64,000 bases of DNA from an uncultured delta proteobacterium (GTDB lineage Bacteria; Desulfobacterota; Binatia; Binatales; Binataceae): the NCBI GenBank assembly GCA_963794325.1, contig CAWCDG010000004.1, positions 992,001-1,056,000 on the forward strand. The letters run 5' to 3'. The notes under the pieces were generated by a model. The model made no database searches. It had not been told where the DNA came from and saw only the letters and a program-made list of their open reading frames with translations. Below are positions 1-64,000 of the stretch, piece by piece. Position numbers and translations under genes: made by a program. The first letter of the stretch is position 1, and every line of letters starts with the position of its first letter.

Positions 1-16
1 TTCGCCAGTTCCATTT

Positions 17-1513
17 CTACTGCCTCAACCAATCGACGCTCTGCTCGTACGCATACGCGATCTTCAGGGGCGTCGCGTCCTGGAAATGCCGGCCGACGAT
101 CATCAATCCGACCGGAAGTCCGTTCGATTTCGCGCACGGCACACTGATCGCCGGATGCCCGGTGATATCGAATGGAGCGGTGTTGGTAATCATCGAGTAG
201 GGCGCCTGCGAGTCGAGGCGATGCGCCTTCATCGGCGTCGCGGGCATCACGAGCGCGTCGTACTCGGCGAGCGCAGCGTTGTATTTCGCGGTCAGCACAC
301 GCCGATAGCTCTGCACCTTCGCATAATATTTTCCGTGATAGCGCTCGCGCATCAGCTGCCCGAAGACCAGCATGAACTTGACGGTGATCGCGAGATCGTT
401 CGCTCTTTCGGGAAAGTGCTCACCGAAATGCGCAGCGAGTTCAGGCATGTACGCACCGGTGTGATGCGTCCCGTGCAGGTTGCTGTGTGCCAGCATCGCC
501 ATTCCTTCGGGCACGATCGCATAGATTAAATCGGACGCATCGCGATGCGCGGGAATTGAAATCTCGGTCGCGCGCGCGCCAAGTTTGCCGAGCGCCGCGA
601 CTGCGCGATTCACCGCCGCGTTTACGTCGGCTTCGGCGCCCGCATGCGTAAAGCCCTCGCGCACCACGCCTAGCTTGATGTTCTCGACAGACTTGCCGAG
701 CGCCTCGCGATACGGCGCAGTCGTCACCTCGCGCTGTCGCGGATCGAGCTCGTCCTTGCCCGCGATCACCTCAAGCAGCAACGCAACGTCGCTCACGCTA
801 CGAGCCATCGGTCCGACGTGATCGAGCGTCGGGTCGATACTCATCACGCCGGTGTAAGGCACCAGGCCGTAGGTCGGCTTGATTCCGACCACGCCCGACC
901 ACGATGCGGGAATTCTGATCGAACCGCCCTGGTCGGTGCCGATAGTCAGATCGATATCGTCGTAGTAAAGCGCCGCCGCCGACCCGCATGACGAACCACC
1001 CGCGCAATATTCCGGATTGTGCGGATTGCGCGCCGGTCCGTAAAAGCTGGTGCGGCCGTCGCCGGACAGCGCGAAGTCGTCCATGTTCAGCGTCGCGACA
1101 ATTTCCGCGCCCGCATCGAGCATCCGCGCGACGATCGTCGCGTCGCTCGCGGCCACGTGGCCTTTCAGCACCGACGATCCGCCGCTCGCCGGAATTCCGG
1201 CGACGCACACGCTGTCCTTCACACCGACGCGCTTGCCCTTGAGCGGACCGGACGCCGCGCCCTTGACGCTACATTGCGTGACGATCGCGTTCAGCGGATC
1301 GTCCTTGGGCGCTGGGCGCGTGCCTGCTTTGCGATGGCGATAACGCGTCACTGATTCCTGCGGCGCAGTGGCAATCGCGTCGATCTTCTCGAGGATCGCC
1401 GCCTGCCCCGCCATCATTCCTTGCAGCGCGGTCAGTTCCGCAGCCGTCAGCTCGATGTGATTCGCGCGCGCGATTTTTTTCAATTCTTCAGCGCTGGGTA
1501 TTTCGAATGCCAT
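17..1513 (-). CDS. Amidase signature family protein
   Basis: VGVKD, GGSSCGSAAA and GTDQGGSIRIPA amidase-signature motifs (Ser-cisSer-Lys triad). Confidence 0.92.
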   Translation of the reverse strand: MAFEIPSAEELKKIARANHIELTAAELTALQGMMAGQAAILEKIDAIATAPQESVTRYRHRKAGTRPAPKDDPLNAIVTQCSVKGAASGPLKGKRVGVKDSVCVAGIPASGGSSVLKGHVAASDATIVARMLDAGAEIVATLNMDDFALSGDGRTSFYGPARNPHNPEYCAGGSSCGSAAALYYDDIDLTIGTDQGGSIRIPASWSGVVGIKPTYGLVPYTGVMSIDPTLDHVGPMARSVSDVALLLEVIAGKDELDPRQREVTTAPYREALGKSVENIKLGVVREGFTHAGAEADVNAAVNRAVAALGKLGARATEISIPAHRDASDLIYAIVPEGMAMLAHSNLHGTHHTGAYMPELAAHFGEHFPERANDLAITVKFMLVFGQLMRERYHGKYYAKVQSYRRVLTAKYNAALAEYDALVMPATPMKAHRLDSQAPYSMITNTAPFDITGHPAISVPCAKSNGLPVGLMIVGRHFQDATPLKIAYAYEQSVDWLRQ

Positions 1514-1528
1514 CGTCGGAACCCTCTC

Positions 1529-2542
1529 TCAGGTGAAATATGGCAAAAGGTGCCGATGCGCGTCGTCCATTGTTTGCTGCGGAGGCACGCCCGGCACTTC
1601 GAAAAGCACCGGCGCCGTCACCCCGGCCTCGATCAGGCGCGACAGGTTCTCGCGGCATCGCGCGGGGCTGCCGGCAATCGTGAACGTATCGAGCATCTCG
1701 TCGGTCACCATATCAGTAGGTACTTTTCCGCGCGCGAAACTCTCACCAAATTTGAGGATCGTTTCGGGCGGTAAGCCAGCCGCCGCGAATATCGGCGTGT
1801 TCGGCTGCGGCGCCATCAGCGAGATCATAATCGCGACGATCGGGCGCAAACGATCGCGCGCTGCGCGCTCATCTTCCGAAATCGACGAAAAGATATACGC
1901 ACCGACGCTGAATGAGCGCTCGTCGCGGCCCGACTTCGCAAGTCCGCGCCGGACATGCTCCATCGCGAATTTCACATAGGCCGGCGACGACATCACGCTG
2001 AGCAGCAGACCGTCGGCGACTTCGCCCGCCATCTCGCAATTCTTCGGCCCGAGCACGCCGAGATGAATCGGAATCTCGGCACGCACCGGCTTGAAGCTCA
2101 ATTTGATTCGCTCGGTCTGAAACACTTTCCCCGCGTTGGTGACTTCTTCACCGTGAAAGAATCGCCGGATGATATCGATCGTCTCGCGCATGGCTAAGGT
2201 CGGCTTGCGGTATGGAATTTTCAGGCGCCCTTCGATCCAGTCTTTCAATCCAGCGCCGATTCCGAGAATCGCCCGGCCGTCCGATACTTCGTCGAGCGCG
2301 GCGAATTCCATCGCGGTCAACGCCGGATGTCGCAGATAGGGATTCACGATGCCGAGGCCAATCTTGATCTTCGACGTACCGCACGCGACTGCCGACGCCA
2401 CCGTGAATGCGCCGCGGTAGAATGGATCCTCGGGAATCCAAAACGTCCCGATGCCCAGTTCCTCGGCGTGCCTGGCGTGCGCGGCGAACTCGCGCGTGTG
2501 CAGATTTTCGAAACCGACTCCGAACTCGCGAACTTTGGCCAT
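1529..2542 (-). CDS. LLM class flavin/F420-dependent oxidoreductase
   Basis: AEELG..FWIPED, IVNPYLRHPALTAMEFAALDEVSDGRAILGIGAG, AGEVADG luciferase-like motifs. Confidence 0.9.
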   Translation of the reverse strand: MAKVREFGVGFENLHTREFAAHARHAEELGIGTFWIPEDPFYRGAFTVASAVACGTSKIKIGLGIVNPYLRHPALTAMEFAALDEVSDGRAILGIGAGLKDWIEGRLKIPYRKPTLAMRETIDIIRRFFHGEEVTNAGKVFQTERIKLSFKPVRAEIPIHLGVLGPKNCEMAGEVADGLLLSVMSSPAYVKFAMEHVRRGLAKSGRDERSFSVGAYIFSSISEDERAARDRLRPIVAIMISLMAPQPNTPIFAAAGLPPETILKFGESFARGKVPTDMVTDEMLDTFTIAGSPARCRENLSRLIEAGVTAPVLFEVPGVPPQQTMDDAHRHLLPYFT

Positions 2543-2546
2543 CGTC

Positions 2547-3014
2547 TTAAGCCTCGTTCTCGAACGCCATTCGCGGGCCCTGCGCGCACCACGAAAAATG
2601 GCAATGCCACATCTTCCAGACCGGCTTGCCGTGTTCGTCCTCGCGCACGTACACCTCGGTGCTGCGGAACTTGCCGCTGCCCGGCAGCGGCTGGCCGTCG
2701 GCGAGCGTGATAGTGAACGGCGCGTTGCACGAGAGCCATCCCATTTCGCCGCGGACTCGCACGCGCAGGTCTTCGTCCTCGCCGAGCGTCGCTTTCGCTT
2801 TGAACCTGGCGAGCCACTCCCACAGCGTCGCCCACTCTTCGATTCCGTCGTACGAAAAGCCGTTGAGGTTCCATCCGAAGAACCTGTCGCCGCCTACGAA
2901 CGCATCGCGCATCATCGGGATACTGCCCGTGCGATTCGCCTTCACCCAAATATTGTGCAGCCGCACGATCTCGTCGATATCCTTCTGCGGGCCTTCTCCG
3001 CGAATCTCCGTCAT
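2547..3014 (-). CDS. SnoaL/NTF2-like fold protein
   Basis: 155 aa, C-terminal RSTEVYVRE...WKMWHCHFS pattern typical of SnoaL-like proteins; co-oriented with the LLM gene. Confidence 0.7.
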   Translation of the reverse strand: MTEIRGEGPQKDIDEIVRLHNIWVKANRTGSIPMMRDAFVGGDRFFGWNLNGFSYDGIEEWATLWEWLARFKAKATLGEDEDLRVRVRGEMGWLSCNAPFTITLADGQPLPGSGKFRSTEVYVREDEHGKPVWKMWHCHFSWCAQGPRMAFENEA

Positions 3015-3147
3015 CGCGATTCCTCCGTTGCGCTCGTTCGTACGCGACTAGCTATAGCCCAGTTCGCGCCAAATGTTCATGCTTGGCGAATTTCAGAAAA
3101 TCGGACTAAGTTGGCATCGAGAAGGACAAGGACAGGAGGATCGAGCT

Positions 3148-4008
3148 ATGAACCAGTTCAACGTCGGCGACGTCAAGATAACCCGGATTATCGAGAGCGA
3201 GTCGCCATGGCCCGGCACCTTCATCATGCCCGACGCCATTCCCGAGAACGTCAAGAAGGAAGCGGACTGGCTCTATCCGATTTTCTCAGACGAGAAGGGC
3301 AAGCTCCGCATGAGCATCCACGCACTGGTGATCGAATCGAAGGGCAAGCGCATCATCGTCGATACCTGCATCGGCAACGACAAGGTCCGCTCGAATCCGG
3401 TGTGGAGCAATCTCAAGCTGCCGTTCCTCAGCGATCTGGAAAAAGCGGGACACAGTGCCGACCAGATCGATCGCGTCGTCTGCACTCATCTGCACGTCGA
3501 TCACGTTGGATGGAACACCACGCTCAAAAACGGCAAGTGGGTGCCGACGTTCCCCAACGCGCGCTATCTGATTGGCGGCACCGAATGGGATTTCTGGTCG
3601 ACCTTCGACGGCAAGGACATGCGCGATCCGGTCGAGGATTCGGTGCGGCCGGTGGTCGAGGCGGGCGTTGCCGACCTGATCGATTCGAACTTTCGCATCA
3701 CCGACGAAGTATGGCTCGAGCCGTCGCCCGGACACACCCCGGGGCATCACAGCGTGCGGATTTCGTCGAAGGGACAGGACGCGGTCATCACCGGCGACCT
3801 GATGCATCATCCGATTCAGTGCAAATACCCGGAATGGGACGACGGTTTCGATTCCGACGGCGCGATGGCGAAGAAGACGCGGCGCGCGTTCTGCGAGAAA
3901 TACGCCGACACCAACGTCGTCGTGTTCGGGACGCATTTCGCGACGCCGTCGGCGGGAAATATTTCGAAGAAGGGCGACTCCTTCACGTTCACGGCGGTCA
4001 AACAATAA
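3148..4008 (+). CDS. MBL fold metallo-hydrolase
   Basis: THLHVDHVGWN, PGHTPGH and GDLMH motifs; ATG at 3148 preceded by AGGAGG. Confidence 0.9.
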   Translation: MNQFNVGDVKITRIIESESPWPGTFIMPDAIPENVKKEADWLYPIFSDEKGKLRMSIHALVIESKGKRIIVDTCIGNDKVRSNPVWSNLKLPFLSDLEKAGHSADQIDRVVCTHLHVDHVGWNTTLKNGKWVPTFPNARYLIGGTEWDFWSTFDGKDMRDPVEDSVRPVVEAGVADLIDSNFRITDEVWLEPSPGHTPGHHSVRISSKGQDAVITGDLMHHPIQCKYPEWDDGFDSDGAMAKKTRRAFCEKYADTNVVVFGTHFATPSAGNISKKGDSFTFTAVKQ

Positions 4009-4014
4009 AGCGTC

Positions 4015-4683
4015 ATGGGCGACGTCGCGCTTTCATTCGACAACGGGCCCGATCCGGCGGTGACGCCGATTGTGCTCGACGTGCTCGCGCGTCGCGGGGT
4101 AAAAGCGTCGTTCTTCGTCGTTGGCAAGAATCTCGCGTCACCTGATCGGATGAAGCTGGCGCAGCGTGCGGCCGCCGAGGGGCATCGAATCGGCAATCAC
4201 TCGTACACGCATCGCATCCCGCTCGGCGACGATCGGAACCCTGATGCGGCCGATTCGGAAATCGCAAAGACCGAACAGTTGATCGGCGCGCTGGCTGAAA
4301 CACCTAAACTGTTTCGGCCGTTCGGCGGCGGCGGAAAGATCGGACCGCATCTGCTGAGCCGCGCCGCCGTCGATCACCTGGTCGCCAACCGCTACACCTG
4401 CGTGTTGTGGAATTGCGTGCCGGAGGATTGGATTGATCAGGATGCGTGGGTTGATCGCGCGCTTCAAACTGCCTCGACGCAGCCGCACACGCTGGTCGTC
4501 ATGCACGACATCCTCCCGCGCGCGATGAGCCATCTCGATCGCTTCATCGGCGCGCTGGTGGACGCGGGACATCGCATGACCAACGAGTTCCCCGCCGAAT
4601 GTATTCCGATCGAGCAGGGCGACATCATCCGCGACATCTCCGGCTTCGTGTCGTCGCCTCGCGCGTCCGCCGAGGAAGGGTAA
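4015..4683 (+). CDS. Polysaccharide deacetylase (NodB/CE4) family protein
   Basis: LSFDNGP, GNHSYTH, FRPFG and VVMHD motifs. Confidence 0.88.
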   Translation: MGDVALSFDNGPDPAVTPIVLDVLARRGVKASFFVVGKNLASPDRMKLAQRAAAEGHRIGNHSYTHRIPLGDDRNPDAADSEIAKTEQLIGALAETPKLFRPFGGGGKIGPHLLSRAAVDHLVANRYTCVLWNCVPEDWIDQDAWVDRALQTASTQPHTLVVMHDILPRAMSHLDRFIGALVDAGHRMTNEFPAECIPIEQGDIIRDISGFVSSPRASAEEG

Positions 4684-4882
4684 ATCACTTTATTTAATGT
4701 GAAACCCTCCGCGGGTTTCACGCTTCCGCGGCAGGGGTGACCCCTGCCCCCAGTGAGAAGCACGAAATGTTGAGGACAACCTTTCGCTCTCAGGTTCTGG
4801 GTTTTGGTGGCACAGGCTTTAGCCTGTGATTTTCTGTTCCGCGCAAATCCAGGAAAGAATCACAGGCTTAAGCCTGTGCCAC
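4684..4882 (-). repeat. Composite intergenic repeat: family A three-hairpin element plus family B GTGG-REP doublet (4807-4882)
   Basis: GGCAGGGGTGACCCCTGC core; GTGAAACCC/GGGTTTCAC hairpin; GTGGCACAGGCTTTAGCCTGTG...CACAGGCTTAAGCCTGTGCCAC; near-duplicate at 54887-55071. Confidence 0.92.
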
Positions 4883-4984
4883 TAAGAATCCCGACTACTG
4901 AGTACTCGTAGGGTCCCTGCTAGAACTTGGTAGCAGAAATAATTTGTCTTTGCGCGCGTTAATCTGTTTGGTACGCTTGTAGAT

Positions 4985-5476
4985 ATGAGTATGCATCTCC
5001 GCGCGCGCCGCTCGGTGGTTTCCGCGATTCTCAGTGCGATTGTTTTGTCGGTCACTGCGTCCGCCTTCGCGTTCGACATCGGGTCCCTGCTCAACAACAA
5101 GCCCAAAGAGCCGGATAAGTTCGCGATCATCCGGGTCGACAACCTTGCTTCGCTGATGAACGATCCGAACTCGCACGTAAATATCTATGACGCGAACGGA
5201 TGGGGCCTGCGTTCGACGGCCGGCGTGATTCCCGGCGCACACCTTCTCACCAGCGACGACAAGTACGACGTCGCAAAAGAGTTGCCCGCCGAAAAAAACG
5301 CCAAGCTCGTCTTCTACTGCGCCGATTTGCATTGAACGGCGTCGCATGAAGCCGCCCGGCGGGCGGAAGCAGCAGGTTACACCGACGTGAGCGTGATGAG
5401 CGACGGTATCGAAGGCTGGAAGCAAGCCGGCAAGCCAGTGGACTACCCGAAGCTCGAAGAATCGAAGAGCAGCTAG
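4985..5476 (+). CDS. Exported rhodanese-like protein with in-frame TGA (5333-5335), candidate selenoprotein
   Basis: Signal peptide (..TASAFA); YDAN, GVIPGAHLL, LVFYCADLH; after the TGA the same frame continues TASHEAARRAEAAGYTDVSVMSDGIEGWKQAGKPV, the rhodanese C-terminal signature, to TAG at 5474-5476. Confidence 0.8.
5352..5366 (+). promoter_or_regulatory. Putative bacterial SECIS hairpin
   Basis: CCGCCC-GGC-GGGCGG stem-loop; the apical loop starts with G, 22 nt after the in-frame UGA. Confidence 0.5.
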
Positions 5477-5557
5477 AGTCTCCGCGAAATGCTGGCCCGT
5501 TTGTTCCGGGGCGGTTTGTAACATCTTGATCGGTAAGCAGGCATTGGAGATACGGCA

Positions 5558-6664
5558 ATGCCAACTGACGCGACCCCATCGACGGAAAATCAACCAGCTC
5601 CCCTGAGCGCATCCAGCACACTGGCGCGATTGGCGGGCGTCGGCGCTATCCTCCTGGCTGTCGTCGCCGGTTTTCTCTATTTGGGAGGCTGGTTCAATCC
5701 GCATGAACTAACACCTGCGCGGTTCGTCGACGGTTTTGAAGAGGTTTTCGGAATCCATTCCGGTTTCCGCCGCAATCATGCCAAAGGCCTGTGCGTCGGA
5801 GGTTTTTTCGATAGCAATGGCAATGGAACGCGCCTCTCGAAGGCCGCTCTGTTCCCGACCGGCCGCGTGCCGGTCATCGGCCGCTTCTCGCTCGGCGGCG
5901 GCAATCCCGATGTTGGCGATACTCCCGACGCGATCCGTGGCTTCGGACTTCTTTTTCGCCTGGACGACGGCGAACAGTGGCGGACGGCGATGATCAATCG
6001 TCCGGTATTTCCGTTCAACACCCCGCAGGCCTTTTACGGCAACTTGATTGCTTCGAAACCCGACCCCAACACGCATAAACCTGATCCCGAAAAAATGGCG
6101 GCGTTCGCGGCCAGCAATCCCGAATTTGTGCAGGCGGTAAAAATCATTCAAAGCCATCCGGCGTCGTCCGGTTTCGACAACAGCACTTTCAACGGCCTCA
6201 ATGCGTTCCATTTCATCAACGCGGCCGACGTCTCGACGCCGGTTCGATGGTCGATGGTGCCGATGGATGCGTTTAAGCCTGAAGACCCGGCTCAATCCGC
6301 CAATCCCAACAAGAATTATCTCTTCGACGATTTCATCGCACGGATTCATAGTGGGCCCGTGCAGTGGCGGCTAGTCCTCACGGTTGGGCAACCCGGCGAC
6401 CCTACCGACGATGCGACGATCCCATGGCCGGAAGATCGGCTGCAGGTCGACGCCGGTACGCTGACCCTCGACCAGGTTGAGCCCGAGGCGCCTGGAAACT
6501 GTCGCGACATCAACTTCGATCCATTGGTGTTGCCGGTCGGCATTGCACCGTCCGACGATCCTTTGCTCAGCGCTAGATCTGCAGTTTATTCGCAATCGTT
6601 TACCAGACGCGCGGGCGAGACCAAGGAGCCGAGCGCGATCACGCCTTCGGACGTGCAAAAGTGA
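5558..6664 (+). CDS. Catalase-related peroxidase (SrpA-like), N-terminal membrane anchor
   Basis: RRNHAKGLC, RFSLGGG, SDDPLLSARSAVYSQSFTRR catalase-like heme motifs. Confidence 0.92.
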   Translation: MPTDATPSTENQPAPLSASSTLARLAGVGAILLAVVAGFLYLGGWFNPHELTPARFVDGFEEVFGIHSGFRRNHAKGLCVGGFFDSNGNGTRLSKAALFPTGRVPVIGRFSLGGGNPDVGDTPDAIRGFGLLFRLDDGEQWRTAMINRPVFPFNTPQAFYGNLIASKPDPNTHKPDPEKMAAFAASNPEFVQAVKIIQSHPASSGFDNSTFNGLNAFHFINAADVSTPVRWSMVPMDAFKPEDPAQSANPNKNYLFDDFIARIHSGPVQWRLVLTVGQPGDPTDDATIPWPEDRLQVDAGTLTLDQVEPEAPGNCRDINFDPLVLPVGIAPSDDPLLSARSAVYSQSFTRRAGETKEPSAITPSDVQK

Positions 6665-7218
6665 GCGTCAGGATGACGACGAACCCGCAGCAATTCCCGG
6701 TTTCCATGCGGATTCTTCACTGGCTGATGGCGGCGATGGTGCTGATCATGCTCGGCATCGGTGTAGCCATGGTGGCGTCACTCGCCGATTACCATCGGCT
6801 GGTAGCAATCCATCGCCCGGTGGGGATCCTGATCCTGATTTTAGTGATGATCCGGTTCGTGAACCGGCGCTTCAGCACCCTGCCCCCTTTTCCTGCGTCG
6901 ATGTCATCTCAGGAGCGCTTCATTGCACACGCGTCGGAAATATTGCTGTACACATTGCTGTTGGTGCAGCCTCTGGTCGGCTGGGGGATGTTATCCGCGG
7001 CGCGCTTTCCGATCGTCCTGTATGGGCCGCTGCATCTTTTCCCCATCCTTCCGCATAGCGTGATGTTGTACGCGGTATTGCGGAAGGCGCACACGATTCT
7101 CGCCTACCTCTTATTCCTCACGTTCATCGCCCATTTTGGAGCTGTACTGTTTCACACGCTGGTCTTGCGGGATCGGTTGTTCAGCCGCATGGCGCCTTAT
7201 AGGGTCCCCGCGCGCTAG
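6661..7218 (+). CDS. Cytochrome b561 family protein
   Basis: RILHWLMA, HRPVG, HASEILLY and H..LAYLL...HFGAVLFH heme histidines in 4 TM helices; overlaps the catalase stop (may start at ATG 6673). Confidence 0.9.
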   Translation: MSVRMTTNPQQFPVSMRILHWLMAAMVLIMLGIGVAMVASLADYHRLVAIHRPVGILILILVMIRFVNRRFSTLPPFPASMSSQERFIAHASEILLYTLLLVQPLVGWGMLSAARFPIVLYGPLHLFPILPHSVMLYAVLRKAHTILAYLLFLTFIAHFGAVLFHTLVLRDRLFSRMAPYRVPAR

Positions 7219-7363
7219 CGAGTTTCTGCAATACGGCACTCTACTCACTGTCGATGGCAACCGCGCATCAAAGCTTTGCGGGACTAATACTCTCCTTCAA
7301 GGTTCGAATCTCGGCAAATAGAATTGAGTCGCCCGCTTCGGGACTCCTCGCGCCGGCCGCAGC

Positions 7364-9172
7364 TTGATGCCATATAGTGTCGGCGTGCCGCGCGATACTG
7401 CTATCTCAGAATCCAATCCAACTCTGCGCGAGCTGACGCCGCGGAGTATCGCGCTCGGCATCGCGCTCGCGCTGATTCTCGGCGCGGCGAATGCTTACCT
7501 CGGCCTGTATGCGGGCCTGACCGTGTCCGCAAGCATCCCGGCCGCTGTTATCTCGATGGCGATACTGCGGATTCTCGGCGGCTCGACCATCCTCGAGAAC
7601 AACGTCGTGCAGACAATTGCGTCGGCAGGCGAGGCGGTCGCAGCGGGCGCGATTTTCACGTTCCCGGCGCTGCTGATTCTTGGCGGCGTCCGGACGCTGC
7701 CGTACGTCGAAGTGACGGCGCTGTGCGTCGTCGGCGCGACGATGGGCTCGTTGCTCGTCGTGTTCCTGCGCCGCGCGTATATCGTCGAGGAACGGCTGCC
7801 GTTTCCCGAAGGCGTCGCCTGCGCCGAGGTCCTTCGCGCCGGCGATGCACAAGCGAATGTTCGTCCGCTGGTAGTCGGCGGATTAATTTCGGCGGCTCTC
7901 AAAGCGCTTCAGGACGTCGCGGGAATTATTCCCGGTGCGGTGTCAGGCGCGCGATGGATCGGCAGCGCGGCGGTCGCGGGGTCGCTCGACATTTCGGCGG
8001 CGCTGCTCGGCGTCGGCTACATAATAGGAATCAGGATCGCGGCGCTGGTATTCGCCGGCGGCGCATTCGCGTGGCTGGTCGCGATTCCTGCGCTCACCGC
8101 ATTTCACGTTGGCGGAACGGGCGACGCCGCGACGACTGCGCAGCAACTTTGGAGCGGGCAGGTGCGGTATCTCGGCGTCGGCGCGATGCTGACCGGCGGA
8201 GTCGTGACGCTATGGAAGTTGCGCACGCGCATCGCGTCGGCGATCGCCGACAGCGTGCGCATCGTGCGCTCGACCCAGACCGTCGCAACCGCGCGCGAGG
8301 ACACCGACCTTTCGGCCCGAGCGGTGCTGACCGCGGTCGCGCTTTGCGTGCCGGTAATCTTCGCCATCTGCCTGGGGCTCAGCGGGAATGTGGCACTGAG
8401 CGCGGCGCTCGCGATCCTGCTGACGCTGATCTGTTTCTTCGCGACGGCGATCGCCGGGTACCTGACCGGAATAGTCGGCGCGTCGAACAATCCGGTGTCG
8501 GGCGTGACCGTGATCGTATTGCTCGCCGTCGCGCTATTTCTCAAATTGGTCGGCGTATCGCAAAGCGTCGGGCCGCAACTGGCGATTCTCTCCGGCGCGA
8601 TCGTGTGCACGGCGGCTGCGATGGCGGGTGATTCGACGCATGACCTCGCGACCGGATATCACGTCGGGGCGACGCCGCGCTCGCTCGAAATCGGCGTGCT
8701 GATTGGCGCGATCGCGTCGTCATTCGTGATGGCGCCGATTCTGAACCTGCTGATCGCCGGCTACGGAATCGCGGGCACTCCGACCGCGCGGGCCGGCGCG
8801 CTCGCCGCTCCGCAAGCATTCCTGATGGCGAAAGTGACGCAGGGAGTTTTCCACGGCGGATTGCCGCTCGGAACGATCGCAACCGGCGCAGCTCTCGCGG
8901 CGATTCTCGGCTTCATCGATCGCTACCTCGAACAAATCGGAGCGAAGTGGCGCACGCCTATCATGCCCGCCGCGATCGGTCTCTACCTTCCGTTCGGACT
9001 GAGCGTAACGATTTTTATAGGCGCGCTCGCGCATTCGCTGTTCGGACCCGACGAGCACGCCGAGAGCGGACCGGGCATCCTGCTCGCAGCCGGTCTGGTA
9101 GCCGGCGAGGCCCTGATGGGCGTCGCCAGCGGAGCAATGGTCACGGCGGGAATCAAGCTCCCGATTTTCTGA
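7364..9172 (+). CDS. OPT family oligopeptide transporter
   Basis: NAYLGLYAGLTVSASIPAAVIS, ENNVVQTIASAGE, LPFPEGVACAEVL, ASNNPVSG; exact start uncertain. Confidence 0.92.
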   Translation: MMPYSVGVPRDTAISESNPTLRELTPRSIALGIALALILGAANAYLGLYAGLTVSASIPAAVISMAILRILGGSTILENNVVQTIASAGEAVAAGAIFTFPALLILGGVRTLPYVEVTALCVVGATMGSLLVVFLRRAYIVEERLPFPEGVACAEVLRAGDAQANVRPLVVGGLISAALKALQDVAGIIPGAVSGARWIGSAAVAGSLDISAALLGVGYIIGIRIAALVFAGGAFAWLVAIPALTAFHVGGTGDAATTAQQLWSGQVRYLGVGAMLTGGVVTLWKLRTRIASAIADSVRIVRSTQTVATAREDTDLSARAVLTAVALCVPVIFAICLGLSGNVALSAALAILLTLICFFATAIAGYLTGIVGASNNPVSGVTVIVLLAVALFLKLVGVSQSVGPQLAILSGAIVCTAAAMAGDSTHDLATGYHVGATPRSLEIGVLIGAIASSFVMAPILNLLIAGYGIAGTPTARAGALAAPQAFLMAKVTQGVFHGGLPLGTIATGAALAAILGFIDRYLEQIGAKWRTPIMPAAIGLYLPFGLSVTIFIGALAHSLFGPDEHAESGPGILLAAGLVAGEALMGVASGAMVTAGIKLPIF

Positions 9173-9250
9173 TCTGACGTAGTCGCGCGCGAGATTGCGA
9201 ATACGCAATATCCAGGCGCATAGTAACATTTGTCTATCGATCGTTAGGCT

Positions 9251-10570
9251 ATGATCTCCACGATCAGAAAGCGCCTCTGGCTGTTGGCTTTCGCCGTTAT
9301 TTGGTGTCTGGCGATCCCATCCGGCCACGCTCGCGCGCAAGGCCCGCAAAGTAGCTCGCTCGTCGATTCCAGCACTCTCAAAGGCAAGCTGATCATGGGC
9401 TACCAGGGCTGGTTCAACTGCCCGGGCGACGGGACCACCGTCGGCTGGTGGCACTGGTTTACCGGACCCGATCCGACGGTCGACAATCTGCCGAATGCCG
9501 CCGACTATCCAGCGGCGCAGCAGTGCGTCACTACCATGCTCGACGCCGGCGGAAATCCCGTGAACCTTTTCAGCGATGCGAATCCGGCGACGGTCGAAAC
9601 GCAATTCGCCTGGATGAAGCAATACGGGCTGGACGGCGTCGCGCTGCAAAGATTCGCGGTGGACCTGTTCGATCCGGCGACCCTTGCGGCGCGCAACATC
9701 GTGCTGGCCAATGTTCGCCAGGCGGCGGAGGACAACGGCCGCGTGTTCTTCGTCATGTACGACCTCACCGGACTGACCCGCGCGAATCTGATGAGCGTCG
9801 CGCAGGACTGGAAAAATCTGGAGCAGGGTGGAGTCACAAAAAGTCCGGCCTATCTACGCCATCGCGGACATCCGCTGCTCGCGCTCTGGGGGCTCGGCTT
9901 CGCGGGCCGGCCGATAGCACCGTCCGATGCGCTGTCCTTGCTCGGCGCGCTCAACAAGGCCAGCAAGCCTCATGGCGGCGTGACGATAATGGGCGGCGTG
10001 CCGTCCTATTGGCGGACGGGCCGGCTCGACGCCTCTTCCGACCCGAAGTGGCAGAAGGTCTATCGCAAGTTGGCGGTGCTGAGTCCGTGGTCGGTCGGCC
10101 GTTTCTACAGCGACGTTTCCGCGGACATCTATGACACAACAGTCTGGGAGCCGGATCTAAGGGCCACGCGGAAGTTCGGCATCGATTACATGCCGGTGCT
10201 GTTCCCCGGCTATTCCTTCGCCAACACCAATCGCGCCCTGGGCCAGCCACCTACGCCGAGTAACCAGATTCCGCGCGATTGTGGCCGCTTCTACTGGCGG
10301 CAGGTGTATGATGCGCTGGGCGCGGGGGCGACGATGCTCTACGGCGCGATGTTCGACGAGGTCAACGAAGGCACTGCGATGTTCAAGATGCTGCCCGACG
10401 CCGCGGGCGCGCCGGTAACCGGAATCCCATCGGGATATTCGTTCGTCACGCTGGATGCGGACGGATGCGCACTGCCAAGCGACTGGTATTTGAACCTCGC
10501 CGGCGCCGCCACAGCCGCAGTGCACTCCGGCACTACGCCTTCGCCAAGCTTACCGCTGCCGTTACCATAA
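9251..10570 (+). CDS. Secreted glycoside hydrolase, GH71/99-like
   Basis: Signal peptide; GYQGWF, WMKQYGLDGVALQRF, SPWSVGR, AMFDEVNEGTA motifs. Confidence 0.75.
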   Translation: MISTIRKRLWLLAFAVIWCLAIPSGHARAQGPQSSSLVDSSTLKGKLIMGYQGWFNCPGDGTTVGWWHWFTGPDPTVDNLPNAADYPAAQQCVTTMLDAGGNPVNLFSDANPATVETQFAWMKQYGLDGVALQRFAVDLFDPATLAARNIVLANVRQAAEDNGRVFFVMYDLTGLTRANLMSVAQDWKNLEQGGVTKSPAYLRHRGHPLLALWGLGFAGRPIAPSDALSLLGALNKASKPHGGVTIMGGVPSYWRTGRLDASSDPKWQKVYRKLAVLSPWSVGRFYSDVSADIYDTTVWEPDLRATRKFGIDYMPVLFPGYSFANTNRALGQPPTPSNQIPRDCGRFYWRQVYDALGAGATMLYGAMFDEVNEGTAMFKMLPDAAGAPVTGIPSGYSFVTLDADGCALPSDWYLNLAGAATAAVHSGTTPSPSLPLPLP

Positions 10571-10575
10571 GACTC

Positions 10576-11178
10576 ATGAGACGCACGGCATATCTCGTAA
10601 GCTTCGTGCTGGTGTTCTGCGCCGCATCCGCGCATGCGCAGGTGCCGGTCAGTCCGTTGATCGTGTCGCAGACCAGCGTGATACGGTTCACGCCGGCCGT
10701 ACCGAGCGGCGACGTGCGCGAAGGTTCGTGCTGGACGGAATCGATCGCCGTCGGCCGAAGTGGCGCGTGGCGATGCACCGTGGGCAACAGCATCAGCGAT
10801 CCATGTTTCACGATTTCCGCAAATCATAACGAACTCGTGTGCGATGCCAATCCCGCGCTGAAAAGGGACGGCTTCGTTTTGAAGCTGATGAAGCCGCTGC
10901 CCAAATCCTCGCGGCCAGATCAGAAAACGGAGCCGTGGGTTTTTCGGCTCGCTGACAATTCGATTTGCCAAGCGATGACCGGCACGCTGTCGCCGGTGAA
11001 CGGCGCGCCGGCGCGATGGTCATGCGCGATTCACATTCGCGATCAGGTCAGGCCGTCGGGATTGGTGACGAAACTTACGCCAGGAAAAATCTGGATGGCC
11101 GACAAATTTCCGGAAAGCGCGCGCGGCCAGAACGGGATCGAACCAATGCAGGTGCCGGTGAAGATGCTCTGGGAATGA
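10576..11178 (+). CDS. Hypothetical secreted Cys-containing protein
   Basis: ATG 10576, signal peptide ending ASAHA, several Cys/Trp (GSCWTES, AWRCTVGNSISDPCF). Confidence 0.65.
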   Translation: MRRTAYLVSFVLVFCAASAHAQVPVSPLIVSQTSVIRFTPAVPSGDVREGSCWTESIAVGRSGAWRCTVGNSISDPCFTISANHNELVCDANPALKRDGFVLKLMKPLPKSSRPDQKTEPWVFRLADNSICQAMTGTLSPVNGAPARWSCAIHIRDQVRPSGLVTKLTPGKIWMADKFPESARGQNGIEPMQVPVKMLWE

Positions 11179-11183
11179 GCGCG

Positions 11184-12713
11184 CTACTGCTTGCGCATCG
11201 CGCGCAATTGGCGGTGGGTTAGCATCCAGCGCAGCTGGCCACCGCCGCGCTCGAAGCGGGGGGGCAAGTCGATCGCGATACATCCACCGGTCTTCAATTT
11301 CAGATGAACCACATCGCTGGCGCCGGTCAGCAGAATCGACCCGACCGCGCTGAGTTGCGGCTCGTGCCCGACGATCATCACGTCCTCATGCTTTGAAAAT
11401 GCACGCAACGCATTCACCGCGTCGGTCGCCGCCACGCCGGTCGCGAGCGCGGGCAAAACCTGCGGCGGCGGATTGTTCTCGTAAGCAGCTGACACTATCT
11501 CGGCGGTTTCGGCTGCACGCGCGAGTGGACTCGTCAGGATCACATTGAACTTGAGACCCATCGCGCGCAGTCCCGCCGCCGCGTTGCGCATTTTTTCCTT
11601 CGATCGTTCAGTCAGTTTGCGCGCACCGTCGTCGCCGCTCGAGGCGGCCTCTTCGGCGGTCGCGTGACGCAGAATATAGAGCATCATGGGATTGATTCCG
11701 TGGCAGAATGCGAGTTCATCGAGTTGTGATTGGAGCGCGGTGGATCTTCTAAGTCTGGGTGCATGACTGGCGATCTGACTAATCGGATCTTTTTCGCCCG
11801 CATCTGCAACCGCCGAGGACAAACTCACCGGCTTGAGCGCCAATCTCCCGGCGCGGCGAATCTCCTCGAGCGTGTCATGCATCGCGTCGGATCGCTCGAA
11901 CTGCCGCCACGCCCGCATGCATTGCCGACGCAATTTATTTTCGCGACTGCCAAGCGACTGAATCAAGGCGCCGGCCGCGAGCATTGTTTTCGGCGGCGCC
12001 GCCGACGTTTCCGCATACGACAGCAGCCAGGCGGACGCGACCGCGATGTCGTGATAACTGCCGAGCAGTTCCTGCAGCTCTTCCAGCCGCCTTACGGTTT
12101 TCCGGTGGCGCTTGGCGCCCAGCGGCGCAATCATCTCGAGCTCGTAGCGCAGCCGCTTGATGCGAACGCGCAGCTTATGGAAAACCGGCACTGGAGCGTC
12201 GGTGGCGAGCTTTCCACCAAGGCGAGCTGCACCGCGCGAAGCCGGGCGGACCAACTGTGCGGCGACGATGCCCAGCCTGCGATCGGCGCCAACCTTTTTA
12301 ATCGCCGGATGCGCCAGCTTGGCCAGCAGATTTCGGTAACGCTTCGATTCGAACAGCTCGTGCAGCCTGGCTTGCTCGGACTTTCGCCCTTGTTCGAGCG
12401 CGGCCAGCATCGGCGCGAGCGCGTCTTTCAGACCGGGATCGATTTTAGTGGCGCGAGCGGCTATCAAGGCGGCGGTCACGTCGCATTCCCGGGCGCCGCC
12501 GGCCAGACTGCCAATCCAGGGAAGGTCGCGCCGAAAGATTTTGAGCTGCGCGGCGTAGATGACGCTCGAGAACAATTCGATTGTCGCGCGGAGCCGACGC
12601 GTCGCCACACGCAGTTGATGCAGCGGCTCCGCTTCGCCGAACTCCGCGGAACTCTGATGCCGCACCAACGATTCAACGCCGGACGCGATCGCTTTGCGCG
12701 CCGCGTCCGCCAC
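11184..12713 (-). CDS. CHAD domain protein continuous with a SixA-like phosphohistidine phosphatase (SixA part 11184-11687)
   Basis: Two CHAD repeats LHQLRVATRRLR and FHKLRVRIKRLRY...LQELLGSYHD; C-terminal LYILRHA, LTSPLARAAETA, VGHEP. Confidence 0.8.
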   Translation of the reverse strand: MADAARKAIASGVESLVRHQSSAEFGEAEPLHQLRVATRRLRATIELFSSVIYAAQLKIFRRDLPWIGSLAGGARECDVTAALIAARATKIDPGLKDALAPMLAALEQGRKSEQARLHELFESKRYRNLLAKLAHPAIKKVGADRRLGIVAAQLVRPASRGAARLGGKLATDAPVPVFHKLRVRIKRLRYELEMIAPLGAKRHRKTVRRLEELQELLGSYHDIAVASAWLLSYAETSAAPPKTMLAAGALIQSLGSRENKLRRQCMRAWRQFERSDAMHDTLEEIRRAGRLALKPVSLSSAVADAGEKDPISQIASHAPRLRRSTALQSQLDELAFCHGINPMMLYILRHATAEEAASSGDDGARKLTERSKEKMRNAAAGLRAMGLKFNVILTSPLARAAETAEIVSAAYENNPPPQVLPALATGVAATDAVNALRAFSKHEDVMIVGHEPQLSAVGSILLTGASDVVHLKLKTGGCIAIDLPPRFERGGGQLRWMLTHRQLRAMRKQ

Positions 12714-12780
12714 CGTTTCCCCGGGGAAAGCGTTACCCTGCGCGGCGGCGCATTGAAGCGCGACTCATCTACCACCGTTG

Positions 12781-13539
12781 CTATTCCTTGCGTGTCGATG
12801 TCCCGTTCTCGGTGGAATCGGGATGAGGCTTGCCATTCGAGCGCGACAAATATTCGGCGATGTGCTTTCTGAGTTCGCCCTGGACTTCCTCGACCGGCAA
12901 GCGCGCATCGACCGACACGAACCCGAACTCGCTGGACAAGCGCCGGTACTCGTCGATCAGGCGGGTCTGGTAGCGCTCGAACGAATCGAACAGGTCGGTG
13001 CCGAGCGCAAGATGCATCCCGGATTCCCAGTAGTCCATCCCCTTGCCCATGATGACGCGCGGAATAAGCGATTCGACGTCGATGTCGAGGTAGAGGACGA
13101 GATCAGGGACGAGCGCCATGCCGAAAACCTCGCGCGTCCAATCAGGGTCGGCCCCCATCACCGAGTTGCGGGCGAACGCCGTGTACATGTAACGATCGGC
13201 GATCACGATGAAGCCCGCCTGCAGCGCCGGCAGGATTTCATGCTCGAGGCGATCGGCAAAATCCGCGGCATAGAGCAGCGAGAACGTCGTGACGGTGAGC
13301 TGATGGCCGGCCTTGGCCTCGTTGATGGTCTCGGAGAGCAGCGGCGATCGCGTCCATCCGGTGTTGCTGACGGCGTAGCCTTCCAGCTCGAGCCATGGGC
13401 GGAGCAACTCGATTTGTGCGGAGCGGCCGACGCCGTCGGTGCCTTCAATCGCGATCAAATGGCCGGGCAGCCGCTTTTTCGCGACGTACGGCAGGCCGTG
13501 CCCGTACCAGGTTTTAGCGTGGCTGCGATGTGGCGCCAT
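12781..13539 (-). CDS. Thymidylate-kinase-like P-loop protein, degenerate Walker A
   Basis: IAIEGTDGVGRSAQ, ADRYMYTAFAR, PDLVLYLD. Confidence 0.85.
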   Translation of the reverse strand: MAPHRSHAKTWYGHGLPYVAKKRLPGHLIAIEGTDGVGRSAQIELLRPWLELEGYAVSNTGWTRSPLLSETINEAKAGHQLTVTTFSLLYAADFADRLEHEILPALQAGFIVIADRYMYTAFARNSVMGADPDWTREVFGMALVPDLVLYLDIDVESLIPRVIMGKGMDYWESGMHLALGTDLFDSFERYQTRLIDEYRRLSSEFGFVSVDARLPVEEVQGELRKHIAEYLSRSNGKPHPDSTENGTSTRKE

Positions 13540-14380
13540 TTTTTCCGGTAGCTCGCTTGAGGTCGTAGTCACGCAGAATTTCCTGGACCATGGTACGCAC
13601 GACCTTCTGTTGATTGGGAATTTCGGCGGCCGCGTCGATCGGACGCATCCCGAACTCCTCCGTCAGTTGATCGTAAATTTCCAGCACGCGGCTCTGGAAC
13701 ATCCGGAAACTCTCCACCGGATCCGCGGAGAGGCCTACGTCCATTCCAGCCTCGTGGTACTTGAGCTTGGCGCGTCCCGACAGCAGTCGCTCGAGCGAAA
13801 TATCAATCGGCACGCGGAAGTAGAGCGTCAAGTCGGGCCGCAACGCCGGACTATAAACCGCACGGACCCAATCGGGATGCACACCGCGCGCGACGTCGCG
13901 CGCAAACGCGGTGTACACGTAGCGATCGGCGAGCACAATCATTCCAGCCTTCAGCGGCGGCAGTATCTGGTAGGTCAATCGATCGGCGAAATCGACCGCA
14001 TGCAGCAACGAGAACGTCGTTGGCGTCAGCAGATTCTTTTTCTTGCCGCGTTGCATCGAACGCCGCACCAGCCGCGACGAATTCCACTCCGTGAAATGGA
14101 CCGGGTAGCCGCGCGCCCGCAGCCATCGTTCGAGCAGCAGCAGTTGCGTCGATTTGCCCGAGCCGTCGATCCCCTCGACGCAGATCAAGCGCCCCTTATA
14201 AGGATGCGGAGTTTCGAGCAGAGTCTTGGGCGCGGTGCGGGTTGAGTACTTGGGCGGCGTCGAGGATGGAGTAACGTGGCCGTTAGACGAAGCAACGGCG
14301 GCGGGCAGCTCTAACGCTGCAGCACCACCTGGCGATCCAGCAGTCTCGATAACAGGTCCGTTCTTCTCTCGCATGTCCAC
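13514..14380 (-). CDS. Thymidylate-kinase-like P-loop kinase
   Basis: ICVEGIDGSGKSTQ, ADRYVYTAFAR, PDLTLYF; start uncertain because it overlaps the ppx end. Confidence 0.85.
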   Translation of the reverse strand: MDMREKNGPVIETAGSPGGAAALELPAAVASSNGHVTPSSTPPKYSTRTAPKTLLETPHPYKGRLICVEGIDGSGKSTQLLLLERWLRARGYPVHFTEWNSSRLVRRSMQRGKKKNLLTPTTFSLLHAVDFADRLTYQILPPLKAGMIVLADRYVYTAFARDVARGVHPDWVRAVYSPALRPDLTLYFRVPIDISLERLLSGRAKLKYHEAGMDVGLSADPVESFRMFQSRVLEIYDQLTEEFGMRPIDAAAEIPNQQKVVRTMVQEILRDYDLKRATGKNGATSQPR

Positions 14381-15825
14381 AGTTCGAGGTCGGCCTTCTC
14401 GCGCTTCGAATCGACTCCGACGATCACACGTCCCGGTGAATACCTGACCTCGATATTCTTAACCACACCGAAGTGGCTTCGATCCAGCGCGTCGGCGACA
14501 CGCAAAATCGCGGCGAGGCCCCTGATCACACGGCGCTTGGCGGGGCTGAGCGATTTCAAATCCGGCGAATCGAGTTTCGGGGCCTGCTTGCGATGCCCGC
14601 GAGCCGCCTGCGCGATGACCTCGATTTCGTCAGTGTCGAAGCCGAACAGCTCCGCATTCTTAATCAGGTAGTAAGAATGGCGATTGTGCCGGTCATGATC
14701 AATCGCGTGGCCTATATCATGCAATAAAGCCCCGAATTCAAGCAGTTCTCGCGAGGACTTGGGCAAGCCCAAAACCGGCGCCGTCGCATCGAACAGCTTC
14801 AGCGCGAGCTTCGCCACCTGTTTGCCATGCTCGTTGCTTCCGGTGAATCGAGTCGCCAAGGCGTTGACCGAACGGCGCCGCGCGTCAGCCGCCGATCGCG
14901 AATCAATCTTGCGCGCGAGCCCGAGCAGGACGCCCTCGCGCAGCGCCCAGGTGCATGCGACCAGATCCGGCGCACCGGATTTCTTCAGGATAAAATTCAC
15001 GAGCGTCGCCGCCGCGGGCATCAGGTCGACCCGCTTGGCGTCCATCCCGGGGAGATCGACGCGCAGCGCCGCGTTGGCTTCGACCAGGTCGCGCGTGAGA
15101 TCTGAAATTTCGCCGGCCGACGCGCTCGCGCCATGTAGCCGGCCAAGCTCCTCGCCGCGCGACGATCGCGCCATCGCGACCAGCGTGTTGATCGTCCCCG
15201 ACGTTCCGATCGCGCGGACCACACCCGCGCGCTTCACCTTGCGCATCAACGGGCCAATCACGCGCTCGAGATGCGCCTCGAGCTTGCTCAACTGCGTGCG
15301 CGTCGGCGGATCGTCGAGGAGGAATCTCTCCGCCAGCCGCGCCGCGCCGAGCTTCACGCTCCGCATCCACAGCGGTTTGCCGTCGCGCACCAGCACCAGC
15401 TCGACGCTGCCACCGCCGACATCAACCAGCAGATGAGGCCCGCCGTCGAGACCGAGGGCATGACGCGCCGCCTGGAAAATCAGCCGCGCCTCGTCGAGGC
15501 CGGAGATCACTTCGACCGTCAGGCCCGTCTCGCGCTTGATGCGCCGGATGAACTCCGTGCGATTGCGCGCCTCGCGCACCGCGCTGGTCGCGACCGCGCG
15601 CAACTTCTCGACCCTGCGCACTCGCAGCAGTTTTTTGAAATTGACCAGCGCGCGCACCGCGAGGTCCATCGACTCCGCCGTCAGGCGTCCCGTAGTGAAC
15701 GAGCGCCGCCCCAGCCGCACCATCTCTTTGACCCGATCGACGACCTCGAGATGGCCCTCTCGGCTCACGTCCGCCACGATCATATGCACGGAGTTGGATC
15801 CGACATCGATCGCTCCCAGCCGCAT
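14311..15825 (-). CDS. ppx: Ppx/GppA exopolyphosphatase with C-terminal HD domain
   Basis: AIDVGSNSVH, VATSAVREA, DVGGGSVE, ALREG, ALLHDIG motifs; ATG at 15825. Confidence 0.92.
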   Translation of the reverse strand: MRLGAIDVGSNSVHMIVADVSREGHLEVVDRVKEMVRLGRRSFTTGRLTAESMDLAVRALVNFKKLLRVRRVEKLRAVATSAVREARNRTEFIRRIKRETGLTVEVISGLDEARLIFQAARHALGLDGGPHLLVDVGGGSVELVLVRDGKPLWMRSVKLGAARLAERFLLDDPPTRTQLSKLEAHLERVIGPLMRKVKRAGVVRAIGTSGTINTLVAMARSSRGEELGRLHGASASAGEISDLTRDLVEANAALRVDLPGMDAKRVDLMPAAATLVNFILKKSGAPDLVACTWALREGVLLGLARKIDSRSAADARRRSVNALATRFTGSNEHGKQVAKLALKLFDATAPVLGLPKSSRELLEFGALLHDIGHAIDHDRHNRHSYYLIKNAELFGFDTDEIEVIAQAARGHRKQAPKLDSPDLKSLSPAKRRVIRGLAAILRVADALDRSHFGVVKNIEVRYSPGRVIVGVDSKREKADLELWTCERRTDLLSRLLDRQVVLQR

Positions 15826-16037
15826 GGATAGAAGGTAGCCTTCCACGCGCTCGCTGTCATCCACGCTGCCCGAGCCCCGCACCGGCGCGCCAAAATATTC
15901 GCGCAATCATCCGGTGTTGATTAGAAGCGATGCGCGTTACGCCGCGATGAACGCCGAATGTCGAATTTGTTTTTCGCAGTATCCTCGCCGACCCTGTGGG
16001 TTTAATCTGTTGTCAGCACGCCTTACGGACGATTCTG

Positions 16038-17642
16038 TTGGCAGCCGCAGCCTCATCCACGATTGGAACCGACTTCCCCGAGTACGGATCCTCCAGCCAC
16101 AAGTGGCTGATCGCGCTGGCCGTGATGCTCGGCACGACGCTCGAAGTCCTCGACACCTCGATCGTCAACGTCGCGCTGCCGCACATGCAGGGCAGCTTTT
16201 CCGCGAGCGTCGACGAGATCGCATGGGTGCTCACCAGCTACCTCGTCGCCAACGGGATCATGATTCCCATGACGGGATGGATCTCGTCGCGCTTCGGCCG
16301 CAAGCGCTACTTCCTGATGTCGGTCGCAGTGTTCGTCGCCGCGTCGGGTCTGTGCGGCGCGGCTCAATCGCTCGATCAGATGGTCGTATTCCGATTGATA
16401 CAGGGCGCCGCCGGCGCCGCGATGGTCCCGTCGTCCCAGGCGATCCTGATGGAAACGTTCCCGCCCAACGAGCAGCAGCTCGCGATGGCGACGTGGGGGA
16501 TGGGCCTGATGGTCGCGCCGATCATGGGCCCGACGCTCGGCGGATGGATCACCGACAACTGGAACTGGCGCTGGAATTTTTTCATCAACCTGCCGATCGG
16601 CGCCGCCGCATTCCTGATGGTCTGGACTTTCGTGCACGACCCCGCATACCTGCGCACGAGGCGCGCAAAGGGCGGCAAGACCGACTACACCGGCATCATC
16701 CTGCTCGTCGTCGGCCTCGGCCTGGCGCAGCTCGTTCTCGATCGCGGCCAGCGCGCCGACTGGTTCAGCTCGCCGTGGGTCGTCTGGTGCACAATTTTAG
16801 CCGCGATCTGCATCATCGGACTGACCATCAACGAATTGCGCACGCCGGAACCGATTCTCGATCTTTCAATCCTCGGCATTCCGGTCTTCTCGATGTCCGT
16901 GATGCTGATGGTCGCGATGAGTTTCGCGCTGTTCGGCACCGGACTGTTGAATCCGATTTTTCTGCAGGAGCTGATGGGCTACAGCGCGTGGAAAGCGGGT
17001 CTGGTGCTCGCGCCACGAGGACTCGGCACGATGGCTGCGATGCTGATCGTCGGGCAACTCGCGCGTTACCGCTACGACACGCGTCCGCTGATCGGCGTCG
17101 GCTTCGTCATCATGGCAATCGCGCTGTGGCAGATGGCGGGATGGAACACCGACGTCAGCACCTGGACGGTCACGTGGCCCAGCCTCGTCATGGGAGTCGG
17201 GATGGGTATGATATTCCCGACGCTGTCCGCCATCACGCTTTCATGCGTCAGCCGCGAGCGCGTCGGCTACGCCGCGAGCCTCTACAACATGATGCGCAAC
17301 ACCGGCGCGGCGATCGGCATCTCGTACATGACGACCGTGCTCGTCGATCACGAGCAGACGCATCAGTCGTACCTGGTCGCACATTTCACCGTCTTCGATG
17401 CGTGGAAAATGAGCAACGCGGCGCGCCTCACTCCCGGCGCGCGCAGCTTTGACTATATGCCGCAGATGCTCACTGGCCAGAAGCAGGGACTAGGAATGGT
17501 GTACGGCATGATTCAGCGCCAGGCGATGATGCTGTCCTTCAACGACATCTACCGCACACTGGCTATTGTAATGATGATACTGATTCCAACCTTCTTACTA
17601 TTGCGTCGCGGGCAACCCGTCAGTGGCATGGCCGCTCACTAG
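16038..17642 (+). CDS. DHA2 family (EmrB/QacA) MFS efflux transporter
   Basis: LDTSIVNVALPHM, WVLTSYLVAN, GPTLGGWITDNWNWRWNFFINLPIG; start uncertain (TTG 16038). Confidence 0.92.
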   Translation: MAAAASSTIGTDFPEYGSSSHKWLIALAVMLGTTLEVLDTSIVNVALPHMQGSFSASVDEIAWVLTSYLVANGIMIPMTGWISSRFGRKRYFLMSVAVFVAASGLCGAAQSLDQMVVFRLIQGAAGAAMVPSSQAILMETFPPNEQQLAMATWGMGLMVAPIMGPTLGGWITDNWNWRWNFFINLPIGAAAFLMVWTFVHDPAYLRTRRAKGGKTDYTGIILLVVGLGLAQLVLDRGQRADWFSSPWVVWCTILAAICIIGLTINELRTPEPILDLSILGIPVFSMSVMLMVAMSFALFGTGLLNPIFLQELMGYSAWKAGLVLAPRGLGTMAAMLIVGQLARYRYDTRPLIGVGFVIMAIALWQMAGWNTDVSTWTVTWPSLVMGVGMGMIFPTLSAITLSCVSRERVGYAASLYNMMRNTGAAIGISYMTTVLVDHEQTHQSYLVAHFTVFDAWKMSNAARLTPGARSFDYMPQMLTGQKQGLGMVYGMIQRQAMMLSFNDIYRTLAIVMMILIPTFLLLRRGQPVSGMAAH

Positions 17643-18170
17643 CTATTGCATTTCCGCGAGCGCGCGCTCGAAAACCTCCAACGACTGGCGATCGAACAGC
17701 ACGAACTCCACCCGCTCCAGCGTCGTCGGGCTGCCGAGATGCGCGCGCACTTCCTCGAGCATCACCTCGGCGCATCGCTCAATTGGAAAACCCGCGATGC
17801 CCGTGCCGATCGCGGGAAATGCGATCGTCTTGAGTGAGTTCTCATTGGCGCGCATCAGCGAGTTGCGAGTCGCCGCGCGCAGATTCGCCTCCGACGTGGG
17901 TTCTCCCAGACGCATGCTCGCCGCATGAATCACATGGCGCGCCCGCAACTTTCCCGCGCCGGTGATCGCCGCTTCGCCCAGCGCAATCGTGCCGATCTTG
18001 TCGCACTCCTGCTGAATGCGCGGCCCACCCTTGACCCGAATCGCGCCCGCAACGCCGCCGCCCAGCATCAGATCGTTGTTCGCAGCATTCACGATCGCAT
18101 CCACATCCGCTTCCGTCAGGTCGCCCTGCCGAAACCCGATCTTCGCTCGCCAATCTTTGTTCATCGCCAT
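17643..18170 (-). CDS. Macro domain protein (O-acetyl-ADP-ribose deacetylase, YmdB-like)
   Basis: GDLT..DVDAIVNAANNDLMLGGGVAGAI, IAFPAIGTGIAGFP. Confidence 0.92.
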   Translation of the reverse strand: MAMNKDWRAKIGFRQGDLTEADVDAIVNAANNDLMLGGGVAGAIRVKGGPRIQQECDKIGTIALGEAAITGAGKLRARHVIHAASMRLGEPTSEANLRAATRNSLMRANENSLKTIAFPAIGTGIAGFPIERCAEVMLEEVRAHLGSPTTLERVEFVLFDRQSLEVFERALAEMQ

Positions 18171-18188
18171 GTTATTATCACGCCAACC

Positions 18189-19746
18189 GTGCGCCCGAGG
18201 AAAACAAACGTTCTGCGGCTCGCCGCAGCACTCTTGACGCTCGCTGGATGCAGCCATTATCGCGTCGAGAGTCCGCCGGGGACGATTCAGGTCGATATCG
18301 AAACCTCGCCGACCTCGACCGACCCGCGCTTTGGCACCGACGCAATGTCGTCACGGATCAACGAACTCATTTTCGATTCCCTCGCCAAGGCCGATCGCGA
18401 CGGCAATTTCGCCGGCCGTCTTGCCGAGAGCATCGAGCGTCCGTCGCCAACCGAGATCGTGTTTCACCTCAGGCACGGCGTGCGCTTCAGCGACGGTCGC
18501 GAACTTACCGCGCGCGACGTGGTATTCACCTACAATTCGATCATCGCCCCGGAATCGATGTCGCCAAAACGCGCCAGCCTCGAGGAGTTGAAATCAATCG
18601 AAGCGGTCGACGATTACACAGTCGTCATGACCATTGCGCATCAGTACTCGCCGGCGCTCGAGATGGCGACTGAAGGCATCGTGCCCGCCGGCACTACGCT
18701 GCCCGCGCAAGGAAGCGGCGCCGCGCCGGTGGGTAGTGGACCCTTTAAGATGGTCGCCTACTCGCGCGATGAATTCTTGCGGCTTGAAAGCAATACGTAC
18801 TATGCGCGTCAGCCCGGCACCGCTCAGTCGATTTTTTTCAAGATCGTGCCGGACCCGACAGTACGCGCGCTCGAACTCGCAGAAGGCGTTTGCGACTTCT
18901 CGCCGAACAATATTCAGCTCGACGTGCTGCCGTGGCTCGCCGCACACCAGTCGCTCGAGATCAGCAACACCCCGGGCACCACCTATCGCTACCTGTCTTT
19001 CAATTTTCGCAATCCACAGCTGCGCGATATTCGCGTGCGCCGCGCCATCGCCTATGCAATCGATCGCGACACAATAGTCAGTACGGTTTTGCGAGGTACT
19101 GGCCGAATAGCCACTGGCATGCTCTCGCCCGAAAACTGGGCATACGACGGTAACGTGACTAGCTATTCGTACAATCCAGAAAAAGCGCGTCAGCTTCTCG
19201 ATCAGGCTGGCTACCCCGCGGGCAAAAATGGTCTGCGCGGGCTTCGCTTCGAATTCAAAACTACTTCCGAAGGCGCGCGCATCGGCGAAATCTTTCAGGC
19301 GATGCTTCGGCGGGTGGGTATTGAACTGAGTATTCGTTCCCTCGAATTCGCCGCCTATTACGCCGACATCCAGACCGGCAACTTCGACCTGACCTCGTTG
19401 CAGTGGATCGGAATCAACGATCCGAATCAATACTACATGGTGTTCGATTCGAAGAAGACGCCGCCCCATGGCGAGAATCGCGGCTACTATTCAAATCCTG
19501 AAATGGACCGGCTGGTCGAAGCAGGAAAAAGCTTTCGTCGATCGCGACGCACGGAAACAAATCTACGCGCAGGTTCAGCAACTCGCTGCCGACGATCTGC
19601 CCTACGTGTCGATGTGGTGGGTCGACAACGTTGCCGTGATGAATCGACGACTGGCGGGCTTCGAGCCCTACCCGAACGGCAGCTTCCGCTCACTCGCGAC
19701 GCTCACCCTCGTCGGCCCCGGCGGCGCCGGAGAGCCGTCTGAATGA
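18189..19746 (+). pseudogene. Peptide/nickel ABC transporter substrate-binding lipoprotein (family 5), +1 frameshift at about 19526-19530
   Basis: Lipobox LAGC; FHLRHGVRFSDGRELTARDV; GSGPF; C-terminus RKQIYAQVQQLAADDLPY lies in another frame after an A5 run; probably a sequencing indel. Confidence 0.8.
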
Positions 19747-20663
19747 GGTCCTATGCGCTCCGGCGCCTGCTCGCGCTTGTTCCCGTCGCGCTCGGCGTAG
19801 CGACTCTGACCTTCGCGATCATCCACCTCGTGCCCGGCGATCCGGTGATCGCGATGCTGGGTGAGACCGCCGCGCCCGCCGACATTGTCGGCATGCGCCA
19901 TCAGCTCGGCCTCGATCGTCCGCTCCTGGAGCAGTACGCGACCTATCTCGGTGGACTTGCCGTCGGCGATCTCGGCGAGTCGATTTCATATCGCAAGCCG
20001 GTCACGCGCCTCATTGCCGATCGCTTCCCTGCAACCATCGAACTCGCCGCCGCAGGGATGCTCGTCGCTCTGCTCCTGGCATTTCCGCTCGGACTAATTG
20101 CGGGTTCGAATCCCGGCGGCGCTGGCGATCTCGGTGCGATGGGATTCGCAATCGTCGGCATCTCGGTCCCGCATATCTATCTCGGTCCGCTGCTCATGAT
20201 TCTGTTCTCACTGGACCTGCGCTGGTTGCCGCTCACCGGTCGCGGGGGTATCGGTCACCTCGTTTTGCCCGCCTTCACAATCGGAACCGCACTCGCCGCG
20301 ATCCTCGCACGGATGCTGCGTCAGAGCCTGATTCGTGTGCGCGAGAGCGACTACATGCGCACTGCGCTCAGCAAGGGTCTGGGCCCGCGCGCCGCACTTT
20401 TCCGCCACGGCCTCAGGAATGCGCTCACCTCTGTCGTAACCATCATCGGACTTCAAATGGGCGCGTTGCTGAGCGGCACGCTTATCACGGAAATAATTTT
20501 TTCCTGGCCGGGCATCGGACGCCTGCTGATTACTGCGATCGGCGCGCGCGATTATCCCGTCGTCGAAGGATGCGTCCTCACCTTTGCGATGACCTACGTC
20601 GTCGTCAACATGGCGACCGATTTCGTCTATGCAATCATCGACCCGCGAGTGAGAATCTCGTGA
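19743..20663 (+). CDS. Peptide ABC transporter permease (DppB/OppB-like)
   Basis: LVPGDP, LGLDRPL, DYMRTALSKGL, EIIFSWPGIGRL, RDYPVV. Confidence 0.92.
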   Translation: MRSYALRRLLALVPVALGVATLTFAIIHLVPGDPVIAMLGETAAPADIVGMRHQLGLDRPLLEQYATYLGGLAVGDLGESISYRKPVTRLIADRFPATIELAAAGMLVALLLAFPLGLIAGSNPGGAGDLGAMGFAIVGISVPHIYLGPLLMILFSLDLRWLPLTGRGGIGHLVLPAFTIGTALAAILARMLRQSLIRVRESDYMRTALSKGLGPRAALFRHGLRNALTSVVTIIGLQMGALLSGTLITEIIFSWPGIGRLLITAIGARDYPVVEGCVLTFAMTYVVVNMATDFVYAIIDPRVRIS

Positions 20664-21472
20664 TCGCCCGCATCCGCAATCCTTCACTGGCTATTGGAGT
20701 GACTATTGTTGTTACTATCGTTCTCCTCGCGATTGCGGGGCCGATAGTGTTCCGCACCGATCCCCTGTCGATCGATCTTGCAAACATTCTCGCCGGCCCC
20801 AGCCGAGCGCATCCATTTGGCTGCGACGCGCTCGGCCGCGACATTCTGGCCCGCATCCTGTGGGGCGCGCGGCTTTCGCTCTCGATTTCAACCGTCGTCG
20901 TCGCGATCTCTCTCATTGTCGGCAGCCTGATTGGCGCGACCGCCGCGCTGTCGGGTGGCCGAATCGACAACCTCATAATGCGCGGCGTGGACATCGTCCT
21001 CGCGTTCCCCGGAATCCTGCTCGCGATCGCCCTTGCCGCGATTCTCGGACCCGGCCTCATCGATCTCGTCATCGCCCTGACCGCCATGGGATGGACCGGC
21101 TACGCACGCATCGTGCGCGGCGAAGTGCTGACCTTGCGCGAGCGCGAGTACGTCCTCGCTGCCAACACCCTCGGCGCCAGGCCGTCGCGGCTGCTGATGC
21201 GCCATCTGCTGCCGGGTGTCGTCGGACCGCTTGCCGTACAAGCGACGTTTGGAATCGGCGGAATCATCGGCGCCGAAGCCGCGCTGTCATTCCTCGGCCT
21301 GGGCGCGATGCCTCCGACGCCCAGTTGGGGCAACATGCTCGACGCGGGCCGCGCGTTCCTGCTGGTAGCCCCACATCTTACGACCGCGCCGGGACTTGCG
21401 ATCGGATTTTCGATTCTCGGCTTCAACCTCCTCGGCGACGGGATCGCGCAGAAGGTAGGCCATCGCGCTTGA
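20660..21472 (+). CDS. Peptide ABC transporter permease (DppC/OppC-like)
   Basis: HPFGCDALGRD, GARLSL, EAALSFLGLG, PSWGNML; GTG overlaps the upstream stop. Confidence 0.92.
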   Translation: MIARIRNPSLAIGVTIVVTIVLLAIAGPIVFRTDPLSIDLANILAGPSRAHPFGCDALGRDILARILWGARLSLSISTVVVAISLIVGSLIGATAALSGGRIDNLIMRGVDIVLAFPGILLAIALAAILGPGLIDLVIALTAMGWTGYARIVRGEVLTLREREYVLAANTLGARPSRLLMRHLLPGVVGPLAVQATFGIGGIIGAEAALSFLGLGAMPPTPSWGNMLDAGRAFLLVAPHLTTAPGLAIGFSILGFNLLGDGIAQKVGHRA

Positions 21473-21535
21473 GCTTATGTATGCGAACCTCTGAAATTTC
21501 GTGATACTCATTGAGATTCGGACTGAATACCTGTG

Positions 21536-22555
21536 ATGGAGAAAATCGAACCCAGCGAAATGGTCAGCCGCCTGACCGCCTTCATCCGGATCGCGGGCAG
21601 TTTCGACGGCGTCGCGATCGATAACTTTCGCAAGATGCCCGGCGGCGCGTCGCGCGAGATCTGGTCGTTCGATTGCACGATGAGGCAGGGCGGCGAAACG
21701 ACTCGGCGCGCGATGGTCCTGCGGCGCGACCCCGGCGCTCACAATATATCGACCAATCGCCGTCACGAGTTCATGGTGATTCGCGCCGCTTTCGAAGAAC
21801 GCATCCCGGTTCCCGAGGTGTTTTGGGTTTCGGAGGATCCCAGTGTCCTCGGTTCCGCTTTCTTCATCATGGAGCGCGTCGACGGCGAAACCCTGGCGCG
21901 TCGTCTCCTCCGCGATGACGCATATGCTCGCGCGCGTGAAGTAATGCTCGCGCAACTCGCCGAGATTCTGGCGAACATTCATCGAATCGATCCCGCCAAC
22001 CACCAGCTCGACTTCCTGACCGAGCCCGGCGACAACGCAGCGCTCACCGAAGTCAAACGTTACGAGGAAAACTTTCGTCGCCTCGCTCTCGAGCCGCATC
22101 CCGCGTTCGAATTGGCCTTTCGATGGCTCCTGAAGCGGGTGCCGAGGACGCCGCGCAAAACGCTCGTTCACGGCGACTACCGAATCGGCAACGTCATTTT
22201 CGGTCCCGAAGGCGTGCGCTCGATCCTCGATTGGGAACTGGCCCATCTCGGCGATCCGATGGAGGACGTCGGCTGGATGTGCGTGCGCGCCTGGCGTTTC
22301 GGCAATGATCAGAAGCCGGTCGGCGGCCTCGGCACCCGCGAAGATTTCTTCCGCGCGTACGAACAAGCCAGCGGCACCCCGGTCGATCCCGATGCGGCGC
22401 GCTTCTGGGAGGTCTTCGGCAATCTGCGCTGGGGCATAATCACCATCAGCCAGGCCCGCACTCACATCGACGGGTTCGTAAAGAGCGTCGAACTGGCTAG
22501 TATCGGCCGGCGGACTGCCGAAACTGAACTCGAACTGCTGAATCTCATCGAATAG
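21536..22555 (+). CDS. APH-family phosphotransferase (ACAD10/11 kinase or LvaA-like)
   Basis: GGASRE, LVHGDYRIGN, LDWELAHLGDPMEDVGW. Confidence 0.88.
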   Translation: MEKIEPSEMVSRLTAFIRIAGSFDGVAIDNFRKMPGGASREIWSFDCTMRQGGETTRRAMVLRRDPGAHNISTNRRHEFMVIRAAFEERIPVPEVFWVSEDPSVLGSAFFIMERVDGETLARRLLRDDAYARAREVMLAQLAEILANIHRIDPANHQLDFLTEPGDNAALTEVKRYEENFRRLALEPHPAFELAFRWLLKRVPRTPRKTLVHGDYRIGNVIFGPEGVRSILDWELAHLGDPMEDVGWMCVRAWRFGNDQKPVGGLGTREDFFRAYEQASGTPVDPDAARFWEVFGNLRWGIITISQARTHIDGFVKSVELASIGRRTAETELELLNLIE

Positions 22556-22583
22556 CAACATGATAATCAAGTGAGTAATCGAC

Positions 22584-23009
22584 ATGCAGGATCGACCGAC
22601 CTCAATTGAATTGCTCGAAGCGGCCGCCGACTTCGTCGATCGTGAACTCGTGCCGACAATCGAGGGCGCTCGCCAGTTTCAGACACGAGTCGTCGCCAAC
22701 GTGATGCGAATCGTGGCGCGCGAAATAAAGATGGAAGATCCGCTTGTGCGTAGCGAAGTAAAAGCGCTGGCACGATTGCTCGGACACGATGCGCCGCATC
22801 TGCACAGCCTCGACGATCTGCGCAAGGCCGCCGCCGGGATGGGCGAAGAATTAACCGCGAAGATTCGCGCCGGCGAGGCTGACGACGGCGACTGGCGCCG
22901 CGAAGTGCTCGCGGTCGTGCGCCAAAGCGTCGAAGACAAACTGCGTATCGCGAATCCGCGCTACCTCGAAAGTGATATAGCTATTCGCAATGCAAGGAGA
23001 TCTGACTAA
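22584..23009 (+). CDS. DUF6285-like small partner protein (LvaB-like)
   Basis: MQDRPTSIELLEA, FQTRVVAN, KLRIANPRYL; directly follows the APH kinase; family recognised from memory. Confidence 0.7.
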   Translation: MQDRPTSIELLEAAADFVDRELVPTIEGARQFQTRVVANVMRIVAREIKMEDPLVRSEVKALARLLGHDAPHLHSLDDLRKAAAGMGEELTAKIRAGEADDGDWRREVLAVVRQSVEDKLRIANPRYLESDIAIRNARRSD

Positions 23010-24028
23010 TGCCTGAAACCAAAGTAGTATTGCTCGAACAAGACGACCTGATGCATACCAACACCGGCGAGTCCAATTTCAACGAAAGCGCCTATTACAA
23101 CTTTTACGATCGGAGCCAGCGCCTCGGTGGCTTCATCCGACTGGGTAATCGCGCGAACGAAGGTTACGCTGAGATGACGGCGTGCCTTTACCTTCCTGAC
23201 GGCACTGTCGGCTTCATGTTCCAGCGCCCCGAGATCAAAAATAATGACGCACACAACGCGGGCGGCGCAAGGTTCGAGGTCCTGAAACCGTTCGAGCGCC
23301 ATCACGTCGGTTATCACGGCAAACTATGCATTCTGAAAAATCCGCTCGAGATGGCCGACCCTGCCAAGGCGTTCAAAACCAATCCCTACTCGAAAGCCGC
23401 GCTCGAAATTGACTACGTCGCCACCTCTCCCGGATGGGGCGGCGAGTTGCGCGAAAAAATCGGAGATCAATGGGTCGCGCCGAAACCGTCCGGAAACCCC
23501 GAGGCCCAATTCGCCAAGGGTCACCTCGAGCAGCTCGGCCACGCAACCGGAAAATTGGCGCTCACGACCGATGGCAAGGACCGCGAGTTCAAAATCGACG
23601 GGCTAGGCCTGCGCGATCACAGCTGGGGACCGCGCTACTGGCAGGCGCCGAAGTTCTATCGATGGCTAACGATGAACTTCGACCAGGATCTCGGCGGGAT
23701 GGCCACCATTACGGTGAATCGCGACGGCAGCGAGCGTCCCGGCGGATTCATCGCGCGCAAGGGGCAGCCCTTTCTACATATCGTAAAGGTCGACGTGCAA
23801 ACCGAATTCGCCGGCGATCAACAGCTGCACGACAAGATCAGGGCAACCTGTCAGACCACGGATGGCGGATCGCCAATAGTCATTACCGGAAAAGTGCTAT
23901 CGATGATTCCGCTCCGCAACCGCCGCGCCGGAATAGTCACTCGAATCGCCGAAGGCATGACCGAGTGGAACTGGGACGGCAAGATTGGCTATGGGCTTTC
24001 CGAGTATCTCGATCACTTCGACGAATAG
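23009..24028 (+). CDS. Hypothetical protein, tocopherol-cyclase/AttH-like beta fold
   Basis: NESAYYNFYD, GHLEQLG, GLRDHSWGPR, GYGLSEY motifs; translationally coupled to the upstream gene. Confidence 0.65.
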   Translation: MPETKVVLLEQDDLMHTNTGESNFNESAYYNFYDRSQRLGGFIRLGNRANEGYAEMTACLYLPDGTVGFMFQRPEIKNNDAHNAGGARFEVLKPFERHHVGYHGKLCILKNPLEMADPAKAFKTNPYSKAALEIDYVATSPGWGGELREKIGDQWVAPKPSGNPEAQFAKGHLEQLGHATGKLALTTDGKDREFKIDGLGLRDHSWGPRYWQAPKFYRWLTMNFDQDLGGMATITVNRDGSERPGGFIARKGQPFLHIVKVDVQTEFAGDQQLHDKIRATCQTTDGGSPIVITGKVLSMIPLRNRRAGIVTRIAEGMTEWNWDGKIGYGLSEYLDHFDE

Positions 24029-24036
24029 TCAGTCGC

Positions 24037-25071
24037 TCATCTTTTATTCTTGAGCGCCCGCAAACTTTGCTCGTACGGCGGATACGCGACACCCTTTTCG
24101 GTGATGATCGCACTAACTAATTCCGCCGGCGTCACGTCGAATGCGGGATTGAATGTGCTAACGCCCTTCGGCGTTAACTGTTTACCGCCATACTCAGTGA
24201 GCTCGCGGCCCGATCGTTCTTCGATCGGAATCGCCGCTCCGTCGGGACAGTCCAGATCAATCGAAGACAGCGGCGCGGCAACGTAAAACGGTACGCCGTG
24301 ACGCCGCGCCATCACGGCCAGCGGGTAGGTCCCGATTTTGTTCGCAACGTCGCCGTTCGCGGCCGTTCGATCGGTACCCACCACCACGCAACTGATCTTG
24401 TTTTGCGCGAGCACCGTCGCCGCCATGTTATCGGCAATCACCGTTACCGGTATCCGATCTTTATGCAGTTCCCACGCGGTCAGCCGCGAGCCCTGTAGAA
24501 ACGGCCGCGTCTCGTCGGCGTACACCTGGATCTTTTTTCCCGCATCGCGTGCCGCACGTACCACCCCGAGCGCCGTGCCATATCCCGCCGTCGCGAGCGC
24601 GCCGGCATTGCAATGCGTCAACACCACCGCCGGGTCGCCAATAAGTTCGGCGCCGAATTTTCCCATCGCACGATTCGCCGAAATGTCTTCCGTGTATACC
24701 GCGATCGCTTCGGCGCGCATGCGCGCAAATAGTCCGGCGGCGTCAAGCGAGATGTTCTCGTCGAGCACTCGTCCCATCCGATCCACCGCCCATGCCAGGT
24801 TCACCGCAGTCGGCCGAGTGGCTTTCAGAGCCTTCGCGACGACCTCGAAGCGTTTTTTCGCCTTCGCGTTCGCGGTGCCCTTAATTCCGAGTGCGACGCC
24901 CATCGCGGCCGCTACGCCGATCGCCGGCGCTCCGCGAATCACCATCGTGCGGATCGCCTCCGCCACGCCCCGATAGTCGCGATAGGTTCTAATTACTTCG
25001 CGTGCGGGCAGCAGGCGCTGATCGATCATCCGGACGGTGTCCGCCCGCCATTCAATAGTCATCACTGCCAT
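24037..25071 (-). CDS. mtnA: S-methyl-5-thioribose-1-phosphate isomerase
   Basis: IRGAPAIG, RPTAVNL, LTHCNAGALAT, ETRPFLQGSRLT, NKIGTY, FNPAFDVTP. Confidence 0.95.
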   Translation of the reverse strand: MAVMTIEWRADTVRMIDQRLLPAREVIRTYRDYRGVAEAIRTMVIRGAPAIGVAAAMGVALGIKGTANAKAKKRFEVVAKALKATRPTAVNLAWAVDRMGRVLDENISLDAAGLFARMRAEAIAVYTEDISANRAMGKFGAELIGDPAVVLTHCNAGALATAGYGTALGVVRAARDAGKKIQVYADETRPFLQGSRLTAWELHKDRIPVTVIADNMAATVLAQNKISCVVVGTDRTAANGDVANKIGTYPLAVMARRHGVPFYVAAPLSSIDLDCPDGAAIPIEERSGRELTEYGGKQLTPKGVSTFNPAFDVTPAELVSAIITEKGVAYPPYEQSLRALKNKR

Positions 25072-25229
25072 CTGGTCTGACTCTTACAAATGCGACTGAG
25101 TTTTCAAATCTGTGCTGCAAATCTGTGCTGAACGCGCAATAGAAAGCGGCGCTGCAGATGATACGCGGCGCCGCTCAACTACCCCGGATCGCACGATACC
25201 GCATTGCGCCGGTACGCGCGAATCTCGAC

Positions 25230-25613
25230 TTAAACTCTTTCGTATACTCCGCGCGCTTTTCGTTTTGCAGCACCGGCATCGATCCATCGCGTGATCGCCG
25301 CAAAGATCTCCGACGGCCGCTTTCCCTTGAGTCCCCGCACGTCGCGCACGTCGGACGCCTTGAACTGTTTGGGAAGTGCGGAGAGCACGGCACGCCAATT
25401 GACCCGGCCGCTCGGCCCGCTGCTGACCGCTTTCGACGCGCGCGATCCGCCACCAATCAACGATCCCAGTCGCGCTTCCTCCTGCTTCAATTTACTCAGT
25501 GCCGATTCCTTCACGCGGATCTCTTTGCGGAGATTGAGTAGTAAATTGCGCGCCTGGCGCTGTACTTGTTCGAATGCCGACGCGGCTCCGCGAGAGGTAT
25601 TCTTACGAGGCAT
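25230..25613 (-). CDS. Small basic hypothetical protein (coiled coil plus putative winged helix)
   Basis: 127 aa, ATG preceded by AAGGAGA, K/R-rich, ends in the wing-like RKARGVYERV. Confidence 0.7.
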   Translation of the reverse strand: MPRKNTSRGAASAFEQVQRQARNLLLNLRKEIRVKESALSKLKQEEARLGSLIGGGSRASKAVSSGPSGRVNWRAVLSALPKQFKASDVRDVRGLKGKRPSEIFAAITRWIDAGAAKRKARGVYERV

Positions 25614-25808
25614 GTAGCTATCTCCTTCCCCGGGAATTGGTCAGTACAAATCGACTTTGAACATACACAATCAGTACCACGCCTACAAGTATGAAAAGGT
25701 CATTCAGGATCGACAACTGCATATAGCCGATAGTGTTTTGATTGACGCAACCAGATAGTCACACACGGAAAAGTTATCTCAGTCGCCGACGCATTACATT
25801 GCCGGCAG

Positions 25809-25884
25809 GTGGCACAGGCTTTAGCCTGTGATTTTCTGGTCCCTGCAAATCCGGGAAAGAATCACAGGCTGAAGCCTGTGCCAC
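25809..25884. repeat. Family B GTGG-REP inverted doublet (REPIN-like)
   Basis: GTGGCACAGGCTTTAGCCTGTG-spacer-CACAGGCTGAAGCCTGTGCCAC; matches 4807 and 54997. Confidence 0.9.
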
Positions 25885-26223
25885 GTTTGTTAGAACAGCC
25901 CAGCCGGCTCATCAGCAGAAGTTGAAATCGCCACCACTGCCGCGTACGGCAAAACGATTTTAAAACTATCCAGGAACCATAGTGGTACAAATATCGCGCA
26001 TAAGCATCCGTACTAGTTCAATAACTACTGGCAGTGATTTTCCTGACTGATAGCCGTTGGCTATTGGGCGAAAATCGCGAAGAAGTCCGTGCAAAGAGTA
26101 CTATGTTTGAGTCTGCCGCGATGCTATAAGCATCTCGGAATTTTGACCAGATGCGCGCTCTTGGTATTGCTACAAACGCCTGACGCCACGAAGGACTCGG
26201 GGCAGCGCGCAAGGAGAGGGGTA

Positions 26224-26538
26224 ATGGGCCGCAGACTGTATGTTGGGAATCTGGCTTGGACTGTGACCGACCAGGATCTGCTCGACGTATTTTCCGAAGC
26301 AGGAAAGGTGGACAGCTCGCAAGTCATCATCGACCGCGCCACCAACCGCTCGCGAGGATTCGGTTTCGTCGAGATGGGTACCGATGAGGCGGCCGAAGGC
26401 GCAATCAAGACACTGAACGGCCGCGACATCAAAGGCCGTCCGATTCGCGTCAACGAAGCGCAGGCGCGCAGCGGCGGAGGTGGTGGCGGGGGCGGCGGTG
26501 GTGGCGGCGAACGCCGCGGCGGGGGACGCGACCACTAG
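26224..26538 (+). CDS. RRM RNA-binding protein with Gly-rich tail
   Basis: RNP2 LYVGNL, RNP1 RGFGFVEM, VNEA, poly-Gly; GGAGAGG RBS. Confidence 0.93.
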   Translation: MGRRLYVGNLAWTVTDQDLLDVFSEAGKVDSSQVIIDRATNRSRGFGFVEMGTDEAAEGAIKTLNGRDIKGRPIRVNEAQARSGGGGGGGGGGGGERRGGGRDH

Positions 26539-26682
26539 TCAGTTCCGGCATTTCTGACTAGTCACGCGATTGTAGTTTCGCCCTCGCGTCGCGCCTCAAA
26601 ATATACTTGACCGACTGCAAGGAACGCCCGATTCTTAAGGCGCAACCTTGCGACTCATCGTCCCTCGTGCTCAGCTTTCATC

Positions 26683-27621
26683 GTGGAACTCATCACGCTC
26701 GAAGCTCAGAGCGAGCGCGCCGTCATCGTGCCCGCCGCCGGATGCCAATGCCTTAGCTACCGGATCGGTGCGCTCGAGGTTCTCGCGGGTCCTGACAGTC
26801 CCGACGTATGGCGCGATCATCCGCATCGCGGCGGCATTCCGATTCTTTTTCCATGGCCTGGCCGCGTTGCCGGCGGGCGCTTCACTTTCGAGGGACGCGA
26901 ATATCGGCTTCCGCTGAACGAGCCCGCGCGCGGCAACGCGATTCACGGTTTCGCATGCGAGCGCGCATTTCGGGTCACGCGGCGCGGACCGTACTTTGTC
27001 ACCGCGCTTCTCGATTCTTCTGACTATTCGGATCTCGACGCGATCTGGCCATGGCCGTTCGCGCTCGAAATAGATTACGAAGTGGGTAATGGGCTGAGAT
27101 TGAAGGCGCGCATCACCAACACCGGCGACTCGTTAATGCCGTTCGGATTCGGAGCGCATCCATATTTTCACGCGCCGCTCAATCCCAAGGGCGTTCGCGA
27201 TGCGCTCGAGATTCAGCTCGACGCCGACGCTCGATGGACGCTGGATGCGAGCATGATTCCCACCGGCGCCACCGAGCCGCTCGCCGGTAAGTTCGATTTT
27301 CGCGCGCCGCGTTCACTTGGCGCCAATATCTACGACGACGCATTTCATATGGCGCCAATCTCGATCGACGATGCGTCAACGCCGCGGGCGCGGCTTATCG
27401 ATCCGTCGCTGAAAATTGCAGTAGAGGTCCGCGCCGACGCCGCATTCGGCGACTTCGTCGTGTTTGCGCCCCCGAACAATCCGGTAGTCGCGCTCGAGCC
27501 CTACACCTGCGCCCCCGACGCCTTCAATCTCGCCGAGCGCGGCGTCGCGGCCGGCATGCGCAAGCTTGCTCCCGGTCAGACCTTCGAAGCTGGCTTCGAG
27601 ATTCGCGTCAACGTCCCTTGA
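26683..27621 (+). CDS. Aldose 1-epimerase family protein
   Basis: ILFPWPGRV, AIHGF, GFGAHPYF, VALEPYTCAPDAFN. Confidence 0.9.
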   Translation: MELITLEAQSERAVIVPAAGCQCLSYRIGALEVLAGPDSPDVWRDHPHRGGIPILFPWPGRVAGGRFTFEGREYRLPLNEPARGNAIHGFACERAFRVTRRGPYFVTALLDSSDYSDLDAIWPWPFALEIDYEVGNGLRLKARITNTGDSLMPFGFGAHPYFHAPLNPKGVRDALEIQLDADARWTLDASMIPTGATEPLAGKFDFRAPRSLGANIYDDAFHMAPISIDDASTPRARLIDPSLKIAVEVRADAAFGDFVVFAPPNNPVVALEPYTCAPDAFNLAERGVAAGMRKLAPGQTFEAGFEIRVNVP

Positions 27622-28417
27622 AGCGCGGCTCGCGCCGCTGCGCCAGCGCCGACGCGCCCTCGCGAAAATCCTCGGTGAGCAGCAGCGAGCTTTGCGCCAG
27701 CACCTCGAGCTCCTGGAATGTCATCTTGTCCAGCCCGTGACCTTTGTCGATGATCCGTTTTGCGAGCCCGACCGCGAGCGGCGCATTCCGCGCCATCTCG
27801 CGCGCCAGTTCTTCGGCCGCCGCGAGATGCGTCCCGTCGGCGACGACGCGATTCACCAGCCCGATCTTTTCGGCGTCCGCCGCCTCGATCATCCGCGCCG
27901 TCATGATCAGTTCCTTCGAGCGCGCATAGCCGACCGTCCGCGTCAGCCGCGTCGTGCCGCCCACGTCGGGCACCAACCCGATGCGCACTTCCGGCATCCC
28001 CAGCCGCGCGCCGGCCGACGCGATTCTCGCATCGCACGCGAGCGCCAACTCGAGCCCGAGTCCGCCGACGAAGCCATGCAACGCGCCGATAACCGGTTTC
28101 TCGATACTCTCGATCCGATTCAACGACGCCTGCGACTCCGCCACGAAGCGCCGGAAGCGTTGCATGTCGGGCCCGCCGCCATGACCGCCTTGCGCGCCGG
28201 TGTCATTGGCGAGCGAAGTGAAATCGATACCCGCCGAGAACGCCTGGCCCTCGCCGTAGATGATGATCGCGCGAACCTCGTTGCGATCGACCTCGTCGAT
28301 CGCCTCCGGAATCGCGCGCAACATCGCCTGGTTAATCGCGTTGCGCTTCTCCGGCCGATTGAGCGCGATATACGCAATCTCACCCTCGATCCGAACGTTG
28401 ATTGGATTTTCCGCCAT
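27608..28417 (-). CDS. Enoyl-CoA hydratase/isomerase family protein
   Basis: LNRPEKRNA, FSAGID, GGLGLELALACD, PEVRIGLVPDVGG. Confidence 0.93.
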   Translation of the reverse strand: MAENPINVRIEGEIAYIALNRPEKRNAINQAMLRAIPEAIDEVDRNEVRAIIIYGEGQAFSAGIDFTSLANDTGAQGGHGGGPDMQRFRRFVAESQASLNRIESIEKPVIGALHGFVGGLGLELALACDARIASAGARLGMPEVRIGLVPDVGGTTRLTRTVGYARSKELIMTARMIEAADAEKIGLVNRVVADGTHLAAAEELAREMARNAPLAVGLAKRIIDKGHGLDKMTFQELEVLAQSSLLLTEDFREGASALAQRREPRFKGR

Positions 28418-28484
28418 AAGACACCTCGCCAGCTAAGGTATCGCGCACCCGCAACACCGGTGCAACCGTGCTCCTTTTCCCGCG

Positions 28485-28596
28485 AACCTGAGAGCGAAAG
28501 GTTGTCCTCAACATTTCGCGATTAGCATTTTTCACTGGGTGCAGGGGTCACCCCTGCCGCGGAAGCGTGAAACCCGCGCAGGGTTTCACATTAAAT
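28485..28596 (+). repeat. Family A three-hairpin element (head H1, tail T1)
   Basis: GCGAAAGGTTGTCCTCAACATTTCGC, GGGTGCAGGGGTCACCCCTGCC, GTGAAACCCGCGCAGGGTTTCAC. Confidence 0.92.
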
Positions 28597-28639
28597 TGAG
28601 TTCTTCTGCTGACTGTTCGCGTCGCGCGCTCTCGCGATC

Positions 28640-29437
28640 CTACTTCGATGATGCGGCGGGCGCACTCGCGCCGTTCAGATTTGCCGCGAGGAACTTGACG
28701 CTGCGATTCCATGCGTCTTGCGCATCGTCGGCGTTGTACCAGAACGCAAGCTCGGGAAAATTGAAGGCGTGATTTGCGCCTTCGTAGATTTTCATTTCGT
28801 GCGGACGTTTTTCCTTCGTCAGCAAATCGTCGAGCGTGTGGGCCATCACCACCGGCACCAGCACGTCCTTGTCGCCGTGCAGGATCAACGTCGGCGGCAT
28901 CGACTTTGCCCCGGACTCCAGCGCCGGCGGCAGTCCGCCGTAGTACTCGACGATTGCGCCGACTTGCTCCGGATCGACCGCTCCGACTGAAAGTGAAAGA
29001 AACGAACCGAGCGAAAATCCGAGCAGCGCGACTCGATGGGGATCGACTGCCGGATTCTTGTCGAGCGCGTCGAGTCCCGAATGGATCTCCTCGAGCCATA
29101 TCGGGAAGTCTTCTTTCATCTGCTCCGGCTGTCCCGGGCCGACCGCGTCAGTCTGGCTGTAGTACTCGATGAATTCCGTGTAGTAGCCGAGATCGGCGAG
29201 CTCGCCGCACATCTTTTCGTATTCGGGGTTGCCGGAGTCCTTTTGCTGCGACGCGCCATGCAGCATCACAACCGCTGGATGGGGCCCGCTGCCCTTGGGC
29301 GCGCAATGATATTCGTTGACCGGCTTGCCGCCTGAAGTGAACTCGCCCTTGACCCATCCGGCGTGAACGTTCGATGCGGCGAGCAGGAAGACTGCGGATG
29401 TGAGCGCGCCGCTAACGGACCGGAATGAAGAAGCCAC
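28640..29437 (-). CDS. Exported dienelactone hydrolase family alpha/beta hydrolase
   Basis: Signal peptide, GFSLG nucleophile elbow, LILHGDKD, YEGANHAF. Confidence 0.88.
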   Translation of the reverse strand: MASSFRSVSGALTSAVFLLAASNVHAGWVKGEFTSGGKPVNEYHCAPKGSGPHPAVVMLHGASQQKDSGNPEYEKMCGELADLGYYTEFIEYYSQTDAVGPGQPEQMKEDFPIWLEEIHSGLDALDKNPAVDPHRVALLGFSLGSFLSLSVGAVDPEQVGAIVEYYGGLPPALESGAKSMPPTLILHGDKDVLVPVVMAHTLDDLLTKEKRPHEMKIYEGANHAFNFPELAFWYNADDAQDAWNRSVKFLAANLNGASAPAASSK

Positions 29438-29453
29438 TGTGTACGGAATCGGA

Positions 29454-30014
29454 CTACGACCGCATCAACTCAGCTTCGTCGGCAGCGATGGTGGCGTAGA
29501 CTTCGCGATCGATCTTGCGATATCGGTCGAGCGATTTTTCCGCCTGCTCTTCGTGCCCCTGCTCCTTCGCAATCTCGTGCATCTCTTTTTCGATCCACGA
29601 CAGATGCCACGATTCGTCTTTGGTGACAGACTTGAGCACTTCCATCGTTTCCGCGTCGACATTCGGCAGCGCCATATGCGCGTTGTAGCGGCTCTGCGCG
29701 CGCTCTTCGACTACGACCGTCAGCGCGAGCAGATCGATAATCGTCTTCGGCACTCCGGTCCGCAGCCCGAGCCGGCGCTGATAGCCGTCGTCGATTAGGA
29801 TTGGCGCGCCGCCGAGGTCAGAGATTCGCTTGGTCCACAGATAGGCGTGACGCGTTTCATCCGCCAGATGAGCCGTCATCTTGAGCTGCGACTCGCCGTC
29901 TTTCATGTGCGAGAGGAGGTTGAATAGCAAACGCGCACCGCGCAATTCGGCGTCGCGATAAAAGCTGAAGATAAGAATCTGCTTGTCCGCCGGGGACATT
30001 CCAGTGAAATTCAT
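29454..30014 (-). CDS. Ferritin-like di-iron protein
   Basis: AE..GA, DETRH, VEE and DESWH carboxylate/His motifs; start at 30014 or 29999. Confidence 0.8.
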   Translation of the reverse strand: MNFTGMSPADKQILIFSFYRDAELRGARLLFNLLSHMKDGESQLKMTAHLADETRHAYLWTKRISDLGGAPILIDDGYQRRLGLRTGVPKTIIDLLALTVVVEERAQSRYNAHMALPNVDAETMEVLKSVTKDESWHLSWIEKEMHEIAKEQGHEEQAEKSLDRYRKIDREVYATIAADEAELMRS

Positions 30015-30223
30015 CGTTCCAAGTGATGCGCTCAATACCCAAGTCCTCCCGTCAGCCGCGGGCACACAGCGGCCAATTGGCTAATAGTATCAGATAAGAC
30101 GGTTGCGCCAAACTTATGCGATCCGTTCCGCAGGGTCAATAAAACACCCCCGCCAAGTGCGGCACAACGCCCTGAGCGGAGCAAACAAGTGAGTCGGCTG
30201 GTTTCAGAAAGATCTGGTATTCG

Positions 30224-30453
30224 ATCCTAACCTCTCCTTGTCCGAGGAGAGGTCGGCGTAAGCCGCGAAGCGGTGTCGCCGGGAGTGGTGCAACGTGCGA
30301 CAGCCCACCAACTTCGACTCGTTTAATCTCAACGCAGAGAAACCAATTCCCGCTCGACAGCAGCACAACGGGCGTTGTTGCCACAGCCAGCGTTGCACCC
30401 CACCCGTCGCACTCCTTCGGCGCGCGCCGACCTCCCCTCGGACAAGGGGAGGT
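30224..30453. repeat. Family C ~235 bp MITE/REPIN-like element
   Basis: Terminal inverted CCTCCCCTTGTCCGAGGGGAGGTCGGCG repeats around a conserved core; further copies at 47334 and 48903. Confidence 0.9.
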
Positions 30454-30615
30454 GATTTCAAAGGTCCCCTTGCAGGGAGAGGAGAAGTACGCCGAGCCAC
30501 AGTACAAGAGCGATCAACAGAGAGTGTGTTCGACCCTATCTTGCAGTCGGCCTGAGACTTCTGATACTCCGCGAGATAGCGCGTGAGAACCGCAGTCTTT
30601 CCTAACGAGGCCTCC

Positions 30616-30777
30616 ATGCAAGAGTACTGGCCCGCATTGTTACCGCTAGTCATCGGATTGCTCGCCTTTGCGGTGGGTATGCTATTCGCCTTACACGAAC
30701 GAAACACTCTGGAATCACGCAAGCTGAACAACCTGCAGCGCGAACAGATACAAAACGATCACCACACGACGGGTTAG
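30616..30777 (+). CDS. Small single-TM hypothetical protein (53 aa)
   Basis: GAGG RBS, hydrophobic WPALLPLVIGLLAFAVGMLFAL, stop overlaps the dprA start. Confidence 0.45.
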   Translation: MQEYWPALLPLVIGLLAFAVGMLFALHERNTLESRKLNNLQREQIQNDHHTTG

Positions 30778-31973
30778 TGCCTTCACCAGACGTTTACTGG
30801 CTCGCACTCAGACGAGTTCACGGAGTCGGTCCACGAACTTGCAAGCTGCTGATCGAAAAGTTCGGCGCCCCGGAAAAAATATTCCAGCTCAGCTCCGACC
30901 AGATCGCCGCCGCCGGCGTGCCTCGCAATACCGCCCGCAGTATCGCCGAGTTCCGCGACTTCGAGCCACTCGAGAAAGAACTCTGCGAGCTGCCGAATAT
31001 CGGCGCACGGCTCGTCAAATGGACCGACGCCGACTATCCTCCGAATCTGCGTCAAATCGCCGACCCGCCGCCGTTTCTGTTCGTGCGCGGCACCGCAGCG
31101 TTGACCGACTCCACTTGTATCGCGATCGTCGGCGCGCGCGCCGCCAGTGACATCGGACGCCGGATGGCGCAACGGCTCGGCCTCGAACTCGCCGCCAAAG
31201 GCTTCACCGTCGTGAGCGGTCTGGCGCGCGGAATCGACGGCGAGGCGCATCAAGGCGCGCTGGACGCCCACGGCAAAACCCTCGCGGTCCTCGGATGCGG
31301 CGTCGACGTCATCTACCCGGCTGAGCATCGCAAGCTGGCCGAGGCGATCATCGCGGGCGGCGGCGCGCTCATCAGCGAGCTCCCGATTGGAATGCAGCCG
31401 CTGGCCGAAAATTTCCCCACTCGCAACCGGATCCTGTCGGGCCTCTGCCTGGGTGTCGTAATCGTCGAGGCTGCCGAAAAGAGCGGCTCGCTGATTACTG
31501 CGCGGATGGCCCTCGAACAGGATCGCCAGGTCTTCGCCGTCCCCGGCAGCCCGCTCAGCGGCAGGACCCGCGGCAGCAATCGCCTTCTAAAGGAGGGCGC
31601 GAAGCTCGTCGAATGTGTCGAGGACGTAATCGAGGAGCTCGCGCCTCAGATGGCCGGCAGACCGCCTGCCGTCGAAAGGCGCCTGCCGATCGCCTCGAAT
31701 GAACCGGTTCCGATGCCGCCAACGTCTAATACACGCGTGATGGCCGAAGTAGCTCCGATGCTGCCGACGCCCGAAGATGCCAAATCTCTCGAAGAGCCTG
31801 TTGACAGCACTACGACAATTCTAAACAATCTAAAAGAATCTGAAAGACTCCACGTCGACTCGATAATCGAGTCGTCCGGGCTCAATGCCCAAACCGTGCT
31901 TAGGTTACTACTGGAACTGGAACTCGAGGGTCGCGTCACTCAGCATCCCGGCAAGCTTTTCTCGCTTGCGTAA
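30777..31973 (+). CDS. dprA: DNA-processing protein DprA
   Basis: IAIVGAR, VSGLARGIDGEAH, FPTRNRILSGL, SGSLITA, C-terminal LELELEG winged helix. Confidence 0.96.
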   Translation: MPSPDVYWLALRRVHGVGPRTCKLLIEKFGAPEKIFQLSSDQIAAAGVPRNTARSIAEFRDFEPLEKELCELPNIGARLVKWTDADYPPNLRQIADPPPFLFVRGTAALTDSTCIAIVGARAASDIGRRMAQRLGLELAAKGFTVVSGLARGIDGEAHQGALDAHGKTLAVLGCGVDVIYPAEHRKLAEAIIAGGGALISELPIGMQPLAENFPTRNRILSGLCLGVVIVEAAEKSGSLITARMALEQDRQVFAVPGSPLSGRTRGSNRLLKEGAKLVECVEDVIEELAPQMAGRPPAVERRLPIASNEPVPMPPTSNTRVMAEVAPMLPTPEDAKSLEEPVDSTTTILNNLKESERLHVDSIIESSGLNAQTVLRLLLELELEGRVTQHPGKLFSLA

Positions 31974-32061
31974 GTCTGGCAGGGTGTATGCCCTGTAGCG
32001 TCGGAGATTTCGACTGGCGCGAATCCTGCGAGGGTACGGGAACTTTGGAGGCGCCTAATCG

Positions 32062-34374
32062 GTGGCAAAAAATCTCGTAATCGTCGAATCGCCCGCAAAG
32101 GCGAAAACCATCAAGCGCTATCTCGGTAGTGACTATCAGGTCATGCCCTCGGTCGGCCACGTCGTCGATCTGCCCAAGAGCAAGCTCGGAGTCGATATCG
32201 AGCACAACTTTGCGCCCGATTTCGTCACAATCAAGGGTAAAGAGAAGGTCCTCAGCGAGATCAAGAGCGCCGCGAAGGGCAAAGAGAACATCTATCTCGC
32301 CAGCGACCCCGACCGCGAAGGCGAGGCTATCGCCTGGCACATCTCCGAGCACCTCGGCCGGACCAAGTCCAAGGTCAGCCGCGTGCTCTTGCATGAAATC
32401 ACCTCCGCCGCCGTCAAAGAGGCGGTCGCCAATCCCTCAAAACTGGATCGCCATCTGTTCGACGCCTACCAGGCCCGCCGCGTGCTGGATCGCTTGGTCG
32501 GCTACAAGCTCAGCCCGCTGCTGTGGGACAAGGTCAAGCGCGGCATCAGCGCCGGCCGCGTGCAGTCGGTCGCACTCAGGATAATCGTCGACCGCGAGCG
32601 CGAGCGCGAGGCGTTCCGCGCCGAAGAATACTGGACCCTCGACGCGCGCCTCTCCGGCAAGAATCCGCCCCCGTTCAAGGCGCGTCTCTTCAGCTACAAA
32701 GACGACCGCATCGACAACAAGGCGTACAAGCTGCCCGAGGCCCGCGCGCGCGAAATTATCGCGGCCGTCGAGGCTGCCCCTTTCACCGTAAAAACCGTCG
32801 AGCGCAAGGAAGTCCGCCGCAGTCCTGCGCCCCCGTTCATCACCTCGCGCCTCCAGCAGGAGGCCTCGCGCAAGCTCTACTACCAGCCGCGCCGCACGAT
32901 GCAGATTGCGCAGAAGCTGTACGAAGGCGTCGAGCTGGGCGAGGAGGGCGCGGTCGGCCTTATCACTTATATGCGTACCGATTCGCCGCGCGTCTCCGAC
33001 CAGGCGCTCGATAGCGTCCGCAGCCATATCGGCTCGCGCTACGGCCAGGAGTACATCCCCGACCAGCCGAATTCTTACAAATCCAGCAAGCAGTCGCAGG
33101 GCGCGCACGAAGCGATTCGTCCGACCGCCGTCGAGCGCGACCCCGAGTCGATCGCGCGCTACCTCGACAAGGACATGCTCGCGCTCTACACCCTCATCTA
33201 TAACCGCTTCGTCTCGAGCCAGATGACGCCGGCGGTGTACGACCGCACCACCGTCGATATCGAATCTGCCGACGCAATTTTCCGCGCGACCGGCCAGGTG
33301 ATGAAGTTCGACGGCTTCATGCGCGTGTACATCGAAGGCCAGGATGAGCCCGAGGACGAAGAGGGCACGCTGCCGATGCTCGAAGACGGCGAGACCCTGA
33401 AACTGCTGGGCCTCGACCCCGAGCAGCATTTCACCCAGCCGCCTCCGCGCTACACCCAGGCCACGCTCATCAAGGTTCTCGAAGAGCAGGGCATCGGCCG
33501 CCCCTCGACCTACGCCGCCATCATGACCAGCATCCTGCGCGTCGAGTACGTCGAAGAGGACGAGAGCAAGCGGATGCGCCCGACGTCGCTCGGACGAGTC
33601 GTCAACGACATGCTGGTCAAAGCATTCCCCGACATTCTCGAATCCAGCTTCACCGCGCAGTTCGAAGAGGACCTCGACAAGGTTGAAGAGGGCACCGAGA
33701 ACTGGGTCAAGACGATGAAGCGGTTCTACGGCCCGTTCGCCAAGGACCTCGCCGACGCGAAAAAGAAAATGCCCGAGGTCAAGCACAAGGGCCTCGCCAC
33801 CGATCTCAAGTGCGAGCTCGACGGCGGCGACATGGTGATCAAATGGGGCCGCAACGGCGAGTTCCTCGCCTGCTCGAATTACCCCAAATGCACCAACACC
33901 GGCGAAATCGCGCGCGACGACCAGGGCAAAATCACGATGAAACCTTCGGCGCCGGTGCCCACCGACGAAGTCTGCGAGAAATGCGGTAAGCCGATGGTCA
34001 AGCGGCGCTCGCGCTTCGGCGAGTTCCTGGGATGCTCGGGCTATCCGGACTGCGACGGAATCAAGCGCCTTCAATCAGACCCGGTGAAAACCGGCGTCGC
34101 ATGCCCGGAATGCAAAGAGGGCGAAATCCTCGAACGTCGCAGCCGCCGCGGCAAGATTTTCTTCGGATGCGGCCGTTATCCAAAATGTAAATTCGCGGCA
34201 TGGAACAAAGTCGTCCTCCAGCCATGCCCGGATTGCGGCGCGAACTACATGGTCGAGAAAGACCTGAAACGCACCGGTATTACTTGGCAATGCGCCAACA
34301 AGGAATGCGGCTATAAGCAGCCCGCTCCGGTCGCCGAACAACACACATCTGCCCCGGCGCCTCCGCCCGCGTAG
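32062..34374 (+). CDS. topA: Type I DNA topoisomerase
   Basis: LVIVESPAKAKTI, DPDREGEAI, SAGRVQS, ITYMRTDS, C-terminal zinc ribbons. Confidence 0.98.
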   Translation: MAKNLVIVESPAKAKTIKRYLGSDYQVMPSVGHVVDLPKSKLGVDIEHNFAPDFVTIKGKEKVLSEIKSAAKGKENIYLASDPDREGEAIAWHISEHLGRTKSKVSRVLLHEITSAAVKEAVANPSKLDRHLFDAYQARRVLDRLVGYKLSPLLWDKVKRGISAGRVQSVALRIIVDREREREAFRAEEYWTLDARLSGKNPPPFKARLFSYKDDRIDNKAYKLPEARAREIIAAVEAAPFTVKTVERKEVRRSPAPPFITSRLQQEASRKLYYQPRRTMQIAQKLYEGVELGEEGAVGLITYMRTDSPRVSDQALDSVRSHIGSRYGQEYIPDQPNSYKSSKQSQGAHEAIRPTAVERDPESIARYLDKDMLALYTLIYNRFVSSQMTPAVYDRTTVDIESADAIFRATGQVMKFDGFMRVYIEGQDEPEDEEGTLPMLEDGETLKLLGLDPEQHFTQPPPRYTQATLIKVLEEQGIGRPSTYAAIMTSILRVEYVEEDESKRMRPTSLGRVVNDMLVKAFPDILESSFTAQFEEDLDKVEEGTENWVKTMKRFYGPFAKDLADAKKKMPEVKHKGLATDLKCELDGGDMVIKWGRNGEFLACSNYPKCTNTGEIARDDQGKITMKPSAPVPTDEVCEKCGKPMVKRRSRFGEFLGCSGYPDCDGIKRLQSDPVKTGVACPECKEGEILERRSRRGKIFFGCGRYPKCKFAAWNKVVLQPCPDCGANYMVEKDLKRTGITWQCANKECGYKQPAPVAEQHTSAPAPPPA

Positions 34375-34423
34375 CGCGCCGTCCTCGGTGCCGGATTTCT
34401 GCAAAGGGGGGCCGCGCGCCTCA

Positions 34424-34465
34424 GTGGGGCGGGCCGTATTAGTGGGGCGGGCCGCCGTGCCCGCC
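34424..34465 (+). repeat. GTGG-type REP-like palindrome with a partial tandem copy
   Basis: GTGGGGCGGGCCG occurs twice; the second forms GTGG-GGCGGGC-cgccgt-GCCCGCC. Confidence 0.5.
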
Positions 34466-35443
34466 CTCTTCATTTTGACATTGACCTTGATCGCAGCCTT
34501 CACCGCCCCCGCCCTCGCCGCGCCTCCCCTCGTCACGCCCAATCAAGAGGAAACCGTGCTCCCCTACGTCGCCCGCATCTACTTCGATGCGAAAGCGAAC
34601 GACGGCAGCGACGCCTATTTCGAGATTCTGAAAAACGACAAGCCCGTGTACGTGCAGAAGGCCAACCGGAAGGGCGAGAAATTTTTCATCGGCACGATGT
34701 ACAAGGACGATCCCGACGCTGCGTTGGTCAAGATGGGCATGGACATCACCGGCGACGGCCAACCCGACCTCGTCATCTCCGAATGGCTGGGCGGCGCGAA
34801 CTGCTGCCTGATATTTCACATCTTCGAGATCGGCCCGACCTTCAAAAAACTCGGCACCATCGATGCCGAGTTCGGAGACTCGGGCCCCCACTTCATCCAC
34901 CCGGACAAGGACGCGAAAAGCCCCGGGCTGGCGATTCAAATTCACGACTGGACCTTTGCCAACTGGAACACCGATTTCGCCGGCTCACCCGCGCCAAAAG
35001 TTATTCTCCGCTTCAGCGACAATGCGTACCGCATCGCGCCCGACCTGATGCGCACAGCGCCACTCGGCGCCACCGACCTTGCAGCGCGCGCCGCCGAGGT
35101 GAAGAGCGGCAGCGCGAACGGCGGTGATTGGCCGCGCGCGAAGGTCCCGCCGCAGCTATGGGCAACGATGCTCGATCTGATCTACAGCGGGCACGCCGGC
35201 GATGCGTGGAAGTTCCTCGACGACGCATGGCCGCCGAAAGTGACTGGCAAGGACAAATTCGCCAACGACTTCCGCACCCAACTCGCCAAGAGCCCCTACT
35301 GGCCCGCCATCAAAGCAATGAAGCCCCTCCAATCCCCCCGCCGCCCCTCTCCCCCACCGCCCAAAATGACGATCGGTCGCTATCCCTTCCCCCCCGCAAG
35401 GAATAGTTTCCGCGAGCTCTTCAGCCGCGCCTGCCTGATATGA
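34457..35443 (+). CDS. Hypothetical secreted protein
   Basis: Signal peptide ..APALA; DITGDGQPDLVI (FG-GAP-like), GGANCC; start and C-rich 3' end uncertain. Confidence 0.7.
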   Translation: MPALFILTLTLIAAFTAPALAAPPLVTPNQEETVLPYVARIYFDAKANDGSDAYFEILKNDKPVYVQKANRKGEKFFIGTMYKDDPDAALVKMGMDITGDGQPDLVISEWLGGANCCLIFHIFEIGPTFKKLGTIDAEFGDSGPHFIHPDKDAKSPGLAIQIHDWTFANWNTDFAGSPAPKVILRFSDNAYRIAPDLMRTAPLGATDLAARAAEVKSGSANGGDWPRAKVPPQLWATMLDLIYSGHAGDAWKFLDDAWPPKVTGKDKFANDFRTQLAKSPYWPAIKAMKPLQSPRRPSPPPPKMTIGRYPFPPARNSFRELFSRACLI

Positions 35444-35600
35444 CTGCGAATCCTTATTCCAATCCTTGACATCGCCGTCGGACTCGACGATACTGGTCCT
35501 GATCCGCCGCCATCAACTCGATCGCAAGCTTGGCGGTATCGCAGTAGAAATCACGACGTATCCTTCGATTACCTGCTGACGACGAAATTTGCTGCCGAAG

Positions 35601-35755
35601 AACCTAACCCCTAACCCCTTCCCGAACGGGAAGGGGAACCGGACGCGAGGAAAAGCCTCCGCCCCGACCAACTTCCTAACAGGGACGAAGTCCCGCATCT
35701 TTCTTTTAATACTGGGTGCAGGGGTCACCCCTGCCGCCCGCCGCGCAGGCGATTA
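35601..35755 (+). repeat. Family E repeat plus family A element (H2, T2)
   Basis: AACCTAACCCCTAACCCCTTCCC..GGGAAGGGGAACCGGA, GGGACGAAGTCCC, core, GCCCGCCGCGCAGGCGATTA. Confidence 0.9.
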
Positions 35756-37012
35756 TTCCGACGCCCTCATCTTCACCGACATCTCCTCCAGCCGCCGCCG
35801 CAAAAATCGCCGCTCCGGCGCGCTGCCCACTCGCGTCAGCGCCGCGCGATACGATTCAGCCGCCTCACTCCATCGTTCCAGCCGCCGCAACAAATCCGCG
35901 CGCGCCGACCACATCAGGTAGTAGTCGCGAAGTTCTCCACTCACCGCGATCGCATCGATTAACTCGAGTCCCGCCGCCGGACCATAGGCCATTGCGACCG
36001 CGACCGCCCGATTCAACTCGATCACTGGCGACGGTCGTATCGCGTTGAGCCGCCGGTAGAGATCCGTAATCGCCCGCCAATCGGTCGCCGCCGCACTTTC
36101 CGCGCGCGAATGAATCGCCGCGATCGCCGACTGAATCGCATACGGCCCCTCCGCATCGGCTTTGATCGCGGCTTCCGAATGACTCAGCCCCTCGGCAATC
36201 TGCGCCCTATCCCAACGCGCGCGGTCCTGCTCTTCGAGCAACACGATTTCGCCGCACTCATCGATTCGCCCATCGCGCCGCGCGTCATGCAGCAGCATCA
36301 TCGCGAGCAATCCCCGCGGCTCCGGCTCATCGGGCATCAGCGCGACCAGTATCCGCGCGAGCCGAATCGCCTCCGCACACAGATCGGTTCGCAGCAGCCG
36401 TTCTCCCGAGCTCGCCGCGTAACCTTCATTGAAGACCAGGTAGATAACCGCCATCACCGCGTCCAGCCGCTCCGCCAGCAGCTCCGCCGACGGCACCTCG
36501 TACGGAATCCGCGCCGCCCGAATCTTGCGCTTGGCGCGCACCAGCCGTTGCGCCATCGTCGCCGGCGCCGTCAGGAACGCGCGCGCGATCTCCTCGGTCG
36601 TCAGCCCGCACAATGTGCGTAGCGACAGCGCGACGCGCGCGTCATCAGCCAGCGCCGGATGACAACACGTGAAGATCAGACGCAGCCGCTCGTCGGGCAG
36701 CGCGCCCGCCCCCTCGATCTCCTCATCGTCGCCGCCGGCCTCAGCCATTCGAATCAATTCCTCGCGGCGATCGTTGAACCGGGTCTGTTTTCGTATTCGA
36801 TCGATCGCCTTATGGCGCGCGACGCCGATAATCCACGCGCGCGGATTATCCGGCAGCCCGTCGCGTTCCCACTGCTCGACCGCGCTCGCGAACCCGTCCT
36901 GCGCCGCTTCTTCCGCGAGATCGAAGTCGCCCAGCACGCGAATGAGCGTGGCAAGAATTCGCCCGAACTCCTCGCGATAGAAACGCTCGATACCGGCGGC
37001 AGTGTTGTCCAT
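35753..37012 (-). CDS. ECF sigma factor with DUF6596/TPR C-terminal extension (ECF42-like)
   Basis: [58 protein letters not shown]; adjacent DGPF genes. Confidence 0.92.
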
Positions 37013-37083
37013 CGGCAAACCCGAAAAGCGAAATCCGTCCGATGGCAGGCTAACCGCCCGCCGCGCATGCCGCTACCGCTGAC

Positions 37084-37872
37084 TCATTCGTGATAGATCC
37101 ACCAGCATCCCTCGACCGGCCTGACTTCGATCGCATCGCCGTCGCGCTGAGTCAGTTTATTCGCCCACGCGATCGCCTCGCCCATCGACGCGCACGCGAC
37201 CAGGTTGAAGCCGCCCGCGACTTCCTTGGTCTCCGCGAACGGCCCGTCCGTCACCAGCCGCCCGTCGTTTTTCCATCGAATCGTTTTCGCCTGCTTCGAA
37301 ACTTCCAGCCGCGCGCCGACCCACAACCCCGGCTCCTGATCCAACATCGCGCGGCTCGCGACGTATTCTGCTCCGACGCCCTGATGCTGCCGCATGATCC
37401 TTGTCCGCTCGCTCTCCGGGAGGCTCAGCACCGCACGCTCGTCCTCGACCGACGTGAGCATGAAAATCTTCGAGGCCGCCTGTCCGGACGTCTGCGAGAT
37501 CCACCAGAACTCGCGAATCGCCCTGACCTCGATGACGAGACTCTCATGCGCTCCCGGATATTTCGCGTATTCGATCGCTTCTTCGAGCGAATCGAAGTCG
37601 ATTATGTCGAAACCGCCGACGAGCTCCTTGGTTTCCGGAAACGGCCCGTCGATCCGCAGATGCGCGCCGCCACGATTCTTCACGGTGATCGTCTCGCGAC
37701 TGGGGCCAAGCCCGACTGAAACATTTATCAGCCCACTCCTTCCGCTGCGCAGTCGCGCGCGAAGCAGTTCGTCGAGTTTCTGCTGATGGAACCGGATGCG
37801 CCGATTCAATTCGTCCGCGTCGATACTCTCCGAATCTCCGCGAACCTCGCCGCCCGTGATCATGTATTTCAT
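37084..37872 (-). CDS. Two-domain YciI/DGPF protein
   Basis: DGPFPETKELVGGF and DGPFAETKEVAGGF. Confidence 0.88.
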   Translation of the reverse strand: MKYMITGGEVRGDSESIDADELNRRIRFHQQKLDELLRARLRSGRSGLINVSVGLGPSRETITVKNRGGAHLRIDGPFPETKELVGGFDIIDFDSLEEAIEYAKYPGAHESLVIEVRAIREFWWISQTSGQAASKIFMLTSVEDERAVLSLPESERTRIMRQHQGVGAEYVASRAMLDQEPGLWVGARLEVSKQAKTIRWKNDGRLVTDGPFAETKEVAGGFNLVACASMGEAIAWANKLTQRDGDAIEVRPVEGCWWIYHE

Positions 37873-37971
37873 CGCGCTTCCCCTTGGCAGCTCGCCTACC
37901 TATCCAACAATCCGGATCCCCTTTCCGATCTGGAAGAGGTTACTCCCGACAATCCGGCCCCTCCCCAACAA

Positions 37972-38015
37972 TCCGGTTCCCCTTCCCACTATGGGAAGGG
38001 GTTAGGGGTTAGGTT
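37972..38015 (-). repeat. Family E repeat
   Basis: TCCGGTTCCCCTTCCCACTATGGGAAGGGGTTAGGGGTTAGGTT, identical to 43921-43964. Confidence 0.88.
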
Positions 38016-38029
38016 CCTCGGCATCGCGC

Positions 38030-38384
38030 CTACATATTGATCTTCACCACCGGCCGCACCTCGGTCGATCCGTACTTCGACGACGGAATCCGCGCCGCGA
38101 TCGAAATCGCCTCGTCGAGATCCTTCGCCTCGACCAGCACGTATCCGCCGAACTGCTCCTTGGTCTCCGCGAACGGCCCATCCGTGACCATCGTCTTACC
38201 GTCACGCACGCGAACCGTCGCTGCGCTCGTTGGTAAATTCGAGCGGCGCGCCGGTCTTGCGATGCCCGCTCTTCACTACATCCTGCGTGAACGCCGCAAA
38301 TTCACCAAAAATCCGTTGCTTCTCCGCCTCACTCCGCCCCCGCGCCTCTTCTTCGTTGTGATAAATCAAAAGCAAGTATTCCAT
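38030..38384 (-). pseudogene. YciI/DGPF protein with +1 frameshift at about 38230
   Basis: MEYLLLIY start; DGPFAETKEQFGGY..EVRPVVKINM in another frame; 355 bp against 354 bp for the intact paralog. Confidence 0.82.
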
Positions 38385-38466
38385 CGCACTCTCCCAACAA
38401 TCCGGTCCTACGCATTCCCGATGGGTGAAAGCCGAACATCTGCTACGAGCTCCATTGCGCCACCGC

Positions 38467-38559
38467 ACCTGAGAGCGAAAGGTTGTCCTCAACATTTCGC
38501 GCTTCTCACTTTTCACTGGGTGCAGGGGTCACCCCTGCCGCCCGCCGCGCAGGCGATTA
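38467..38559 (+). repeat. Family A element (H1, T2)
   Basis: Head hairpin, core and T2 tail all present. Confidence 0.9.
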
Positions 38560-38564
38560 TTCAC

Positions 38565-38918
38565 CTACATATTGATCTTCCTGACCGGCCGCACCTCTAT
38601 CGACCCGTGCTTCGCCCCCGGAATCCGCGCCGCAATCGCGATCGCGTCATCGAGATCTTTCGCCTCGACCAGGTAGTATCCGCCGAGCTGCTCCTTGGTC
38701 TCCGCAAACGGCCCGTCCGTCACCACGGTCTTGCCGTCGCGCACCCGAACAGTGGTGGCCGTCGTGCTCTGCTCGAGCGGATTGCCGCCCTTATTCTTGC
38801 CGCTCTTCGTGAGGTCCTGCGTAAAAGCCATGTACCCCTGAAAAATCTGCTGCCCCTCCGCAGCCGTCATTTTCTTCGAATCCGCCTCGCTGCTGTAAAT
38901 CAAAAGCAGGTATTCCAT
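38565..38918 (-). CDS. YciI/DGPF protein
   Basis: MEYLLLIY, DGPFAETKEQLGGYY, IEVRP; AAGGAGA RBS. Confidence 0.92.
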   Translation of the reverse strand: MEYLLLIYSSEADSKKMTAAEGQQIFQGYMAFTQDLTKSGKNKGGNPLEQSTTATTVRVRDGKTVVTDGPFAETKEQLGGYYLVEAKDLDDAIAIAARIPGAKHGSIEVRPVRKINM

Positions 38919-38957
38919 CGATTTCTCCTTTCGCCCATTTTGGGTTATCAATTATTA

Positions 38958-38984
38958 GTCGAACAGCACCGCCCCAGATCGACA
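38958..38984 (-). promoter_or_regulatory. Putative ECF42-type promoter
   Basis: TGTCGA-N17-CGAC 40 nt upstream of the first DGPF gene; matches the described ECF42 -35 TGTCGA / -10 CG(A/T)C. Confidence 0.65.
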
Positions 38985-39027
38985 CCCGCCGCTAGAAAAT
39001 CCGCACTGAAAAAATAGGCCAGAAAAT

Positions 39028-39209
39028 CACAGGCTAAAGCCTGTGCCACAAAAAATCGCCGCCTGAAATGGCACCGGCTTCAGCCGATGATCCTCTGCTC
39101 CCTCCTCCCCCGACCCTCAGAGCAAAAGCGCGTCCTCGCGATTTTGCGATTTCTTTCTCTTAATACCGGGTGCAGGGGTCACCCCTGCCGCCCGCCGCGC
39201 AGGCGATTA
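39028..39209 (+). repeat. Single family B REP (39028-39049) and family A element (H1', T2; 39114-39209)
   Basis: CACAGGCTAAAGCCTGTGCCAC; GCAAAAGCGCGTCCTCGCGATTTTGC; core at 39168. Confidence 0.88.
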
Positions 39210-39283
39210 ACTTTCTTGATAGGGAGCGCCAGTTTACACGACCGCCTAAAACCGCCACGATCACCCTTCGCCGCATCCACGCC

Positions 39284-40633
39284 ATGAATCAATCTCACGT
39301 CACCGTAGTCGGAGCAGGCCTCGCAGGCAGCGAAGCCGCATGGCAACTCGCGCGACGAGGCATCCCCGTCCGCCTCGTCGAGATGCGCCCGGTCAAAATG
39401 ACCGAAGCGCATCACACCTCCGATTTCGCCGAACTCGTCTGCTCCAATTCGCTCCGCAACGATTCGATGGACACCGCGGTCGGCGTCCTCAAACAAGAGA
39501 TGCGCCGGCTCGGCTCGCTCGTAATCGCGTCCGCCGATCGCGCGCGCGTGCCCGCCGGCTCCGCCCTCGCCGTCGATCGCGATGATTTCTCCCGCGCCAT
39601 CACTGCGGCGCTCGAGGGCCATCCGATGGTCGAAATCTCTCGCACTGAGTCCTGCGAGATTCCCACCGGCCTCACGATTCTCGCCACCGGCCCCTTGACC
39701 AGCCCCGCACTCGGCGATTCTCTGAACAATCTGATCGGTCCGCGCAACCTGTATTTCTACGACGCCATCGCACCAATCGTCGCCGCCGATTCGGTCGATA
39801 TGAGTATCGCGTTCATGGCCTCGCGCTACGGCAAGGGCGGCGACGATTACATCAACTGCCCAATGACCGAGGCTCAGTACGAAGCCTTCGTCTCTGCCGT
39901 CGTCGCGGCTGAAAAAATTGATCTGCACCCGTTCGAGAAGCCGGTTTATTTCGAAGGATGCATGCCGATCGAGGAAATGGCGCGGCGCGGCCCGATGACC
40001 CTCGCCTTCGGCCCGATGCGCCCGGTCGGGCTCTCAGAGCCACGCAGCGGCCGTCGCCCTTTCGCAGTAGTGCAGCTCAGACAGGACGACGCCGAAGCCC
40101 GTCTCTACAATATGGTCGGCTTCCAGACCAAGATGACGTACCCTGAGCAGCGCCGGGTCTTGCGCATGATCCCCGGTCTGGAGAAAGCGGAGTTCGTTCG
40201 CCTCGGCTCGATCCATCGCAACACGTTCGTCGATTCGCCGCGCCTGCTCCGGCCCACGCTCCAGCTCAAAACCCGCGACGATCTGTTTCTCGCGGGCCAG
40301 ATGGTCGGGGTCGAAGGCTACGTCGAGTCAGCGTCGGCGGGATTGCTCGCCGGTATTAACACCGCGAACCTCGTGATGAATCGCGCACTGATCGTGCCAC
40401 CGCCCGAGACCTCGGTCGGCTCATTGATCGCCTATATCACCGATACGACGCGGCGCGATTTTCAACCGATGAACGCCAACTACGGCCTGATGCCGGATTT
40501 GAAAATTCGCGCGCGCGGCCGCGAAAAGAAGATCGCGATGGGCACCCGCGCGCTTGCGGCTATCGACGACTGGATCCTCCGGGAACAGATCGAACCGCCC
40601 GCGTCTATGGCGTTGCGCGAACTTCGGCTATAG
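39284..40633 (+). CDS. trmFO: Folate/FAD-dependent tRNA (uracil-5)-methyltransferase TrmFO
   Basis: VGAGLAGSEAAWQ, AELVCSNS, FEGCMPIE, YNMVGFQT, GVEGYVES, FQPMNANYG. Confidence 0.96.
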   Translation: MNQSHVTVVGAGLAGSEAAWQLARRGIPVRLVEMRPVKMTEAHHTSDFAELVCSNSLRNDSMDTAVGVLKQEMRRLGSLVIASADRARVPAGSALAVDRDDFSRAITAALEGHPMVEISRTESCEIPTGLTILATGPLTSPALGDSLNNLIGPRNLYFYDAIAPIVAADSVDMSIAFMASRYGKGGDDYINCPMTEAQYEAFVSAVVAAEKIDLHPFEKPVYFEGCMPIEEMARRGPMTLAFGPMRPVGLSEPRSGRRPFAVVQLRQDDAEARLYNMVGFQTKMTYPEQRRVLRMIPGLEKAEFVRLGSIHRNTFVDSPRLLRPTLQLKTRDDLFLAGQMVGVEGYVESASAGLLAGINTANLVMNRALIVPPPETSVGSLIAYITDTTRRDFQPMNANYGLMPDLKIRARGREKKIAMGTRALAAIDDWILREQIEPPASMALRELRL

Positions 40634-40655
40634 AAATTCGCTGGAGGCCCCGTCG

Positions 40656-40925
40656 ATGACCAAAGCGGAATTGATTGATACCATCGCGCGCTCCACCGAC
40701 CTGCCGAAAAAACAGGTCGCCGCCATCCTGGACCACGCCTTCGACCAAATCGCGCGCTCGATTCGCAAGGACAAGCGTTTCTGGGTGCCCGGCTTCGGAA
40801 CTTTTTCCGTGCGCCGCCGCAAAGCGCGCGCCGGCTTCAATCCTCGCACCAACGCGCCGATGACCATCGCGGCGTCCCGCACCATAGGCTTTCGTCCCGC
40901 GCCTCAGTTGAAGAAAGGTCTCTGA
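40656..40925 (+). CDS. hup: HU family DNA-binding protein
   Basis: MTKAELID, GFGTFSVRRRKARAGFNPRT, FRPAPQLK; GGAGG RBS. Confidence 0.92.
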   Translation: MTKAELIDTIARSTDLPKKQVAAILDHAFDQIARSIRKDKRFWVPGFGTFSVRRRKARAGFNPRTNAPMTIAASRTIGFRPAPQLKKGL

Positions 40926-41008
40926 CGACGTCCGCCTCCAAAGCCGACGAGCGCGATCAGCTTCGCGATCGTCCGCGCGATCAGACGACCTCCCGCTCGA
41001 TCGTTTCT

Positions 41009-42391
41009 GTGCGCGCGCTGAGTGTCATCCTGCTAATCGTCGCGCTCGCCACGGGCACTGCGCTGCGCTTCAACAATCTAGGCGCGCTCGAGATGTCGCC
41101 CGACGAGGGCGCGTCATGGGCCGCCGCCTCCGCGCCGACCGCCGCTGACGTGATCGCACGACAACCGTCACTCAACCCCGGCGAGCTGCCGATCCACGAC
41201 CTGATGCTGCACGGATGGATCGCACTCTTCGGCTCGAGCCTGTCCGCGATGCGCTCGTTGTCCGCCGCCCTCGGTGTCACGTCGATACTGCTGGTCTATC
41301 TGGTCGTCTGCGAATTGTTCGAGGAATCCCCGCTGACCCGCGACGACGTCAGACTAGTCGCCGGACTAAGCGCGACCGTCTTCGCGGTCAACCTCGTCAC
41401 CATCAAATACTCGCGCGAGGCCCGGATGTATCCGCTGATGCTCGCCGCGATCCTCGCGCAAGTCGCGATGTTCCTACGCGCGCTTCGCGTCGGCGGTGCT
41501 GCGAACTACGCTGCCGTCGTAGTCCTGACCGCACTCGCGATCGCCTCGAACTTCGCCGCGTTGCTGATTCCCGCAACCGAAGGCCTTTGGCTCATTTATA
41601 TAATCGCGCGCACAGGACGGCGCACCGACAATGCTAACGCGCGCCGCGCATGGATCATCGCGATCGCGCTCGCCGCCGCAGGATTGATCCTGGTGCCGAA
41701 ACTTTTCTCGTCATTGCACGCAGCTTCATCAGGAAGCCTCGGCGGATGGCGCAAGCCCCCGGCCTTCTACGAACCTTTCGCGCTCTTCAACAAAGCCACC
41801 GGCAGCTTCGCATTCCCGATTCTCGCCGCGCTCGCAATCTGGGGCGCGATCCGCGGATGGCAACGCGGTGCGCGCGACTCGATCGCCTTCGCGATCCTCT
41901 GGATGTGGGCGCCGCCCCTCATCATGGTCGGCGCGTCGTACGCGCTCGCGCCAGTCTTCGTCGAACGTTACGCGCTCTCCTGCTTCGTCCCTTTTTTCAT
42001 CCTCACAGGCGTCGGAATCTTCGAGATGCCCACCGATCTGCTCCGCGTCGGCGCCCTCGCACTCGCCGTCGCATTCTCGCTTGGCCATATCGTTTCCTAC
42101 GATCGCAAACCGCACGACGCCCAATATCGCGAAGCAATCGCCGCCGCCGATTCCGCGCTCAAATCCGGCGAGACCATGACCGTCGTCCCCACCTACGCGA
42201 TCGAGGTTCTCCGTTACTATCTTCCTAGTGATCAACTCGATCGCGCAGTTCGCTATGACCCGTCGGCATCACCGGCCGCCGTGTTGATTCTCGGCGATCA
42301 GAACCTCGCGCCGGGTGAGGCTCAATCCTACAAAAGAGAATATCCTCAAGTGGTCGCGCGCCTGCGCGGCGTAATTGTGCTGCGACGGTGA
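41009..42391 (+). CDS. GT-C (GT39/ArnT-like) membrane glycosyltransferase
   Basis: SPDEGASW, RSLSAALG, YSREARMY, ERY; multiple TM helices. Confidence 0.8.
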   Translation: MRALSVILLIVALATGTALRFNNLGALEMSPDEGASWAAASAPTAADVIARQPSLNPGELPIHDLMLHGWIALFGSSLSAMRSLSAALGVTSILLVYLVVCELFEESPLTRDDVRLVAGLSATVFAVNLVTIKYSREARMYPLMLAAILAQVAMFLRALRVGGAANYAAVVVLTALAIASNFAALLIPATEGLWLIYIIARTGRRTDNANARRAWIIAIALAAAGLILVPKLFSSLHAASSGSLGGWRKPPAFYEPFALFNKATGSFAFPILAALAIWGAIRGWQRGARDSIAFAILWMWAPPLIMVGASYALAPVFVERYALSCFVPFFILTGVGIFEMPTDLLRVGALALAVAFSLGHIVSYDRKPHDAQYREAIAAADSALKSGETMTVVPTYAIEVLRYYLPSDQLDRAVRYDPSASPAAVLILGDQNLAPGEAQSYKREYPQVVARLRGVIVLRR

Positions 42392-42420
42392 AAAGGTGAA
42401 AAAGTGAAAGGTAAAATGCG

Positions 42421-43275
42421 ATGAGCGATCAGAATCCCGACGACCTGAAAATAAAAGGCCAGCAGAAAGTCGCGTGGAACGACAGCGCCGAGGGATGGAA
42501 GCGATGGTGGCCGACCTTCGAACGCAGTGCGCAGCTGGTCAACGATCGCTTGGTCCAGCTGGCCGTGTTGCGCCCCGGCCATCGCGTCCTCGATATCGCC
42601 ACCGGCAGCGGCGAGCCCGCGCTTACCGCGGCGCGCGCCGTCGGACAATCCGGACGAGTCATCGCCGTCGACATGTCCCCCGCGATGCTCGCGGTCGCGC
42701 GTGAGCGAATCGACGCGGCGGCGCTGACCAACGTCGATCTCGTCGAGTCCGACGCCGAAGCGCTCCGCCTCGATCCGCATTCCTTCGACGCCGCCCTCTG
42801 CCGATGGGGCCTCATGTTCATGCCCGACCTCGACGGCGTCATCCGCGCGATGCATCGCGCACTCAAGCCCGGCGGACACTTCGCAACCGCAGTCTGGTCG
42901 GTGGCGGACAAAGTCCCGATGTGCGGACTCGCCCGCGACGCGATTCGCCGCATCACCGGCATCGTGCCGCCGCCCAACGCGCCCGACCCAACCCGGCTCG
43001 CCGACCCGTCGATCCTCGAGCGCTCGCTCACCGCCGCAGGTTTCCACGACGTGACGATCGAACGCCTCACAGTAACCTTCGAATTCCCGTCGCCCGACGC
43101 ATTCGCCGACTTCCGCGGACAAATCGGCGGCACTCGCGCGATGCTCTCGAAGATGCCCTCGGACGTCGCCCGCCAGGTGCGCGAGGCGGTCGTCACCTCG
43201 GCCAGCGAATTCGCGACCAGCGCCGGCGTCGTGCGCCTGATCAACGAGACCATCTGCTTCGCCGCGCGCGCATAG
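42421..43275 (+). CDS. Class I SAM-dependent methyltransferase (UbiE-like)
   Basis: VLDIATGSGE, VDMSPAML, SFDAALCRWGLMF, LKPGG. Confidence 0.9.
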   Translation: MSDQNPDDLKIKGQQKVAWNDSAEGWKRWWPTFERSAQLVNDRLVQLAVLRPGHRVLDIATGSGEPALTAARAVGQSGRVIAVDMSPAMLAVARERIDAAALTNVDLVESDAEALRLDPHSFDAALCRWGLMFMPDLDGVIRAMHRALKPGGHFATAVWSVADKVPMCGLARDAIRRITGIVPPPNAPDPTRLADPSILERSLTAAGFHDVTIERLTVTFEFPSPDAFADFRGQIGGTRAMLSKMPSDVARQVREAVVTSASEFATSAGVVRLINETICFAARA

Positions 43276-43409
43276 CGGAGTACGCATAACTCCCCCGTTC
43301 TGCGGAGGCGATTGAAGGTTAAACCTATTAACAAGGGGTACTTGAAACTATTACATCATGTAGGTAGCTTTACTGCCGTCTGCGGAATCGCCAATTTCTG
43401 GGGGGTACG

Positions 43410-43853
43410 ATGACGGTCCAGGACGCACTCCGAAAAATCGCTCTGCTGCGCAAGGTCAGCGAGGATAAGGGAGCCTTGGTGGCGGAGCGAGAAACTGCGC
43501 ACCGTTTACAGAAGGTCCTGATGGAGCGTTACGCGATCAAGGCTCAGGATGTCCCTGAGGGCGCACCCGCGCAGGCGACACCCTTTCGCTTGAACTGGGA
43601 TTATTGGCGCGAACTGCTCGACGAGTTCGACCTGCGCCTGACCCATTTCGGCGGTCGCGGCAGCGCCGAGGTCGGCAAAAGAATGATCGTCTATATCAGG
43701 CTGGCCACCAACCAATGGTGGATCGATGAGAAGTCTCCGCCCGGCTGGAATACGATTGTTCGCGACAATGGTCTCGATTCACTGCGCGCCTACCTTAAAG
43801 AGCACGCCCCAAGAAGCTACTCCTTCTCAACCGCCGACCGCCGCAACCGCTAG
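43410..43853 (+). CDS. Hypothetical protein with DUF2786-like N-terminus
   Basis: LRKIALLRK....ERETAHRLQKVLMERY; ATG preceded by a G-rich RBS. Confidence 0.6.
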   Translation: MTVQDALRKIALLRKVSEDKGALVAERETAHRLQKVLMERYAIKAQDVPEGAPAQATPFRLNWDYWRELLDEFDLRLTHFGGRGSAEVGKRMIVYIRLATNQWWIDEKSPPGWNTIVRDNGLDSLRAYLKEHAPRSYSFSTADRRNR

Positions 43854-43877
43854 CCCACTCTACTGCTGTTCTCTAAA

Positions 43878-43964
43878 ATCCGGTTCCCCTCCCCGCGCGG
43901 GAAGCGCTTACTCCCAACGATCCGGTTCCCCTTCCCACTATGGGAAGGGGTTAGGGGTTAGGTT
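43878..43964 (-). repeat. Family E repeat, one partial and one full copy
   Basis: TCCGGTTCCCC occurs twice; GGGAAGGGGTTAGGGGTTAGGTT. Confidence 0.88.
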
Positions 43965-44103
43965 GCCGAGGATCAATCTCAAACTCCGAACTGCATCCGC
44001 CATCCACCACTGGAAATGCGCCGTCAGTATGGTAGTAAGGTAGTCCGCCGCAGCGCCCACCAAGCGAGCGCGCGGTATCGCACATTCAAGGAGCACTCAA
44101 ACG

Positions 44104-45189
44104 ATGAAAGCCGCCGTTTTCCACGGGCCCAAGTTGCCCCTCAGTATCGAGGATGTCGAACTCGACAAGCCCCAGGACCGCGAAGTCCTGATCAAAACCG
44201 TCGCCAGCGGCGTATGCCACAGCGATCTCCACTTCGTCGACGGCTTCTATCCGTATCCCGCGCCCGCGGTGCTCGGCCACGAGGCCGCCGGCATCATCGA
44301 GGAAGTCGGCAAGCAGGTGACCTACGTGAAGCCCGGCGATCACGTCATCTGCTGCCTCTCAGTATTCTGCGGCATGTGCGAACAGTGCATGTCGGGCCAT
44401 CCCAACCGATGCTCGAACAAGCAGGCCACCCAGCGCAATCCGGCCGACAAGCCGCGCATCTCGCAGAAAGGCAAGCCCGTCTTCCAGTTCCTCGACATCT
44501 CGTCCTACTGCGAGAAAATGCTGCTCCATGAAAACGCAGTCGTGAAAATTCGCGAGGACTTCCCGCTCGATCGCGCCGCGCTCATCGGATGCGGCGTCAC
44601 CACCGGCGTCGGCGCCGTCCTCAACACCGCGAAGATCGAGCCCGGCTCGACCGTCGCAGTCTTCGGTGCCGGCGGCGTCGGACTCGCCGCAATCCAGGGC
44701 GCGCGAATCGCCGGCGCGCGCAAAATAATCGCGGTCGATATGTTCGAGGGCAAACTCGCGATGGCCAAGCGGCTCGGCGCGACCGACACCGTCGACGCCT
44801 CGAGCAGCGATCCCGTCGACGAAATCCGCAAGATGACCGGCGGCGGCGTCGATTACTCTTTCGAAGCGATCGGCCTCAAGAAAGCCGCCGAGCAGGCCTT
44901 CAACTCGCTCAAGGCCGGCGGCACCGCCACGGTGATCGGCATGATCCCGGTCGGCCAGAAGGTCGAAATCGACGGCTACATGTTTCTCACCGAGCGCAAA
45001 CTGCAAGGCTCCAACATGGGCTCGAACCGCTTCCGCATCGACATGCCCAAGTACATCGACTTCTACCTGCAGGGCCGCCTCAACCTCGACGATATGATCA
45101 GCCAGCGCCGCAAACTCGAAGACGTCAACGACGCCTTCCGCGCGATGAAGGCCGGCGAAGTCGCGCGCACAGTTCTTATGTTCAACTAG
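44104..45189 (+). CDS. Zn-dependent alcohol dehydrogenase
   Basis: GVCHSD, LGHEAAG, CGMCEQC..C, GAGGVG. Confidence 0.93.
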   Translation: MKAAVFHGPKLPLSIEDVELDKPQDREVLIKTVASGVCHSDLHFVDGFYPYPAPAVLGHEAAGIIEEVGKQVTYVKPGDHVICCLSVFCGMCEQCMSGHPNRCSNKQATQRNPADKPRISQKGKPVFQFLDISSYCEKMLLHENAVVKIREDFPLDRAALIGCGVTTGVGAVLNTAKIEPGSTVAVFGAGGVGLAAIQGARIAGARKIIAVDMFEGKLAMAKRLGATDTVDASSSDPVDEIRKMTGGGVDYSFEAIGLKKAAEQAFNSLKAGGTATVIGMIPVGQKVEIDGYMFLTERKLQGSNMGSNRFRIDMPKYIDFYLQGRLNLDDMISQRRKLEDVNDAFRAMKAGEVARTVLMFN

Positions 45190-45229
45190 CGTTGATTCAC
45201 TGAAAAAAGGAATTCGAGGTTCTAAAAAA

Positions 45230-46315
45230 ATGAAAGCTGCTGTCTTCCACGGTCCCGGTCAGCCACTCACCATCGAGCAAGTCGATATCGACGAACCCAA
45301 AGAGCGCGAAGTCGTCGTCCGCACCGTCGCCAGCGGCGTATGCCACAGCGATCTCCATTTCGTGGACGGCCTCTACATGTGGCCGACCCCCGCGATCCTC
45401 GGCCACGAGGCCGCCGGCGTCGTCGAGAAAGTCGGCTCGCAGGTCTCGTACCTCAAGCCCGGCGACCACGTCATCGCATGCCTGTCGGTCTTCTGCGGTT
45501 ACTGCGAAGAATGTATGTCCGGACATCCCAACCTATGCTCTAACAAAGCCGCCACCCAGCGCGGACCCAGCGACAAGCCGCGCCTCTCGCAGAAGGGCAA
45601 GATGGTCAATCAGTTCGCCGACCTCTCGGGCTACGCCGAAAAGATGCTGCTGCATGAAAACGCGCTGGTGAAAATTGCCGACGACGTGCCGCTCGATCGC
45701 GCCGCGCTGATCGGATGCGGCGTGATGACCGGCGTCGGCGCTGCGCTCAACACCGCGAAAGTCGCACCCGGCTCGACCGTCGCCGTATTCGGCGCCGGCG
45801 GCGTCGGCCTCGCGATCATCCAGGGCGCGCGAATCGCCGGCGCGCGCATGATCATCGCGGTCGATAAATTTCCCGCGAAGCTCGAGCTCGCCAAAAAACT
45901 CGGCGCAACTCACGCCGTCGACGCGTCCAAGGGTGACGCCGTCGATCAGATTCGCGCACTCACCAACGGCGGCGTCGAGTACTCCTTCGAAGCGATCGGC
46001 CTCAAAGTCGCCGCCGAGCAGGCCTACGAATCGCTCACCGCGGGAGGCATCGCCACCATAGTAGGGATGGTCCCCCTTGGCCAGAAGGTCGACGTCGACG
46101 GCTTCTCGCTGCTCTTCGAAAAGCGCATCCAGGGATGCTTCATGGGCTCGAACCGTTTCCGCATCGACATGCCCCGCATCATCGAGCTCTACCAGCAAGG
46201 CCGCCTCGACCTCGACGACATGATCACCCGCCGCGGCAAACTCGAAGACGTGAACGAAGCCTTCCGCGCCATGAAAGCCGGCGAAGTAGCCCGCACCGTC
46301 CTGATGTTCGACTAA
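45230..46315 (+). CDS. Zn-dependent alcohol dehydrogenase, tandem paralog
   Basis: Same motifs and same length (361 aa) as the upstream gene. Confidence 0.93.
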   Translation: MKAAVFHGPGQPLTIEQVDIDEPKEREVVVRTVASGVCHSDLHFVDGLYMWPTPAILGHEAAGVVEKVGSQVSYLKPGDHVIACLSVFCGYCEECMSGHPNLCSNKAATQRGPSDKPRLSQKGKMVNQFADLSGYAEKMLLHENALVKIADDVPLDRAALIGCGVMTGVGAALNTAKVAPGSTVAVFGAGGVGLAIIQGARIAGARMIIAVDKFPAKLELAKKLGATHAVDASKGDAVDQIRALTNGGVEYSFEAIGLKVAAEQAYESLTAGGIATIVGMVPLGQKVDVDGFSLLFEKRIQGCFMGSNRFRIDMPRIIELYQQGRLDLDDMITRRGKLEDVNEAFRAMKAGEVARTVLMFD

Positions 46316-46342
46316 CCGCGCATCGCTAAATCGAAATCACCC

Positions 46343-46373
46343 AGGGCCGATCGGAAAATCTCCGATCGGCCCT
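46343..46373 (+). terminator. Hairpin, probable terminator after the ADH pair
   Basis: AGGGCCGATCGGA-aaatc-TCCGATCGGCCCT 13 bp stem; weak U tract. Confidence 0.55.
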
Positions 46374-46414
46374 TGCGTGTCATCCTCACGAACCCGAGCA
46401 ACGGGCAGTTAGTT

Positions 46415-46460
46415 TGTCATCCTGACGGAGCGAGCAACGCGAGCGGCTGGAAGGATCTCG
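46415..46460 (+). repeat. Family D half repeat (GTCATCCTGA...GAAGGATCT)
   Basis: Similar to the left arms at 53331 and 56886. Confidence 0.65.
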
Positions 46461-46622
46461 GACAGCTTCGCATCAGCGAAGCCGGTTCCGGTCTCTGAGA
46501 TCGCGCGCTGCGCGCGCTCCACTTCTGCCGCCGGTCTCCGAAAATCGCGCCAGCGCTCCTTCAAATCCGTTTGGCTTCACCCCGAATAATCGCAATCATG
46601 ATCCCCGGAGGACTCTCATCCG

Positions 46623-47303
46623 ATGCCCTCAGAACACGTGGTATTCCTATTCGACGTCGATAACACCCTGATCGACAACGATCACATCGTTGCCGACATG
46701 AAGCGCAATCTCGAACGCGACATCGGCAACGAACAGCAACAGCGCTACTGGGACTACTTCGAGGAGCTGCGCACCGAGCTCGGCTACGCGGACTACCTCG
46801 GCGCACTGCAACGCTACCGCGTCAATCATCCGCGCGACTTCGGAATCATCGCAGTCTCCTACTTCCTGATGAACTATCACTTCGCCAACCGCCTCTTCCC
46901 CTGCGCGCTCGATATCATCGAGCAGTACCAGCAATACGGCGAGACCGCGATCCTCTCCGACGGCGACATGATTTTTCAGCCGCTGAAAATCGAACGCTCA
47001 GGCCTGCGCGAAGCGGTCGACGAAAAAGTGATGATCTACATCCACAAGGAACAGGAACTCGACGACGTAAAAGTCCGCTACCCCGCCGACCACTACGTCC
47101 TTATCGACGACAAAGTCCGAATCCTCGACGCAGTAAAAAAAACCTGGGGCGCAAAAGTCACCACCGTCTTCCCCCGCCAGGGCCACTACGCCGCCGACTC
47201 CAAGGAAATCGCAAAGTACATGCCCCCCGACGTTACCGTCGACAGAATCGACCAACTCCGCGACTACGATCTAACGAAACTCCGCGCCGCAACGAAGGGA
47301 TAA
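46623..47303 (+). CDS. HAD family hydrolase
   Basis: FLFDVDNTL motif I, ILSDGD, K, LIDDK motif IV; GGAGG RBS. Confidence 0.88.
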   Translation: MPSEHVVFLFDVDNTLIDNDHIVADMKRNLERDIGNEQQQRYWDYFEELRTELGYADYLGALQRYRVNHPRDFGIIAVSYFLMNYHFANRLFPCALDIIEQYQQYGETAILSDGDMIFQPLKIERSGLREAVDEKVMIYIHKEQELDDVKVRYPADHYVLIDDKVRILDAVKKTWGAKVTTVFPRQGHYAADSKEIAKYMPPDVTVDRIDQLRDYDLTKLRAATKG

Positions 47304-47333
47304 GCTCTCGACCGCAAGAGCGAGCGACGCTCC

Positions 47334-47571
47334 ATCCTAACCTCCCCTTGTCCGAGGGGAGGTCGGCGAAAGCCGCGAAGCGGTGTCGCCGGGTGAGGTG
47401 CAACGCGCGACATCCCACCAACCCCGACTCGTTTAATCTCAATCTCAGAAACACGAATTCGCCGCTCGACAGCAGTACAACGGACATCGTTGTGACGGCC
47501 AGCGTTGCACCCCTCCCGTCGCACTCCTTCGGCGCGCGCCGACCTCCCCTCGGACAAGGGGAGGTTAGGAT
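47334..47571. repeat. Family C element with perfect 35 bp terminal inverted repeats
   Basis: ATCCTAACCTCCCCTTGTCCGAGGGGAGGTCGGCG and its exact reverse complement at the other end. Confidence 0.92.
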
Positions 47572-47631
47572 CGCTTCGCTCTAGAATCACACAAAAAGTG
47601 AACAGGCCAGGTGTTGTGACGTCGCCCGAGA

Positions 47632-47800
47632 GCCTAACCCCTTCCTGAGCGAAGGGAACCGGACGAGTAGAAAACCCTCTTCCCAGAAATAAACTTCTAA
47701 AGGGACAAGTCCCGCATCTTCTTTTTATCACTGGGTGCAGGGGTCACCCCTGCCGCGGAAGCGTGAAACCCGCGAAGGGTTTCACATTAAATAAAGTGAT
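47632..47800 (+). repeat. Degenerate family E repeat plus family A element (H2, T1)
   Basis: GGGACAAGTCCC, core at 47733, GTGAAACCCGCGAAGGGTTTCAC. Confidence 0.9.
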
Positions 47801-47817
47801 CTCCCCTTCCCCCTCTC

Positions 47818-48735
47818 CTACGCGCGCATCGACGCTCGCGTATTCCCCAACAACATCTCCGCGACCGCCGTCAGATCATTGTCATCGTAATAATCGATTT
47901 CGATCCTTCCTGGACTCCGCCCTCGACGCCTGAAAATTCTGACCTTGCGTTTGAGCGCGCGCTGCAAGCCCTCGGCCAGCGCATTCAGATTGGCGTCGCC
48001 GCCGCCGCCGGATCGCGACGATGCGTTTTTCGATCCACGGGGACGTCCCACCGTCGCCATTTCCTCGGCACCGCGCGACGAGATTCCAACCGCCGCAATT
48101 CGCCGCGCCGCCGATATCTGCTTCTCGGCCGATTGTATCGAGAGCAGCGGCCGCGCCTGTCCCGCCCTGAGCTCCCCCTTCGCGATCATATTCAGAATCG
48201 GCTGCGGCAGTTCCAGCAAGCGCAGCGTATTGCCGACGTACGGCCGGCTCTTGCCAACCCGCGATGCGATCTCGTCATGGGTCAGCCCGAAATGATCGAC
48301 CAGCCGGAAAAACGCGAGCCCTTCTTCGACTGCGTTCAAGTCCTCTCGCACGATATTTTCGACCAGCGACATTTCCAGCGCCGCGCGGTCGTCGAGTTCG
48401 CGCACCACCACCGGAACTGTCTCGAGCCCCGCCGCACGCGCCGCGCGCAGCCGCCGCTCACCGGCGATCAGCTCGTAGAGCGGACCGTCGGTGTCGGGCG
48501 CGTCGATTCGGCGCACGATCAGCGGCTCGATTATTCCCTGGCTCTGAATCGCGCGGGTAAGTTCCGCGAGCCGTTCCTTGTCGAAATTTATCCGCGGCTG
48601 AAACGCACCGGCCGTGATACTCCCGACTGGCGCCATCTTGAATTGCGAGTCGAGGTTATCTGCCGCGCCTGTTTCACTCGCCGGCGCATTCCCGATCAGC
48701 GCATCAAGCCCGCGCCCCAATGGTTTCCGCATCAT
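47818..48735 (-). CDS. parB: Chromosome partitioning protein ParB
   Basis: LGRGLDAL, FQPR, LIAGERRLRA, LVENIVREDLNAVEE, GKSR helix-turn-helix. Confidence 0.96.
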   Translation of the reverse strand: MMRKPLGRGLDALIGNAPASETGAADNLDSQFKMAPVGSITAGAFQPRINFDKERLAELTRAIQSQGIIEPLIVRRIDAPDTDGPLYELIAGERRLRAARAAGLETVPVVVRELDDRAALEMSLVENIVREDLNAVEEGLAFFRLVDHFGLTHDEIASRVGKSRPYVGNTLRLLELPQPILNMIAKGELRAGQARPLLSIQSAEKQISAARRIAAVGISSRGAEEMATVGRPRGSKNASSRSGGGGDANLNALAEGLQRALKRKVRIFRRRGRSPGRIEIDYYDDNDLTAVAEMLLGNTRASMRA

Positions 48736-48777
48736 CGTGATAGTCCTCGTGCGATTTAGATCGTGCTTGAACCAAGC

Positions 48778-49257
48778 AACCTAACCCCTAACCCCTTCAC
48801 GAGCGGGAAGGGGAACCGGATTTGAGACAACTATTGCGCCTCGTCCTATCCCCCTCACCCCCTTTCCCGCGGGAAAAGGGGAACAGAAAGGATCGTGATC
48901 CGATCCTAACCTCCCCTTGTCCGAGGGGAGGTCGGCGAAAGCCGCGCAGCGGTGTCGCCGGGAGAGGTGCAACGTGCGACAGCCCACCAACTTCGACTCG
49001 TTTAATCTGAATGCAGAGACACAAGTTCGCTGCTCGACAGCAGCACAACGAGCGATGGTGCTACGGCCAGCGCTGCACCTCTCCCGTCGCACTCCTTCGG
49101 CGCGCGCCGACCTCCCCTCGGACAAGGGGAGGTCAGATCCCTCCGCCCCCGACGAACTTCTAACAGGGGCGCAGCCCCGCATCTTCTCTTTGATACCGGG
49201 TGCAGGGGTCACCCCTGCCCAGGGAGGTGTGGAACCCACGGCGGGTTCCACTACAAT
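48778..49257 (+). repeat. Repeat stack between parA and parB: E, a related hairpin, C (48903-49133) and A (H2, T3)
   Basis: All modules match copies elsewhere in the window. Confidence 0.92.
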
Positions 49258-50087
49258 AAAGCTCCTAACGTTCCACTCTGCCCCTCACCACGCGCGATAA
49301 TCTCCGCCGCCAATGCGCGATAGCCCTCCGCTCCCGCCGACTTCGGCTCGTATTCGCAGACAGACAGTCCATGACTCGGGCTTTCCGACAGCCGCACGCT
49401 GCGCGGAATCACGCTCTGAAAAACTTTTTCCGGAAAATGTTTTCTCACTTCCTCGGAGATTTCGTGACTGAGGCGATTTCGCGTATCGAACATCGTGAGC
49501 ACCAGGCCTTCGAGCTCGAGTCCCGGCCTCAGCGCCGCCTTGACCTTGTTGATCGTGCCGAGCAGCGCGCTCAGACCTTCGAGCGCGTAGTACTCGCATT
49601 GCATCGGCACCAGCACCGAGTCCGCCGCCACCAGCGCATTGAGGGTGAGAATCCCGAGCGACGGTGGCGTGTCAATTAGAACATAGTTATATTCCACTCT
49701 CGATGGCTCCAGGAGCGCTCGTAAGCGACGCTCACGACCCTCCATCGTCACCAGCTCGATCTCGGCGCCCACCAGGTCGTCGCCCGCCGGCGCGAGCGAC
49801 AAGGTCGGCCGCACCTGCCTCAAGATTTCCGCGATCGGCAGCCCACCGACCAACGCCTGGTAAATAGTCTTGCCCGTGCGCCGCGATTCACTGACGTCTT
49901 CGGGCGTGGCGATACCGGAAGTGGCGTTGCCCTGGGGGTCCAGGTCGACCAGCAAGACCTTGAGTCCCGTGTCGGCCAACGCGAAGGCCAGATTGATAGC
50001 GGTGGTAGTCTTACCGACGCCGCCTTTCTGATTAGCTATTGCGATTACCCGCCCCACGACCCACCCCGCAGGGATTGCCCCTGCCAT
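49251..50087 (-). CDS. parA: Chromosome partitioning ATPase ParA/Soj
   Basis: NQKGGVGKTTT, DLDPQGNAT, DTPPSLG, QCEYYALEGL, ESPSHG; may start at GTG about 50057. Confidence 0.96.
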   Translation of the reverse strand: MAGAIPAGWVVGRVIAIANQKGGVGKTTTAINLAFALADTGLKVLLVDLDPQGNATSGIATPEDVSESRRTGKTIYQALVGGLPIAEILRQVRPTLSLAPAGDDLVGAEIELVTMEGRERRLRALLEPSRVEYNYVLIDTPPSLGILTLNALVAADSVLVPMQCEYYALEGLSALLGTINKVKAALRPGLELEGLVLTMFDTRNRLSHEISEEVRKHFPEKVFQSVIPRSVRLSESPSHGLSVCEYEPKSAGAEGYRALAAEIIARGEGQSGTLGALL

Positions 50088-50128
50088 CCGCAAGAATGAG
50101 GAACCTCAGACCCGAACCGCGCTGGAAA

Positions 50129-50144
50129 CGTTTCACGTGAAACG
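50129..50144. promoter_or_regulatory. parS site
   Basis: CGTTTCACGTGAAACG palindrome. Confidence 0.9.
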
Positions 50145-50239
50145 TCTGCAAAATCATTAAATGCGCGCTCGCAAATAAATGCAAATCGAGCGATCCGATT
50201 TACGCAAGTACCTGAATTTATTAGTTTTTCGCGCCAAAA

Positions 50240-50255
50240 CGTTTCACGTGAAACG
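50240..50255. promoter_or_regulatory. parS site
   Basis: CGTTTCACGTGAAACG palindrome. Confidence 0.9.
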
Positions 50256-50289
50256 TTCCCCCGAAGCCCGAGTGGCATTGTGGCATGCA

Positions 50290-50470
50290 AATCCAGGAAG
50301 GAATCACAGGCTAAAGCCTGTGCCACTCAAATTCCCGGACCTTCCTCCCCAGAACCTGAAAGCAAAAGGGCGTCCTCGCCATTTTGCGATTAGGTACTAA
50401 GGTGCAGGGCTTAGCCCTGCCGAAGGAAGCGTGAAACCCGCGAAGGGTTTCACATTTAATCGAGTGATCT
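50290..50470 (+). repeat. Half family B doublet plus variant family A element (H1', T1)
   Basis: Variant core GCAGGGC-TTA-GCCCTGC keeps base pairing. Confidence 0.88.
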
Positions 50471-50483
50471 ACCCTTCCCTCGA

Positions 50484-51242
50484 TTACAGCCGCTGCCAGG
50501 TGGCCACCGCGCGATTATACATCGCGCGTCCGTGACGCAGGTCGTACACCCCCAACACGCCATCGGAGAATCCAGCCGCCTTGGCCGCAGCCTCGGACGC
50601 CTCATCGAACTTCTGATCGGCGCTGACGTAGAGCATCAGGATACCCCCGAGATGCAACCCCTGGCCCGCGATCTTGAAAATCTCCGGCGTTACTCCGACG
50701 GCCCGCGACGTAATCACTTCGTAGCCGTCGCGCACATCGAACGTCTCCGCCCGGACGCATTCGACGCGGACACTCTGCAGGCCCATCTCGATCGCAGCCT
50801 CGGTCAGGAACGTCGCGCGCTTGCGCCGCGCCTCGACCAGCGTCACCTGCGCATTGATTGCCGCCGCGATCACCAGGCCGGGAAACCCGGCGCCGCTGCC
50901 GATATCCAAAAAACGATGGGCCCGGTCCAAGCGCAGAACCTTCGCGCTGACTGCCAGCGAGATCGGAATGATACTGTCGAACATATGGAACACGATCTCG
51001 TCGGGGTCCTGCGGATGCGCTGTCAGGTTTATCTTCGGTCCCCACACCGCAATCATCGAGGCCATCCGCTCGATCCGGTTGAGGAACTGGACCGTATTAC
51101 TGACGACCCCGAGCGGCGCGATCGCCGGCGCCAGTTGAGCCCGCACCGCGGCGCCAATCGCCTCGGGCGTCATGACCTTCTTCTTGGCGGGCGCCTTGGG
51201 ACTTCGCTTCTTCGGGGGTTTTGTCGTGCTCTTATGTTTCAC
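50484..51242 (-). CDS. rsmG: 16S rRNA m7G527 methyltransferase RsmG (GidB)
   Basis: INLTA, HMFDS, LDIGSGAGFPG, EARRKRATFL, ITSRAV; start either GTG 51242 or ATG 51173. Confidence 0.92.
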   Translation of the reverse strand: MKHKSTTKPPKKRSPKAPAKKKVMTPEAIGAAVRAQLAPAIAPLGVVSNTVQFLNRIERMASMIAVWGPKINLTAHPQDPDEIVFHMFDSIIPISLAVSAKVLRLDRAHRFLDIGSGAGFPGLVIAAAINAQVTLVEARRKRATFLTEAAIEMGLQSVRVECVRAETFDVRDGYEVITSRAVGVTPEIFKIAGQGLHLGGILMLYVSADQKFDEASEAAAKAAGFSDGVLGVYDLRHGRAMYNRAVATWQRL

Positions 51243-51250
51243 GTGAAACG
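51235..51250. promoter_or_regulatory. parS site
   Basis: TGTTTCACGTGAAACG. Confidence 0.9.
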
Positions 51251-51300
51251 TCGATTGCAAAAAGTTAAGTATCTGATCTTATTGAAGAATCACGCCAAAA

Positions 51301-51316
51301 CGTTTCACGTGAAACG
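51301..51316. promoter_or_regulatory. parS site
   Basis: CGTTTCACGTGAAACG palindrome. Confidence 0.9.
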
Positions 51317-51340
51317 TTCAGTTCCCGCCCGGAATGGCCC

Positions 51341-53218
51341 TCAGATCGCGCGCGCATTGCGGTCGCGCCGGCTCTTAATATGCACCGCCAAAATCGAGAT
51401 TGCCGCCGGCGTGATTCCCGGCATCCGGGCCGCCTGCCCCAGCGATCGCGGCCGCACTGCGCATAGCCGCTCCGATACCTCGGTCGAAAGTCCCATCACG
51501 CCCTTGAAATCCACCCAATCCGGAATCTGTGTGTCCTCGAGGCGCGCGAACCGCTCGACCGCCTCAGCCTGCCGCCGAACGTAGCCCTCGTACTTTATTT
51601 CAGTTTCGAGCTCGGCCGCTTCGTCGAGGTTCAGCGTTGTCTCGACCCCGCTCATCTTAATCAAAGCGTCGTAGCCTATTTCCGGGCGCTTGAGCAGCTC
51701 GATCGCACGCACCGGCTGCGTGATTGGCGTCGATCCCGCCGCCGCCATCGCCGCATTCACCTCGTCGGACGCCGGTATCAGCGCCAGCTTCAGGCGCTCG
51801 ATCTCGCCGCGCACCGCCTCGGTCTTGGCCCGAACCCGCGCGCCCGCCGATGCGTCCAACAGTCCGAGCTGCTCGCCAATCGGCGACAGCCGCCGGTCCG
51901 CATTATCCTCGCGCAGCAGCAAGCGATACTCCGCGCGCGAGGTGAACATCCGATACGGCTCGCCGCCAATCCCGCGGGTCACCAGGTCGTCGATCATCAC
52001 CCCGATATACGCCTGGTCGCGCCGCAGGATCAGGGCCGACTCGCCGCGCACCTTGAGCGCCGCATTGATCCCCGCAATCAGACCCTGCGCGCCCGCCTCC
52101 TCGTAACCAGTCGTCCCGTTGATCTGCCCGGCGAAAAACAACCCGCCCACCAGCTTGGTCTCGAGCGACGCGGTCAACTGCGTCGGGTCCGAGAAATCGT
52201 ACTCGATCGCATAGCCTGGCCGCATTATCTCGGCCTGCTCGAGCCCGACGATCGACCGAACCATCGCTTGCTGCACATCGAGCGGCAAGCTGGTGGACAG
52301 CCCGTTGGGATATACCTCGACCGTATCGCGGCCCTCGGGCTCGAGGAAAATCTGATGCCGCAGCTTGTCCCGGAAGCGCATCACCTTGTCCTCGACCGAC
52401 GGGCAATAGCGCGGCCCCTTGCTCTGGATAACGCCGGAGTACATCGGCGATCGATCGATCCCGCCGCGGATAATCTCGTGAGTGCGCGCGTTGGTCCATG
52501 TCAGATGGCAGGGAATCTGTCCTTGCGCGATCCGCTCGGTGCGGAACGAGAACGGCGGCGGCGGCTCGTCGCCCGGCTGGATCTCCAACGCGGAGTAGTC
52601 GATCGTGCGCCCATCGAGCCGCGGGCAAGTGCCGGTCTTGAGCCGGCCGATGCGAAATCCCAGTTGCGCCAGATGCTCACTGAGGCCCATCGCGGCGAAA
52701 TCGCCGGCGCGGCCCGCCGAATAGTTCTTCATCCCGATATGGACGAGGCCCTTCAGGAACGTGCCGGTGGTGAGAATCACGGTCGACGCCTCGAACACCT
52801 CGCCTATTTGCGACTCGACCCCGCGCACCGCGCCATCCTCGACGATCAGCCGCTCGACGCTCGCCTGCCGCACTTGCAAGTTGGCGGTCCGCTCGAGCAC
52901 CCGCTTGCTGCGCGCCCGATATGCGGCCTTGTCGGCCTGCGCGCGCCGCGCACGAACCGCTGGTCCCTTGCGCGTGTTCAGAAATCGAAACTGGATTCCG
53001 GTCTCGTCGGTCGCGAGGCCCATCTCGCCGCCGAGCGCGTCGATCTCGCGCACCAGATGCCCCTTGCCGATCCCGCCGATCGCCGGATTGCACGACATCT
53101 GCCCGATATGGTCGAGGTTGAGCGTGAGCATTAGCGCGCTCGCCCCCATCCGCGCCGCGGCGAGCGCCGCCTCGATTCCGGAATGTCCGGCGCCAACGAT
53201 GATCACGTCATAGTTCAT
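51341..53218 (-). CDS. mnmG: tRNA U34 modification enzyme MnmG (GidA)
   Basis: MSCNPAIGG, RLKTGTCPR, GPRYCPS, AGQINGTTGYEEA, YRMFTSRAEYRL. Confidence 0.98.
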   Translation of the reverse strand: MNYDVIIVGAGHSGIEAALAAARMGASALMLTLNLDHIGQMSCNPAIGGIGKGHLVREIDALGGEMGLATDETGIQFRFLNTRKGPAVRARRAQADKAAYRARSKRVLERTANLQVRQASVERLIVEDGAVRGVESQIGEVFEASTVILTTGTFLKGLVHIGMKNYSAGRAGDFAAMGLSEHLAQLGFRIGRLKTGTCPRLDGRTIDYSALEIQPGDEPPPPFSFRTERIAQGQIPCHLTWTNARTHEIIRGGIDRSPMYSGVIQSKGPRYCPSVEDKVMRFRDKLRHQIFLEPEGRDTVEVYPNGLSTSLPLDVQQAMVRSIVGLEQAEIMRPGYAIEYDFSDPTQLTASLETKLVGGLFFAGQINGTTGYEEAGAQGLIAGINAALKVRGESALILRRDQAYIGVMIDDLVTRGIGGEPYRMFTSRAEYRLLLREDNADRRLSPIGEQLGLLDASAGARVRAKTEAVRGEIERLKLALIPASDEVNAAMAAAGSTPITQPVRAIELLKRPEIGYDALIKMSGVETTLNLDEAAELETEIKYEGYVRRQAEAVERFARLEDTQIPDWVDFKGVMGLSTEVSERLCAVRPRSLGQAARMPGITPAAISILAVHIKSRRDRNARAI

Positions 53219-53330
53219 GATGAATCAGCGATTATGACCCCCATGGGCCCAATCGCGCAAAGCACGCCCCGCCACTATATGTATAATTTTCTTATCTACA
53301 GTAGGAGAATCAGATTTCTCTCCGTGAGGT

Positions 53331-53453
53331 CTCCGTCATCCTGAGCGGAGTCTGCGTAGCGAAGGATCTCGCGCGTTAGCGCGTCGGCCGGCAGGCGCCG
53401 AACGCAAGAGCGTCCGTCGAGATTCTTCGCCGCAACGGCTCAGAATGACGGAG
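53331..53453. repeat. Family D inverted doublet
   Basis: CTCCGTCATCCTGAGCG..GAAGGATCT ... AGATTCTTC..CTCAGAATGACGGAG; second copy at 56886. Confidence 0.88.
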
Positions 53454-53477
53454 GGGGAATCGTGCCGAGCTGAGAAC

Positions 53478-54867
53478 CTACTTCCCGATGCAGAAATCGC
53501 GGAAGATCGCGTCGAGCACGTCCTCGCCGCTGACCTCGCCAGTGATGGATCCGAGCGCCGATGCGGCCGCCATTATATCGACCGCGACAATCTCCGGCGG
53601 CATCGATGATAACGCGGCGCCGCGCGCGTTCTTGAGCGCTTCCAGAGCCATCGCAAGCGCATCACGATGCCGCTCGCGCGAGATCGCGATTTGATTGTTG
53701 GTGGTTGGTGCGGATGGATCGACAAGCGCCGCGATCGCCTTCGTCAGTTCGGCGCGCAGGATTGCAGCCTCGCCGATATCGATCGCGGAGAACGGGAGCA
53801 TCGGCAGTGACAGGCCGTGCTCTCGCAGATCACCAGCAGAGATCGCATGCGGGCAGGTCGCGCTTGTTCAGGATCGCGAGGCCGGGACGATTCGACGTCA
53901 GGCGAATCACTTCCCGATCCGCCGCTTCGAGCGGGCGCGACGAATCGAACATCGCAATCAGCAGGTCCGCGTCGCGCGCCGAGCGTAACGTGCGCTCGAT
54001 TCCAATCCGCTCGACAACGTCGGCCGATTCGCGCACCCCCGCGGTATCGTTGAGCACCAGCGCGTACGGCCCAAGCTGGACTGAGTCTTCGATCACGTCG
54101 CGAGTAGTGCCGGCGATCGCCGTGACGATCGCGCGGTCGGCGCCGAGCAACAGATTCAGCAGGCTCGACTTGCCGGCGTTGGGCTTGCCGACGATCGTCG
54201 CGCGGACCCCTTCGCGCATCAGGAGGCCGCGCGCGAAGCTGTCGTGCAGCATCGCAACGTCGGCAATCAGCCGCTCGATCTCGGCGGCAACCTCGCGCCG
54301 CGACGGCATCCGGATGTCCTCGTCGGAGAAATCGATCTCGACTTCGAGATGCGCGCGAATCGCAATCACCTGGGCGCGCAACTCCGCGACCCGCGCCGAA
54401 AGTGCGCCCGAGAGCTGCGACAACGCGTTCGTGAGCGCGGACTCGCTGCGCGCTCCGACGATATCGGCAACCGCCTCAGCCTCCGCCAGATCCATCCGGC
54501 CGTTCAAAAATGCGCGGCGAGTGAACTCGCCCGGCTCGGCGATTCGCGCGCCCGCATCGACGGCGATCGCAACGATGCGCCGGACGACGAACGGCCCGCC
54601 ATGGCATTGGATTTCGGCAACGTCCTCGCCAGTGAGGCTCGCCGGATGCGGCATCACGACCGCCAGCGCGCGATCGATGCGCGCGCCAGTGGCGGGATCG
54701 ACAACGTCGCCCAGTCGCATCACGCGCGGCGTGATCTCGGTAATGCGCGCTGGGTGAAACATCGCCTCGAGGATTTCGACTGCGCGCGGACCGGATAGGC
54801 GCACAATTGCAACGGCGCCGATTCCCGGCGCTGTGGCAGGAGCTACGATCGTGTCGGCGGCGTACAT
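53478..54867 (-). pseudogene. mnmE: tRNA modification GTPase MnmE, split by a +1 frameshift at about 53852
   Basis: DTIVAPAT, PGEFTRRAFLNG, GKPNAGKSS, GTTRD, DTAG, NKRD; C-terminus (FRDFCIGK) in another frame; removing one C from CTGCCCGCAT restores the frame; probably a sequencing indel. Confidence 0.9.
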
Positions 54868-54886
54868 AGGTAGAGGAACGAATTGT

Positions 54887-55071
54887 ATGTGAAACCCTTC
54901 GCGGGTTTCACGCTTCCGCGGCAGGGGTGACCCCTGCACCCAGTATTAATCGCAAAATGGCGAGGACGCCATTTTGCTCTCAGGTTCTTGGTTTTGGTGG
55001 CACAGGCTTTAGCCTGTGATCTTTCTGGTCCATGTATCCAGGAAAGAATCACAGGCTAAAGCCTGTGCCAC
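54887..55071 (-). repeat. Family A element (T1, H1') plus family B doublet (54997-55071)
   Basis: Near-duplicate of 4684-4882. Confidence 0.92.
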
Positions 55072-55114
55072 GTGAGCAATGCCAGCGATAACTCAGATAC
55101 AGTGAAGCCATCTG

Positions 55115-55387
55115 ATGAAGATTGGGCATTTCATTCCCGTCGTTTTGATCGGCTGGATCCTTCTCGCCCCCTCAATCGATTGCGCGCGGCGGGGGTTGCA
55201 GCGGGAGACGCCGCTGTCGGAATGGGAACGCGGAGACCATTTCTCGTCGCGCGAGAGTTGCGAGAGTTATCGGGCGACGGTGATCGATGCGGAGAAGAGC
55301 GATGCCGAGAACATCTATGTTCAGCGGTATTCGTATTCGATTTGTGTGCAGGATGATGATCCGCGGTTGAAGGAACCTAACCCCTAA
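55115..55387 (+). CDS. Small exported hypothetical protein
   Basis: Hydrophobic N-terminus (VLIGWILLAPS), PLSEW...FSSRESCE...CVQDDDPRLK; stop codon lies inside a family E repeat. Confidence 0.6.
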   Translation: MKIGHFIPVVLIGWILLAPSIDCARRGLQRETPLSEWERGDHFSSRESCESYRATVIDAEKSDAENIYVQRYSYSICVQDDDPRLKEPNP

Positions 55388-55533
55388 CCCCTTCCCTCGA
55401 GGGAAGGGGAACCGGATTGTTGGAGAGAGCGAAAAGGTCGTCCTCGCCGTTTTGCGATTAGTACTTTTCACTGGGTGCAGGGGTCACCCCTGCCGAAGGA
55501 AGCGTGAAACCCACGGAGGGTTTCACGTTTAAT
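55374..55533 (+). repeat. Family E repeat plus family A element (H1', T1)
   Basis: Core at 55473; GTGAAACCCACGGAGGGTTTCAC. Confidence 0.9.
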
Positions 55534-55707
55534 CAGTTCTCCCTCTGGCGGGCGGGGTGCTTGCTCAATTGCGTGCGGTATGGTTCGATTGCGTGTTCGG
55601 AGTCTATCCAGAATACCACTACCTGATTTTGCCGGACTAAAAGATACCGACCTACTAACCGACCTCGCCGGTCGGAATTCAAAACCGAGTGAAGCTGGCC
55701 CCGAGCA

Positions 55708-55866
55708 ATGAAAAGGACCTACCAACCACATAACCGCCGACGCAAACGAACCCATGGATTCCTGGCACGGATGGCCACGCCGGGCGGACGCAAAATACTC
55801 AAGCGCCGCCGCGCCAAGGGCCGCACCCGCCTTGCAATCTCGATCCCGCCCAAGCAGCCGGGCTAG
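55708..55866 (+). CDS. rpmH: 50S ribosomal protein L34
   Basis: [39 protein letters not shown], 52 aa, below the ORF-track cutoff. Confidence 0.97.
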
Positions 55867-55873
55867 CATTGCA

Positions 55874-56251
55874 GTGCGTGCGCAATTGAGCTTCGCGGCG
55901 GCCGACCGGCTGCATCGGAGCGCGGAATTTTTGCGCCTCCAGCGAAATGGCGTGCGATTCCAGAGCCCCCATTTTGTGCTGTATGCGGGTAGTCTCGATA
56001 TCGAGCCGGAGCGCTCGCGCCTGGGCGTCACAGTGTCGCGCAGAATTGGCAACGCGGTGGTGCGGAACCGGGTGAAGCGGCGGGTGCGCGAGTTTTTCAG
56101 GAAAGTGATGCGGGCGGAGTTGCCGCCGCGGACGTCGATCGTGGTGATCGCGCGGGGCGGTGCGGGTGCGCTCGAATCGGGCGCGATCGGCGATGAACTT
56201 GCGATGGCGGCGCGGAATATCAGTGGACGAATTGTTGGGCGGGGTCAGTGA
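55874..56251 (+). CDS. rnpA: Ribonuclease P protein component
   Basis: RLGVTVSRRIGNAVVRNRVKRRVRE RNR motif; follows rpmH. Confidence 0.95.
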   Translation: MRAQLSFAAADRLHRSAEFLRLQRNGVRFQSPHFVLYAGSLDIEPERSRLGVTVSRRIGNAVVRNRVKRRVREFFRKVMRAELPPRTSIVVIARGGAGALESGAIGDELAMAARNISGRIVGRGQ

Positions 56252-56270
56252 TGAGAGAGAACCTATCAAG

Positions 56271-56353
56271 ATCGCCTGCGCGGCGAGCGGCAGGGGTGAC
56301 CCCTGCACCCAGTGAGAATCGCGAAATGTTGAGGACAACCTTTCGCTCTCAGG
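56271..56353 (-). repeat. Family A element (T2, H1)
   Basis: Core at 56289-56310. Confidence 0.9.
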
Positions 56354-56515
56354 GTCGGGGGGCGGATGGCGAGCGTAAAGGTGTGATGTTCGGCTTTCAT
56401 CCATCGCGGTGCGCGTGCCGCATGACAACTAACCCCTTTTTTTTCAGTTTTTTCAGTATTAAGGCCGCGCTCCGTTGTCGCGCGCGGATCGAGGGGCGTG
56501 GTGATGGCGCCAGAT

Positions 56516-56600
56516 AACCTAACCCCTAACCCCTTCCCGAACGGGAAGGGGGACCGGATTATTGGGAGTAACCTTTTCCCGAGCGGGAAGGGGGACCGGA
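56516..56600 (+). repeat. Family E repeat, one full and one partial copy
   Basis: AACCTAACCCCTAACCCCTTCCCGAACGGGAAGGGGGACCGGA. Confidence 0.88.
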
Positions 56601-56608
56601 AGGCGAAG

Positions 56609-56860
56609 ATGGCACCGCGATTCGTTGCGGCGGGGGCGATTGCGATTTATCGGGCGGCGGTTTCGCCGGTGATTCATGCGATGAATGGGCCCGCGTGCAG
56701 GTTCGAGCCGAGCTGCTCGGTGTATGCGCGCGATGCGATCACGGAGTACGGGATCGTTCGCGGCGGTATCATGGCGATTTGGCGGATCGCGCGATGCAAT
56801 CCGATGGGTGGTCATGGATTTGATCCGGTGCGAGGGCGAGCTGCGAAGGTGGTGCGATGA
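56609..56860 (+). CDS. yidD: Membrane protein insertion efficiency factor YidD
   Basis: CRFEPSCSVY, RIARCNP..GHGFDPV. Confidence 0.93.
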   Translation: MAPRFVAAGAIAIYRAAVSPVIHAMNGPACRFEPSCSVYARDAITEYGIVRGGIMAIWRIARCNPMGGHGFDPVRGRAAKVVR

Positions 56861-56885
56861 AGCGGAGTTGCAGCCCGCTCTTTTC

Positions 56886-57091
56886 TTTGTGTCATCCTGA
56901 GCGGAGTCTGCGTAGCGAAGGATCTCGCGCGTCTGTGCGCGTTATAGCCAGCGCCGGACACCGGAGTGTCCGTCGAGATTCTTCACTACAGCGGCTTCCG
57001 TTCAGAATGACACAAAAAAGTGAGTGCGCGAGGATTGTGGTCGATGCCGGCTAACCTAACCCCTAGCCCCTTCCCTCGAGGGAAGAGGAAC
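56886..57091. repeat. Family D doublet (56886-57016) plus family E repeat (57053-57091)
   Basis: TTTGTGTCATCCTGAGCGGAGTCTGCGTAGCGAAGGATCT...CAGAATGACACAAA. Confidence 0.88.
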
Positions 57092-57113
57092 AATCGCAGG
57101 AAAAGAAATCAAG

Positions 57114-58814
57114 TTGGATTCTAGTCGAGTACTGCTTGCGGTTATTTTGTCGATCGTGCTCGTGGTTGCTTACCAGGAGCTGGTGCTGAAGCGGTTTTTT
57201 CCGCCGCCGACTGAACAGCAGCAGCAGGCGGCCGAGCAGGCGAAGGCCAAAGCGGCACAGGGGAATGTGCTCGGCAACGGGCAGGCGACTGGCACTGCGG
57301 TTCCTGAAGCGGCTGGTACTGCCGCGGCGAGGGGACAGCAATCCACTCCGATGACCTCGATGGCGTCGGTGCCTGAGCGGACTGTCGAAGTTGATTCCGA
57401 CTTTTACGTCGCTGTGTTTACTACCCATGGCGCGCGGCTGAAGAGTTTCACGCTCAACAAATATCGGCAGTCGCCCGACAAGAACAGTCCGCCTTACGAG
57501 ATGGTGCAGACCAAGCCGGGAGGGCATCTGCCGCTGGGCGCGGTGATCAGGCGTAGCGGGGAAATTATCGACGACAGCGATCTCAGTTACGATACGAATG
57601 CGCCCGCGAAAATACATCCGGCGGCCGGAGCGGGCGCTACGCTGAGCTTCAGCGCCAAGGCCGCCGACGGCACGACTATCACCAAGACTTTCACGTTCAA
57701 ACCGTCGAGCTACGTATTTTCCATGGACGTGGCTGCCACTGGCGGTCCGGCGGTGAGCCAGCTCGGCGTGTCGATGAGCCAGCCGCTGACGGCGCATGAG
57801 GGGTACTACGATATCCCCGAATTGCAGGCCGACGTTAGCGACAAGGTGATCACCCACAACGAGAAGAGCATGAAGACCCTGAAGCCGGAAGATGCGACGA
57901 GCACGGGTCCGATTACATACGCGGGCTTCGGCGATCGGTATTTCCTGGCGGTCTTTTTGCCGATGGATCCGAAGGTGGGCACGCTCACGATGGCATTCGC
58001 GGGCGATGAAGCGATCGCGCGAATCCTGTTTGACGGCGCGACGCGCACCCATGATGAGATCTACATGGGGCCGAAGCTGCTCGACGCGCTGGAAGCGGTG
58101 AATCCGGCGCTGCACAAGGCGATCGATTTCGGCTGGGCGGGAATCCTGGCGCTGATTTTTCTGCGGACGCTGAAAGTTTTCCATTACATCGCGCCCAACT
58201 ACGGCGTCGATATTATTTTGCTGACGGTGTCGATTCGAATCGCGTTCCTGCCGATATCGATCAAAAGCCAGCGCTCGATGATGAAGATGCAGCGCTTGCA
58301 GCCGCAGATTCAGCGGCTGCGCGACAAGCTCAAGGACAACAACGAGCAGTTGCAGAAGGAGATGGTCGATCTCTACAAGCGCAATCACGTCAATCCGCTG
58401 GGCGGATGCGCGCCGATGGCGCTGCAGTTGCCGATTTTCATCGGTTTGTACGAGGCGCTGCTGAACTCGGTCGAGTTGCGGCATGCGCCATTCGTCGCCT
58501 GGATAAATGATCTGTCGACGCCCGACTGTCTGCATATTTCCTGGATGCCGCAGCTTCCGCTGACCCATTGCCATGGCCTGCCGGTGCTGGTGCTGCTGAT
58601 GGGGGTGACCAGTTTTCTGCAACAGTACATGACGCCGACCACGCCCGATCCGAATCAGCAGCGGATGATGATGCTGACGCCGCTGATTTTCACGATCATG
58701 CTGATAAACTTTCCAGCCGGGCTGGCTTTGTACTATTTTTCATCGAACCTGCTGGGCGTTATCCAGCAATACTTTCTCAACCGCGAATTCCAACAATACA
58801 CGCCGGCTACATGA
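57114..58814 (+). CDS. yidC: Membrane protein insertase YidC
   Basis: IDFGW, NYGVDIILLT, VNPLGGCAP..LQLPIFIGLY, WINDLS, FPAGLALYY. Confidence 0.96.
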   Translation: MDSSRVLLAVILSIVLVVAYQELVLKRFFPPPTEQQQQAAEQAKAKAAQGNVLGNGQATGTAVPEAAGTAAARGQQSTPMTSMASVPERTVEVDSDFYVAVFTTHGARLKSFTLNKYRQSPDKNSPPYEMVQTKPGGHLPLGAVIRRSGEIIDDSDLSYDTNAPAKIHPAAGAGATLSFSAKAADGTTITKTFTFKPSSYVFSMDVAATGGPAVSQLGVSMSQPLTAHEGYYDIPELQADVSDKVITHNEKSMKTLKPEDATSTGPITYAGFGDRYFLAVFLPMDPKVGTLTMAFAGDEAIARILFDGATRTHDEIYMGPKLLDALEAVNPALHKAIDFGWAGILALIFLRTLKVFHYIAPNYGVDIILLTVSIRIAFLPISIKSQRSMMKMQRLQPQIQRLRDKLKDNNEQLQKEMVDLYKRNHVNPLGGCAPMALQLPIFIGLYEALLNSVELRHAPFVAWINDLSTPDCLHISWMPQLPLTHCHGLPVLVLLMGVTSFLQQYMTPTTPDPNQQRMMMLTPLIFTIMLINFPAGLALYYFSSNLLGVIQQYFLNREFQQYTPAT

Positions 58815-59812
58815 GTAAAATGGACTCGATAGAAATCACGGGAATCTCGGTAGACGAGGCAGTCAAAGAAGCGCTCGAGCAGCTTGGCGCAACCGAAGAC
58901 GAGGTGTCATTCGAAGTGCTGGTGACACCGCGGGTGGGCATGCTCGGACTGGGGACGCGCTACGCGAAGGTGCGAGTGACGCGCAAGAGCGCGCTGGCCG
59001 CCGCAAATCCACCGAAGGCATCGCAGCCGGCGCAAGGTGCGCAACCGCAAGCGCGCAACCAAGGCGCGCCGGAAGGGCGTCCTCGCGGCCGCGAGAATCA
59101 ACGGCGCGGGCGGGGTGACACTCGGGCGCGCCAGAATCCACCGGCGTCCACCGCCGAGGATGATAGCGGTGCGGCCGGGCGCAAGAGCGCCGATCTCGAG
59201 GAGCAGCGCCGCGAGGCGATGGAGATCCTCAAGCAGATTCTCGAGAAGATGGGCGAGCCGACTGACGTGCGTCAGATCGAAGTCGATGCGGATACCGTCG
59301 AGATCGAGATAAAAGGCGACGGATCCGGGATTCTGATCGGACGGCATGGACAGACCCTCGACGCGCTCGAGTACATCGTGAATCGTATCCTGGCACGGCG
59401 AATCAAGGATGCGGCGCCAATTTCGCTCGAGACCGAATCGTACCGCGCGCGACGCCGCCAGCAATTGCATCGGATGGCGCTGTCGATGGGCGAGAAGGCC
59501 AAACGCGAGCATAAGCCGGTGCGCCTCGAGCCGATGCCGCCGCGCGAACGCCGCGTGGTGCATCTGGCGTTGAAGGACGATCCAATGGTCACGACGCGAT
59601 CGGCGGGCGACGGGATCATGCGATCGATCGAGATCGTGCCGGCGGATGGCGGGCGTGCGCAGCCGCGCGCAGACGGGCAGAATCGCGGGCGTCGGCGCGA
59701 TCCCGAGCGAACGCCTCGCGAGCCGGAGGTTGAGAGAATCGAGCCTGAGCGCGGGAATGAGGCGATTGGCGAGCAAGGGGGATTCAAGCACGGTCAGAAG
59801 CGGATTGTGTAG
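58811..59812 (+). CDS. jag: RNA-binding protein Jag/EloR (KH and R3H domains)
   Basis: Jag_N SVDEAVKEAL; KH LIGRHGQTLDALEY; R3H RERRVVHLAL; ATGA overlap with yidC. Confidence 0.94.
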   Translation: MSKMDSIEITGISVDEAVKEALEQLGATEDEVSFEVLVTPRVGMLGLGTRYAKVRVTRKSALAAANPPKASQPAQGAQPQARNQGAPEGRPRGRENQRRGRGDTRARQNPPASTAEDDSGAAGRKSADLEEQRREAMEILKQILEKMGEPTDVRQIEVDADTVEIEIKGDGSGILIGRHGQTLDALEYIVNRILARRIKDAAPISLETESYRARRRQQLHRMALSMGEKAKREHKPVRLEPMPPRERRVVHLALKDDPMVTTRSAGDGIMRSIEIVPADGGRAQPRADGQNRGRRRDPERTPREPEVERIEPERGNEAIGEQGGFKHGQKRIV

Positions 59813-59833
59813 GGCGGGGAACGAAGGAACTTA

Positions 59834-59972
59834 ATTGTAAGCGGAACCCACCGTGGGTTCCGCACCTCCCTCGGCAGGGGTGACCCCTGCACCCAGTATT
59901 AAAAGAAAGATGCGGGACTTCGTCCCTGTTAGAAGTTCGTGAGGCGGAGGCTTTTCTTCGCGTCCGGTTCCC
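59834..59972 (-). repeat. Family A element (T3, H2) with family E remnant
   Basis: GCGGAACCCACCGTGGGTTCCGC, core at 59873, GGGACTTCGTCCC; linker matches 35633-35665. Confidence 0.9.
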
Positions 59973-59980
59973 CACCTATT

Positions 59981-60120
59981 CCCTCGCCCTCTCGTGGGGA
60001 GAGGGACATTTGTGTGGCGCGGTTGTCTGTTGCGCTACACTCTTCAGAATCCCGGAAAATTTGGTCCCTCACCCGGCGCTCGAAGACGAGCGTCGACCTC
60101 TCCACACATGGGGAGAGGGG
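59981..60120. repeat. CCCTC..GGGAGAGGG-type REP-like doublet (family F)
   Basis: CCCTCGCCCTCTCGTGGGGAGAGGG and CCCTCACCCGG..GACCTCTCCACACATGGGGAGAGGG; architecture resembles the family C arms; single copy in the window. Confidence 0.55.
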
Positions 60121-60152
60121 AAGAAGGAGCGGGACGGCATAAGGAAAATAGG

Positions 60153-60190
60153 AACGGGCGCGATCCATTTTTGGATCGCGCCCGTTTTTT
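60153..60190 (+). terminator. Rho-independent terminator, possibly bidirectional
   Basis: 15 bp perfect stem AACGGGCGCGATCCA/TGGATCGCGCCCGTT followed by a T run, between convergent jag and DUF1329 genes. Confidence 0.75.
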
Positions 60191-60209
60191 GTTGCGAAGA
60201 GGTTCGCGG

Positions 60210-61526
60210 TTAGAACGAGGCCGCGCGGAACATCGCGTCGGTAGTGAAGAAGCTGCGATCGACGGCGCCCATATTGATGTACCAGCATTCGCGCTCAGGC
60301 GTCTCGAGGCCCGGCAGATAGCACATCGTCGCGAGGCCCGATTGCACGTCGGTCGAGACTGCGCCTACGACGAACGATCGCTTGAACGGATAGATTGCGA
60401 CCTTGGCGTCGGGCACCGGGCGGTCGCGAGTGGCCAGCCAATATATGTGGGAGCGGAAGAGGTGGCCGGCCTGATCGTAGGTGTCGATGTAAGGCTCGAA
60501 CCACATTTCGCTGTCCATGAAGATGACGGTGCGCGAATCAAGCGCGTTGACCCGCGAGCGATCGGGCAGCGCCTGCACGATGTACATGTGGCGCATCTCC
60601 CATGCCTCGGGGCATGCGCTGGCGCCGCCGTCGGTGGGGCATCGCTGCTCAGGCGAATGCTCGGCGTGGATAGTCGCGAGCATGTTCTTCTCGCCGAGGA
60701 ATTTGTAGTAGTACTGCTCGGTCTTGGGATTGAAGCCCGAGTAGTGATCCGGATCCCATGCATGAGCGGAAGTACCGCCGGCCGTGGTCGATGAGCTCAT
60801 GATGGACTCGTTGACGCGGCGGATGCGGCGCGAGCCCGCACTGAGGCTCCAGATGTCATCGCCACGTTTCGGATCGGCATAACGCCATCGGATGAAGCCG
60901 GTTCCTCGAATCTCCTGCGGAGAGAGGATTGGATACAGGCCGAACAGCCAATAGCGGCCGGTGGTCTTGAAATCCGGGTCGGTGGGTATCGGCTCGACTT
61001 CGGTGCGGCCGACGAGGTCATAGCCGGCGTAGTGTCCGATTTGGAAATACTCGATTTGGCCGGTCTGCGGGCCCTTCTTCTGATACTCGGAATCGCAGTC
61101 GTAGAAGCGCAGATCGTAGTCGTCCGAGGTGATTGGGCGGAACACGTTGTTCCAGATGACCTTGACGGCGACGTCGGGGTCGTTGGCGTCGATCAACGGG
61201 AACGGCTGACCGGCGACAAAGCCGACGATCGAGCGCTTATCCTGTGAGAGACGGACCTGCGAGGAATATTTTTCGGTCGCATCCTTGTAGGGAGGCGGCC
61301 AATCGACGCGCTGGGTGGGCACGATTTTCATCGACATGCCGCGCTCGACTTTGTAATAGACACCGGGGCCTACGAGATCTCTAACCTTGGTTGCATTCTC
61401 CGGCGTGATGAAATCGCCGGGTTTGACCTGAGCGAATCCTGGGGAGCATAGCGCGCCAATCGCTAGCACCACCAAGGCCGCAACGGTCGTCGTGATAGTT
61501 GACGAGAAAGTCTTCTGCCTACGCAT
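60210..61526 (-). CDS. DUF1329 family exported protein
   Basis: Signal peptide, PGDFITPENA, YKDATEKYS, AGQPFP, SRRIRR, YDQAGHLFR. Confidence 0.82.
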   Translation of the reverse strand: MRRQKTFSSTITTTVAALVVLAIGALCSPGFAQVKPGDFITPENATKVRDLVGPGVYYKVERGMSMKIVPTQRVDWPPPYKDATEKYSSQVRLSQDKRSIVGFVAGQPFPLIDANDPDVAVKVIWNNVFRPITSDDYDLRFYDCDSEYQKKGPQTGQIEYFQIGHYAGYDLVGRTEVEPIPTDPDFKTTGRYWLFGLYPILSPQEIRGTGFIRWRYADPKRGDDIWSLSAGSRRIRRVNESIMSSSTTAGGTSAHAWDPDHYSGFNPKTEQYYYKFLGEKNMLATIHAEHSPEQRCPTDGGASACPEAWEMRHMYIVQALPDRSRVNALDSRTVIFMDSEMWFEPYIDTYDQAGHLFRSHIYWLATRDRPVPDAKVAIYPFKRSFVVGAVSTDVQSGLATMCYLPGLETPERECWYINMGAVDRSFFTTDAMFRAASF

Positions 61527-62137
61527 ACGATAGCCTCCCGAGCGGCGCGCGGCCGCTGTCTCGACCCTTAATTTGGGACATTAGGATCGAGGGATCAAAA
61601 TCGTCAATAATAATTGTGGGAGACCGCAAGAATAGGACGATACTAGTTATACGGTAGATGAGTATGGCTAATGGTCAATGCTGATTCAGTGGATTTAAGC
61701 ACCGACTACAGACTCCCTACTGGTCATTAGGCTGGGCTGCGCAAAGATCGTCGCAGACGCCTGTTTGTGCGATATTCTTCAGCCGACGTGCTGGTTTTAG
61801 GGAATCTCGGCGCATTGGCAACCAATCGACGGGTTTAAGAACGATCGCCCATGATCATTAGTATTATTGCGCGGATAGAGCTTGGTGCGTTCTCTATTAC
61901 AGTTTCGAGGGCAAATACCTCGTATCGCGCTGTAGGCAGTATTAGCTCAAATTCGCATAAGAGCTTCTGATCGCAGATCTCTGTCGAACTAACCGTTCGG
62001 TATTGCTCGTCTAACGGATGTTAGGACAGTGCTGCTTCCGTGATCTCGAGTTCATCGATAGACCCAGAACCGTACAGGTTCTGACTCAGCTTAGGACATT
62101 TTGCGTCTGTGCGGTGCCGTTTGATGGAGAAAACTGA

Positions 62138-62153
62138 TGGCACGCGCGGTGCT
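62138..62153 (+). promoter_or_regulatory. Putative sigma-54 (-24/-12) promoter
   Basis: TGGCACGcgcgGTGCT (GG-N10-GC), 60 nt upstream of the TadG-like ATG, after a long AT-richer spacer. Confidence 0.55.
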
Positions 62154-62212
62154 TTATACGTTGGAAAAAAAGAATGATGAGCAGCGGAGTTCAGCAGGCG
62201 AATCGCGAGGCA

Positions 62213-63475
62213 ATGAGTCGTGATGGCGCTATCAGAGTGTTTACAGCGGCGGCGGCGAGTGAGAGCGGCCAGGTGATGGTGCTGGTGTGCGTCGCGGTGT
62301 TTGCGCTGATGGGCATGATTGCGGTCGTCGCCGATTTCAGCTTCTTGCAGCATCAAAGGAACATGATGCAGACGGCGGCGGATAGCGCAGCGATGGCCGG
62401 CGCGGAGGAGTTGAATTACGGCGATCAGGTGGCGGCGGGCAAAGCGGACGCGGCCCGCAATGGTTACACCGACGGTGTGAGCACCGTCACGGTAAGCATC
62501 AACAATCCTCCGGCCTCGGGACCGAATACCGCGAACGCGGGGTATGTCGAGGCGATCGTCAGCAAGCCGGAGCCCACATATTTTCTGAGCGTGATCGGAA
62601 TCAACACGATGACCGTGTCAGTGCGCGCGGTCGCGTACATGGGCAGCGGCCCGAATTGCATCTATGTGATGGATCCGTCGGCCTCGAGTGCGATGTCGAA
62701 CAACGGCAACGTGACGCTGCTGAGCAGCTGCGGATTGCTGGTGAACTCGAGCGCGTCGAACGGTCTTGCGGTCAACGGCAGCGTGACGATCAGCGCGCCG
62801 ACCATTGGGGTGGTGGGCAACTACACGGTTAGCGGCGGCGCCAGTATTACACCGACACCGAAGACCGGGGTGATTGCAGCGTCCGATCCGTTGGCCTATC
62901 TGCAAGCGCCGACCGTCGGCTCATGCGCTCACACCAATTTTCGCCTGACCGGGACCAGTGGCAGCGTCGGCAGTCCGTATGAGCTCTACGCGGGCACCTA
63001 TTGCGGGGGAATTTCGGTCGGCGGCAACGCCTGGCTGCATTTCAATAGCGGGACGTATGTGCTGGCCGGGGGTGGAATGAACATTAGCGCCAACACAATC
63101 ATGACCGGCAGCAGCCTGACCTTTTACAACACAGCCGGAACCGGTGGTTACGGGCCAATCTCGATAAACGGCAACGCTACAGCGATCTTCAGCGCGCCGA
63201 CCTCCGGCTCACTGGCGGGAATCCTGTTCTTTCAGGATCGCTCGATCCCGAGCTCCGCGGCGGGCAGCACAATAAGCGGAAATTCGGCATCAACTTTCGA
63301 TGGCGCGGTCTATTTTCCGACCACCCAGGTTACTTTCAACGGGAACAGCAGCGTCAGTGGCTACAGTATCGTGGTGGCGGATCGGATGGTGCTGAGCGGC
63401 AACTCACAACTCGGCGACAATTATTCCTCGCTCGCCAACGGCTCACCGTTAAAAGCAACCACGCTGGCAGAATGA
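62213..63475 (+). CDS. TadG-like Flp pilus assembly protein/adhesin
   Basis: ESGQVMVL prepilin-like N-terminus, D....Q.AADSAAMAGA Tad motif, Gly/Ser/Asn-rich beta C-terminus. Confidence 0.85.
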   Translation: MSRDGAIRVFTAAAASESGQVMVLVCVAVFALMGMIAVVADFSFLQHQRNMMQTAADSAAMAGAEELNYGDQVAAGKADAARNGYTDGVSTVTVSINNPPASGPNTANAGYVEAIVSKPEPTYFLSVIGINTMTVSVRAVAYMGSGPNCIYVMDPSASSAMSNNGNVTLLSSCGLLVNSSASNGLAVNGSVTISAPTIGVVGNYTVSGGASITPTPKTGVIAASDPLAYLQAPTVGSCAHTNFRLTGTSGSVGSPYELYAGTYCGGISVGGNAWLHFNSGTYVLAGGGMNISANTIMTGSSLTFYNTAGTGGYGPISINGNATAIFSAPTSGSLAGILFFQDRSIPSSAAGSTISGNSASTFDGAVYFPTTQVTFNGNSSVSGYSIVVADRMVLSGNSQLGDNYSSLANGSPLKATTLAE

Positions 63476-64000
63476 ATACGAACAACACTCTGATTGCGGC
63501 GGCGAGTGAGCGCGGACAAGTGATGGTGCTGGTTTGCGTCTCGCTGATCGCGCTGATGGGCATGATTGCCATCGTCACCGACTTCAGCTTCATGCAGCAT
63601 CAAAAGAACATGATGCAGACCGCGGCGGACAGTGCGGCGATGGCCGGCGCGGAGGAGTTGAATTACGGCGATCAGCTGGCGGCGGGCAAAGCGGACGCGG
63701 CCCGCAATGGTTACACCGACGGCGCTAATAGCGTCACGGTAACCATCAACAATCCTCCTACCTCGGGGCCGAATACGGCCAACTCGGCGTACGTCGAGGC
63801 GATCGTGAGCAAGCCGCAGCCGACATATTTTCTACGCGTGCTCGGGGTCAGCACGATGACGGTGTCGACGCGGGCAGTGGCGTACGAGGGCAACGGTCCC
63901 AACTGCATTTACGCATTGGATCCATCGGCGCCGAGCGCGTTATCGGGTAGCGGCAATTCGACCGTAAGTAGCGGTTGCGGGGTGCTGGTCGATTCGAGCG
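63472..64000 (+). CDS. Second TadG-like protein, partial (runs off the window)
   Basis: MNTNNTLIAAASERGQVMVLVCV..MQTAADSAAMAGAEELNYGDQ; ATGA overlap; close paralog of the upstream gene. Confidence 0.85.
   Translation, partial: MNTNNTLIAAASERGQVMVLVCVSLIALMGMIAIVTDFSFMQHQKNMMQTAADSAAMAGAEELNYGDQLAAGKADAARNGYTDGANSVTVTINNPPTSGPNTANSAYVEAIVSKPQPTYFLRVLGVSTMTVSTRAVAYEGNGPNCIYALDPSAPSALSGSGNSTVSSGCGVLVDSS

Follow-up and report, generated by a model that had tools for sequence, protein, structure and literature searches.

A polyphosphate gene cluster with a predicted two-subunit PPK3-type kinase in a Candidatus Binatus genome

Gene organization of the locus

A cluster of polyphosphate (polyP) genes was found on the minus strand of the Candidatus Binatus window (the whole stretch of 64,000 nt analyzed here, C4:992001-1056000), at positions 11184-15906 and in the order ppx-A-B-CHAD-SixA (Table 1). 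All five elements that an earlier note on this DNA had read from the sequence, namely ppx with an HD domain, two paralogs of the thymidylate kinase (Tmk) fold, CHAD and SixA, are present on this strand in the place it had given, and the window contains neither ppk1 nor ppk2, as it had said. Its description of the gene set as one minus-strand operon holds for these elements but not for CHAD and SixA as two genes, which occupy a single ORF of 509 amino acid residues (11184-12713).

Table 1. Features of the polyP gene cluster in the Candidatus Binatus window.
Feature	Position	Strand	Description
ppx	14311-15906	-	ORF; exopolyphosphatase, Ppx/GppA family, C-terminal HD domain III
Tmk-like A	13514-14380	-	288 aa; PF02223, 71.2 bits; predicted to be the catalytic, cPPK3-type subunit of PPK3
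Tmk-like B	12781-13572	-	263 aa; PF02223, 70.4 bits; predicted partner/regulatory PPK3 subunit
CHAD part of 509-aa ORF	11688-12713	-	PF05235, 140.3 bits; residues 8-230 form the polyP-binding module, followed by a variable linker
SixA-type histidine phosphatase part of 509-aa ORF	11184-11687	-	TIGR00249, PF00300

The ppx product matched the profiles PF02541 (Ppx-GppA, 213.3 bits), PF21447 (Ppx-GppA_III, 107.1 bits) and PF01966 (HD, 44.8 bits), and its score against TIGR03706 (272.5 bits) was under the cut-off of 307. The in-frame ATG at 15825 (residue 28 of the ORF) is a plausible and likely true start of this gene. The SixA part, which begins with MMLYILRHA and contains the RHA and GHEP motifs, exceeded the cut-off of TIGR00249 (77.5 bits; cut-off 74.5) and scored 36.6 bits against PF00300. 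With the listed starts, ppx and A overlap by 70 nt and A and B by 59 nt, and a gap of 67 nt separates B from CHAD; the real start of B probably lies ∼11 codons downstream, because most close homologs have 252 amino acid residues. The flanking genes (an OPT transporter, an MFS transporter, a Macro-domain protein and an ABC peptide system) have no relation to polyP.

When the region 10900-16300 was scanned, no sigma-70 promoter sites (shuffle mean 1.1) and five terminator sites (shuffle mean 4.7) were obtained; the operon boundaries were thus left without a signal. Contigs of soil RNA libraries derived from relatives (90-99% alike) spanned the B/A and A/ppx junctions and aligned with stretches of B, of A and of the 3′ end of ppx; CHAD/SixA and most of ppx had no coverage. 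The RNA runs represented only 0.05-0.06 of the sampled words, and the contigs, which are no proof of transcription, give a weak hint of it.

Nearly all relatives have SixA as a gene of its own; CHAD and SixA are in different frames in the relatives' loci where both were found, and the four aligned close loci have a conserved ATGA at the CHAD/SixA junction. According to a crude motif test, the two share one stop-to-stop frame in 1 of 80 related loci (L029). A true CHAD-SixA fusion was considered and rejected as a firm claim, given that a single frame is seen only in the window and in L029, where the matches are fragmented, and that the change of frame sits in the poorly conserved linker and involves a length difference of 4 nt. 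An indel in the long-read assembly is an equally possible origin of the single frame.

Placement of A and B in the PPK3 family

In Hofmann et al. (JBC 2026; PMC12995831), a heteromeric α2β2 Tmk-like polyP kinase, PPK3, was demonstrated experimentally for Sulfolobus acidocaldarius (SaPPK3). The operon saci_2017-2021 encodes SixA, Ppx, two Tmk-like proteins and CHAD, with Saci_2019 designated cPPK3 and Saci_2020 rPPK3, and STK_15430 of Sulfurisphaera tokodaii (PDB 2plr, 4nzy, 4rzx, 5h70) is called a cPPK3 homolog (PMC12995831). The structures of STK_15430 were deposited as ‘probable thymidylate kinase’.

When compared with STK_15430 (2plr/5h70), A scored 196.7 bits (E 6e-57) and B 149.6 bits, versus 54.7 and 51.8 bits, respectively, for the best canonical Tmk chain. 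Against the NCBIfam dTMP-kinase model TIGR00041, scores of 76.8 bits for A and 82.8 bits for B were obtained, both just under the cut-off of 83.25. Neither protein matched PF03976 (PPK2) at E ≤ 0.01, and PF02223 together with a weak match to AAA_22 were their only hits.

A careful maximum-likelihood (ML) tree was built from 69 rows, comprising seven canonical Tmks and 62 PPK3-type sequences, without Saci_2019 and Saci_2020. The canonical Tmks were separated from the PPK3-type rows with split support of 100/100, and both A and B fell on the PPK3 side. A was placed inside a 24-row A-type clade (98/95), and B inside a 17-row clade of proteins with arginine in Walker A (93/96). The B-type rows, the rows that have lost the DRX arginine, P0287 and P0290 were grouped at 96/89; an inner node received only 76/41, so we make no claim on whether the partner lineage arose once or twice. 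In a quick tree of 99 rows, the base of the PPK3 clade was unresolved, and P0322 and P0342 were separate from the B clade. The reading of P0322, a representative of the DRX-lost rows, as a Sulfolobales protein was rejected; it belongs to Candidatus Margulisbacteria and Obscuribacterales relatives.

Judged from their sequences, A and B are most likely a PPK3-family pair and not dTMP kinases. The proposal that the pair might be a heteromeric polyP kinase in place of a dTMP kinase is therefore supported, both by the STK_15430 scores and by the precedent of Saci_2019/Saci_2020 (PMC12995831).

A separate canonical tmk, for which the vicinity of holB had been suggested, was found elsewhere in the genome (G000:C4:1879362-1879943), directly adjoining a holB-like gene; it scored 170.2 bits against PF02223 and 184.2 bits against TIGR00041 (cut-off 83.25). 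The genome also encodes PPK1 (C4:653775) and two PPK2 proteins (C4:1369643 and C5:40884; 333.6 and 254.4 bits to PF03976), and of 24 genomes of the genus, 23 have PPK1 and 21 have PPK2. The earlier note had placed the pair in the usual slot of ppk; it is no substitute for a missing ppk, since this genome and most of the genus have both other families.

Sequence motifs of the two subunits

Canonical Tmk (TIGR00041/PF02223) and A/B have in common the P-loop kinase fold, the position of Walker A and the DRX motif. In an alignment with seven canonical Tmks of the same class, which show TxEPGG and DRFsDST.AYQ, the TREPG and S..AYQ motifs were confirmed to be missing from both proteins and replaced: A has GIDGSGKS (an intact Walker A), TEWNSS and DRYVYTAFAR, and B has GTDGVGRS, TGWTRS and DRYMYTAFAR. 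We take TxEPGG and S..AYQ to be the dTMP-binding motifs. A lid insert of ∼14 residues is present in A and B, whereas the canonical Tmks have no such insert. Over residues 62-269, A resembles STK_15430 (GIDGSGKS, TEWNSS, KKK patch, DRYxYTAxARD and lid insert); STK_15430 differs in being archaeal, in its length of 213 amino acid residues and in lacking the N-terminal extension of A, a low-complexity stretch of ∼60 residues that is confined to close relatives. B is more distant from STK_15430.

The P-loop is intact in A, whereas B keeps the glycines and has arginine in place of the lysine. The motif was located in 65 of 77 B orthologs, and every one of these 65 has the replacement, as do all B-type rows of the motif alignment. 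In P-loop enzymes, a change of the Walker-A lysine to arginine usually abolishes phosphoryl transfer, while nucleotide binding is still possible. The arginine of the DRX motif is kept in B (67/67 aligned rows). When the two proteins of the window were aligned with 77 A and 66 B orthologs, 14 columns were basic in ≥80% of A and <30% of B and 6 showed the reverse, these counts referring to alignment columns only; the 14 positions basic in A and not in B include the KKK patch and lid lysines. Within B, 42 columns were invariant among 30 diverse rows. The B type with Walker-A arginine is conserved across loci of Binatia, Planctomycetota and Bacteroidota.

Predicted contact and natural fusions of A and B

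For the 1:1 A-B complex, a prediction score of 0.72 was obtained versus 0.00 for the best control; of 157 solved complexes, 116 attained this mark, as did 2 of 215 mismatched pairs. The model runs agreed in at least 97% of contacts, with a partner pLDDT of at least 82. The predicted interface uses the usual Tmk dimer helices, so the score may stem from the model's familiarity with solved Tmk homodimers.

In some proteins, an A-type domain followed by a B-type domain was found in one chain (P0067, P0069, P0085, P0104 and P0274), and these natural fusions lend support to a putative contact between A and B. Their layout mirrors that of two-domain class II PPK2, a different family, in which an active kinase module is joined to an inactive paralogous module that drives oligomerization (P. 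aeruginosa PA3455; PMC12995831). Fusions of Tmk-like PPK3-type proteins to the Ppx HD domain III occur as well.

Conservation of the gene neighborhood

B comes directly after A in 79 of 80 related loci, which come from different species genomes, and the sole miss is cut 2 bases past A. Of the 80 loci, 68 contain ppx, 61 SixA and 52 CHAD; the complete set of five elements was found in 46. The pair has a conserved linkage with ppx, CHAD and SixA: one or more of these three accompany it in 57 of the 63 loci with enough flanking sequence, and the association holds across loci of Binatia, Planctomycetota and Bacteroidota. In the other 6 of these 63 loci, the A-B pair occurs without ppx, CHAD and SixA within ∼6 kb. 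In a survey of phylum genomes, a PPK3-level match was found in 10 of 301, with two adjacent matches in all 10; a scan of species genomes gave at least 580 confirmed stretches, and 327 clusters at 50% identity had E ≤ 1e-30.

Discussion

The Binatus locus has much in common with the SaPPK3 system: two adjacent paralogs of Tmk fold that share an operon with ppx, SixA and CHAD, dTMP-site residues that are not kept, a canonical dTMPK encoded at another site of the genome, a predicted heteromer, and conserved basic residues that are apparently abundant in one subunit and not in the other. It differs in its bacterial host, in the order ppx-A-B-CHAD-SixA with CHAD and SixA in one ORF, and in the N-terminal extension of A; in addition, PPK1 and two PPK2 are encoded in its genome, whereas most PPK3 genomes carry neither PPK1 nor PPK2 (PMC12995831). 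SaPPK3 has been characterized biochemically, whereas the activity of the Binatus pair is predicted from its genes. PPK3 is known from thermoacidophilic and ammonia-oxidizing archaea (preprint 2024, JBC 2026; PMC12995831), and the string ‘Binat’ does not occur in the examined part of the genome table of that article. The module, which the earlier note had put forward as a candidate new one, is not new, because the PPK3 family had already been published (PMC12995831).

The sequences show the homology of the pair, its place in the family, its pattern of motifs, a linkage that is conserved and a canonical tmk outside the locus; what reaction the enzyme catalyzes and in which direction, how A and B share the work and what CHAD and SixA do are inferred. 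It is highly probable that the locus is a bacterial polyP operon built around PPK3, in which A is catalytic, B is an impaired activating partner and the main reaction is polyP + ADP → ATP. By analogy with SaPPK3, which is reversible, favors polyP + ADP → ATP and has no dTMP kinase activity (PMC12995831), A would be the catalytic subunit and B a catalytically impaired paralog that would bind A and activate or organize it; together they would catalyze a reversible exchange of phosphate between polyP and ADP/ATP, with ATP formation as the probable main direction. Ppx would trim polyP, CHAD would tether the system to polyP granules, and SixA would have some phosphatase role. The functional reading of bacterial members rests on homology to one archaeal enzyme.

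The role of B deserves particular consideration. In rPPK3s the DRX arginine is replaced, and its loss has been used to explain their inactivity (PMC12995831). B, in contrast, keeps this arginine and has the Walker-A change instead, and may thus differ from Saci_2020 and not be inactive; this bears on the equation of B with Saci_2020, not on the membership of the pair in the family. Both subunits might accordingly be active kinases, with B as a second catalytic subunit for a substrate of its own (another NDP/NMP or the polyP end), a reading consistent with the invariant columns of B and its 6 peculiar basic columns as well as with the intact DRX motif. We regard it as improbable in view of the Walker-A arginine, without exception in the B orthologs where the motif was located, and because B lacks basic residues that A conserves, among them the KKK patch and the lysines of the lid. 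A main role as polyP synthase (ATP → polyP), duplicating PPK1, instead of an ATP regenerator would agree with the reversibility of SaPPK3 (PMC12995831) and with a granule-binding CHAD in the same operon; with PPK1, the usual synthase, encoded in the genome, it appears unlikely. That the pair consists of NMP kinases unrelated to polyP (acting on dTMP/dUMP or a modified nucleotide) and merely neighboring polyP genes has very little probability. Both proteins exceed the PF02223 cut-off, their public annotation is dTMP kinase and some loci have the pair without nearby polyP genes; but the canonical dTMP-site motifs are missing, both scores are under the dTMP-kinase equivalog cut-off, the real tmk adjoins the holB-like gene, the Sulfolobus homologs have no dTMPK activity (PMC12995831), the linkage to ppx, SixA and CHAD spans three groups of bacteria, and proteins fused to the Ppx HD domain III are found.

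For a PPK3 with A as catalytic subunit and B as its partner, a genome that also encodes the usual polyP synthase PPK1 along with two PPK2 implies an added route and not the sole one, and PPK3 in Binatus would most plausibly be an ATP-regenerating draw on stored polyP. More tentatively, B with its Walker-A arginine and intact DRX motif might represent a bacterial class of PPK3 partner mechanistically unlike archaeal rPPK3, perhaps a nucleotide- or polyP-sensing pseudokinase that gates A, and PPK3 might be a third polyP arm beside PPK1 and PPK2 that is far commoner in bacteria than ‘a few’.

Reasoning from the raw sequence had thus recovered a real enzyme family that was demonstrated only recently, and PPK3 is extended from archaea to Binatia, abundant uncultured soil bacteria. 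The lesion of B (Walker-A Lys → Arg with DRX kept) offers a direct means of probing how the partner activates the catalytic subunit, and a mesophilic two-subunit enzyme, together with the natural single-chain fusions, provides candidates for polyP-driven ATP regeneration. The coexistence of PPK1, PPK2 and PPK3 raises the testable question of why three families of polyP kinases are kept; if the more tentative reading above is true, PPK3 would be a specialized third polyP arm in abundant uncultured soil bacteria and not a replacement for a missing PPK.

The operon and its gene products

Four closely packed ORFs were found on the minus strand between positions 11184 and 15906 of the window. With the starts listed in the table, ppx and gene A overlapped by 70 nt and genes A and B (the two adjacent Tmk-like paralogs) by 59 nt, and a gap of 67 nt separated B from CHAD. 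The ppx end given in the earlier note (15825) was found to be an in-frame ATG at ppx residue 28. That note had also described a five-element operon of ppx, two kinases, CHAD and SixA; all of these elements were present, although CHAD and SixA did not form two genes in the window but shared a single frame, in which CHAD occupied residues 8–230 and the SixA-type histidine phosphatase residues 343–497. The flanking genes, encoding an OPT transporter, a weak GH99-like protein, an MFS transporter, a Macro-domain protein and an ABC peptide system, had no link to polyphosphate (polyP). The Macro-domain protein (121.7 bits; 17643–18257, minus strand) is a stand-alone one, with the MFS transporter on one side and the ABC peptide-binding protein on the other.

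Coordinates of the operon genes (window positions) and of the PPK1 and PPK2 genes of the same genome (contigs C4 and C5)
Feature	Position	Strand	Evidence
ppx: Ppx/GppA exopolyphosphatase + HD domain III	14311–15906	-	ORF + profiles
A: Tmk-fold, 288 aa	13514–14380	-	ORF + profiles
B: Tmk-fold, 263 aa	12781–13572	-	ORF + profiles
CHAD + SixA in one 509-aa ORF	11184–12713	-	ORF + profiles
PPK1	C4:653775		181.5 bits
PPK2	C4:1369643		333.6 bits
PPK2	C5:40884		254.4 bits

Residues 1 to ∼60 of A (window 14200–14380) formed a low-complexity extension, the coding region of which shares 70 nt with the 3' end of ppx. Which start codon A uses is uncertain, because this extension was matched in close relatives only; distant homologs began at about residue 46–60.

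The CHAD–SixA junction lay at about 11690–11790. In a crude motif test on the best 80 of at least 580 related loci, the window and one locus (L029; 1/80) were the only cases with CHAD and SixA in a single stop-to-stop frame, and the L029 matches were themselves broken into pieces; apart from L029, the two were in different frames wherever both were found among these 80. An ATGA, which would overlap the CHAD stop with the SixA start, was conserved at the junction in four aligned close loci, and relative to these the window carried length changes, including a 4-nt gap, in the poorly conserved linker upstream of the junction. Both a true fusion and an indel of the long-read assembly are possible origins of the single ORF.

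Relation of the kinase pair to thymidylate kinase

Both proteins scored just under the cut-off (83.25 bits) of the NCBIfam dTMP-kinase equivalog TIGR00041, A at 76.8 and B at 82.8 bits. A third Tmk-family gene was found in the same genome (4.45 Mb, 10 contigs, 85% complete) at C4:1879362–1879943, with 170.2 bits to PF02223 and 184.2 bits to TIGR00041, directly adjoining a holB-like gene whose best match was DNA polymerase III delta' (162.9 bits, under the domain cut-off of 180.6). The TxEPGG and S..AYQ-type motifs of canonical Tmk serve dTMP binding. The seven canonical Tmks of this class carried TxEPGG and DRFsDST.AYQ, and at the corresponding sites A had TEWNSS and DRYVYTAFARD and B had TGWTRS and DRYMYTAFARN. 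A lid insert of ∼14 residues was present in both A and B and absent from the canonical Tmks. Judged by sequence, A and B do not serve as dTMP kinase in this cell.

Probable assignment to the PPK3 family

PPK3, a Tmk-derived heteromeric polyP kinase, first appeared in a 2024 bioRxiv preprint (10.1101/2024.08.28.610084) and then in a 2026 JBC version (PMC12995831). According to the latter, an operon of Sulfolobus acidocaldarius encodes SixA, ppx, two 'thymidylate kinases' (saci_2019 and saci_2020) and a CHAD protein, and its product is a heteromeric alpha2beta2 polyP kinase. Saci_2019 is the catalytic subunit (cPPK3), and Saci_2020 is the regulatory subunit (rPPK3), which is inactive alone and boosts activity about tenfold; neither is a dTMP kinase (PMC12995831). 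The reaction is reversible, with ADP + polyP -> ATP strongly preferred, and STK_15430, solved as a 'probable thymidylate kinase' (PDB 2plr/5h70), is named as a cPPK3 homolog (PMC12995831).

When all PDB chains were searched, A matched STK_15430 with 196.7 bits (E 6e-57) and B with 149.6 bits (E 1e-42), and the next matches were all canonical Tmks, with at most 54.7 bits for A and 51.8 bits for B. As shown by the alignment, A and STK_15430 had in common GIDGSGKS, TEWNSS, a KKK patch, DRYxYTAxARD and the lid. A maximum-likelihood tree (LG+G4) was built from 69 rows picked from a 99-row tree, itself obtained after removal of 15 fragmentary rows. In the 69-row tree, the 7 canonical Tmks were split from 62 PPK3-type rows at 100/100; A grouped with Walker-A-Lys proteins (clade of 24 rows, 98/95) and B with Walker-A-Arg proteins (clade of 17 rows, 93/96).

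The pair is very probably a PPK3. The earlier note had observed that the canonical motifs are lacking in both kinases, had suggested checking for a separate tmk near holB and running a phylogeny against Tmk and PPK2, and had inferred a possibly heteromeric polyP kinase or polyP-dependent nucleotide kinase instead of a dTMP kinase. The motif replacements, the third gene and the 100/100 split agreed with this inference, which was very probably right. Its description of the module as new did not hold, the family having already been demonstrated and published (PMC12995831).

Predicted catalytic subunit and partner

Motifs were compared in 77 A and 66 B orthologs out of the 80 loci, together with the window's pair. 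Walker A was intact in A, with GIDGSGKS in 77/80 extracted A sequences, and its Lys was replaced by Arg in B, GxDGxGRS being present in 65/65 extracts with a motif match (the other 12 of 77 extracts gave no match). In the window's proteins these residues are Lys76 of A and Arg50 of B, and the DRX arginine is Arg153 in A and Arg127 in B. In fourteen alignment columns, a basic residue was present in ≥80% of A but <30% of B, as against only six with the opposite pattern; the A-specific columns include R106, R111, K114, K115, K144, R165 and the lid residues K205 and K207. This pattern agrees with the reported conservation of basic residues in the cleft of cPPK3 and its absence in rPPK3 (PMC12995831), and A is predicted to be the catalytic subunit and B its partner. 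The DRX arginine is described as replaced in rPPK3s (PMC12995831), whereas B kept it in 67/67 rows.

Three further PPK3-clade proteins (P0322, P0342 and P0327) had an intact Walker-A Lys and had lost the DRX arginine (NKY, NKY and EQY, respectively); the named relatives of P0322 are Candidatus Margulisbacteria and Obscuribacterales. In the 69-row tree these three joined the B clade, P0287 and P0290 at 96/89, with one inner node at 76/41. DRX loss is a second route to a degraded partner subunit, present in bacteria.

Predicted contact between A and B, and natural fusions

A 1:1 complex of A residues 55–288 (52-row alignment) and B residues 20–250 (30-row alignment) was modeled. The model scored 0.72 and the best of three controls 0.00; a mark of 0.72 was met by 116/157 solved complexes and 2/215 mismatched pairs. 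Agreement between runs was ≥97% of contacts, with a partner pLDDT of ≥82. The predicted interface (A 104–136 and 165–178 with B 78–111 and 145–152) consisted of the ordinary Tmk dimer helices, so the pass may reflect memory of solved Tmk homodimers. By analogy with the Sulfolobus enzyme, the expected assembly would be A2B2. Single chains with an A-type and then a B-type domain were also found: P0067 (on a 329-kb contig), P0069, P0085, P0104 and P0274. All five carried GIDGSGK and [TS]EWNSS, followed by GTDGVGR; TGWTRS was found in four of them and not in the incomplete P0274. The domain order equals the A–B gene order, and these fusions are, at the level of sequence, support for A–B contact that is independent of the model.

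Other architectures were observed among the homologs. P0243 and P0315 likewise unite two Tmk-like domains in a single natural chain. P0251, P0264, P0265 and P0309 joined a PPK3-type kinase domain to the Ppx/GppA HD domain III without the Ppx-GppA catalytic domain, which suggests a direct functional tie of PPK3 to the HD module. A PPK3-like domain also occurred within proteins of 770–2575 aa (P0298, P0307, P0318, P0321, P0329, P0386, P0301, P0304, P0323 and P0382), some of them with MFS transporter and APH/DUF2252 domains; P0301 had an N-terminal SPX domain, and P0304, P0323 and P0382 had 'InPase' pyrophosphatase domains, P0304 with an ART-PolyVal domain as well.

Conservation and distribution

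By their public-source names, the closest homologs belong to Candidatus Binatus and Binataceae. The A–B pair was found in 22/24 other genomes of the genus (A at E ≤1e-150), the exceptions being G010, with a canonical-level match only, and G019, with none; without the two unpublished genomes (G019 and G024), the count was 21/22. When one genome per species was scanned with a pattern, at least 595 stretches matched, and at least 580 of them proved genuine; the counts given here are for the best 80, which are the closest relatives and not independent. Among these 80, A was followed by B in 79 (the remaining locus, L094, stops 2 bases past A), and ppx, SixA and CHAD lay on the same strand as the pair in 68, 61 and 52, respectively, with all elements in 46. 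The linkage to ppx and CHAD, loss of which would have counted against the earlier note's proposal, is conserved. Flanks of no less than 3 kb upstream and 3.5 kb downstream were available for 63 of the same 80 loci; 57 of these had one or more of the three genes, and 6 had none at the thresholds used. The order SixA-A-B-ppx was seen, within the 80, in records labelled Planctomycetota, Bacteroidota/Chitinophagaceae and Ignavibacteriaceae.

In an even draw across the GTDB phylum, only 10/301 genomes, the window's included, had a PPK3-level match, each as two adjacent matches, so the distribution is patchy, as is likewise stated in PMC12995831. In a representative library of 1.84 billion proteins, 327 clusters matched A at E ≤1e-30. 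The bacterial share of PPK3 is described as 'a few taxonomically scattered bacteria' (PMC12995831), and 'Binat' occurred 0 times in the part of that paper's genome table covered by a term search. Among the titles listed by a literature search for Binatota and polyphosphate, PPK3 was the subject of none.

Soil metatranscriptome data came from four runs, each of a different study, and contained 0.05–0.06 of the sampled words. Contigs of these runs with at least 90% likeness mapped to B, A and the ppx 3' end, some of them bridging the B/A junction (e.g., 13194–13627 and 13204–13798) and some the A/ppx junction (e.g., 14315–14706 and 14193–14633). These contigs come from relatives, since they differed from the window by 1–10%. 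Contigs from RNA libraries are no proof of transcription, and the mapping hints only weakly that the cluster is expressed and co-transcribed in the group.

PPK1 and PPK2 alongside the probable PPK3

Most PPK3 carriers are reported to be without PPK1 and PPK2 (PMC12995831). Because PPK1 and two PPK2 genes are present in the window's genome, PPK3 fills no empty slot there, and the idea that the pair stands in for a missing ppk had to be abandoned; within the genus, 23/24 genomes carried PPK1 and 21/24 carried PPK2 (21/22 and 19/22 when the two unpublished genomes are left out). In many of these genomes (G001, G002, G004, G005, G008, G009, G012, G014 and others), PPK1 shared a contig with the PPK3 cluster at a distance of 11–50 kb (in G002, for example, 196047 against 207828), in contrast to ∼350 kb in the window's genome. 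One genome from a different family in the class had PPK2 directly upstream of the A–B pair (G026:C128:75249–78068).

On the most economical reading, PPK1 would make polyP and PPK3 would regenerate ATP from it, acting beside ppx, the granule-binding CHAD protein and SixA. The locus is very probably a new bacterial member of PPK3, a family itself already known, and its interest to specialists lies in the Binatia host, the presence of PPK1 and PPK2 alongside, and a partner subunit with a Walker-A Arg but an intact DRX motif.
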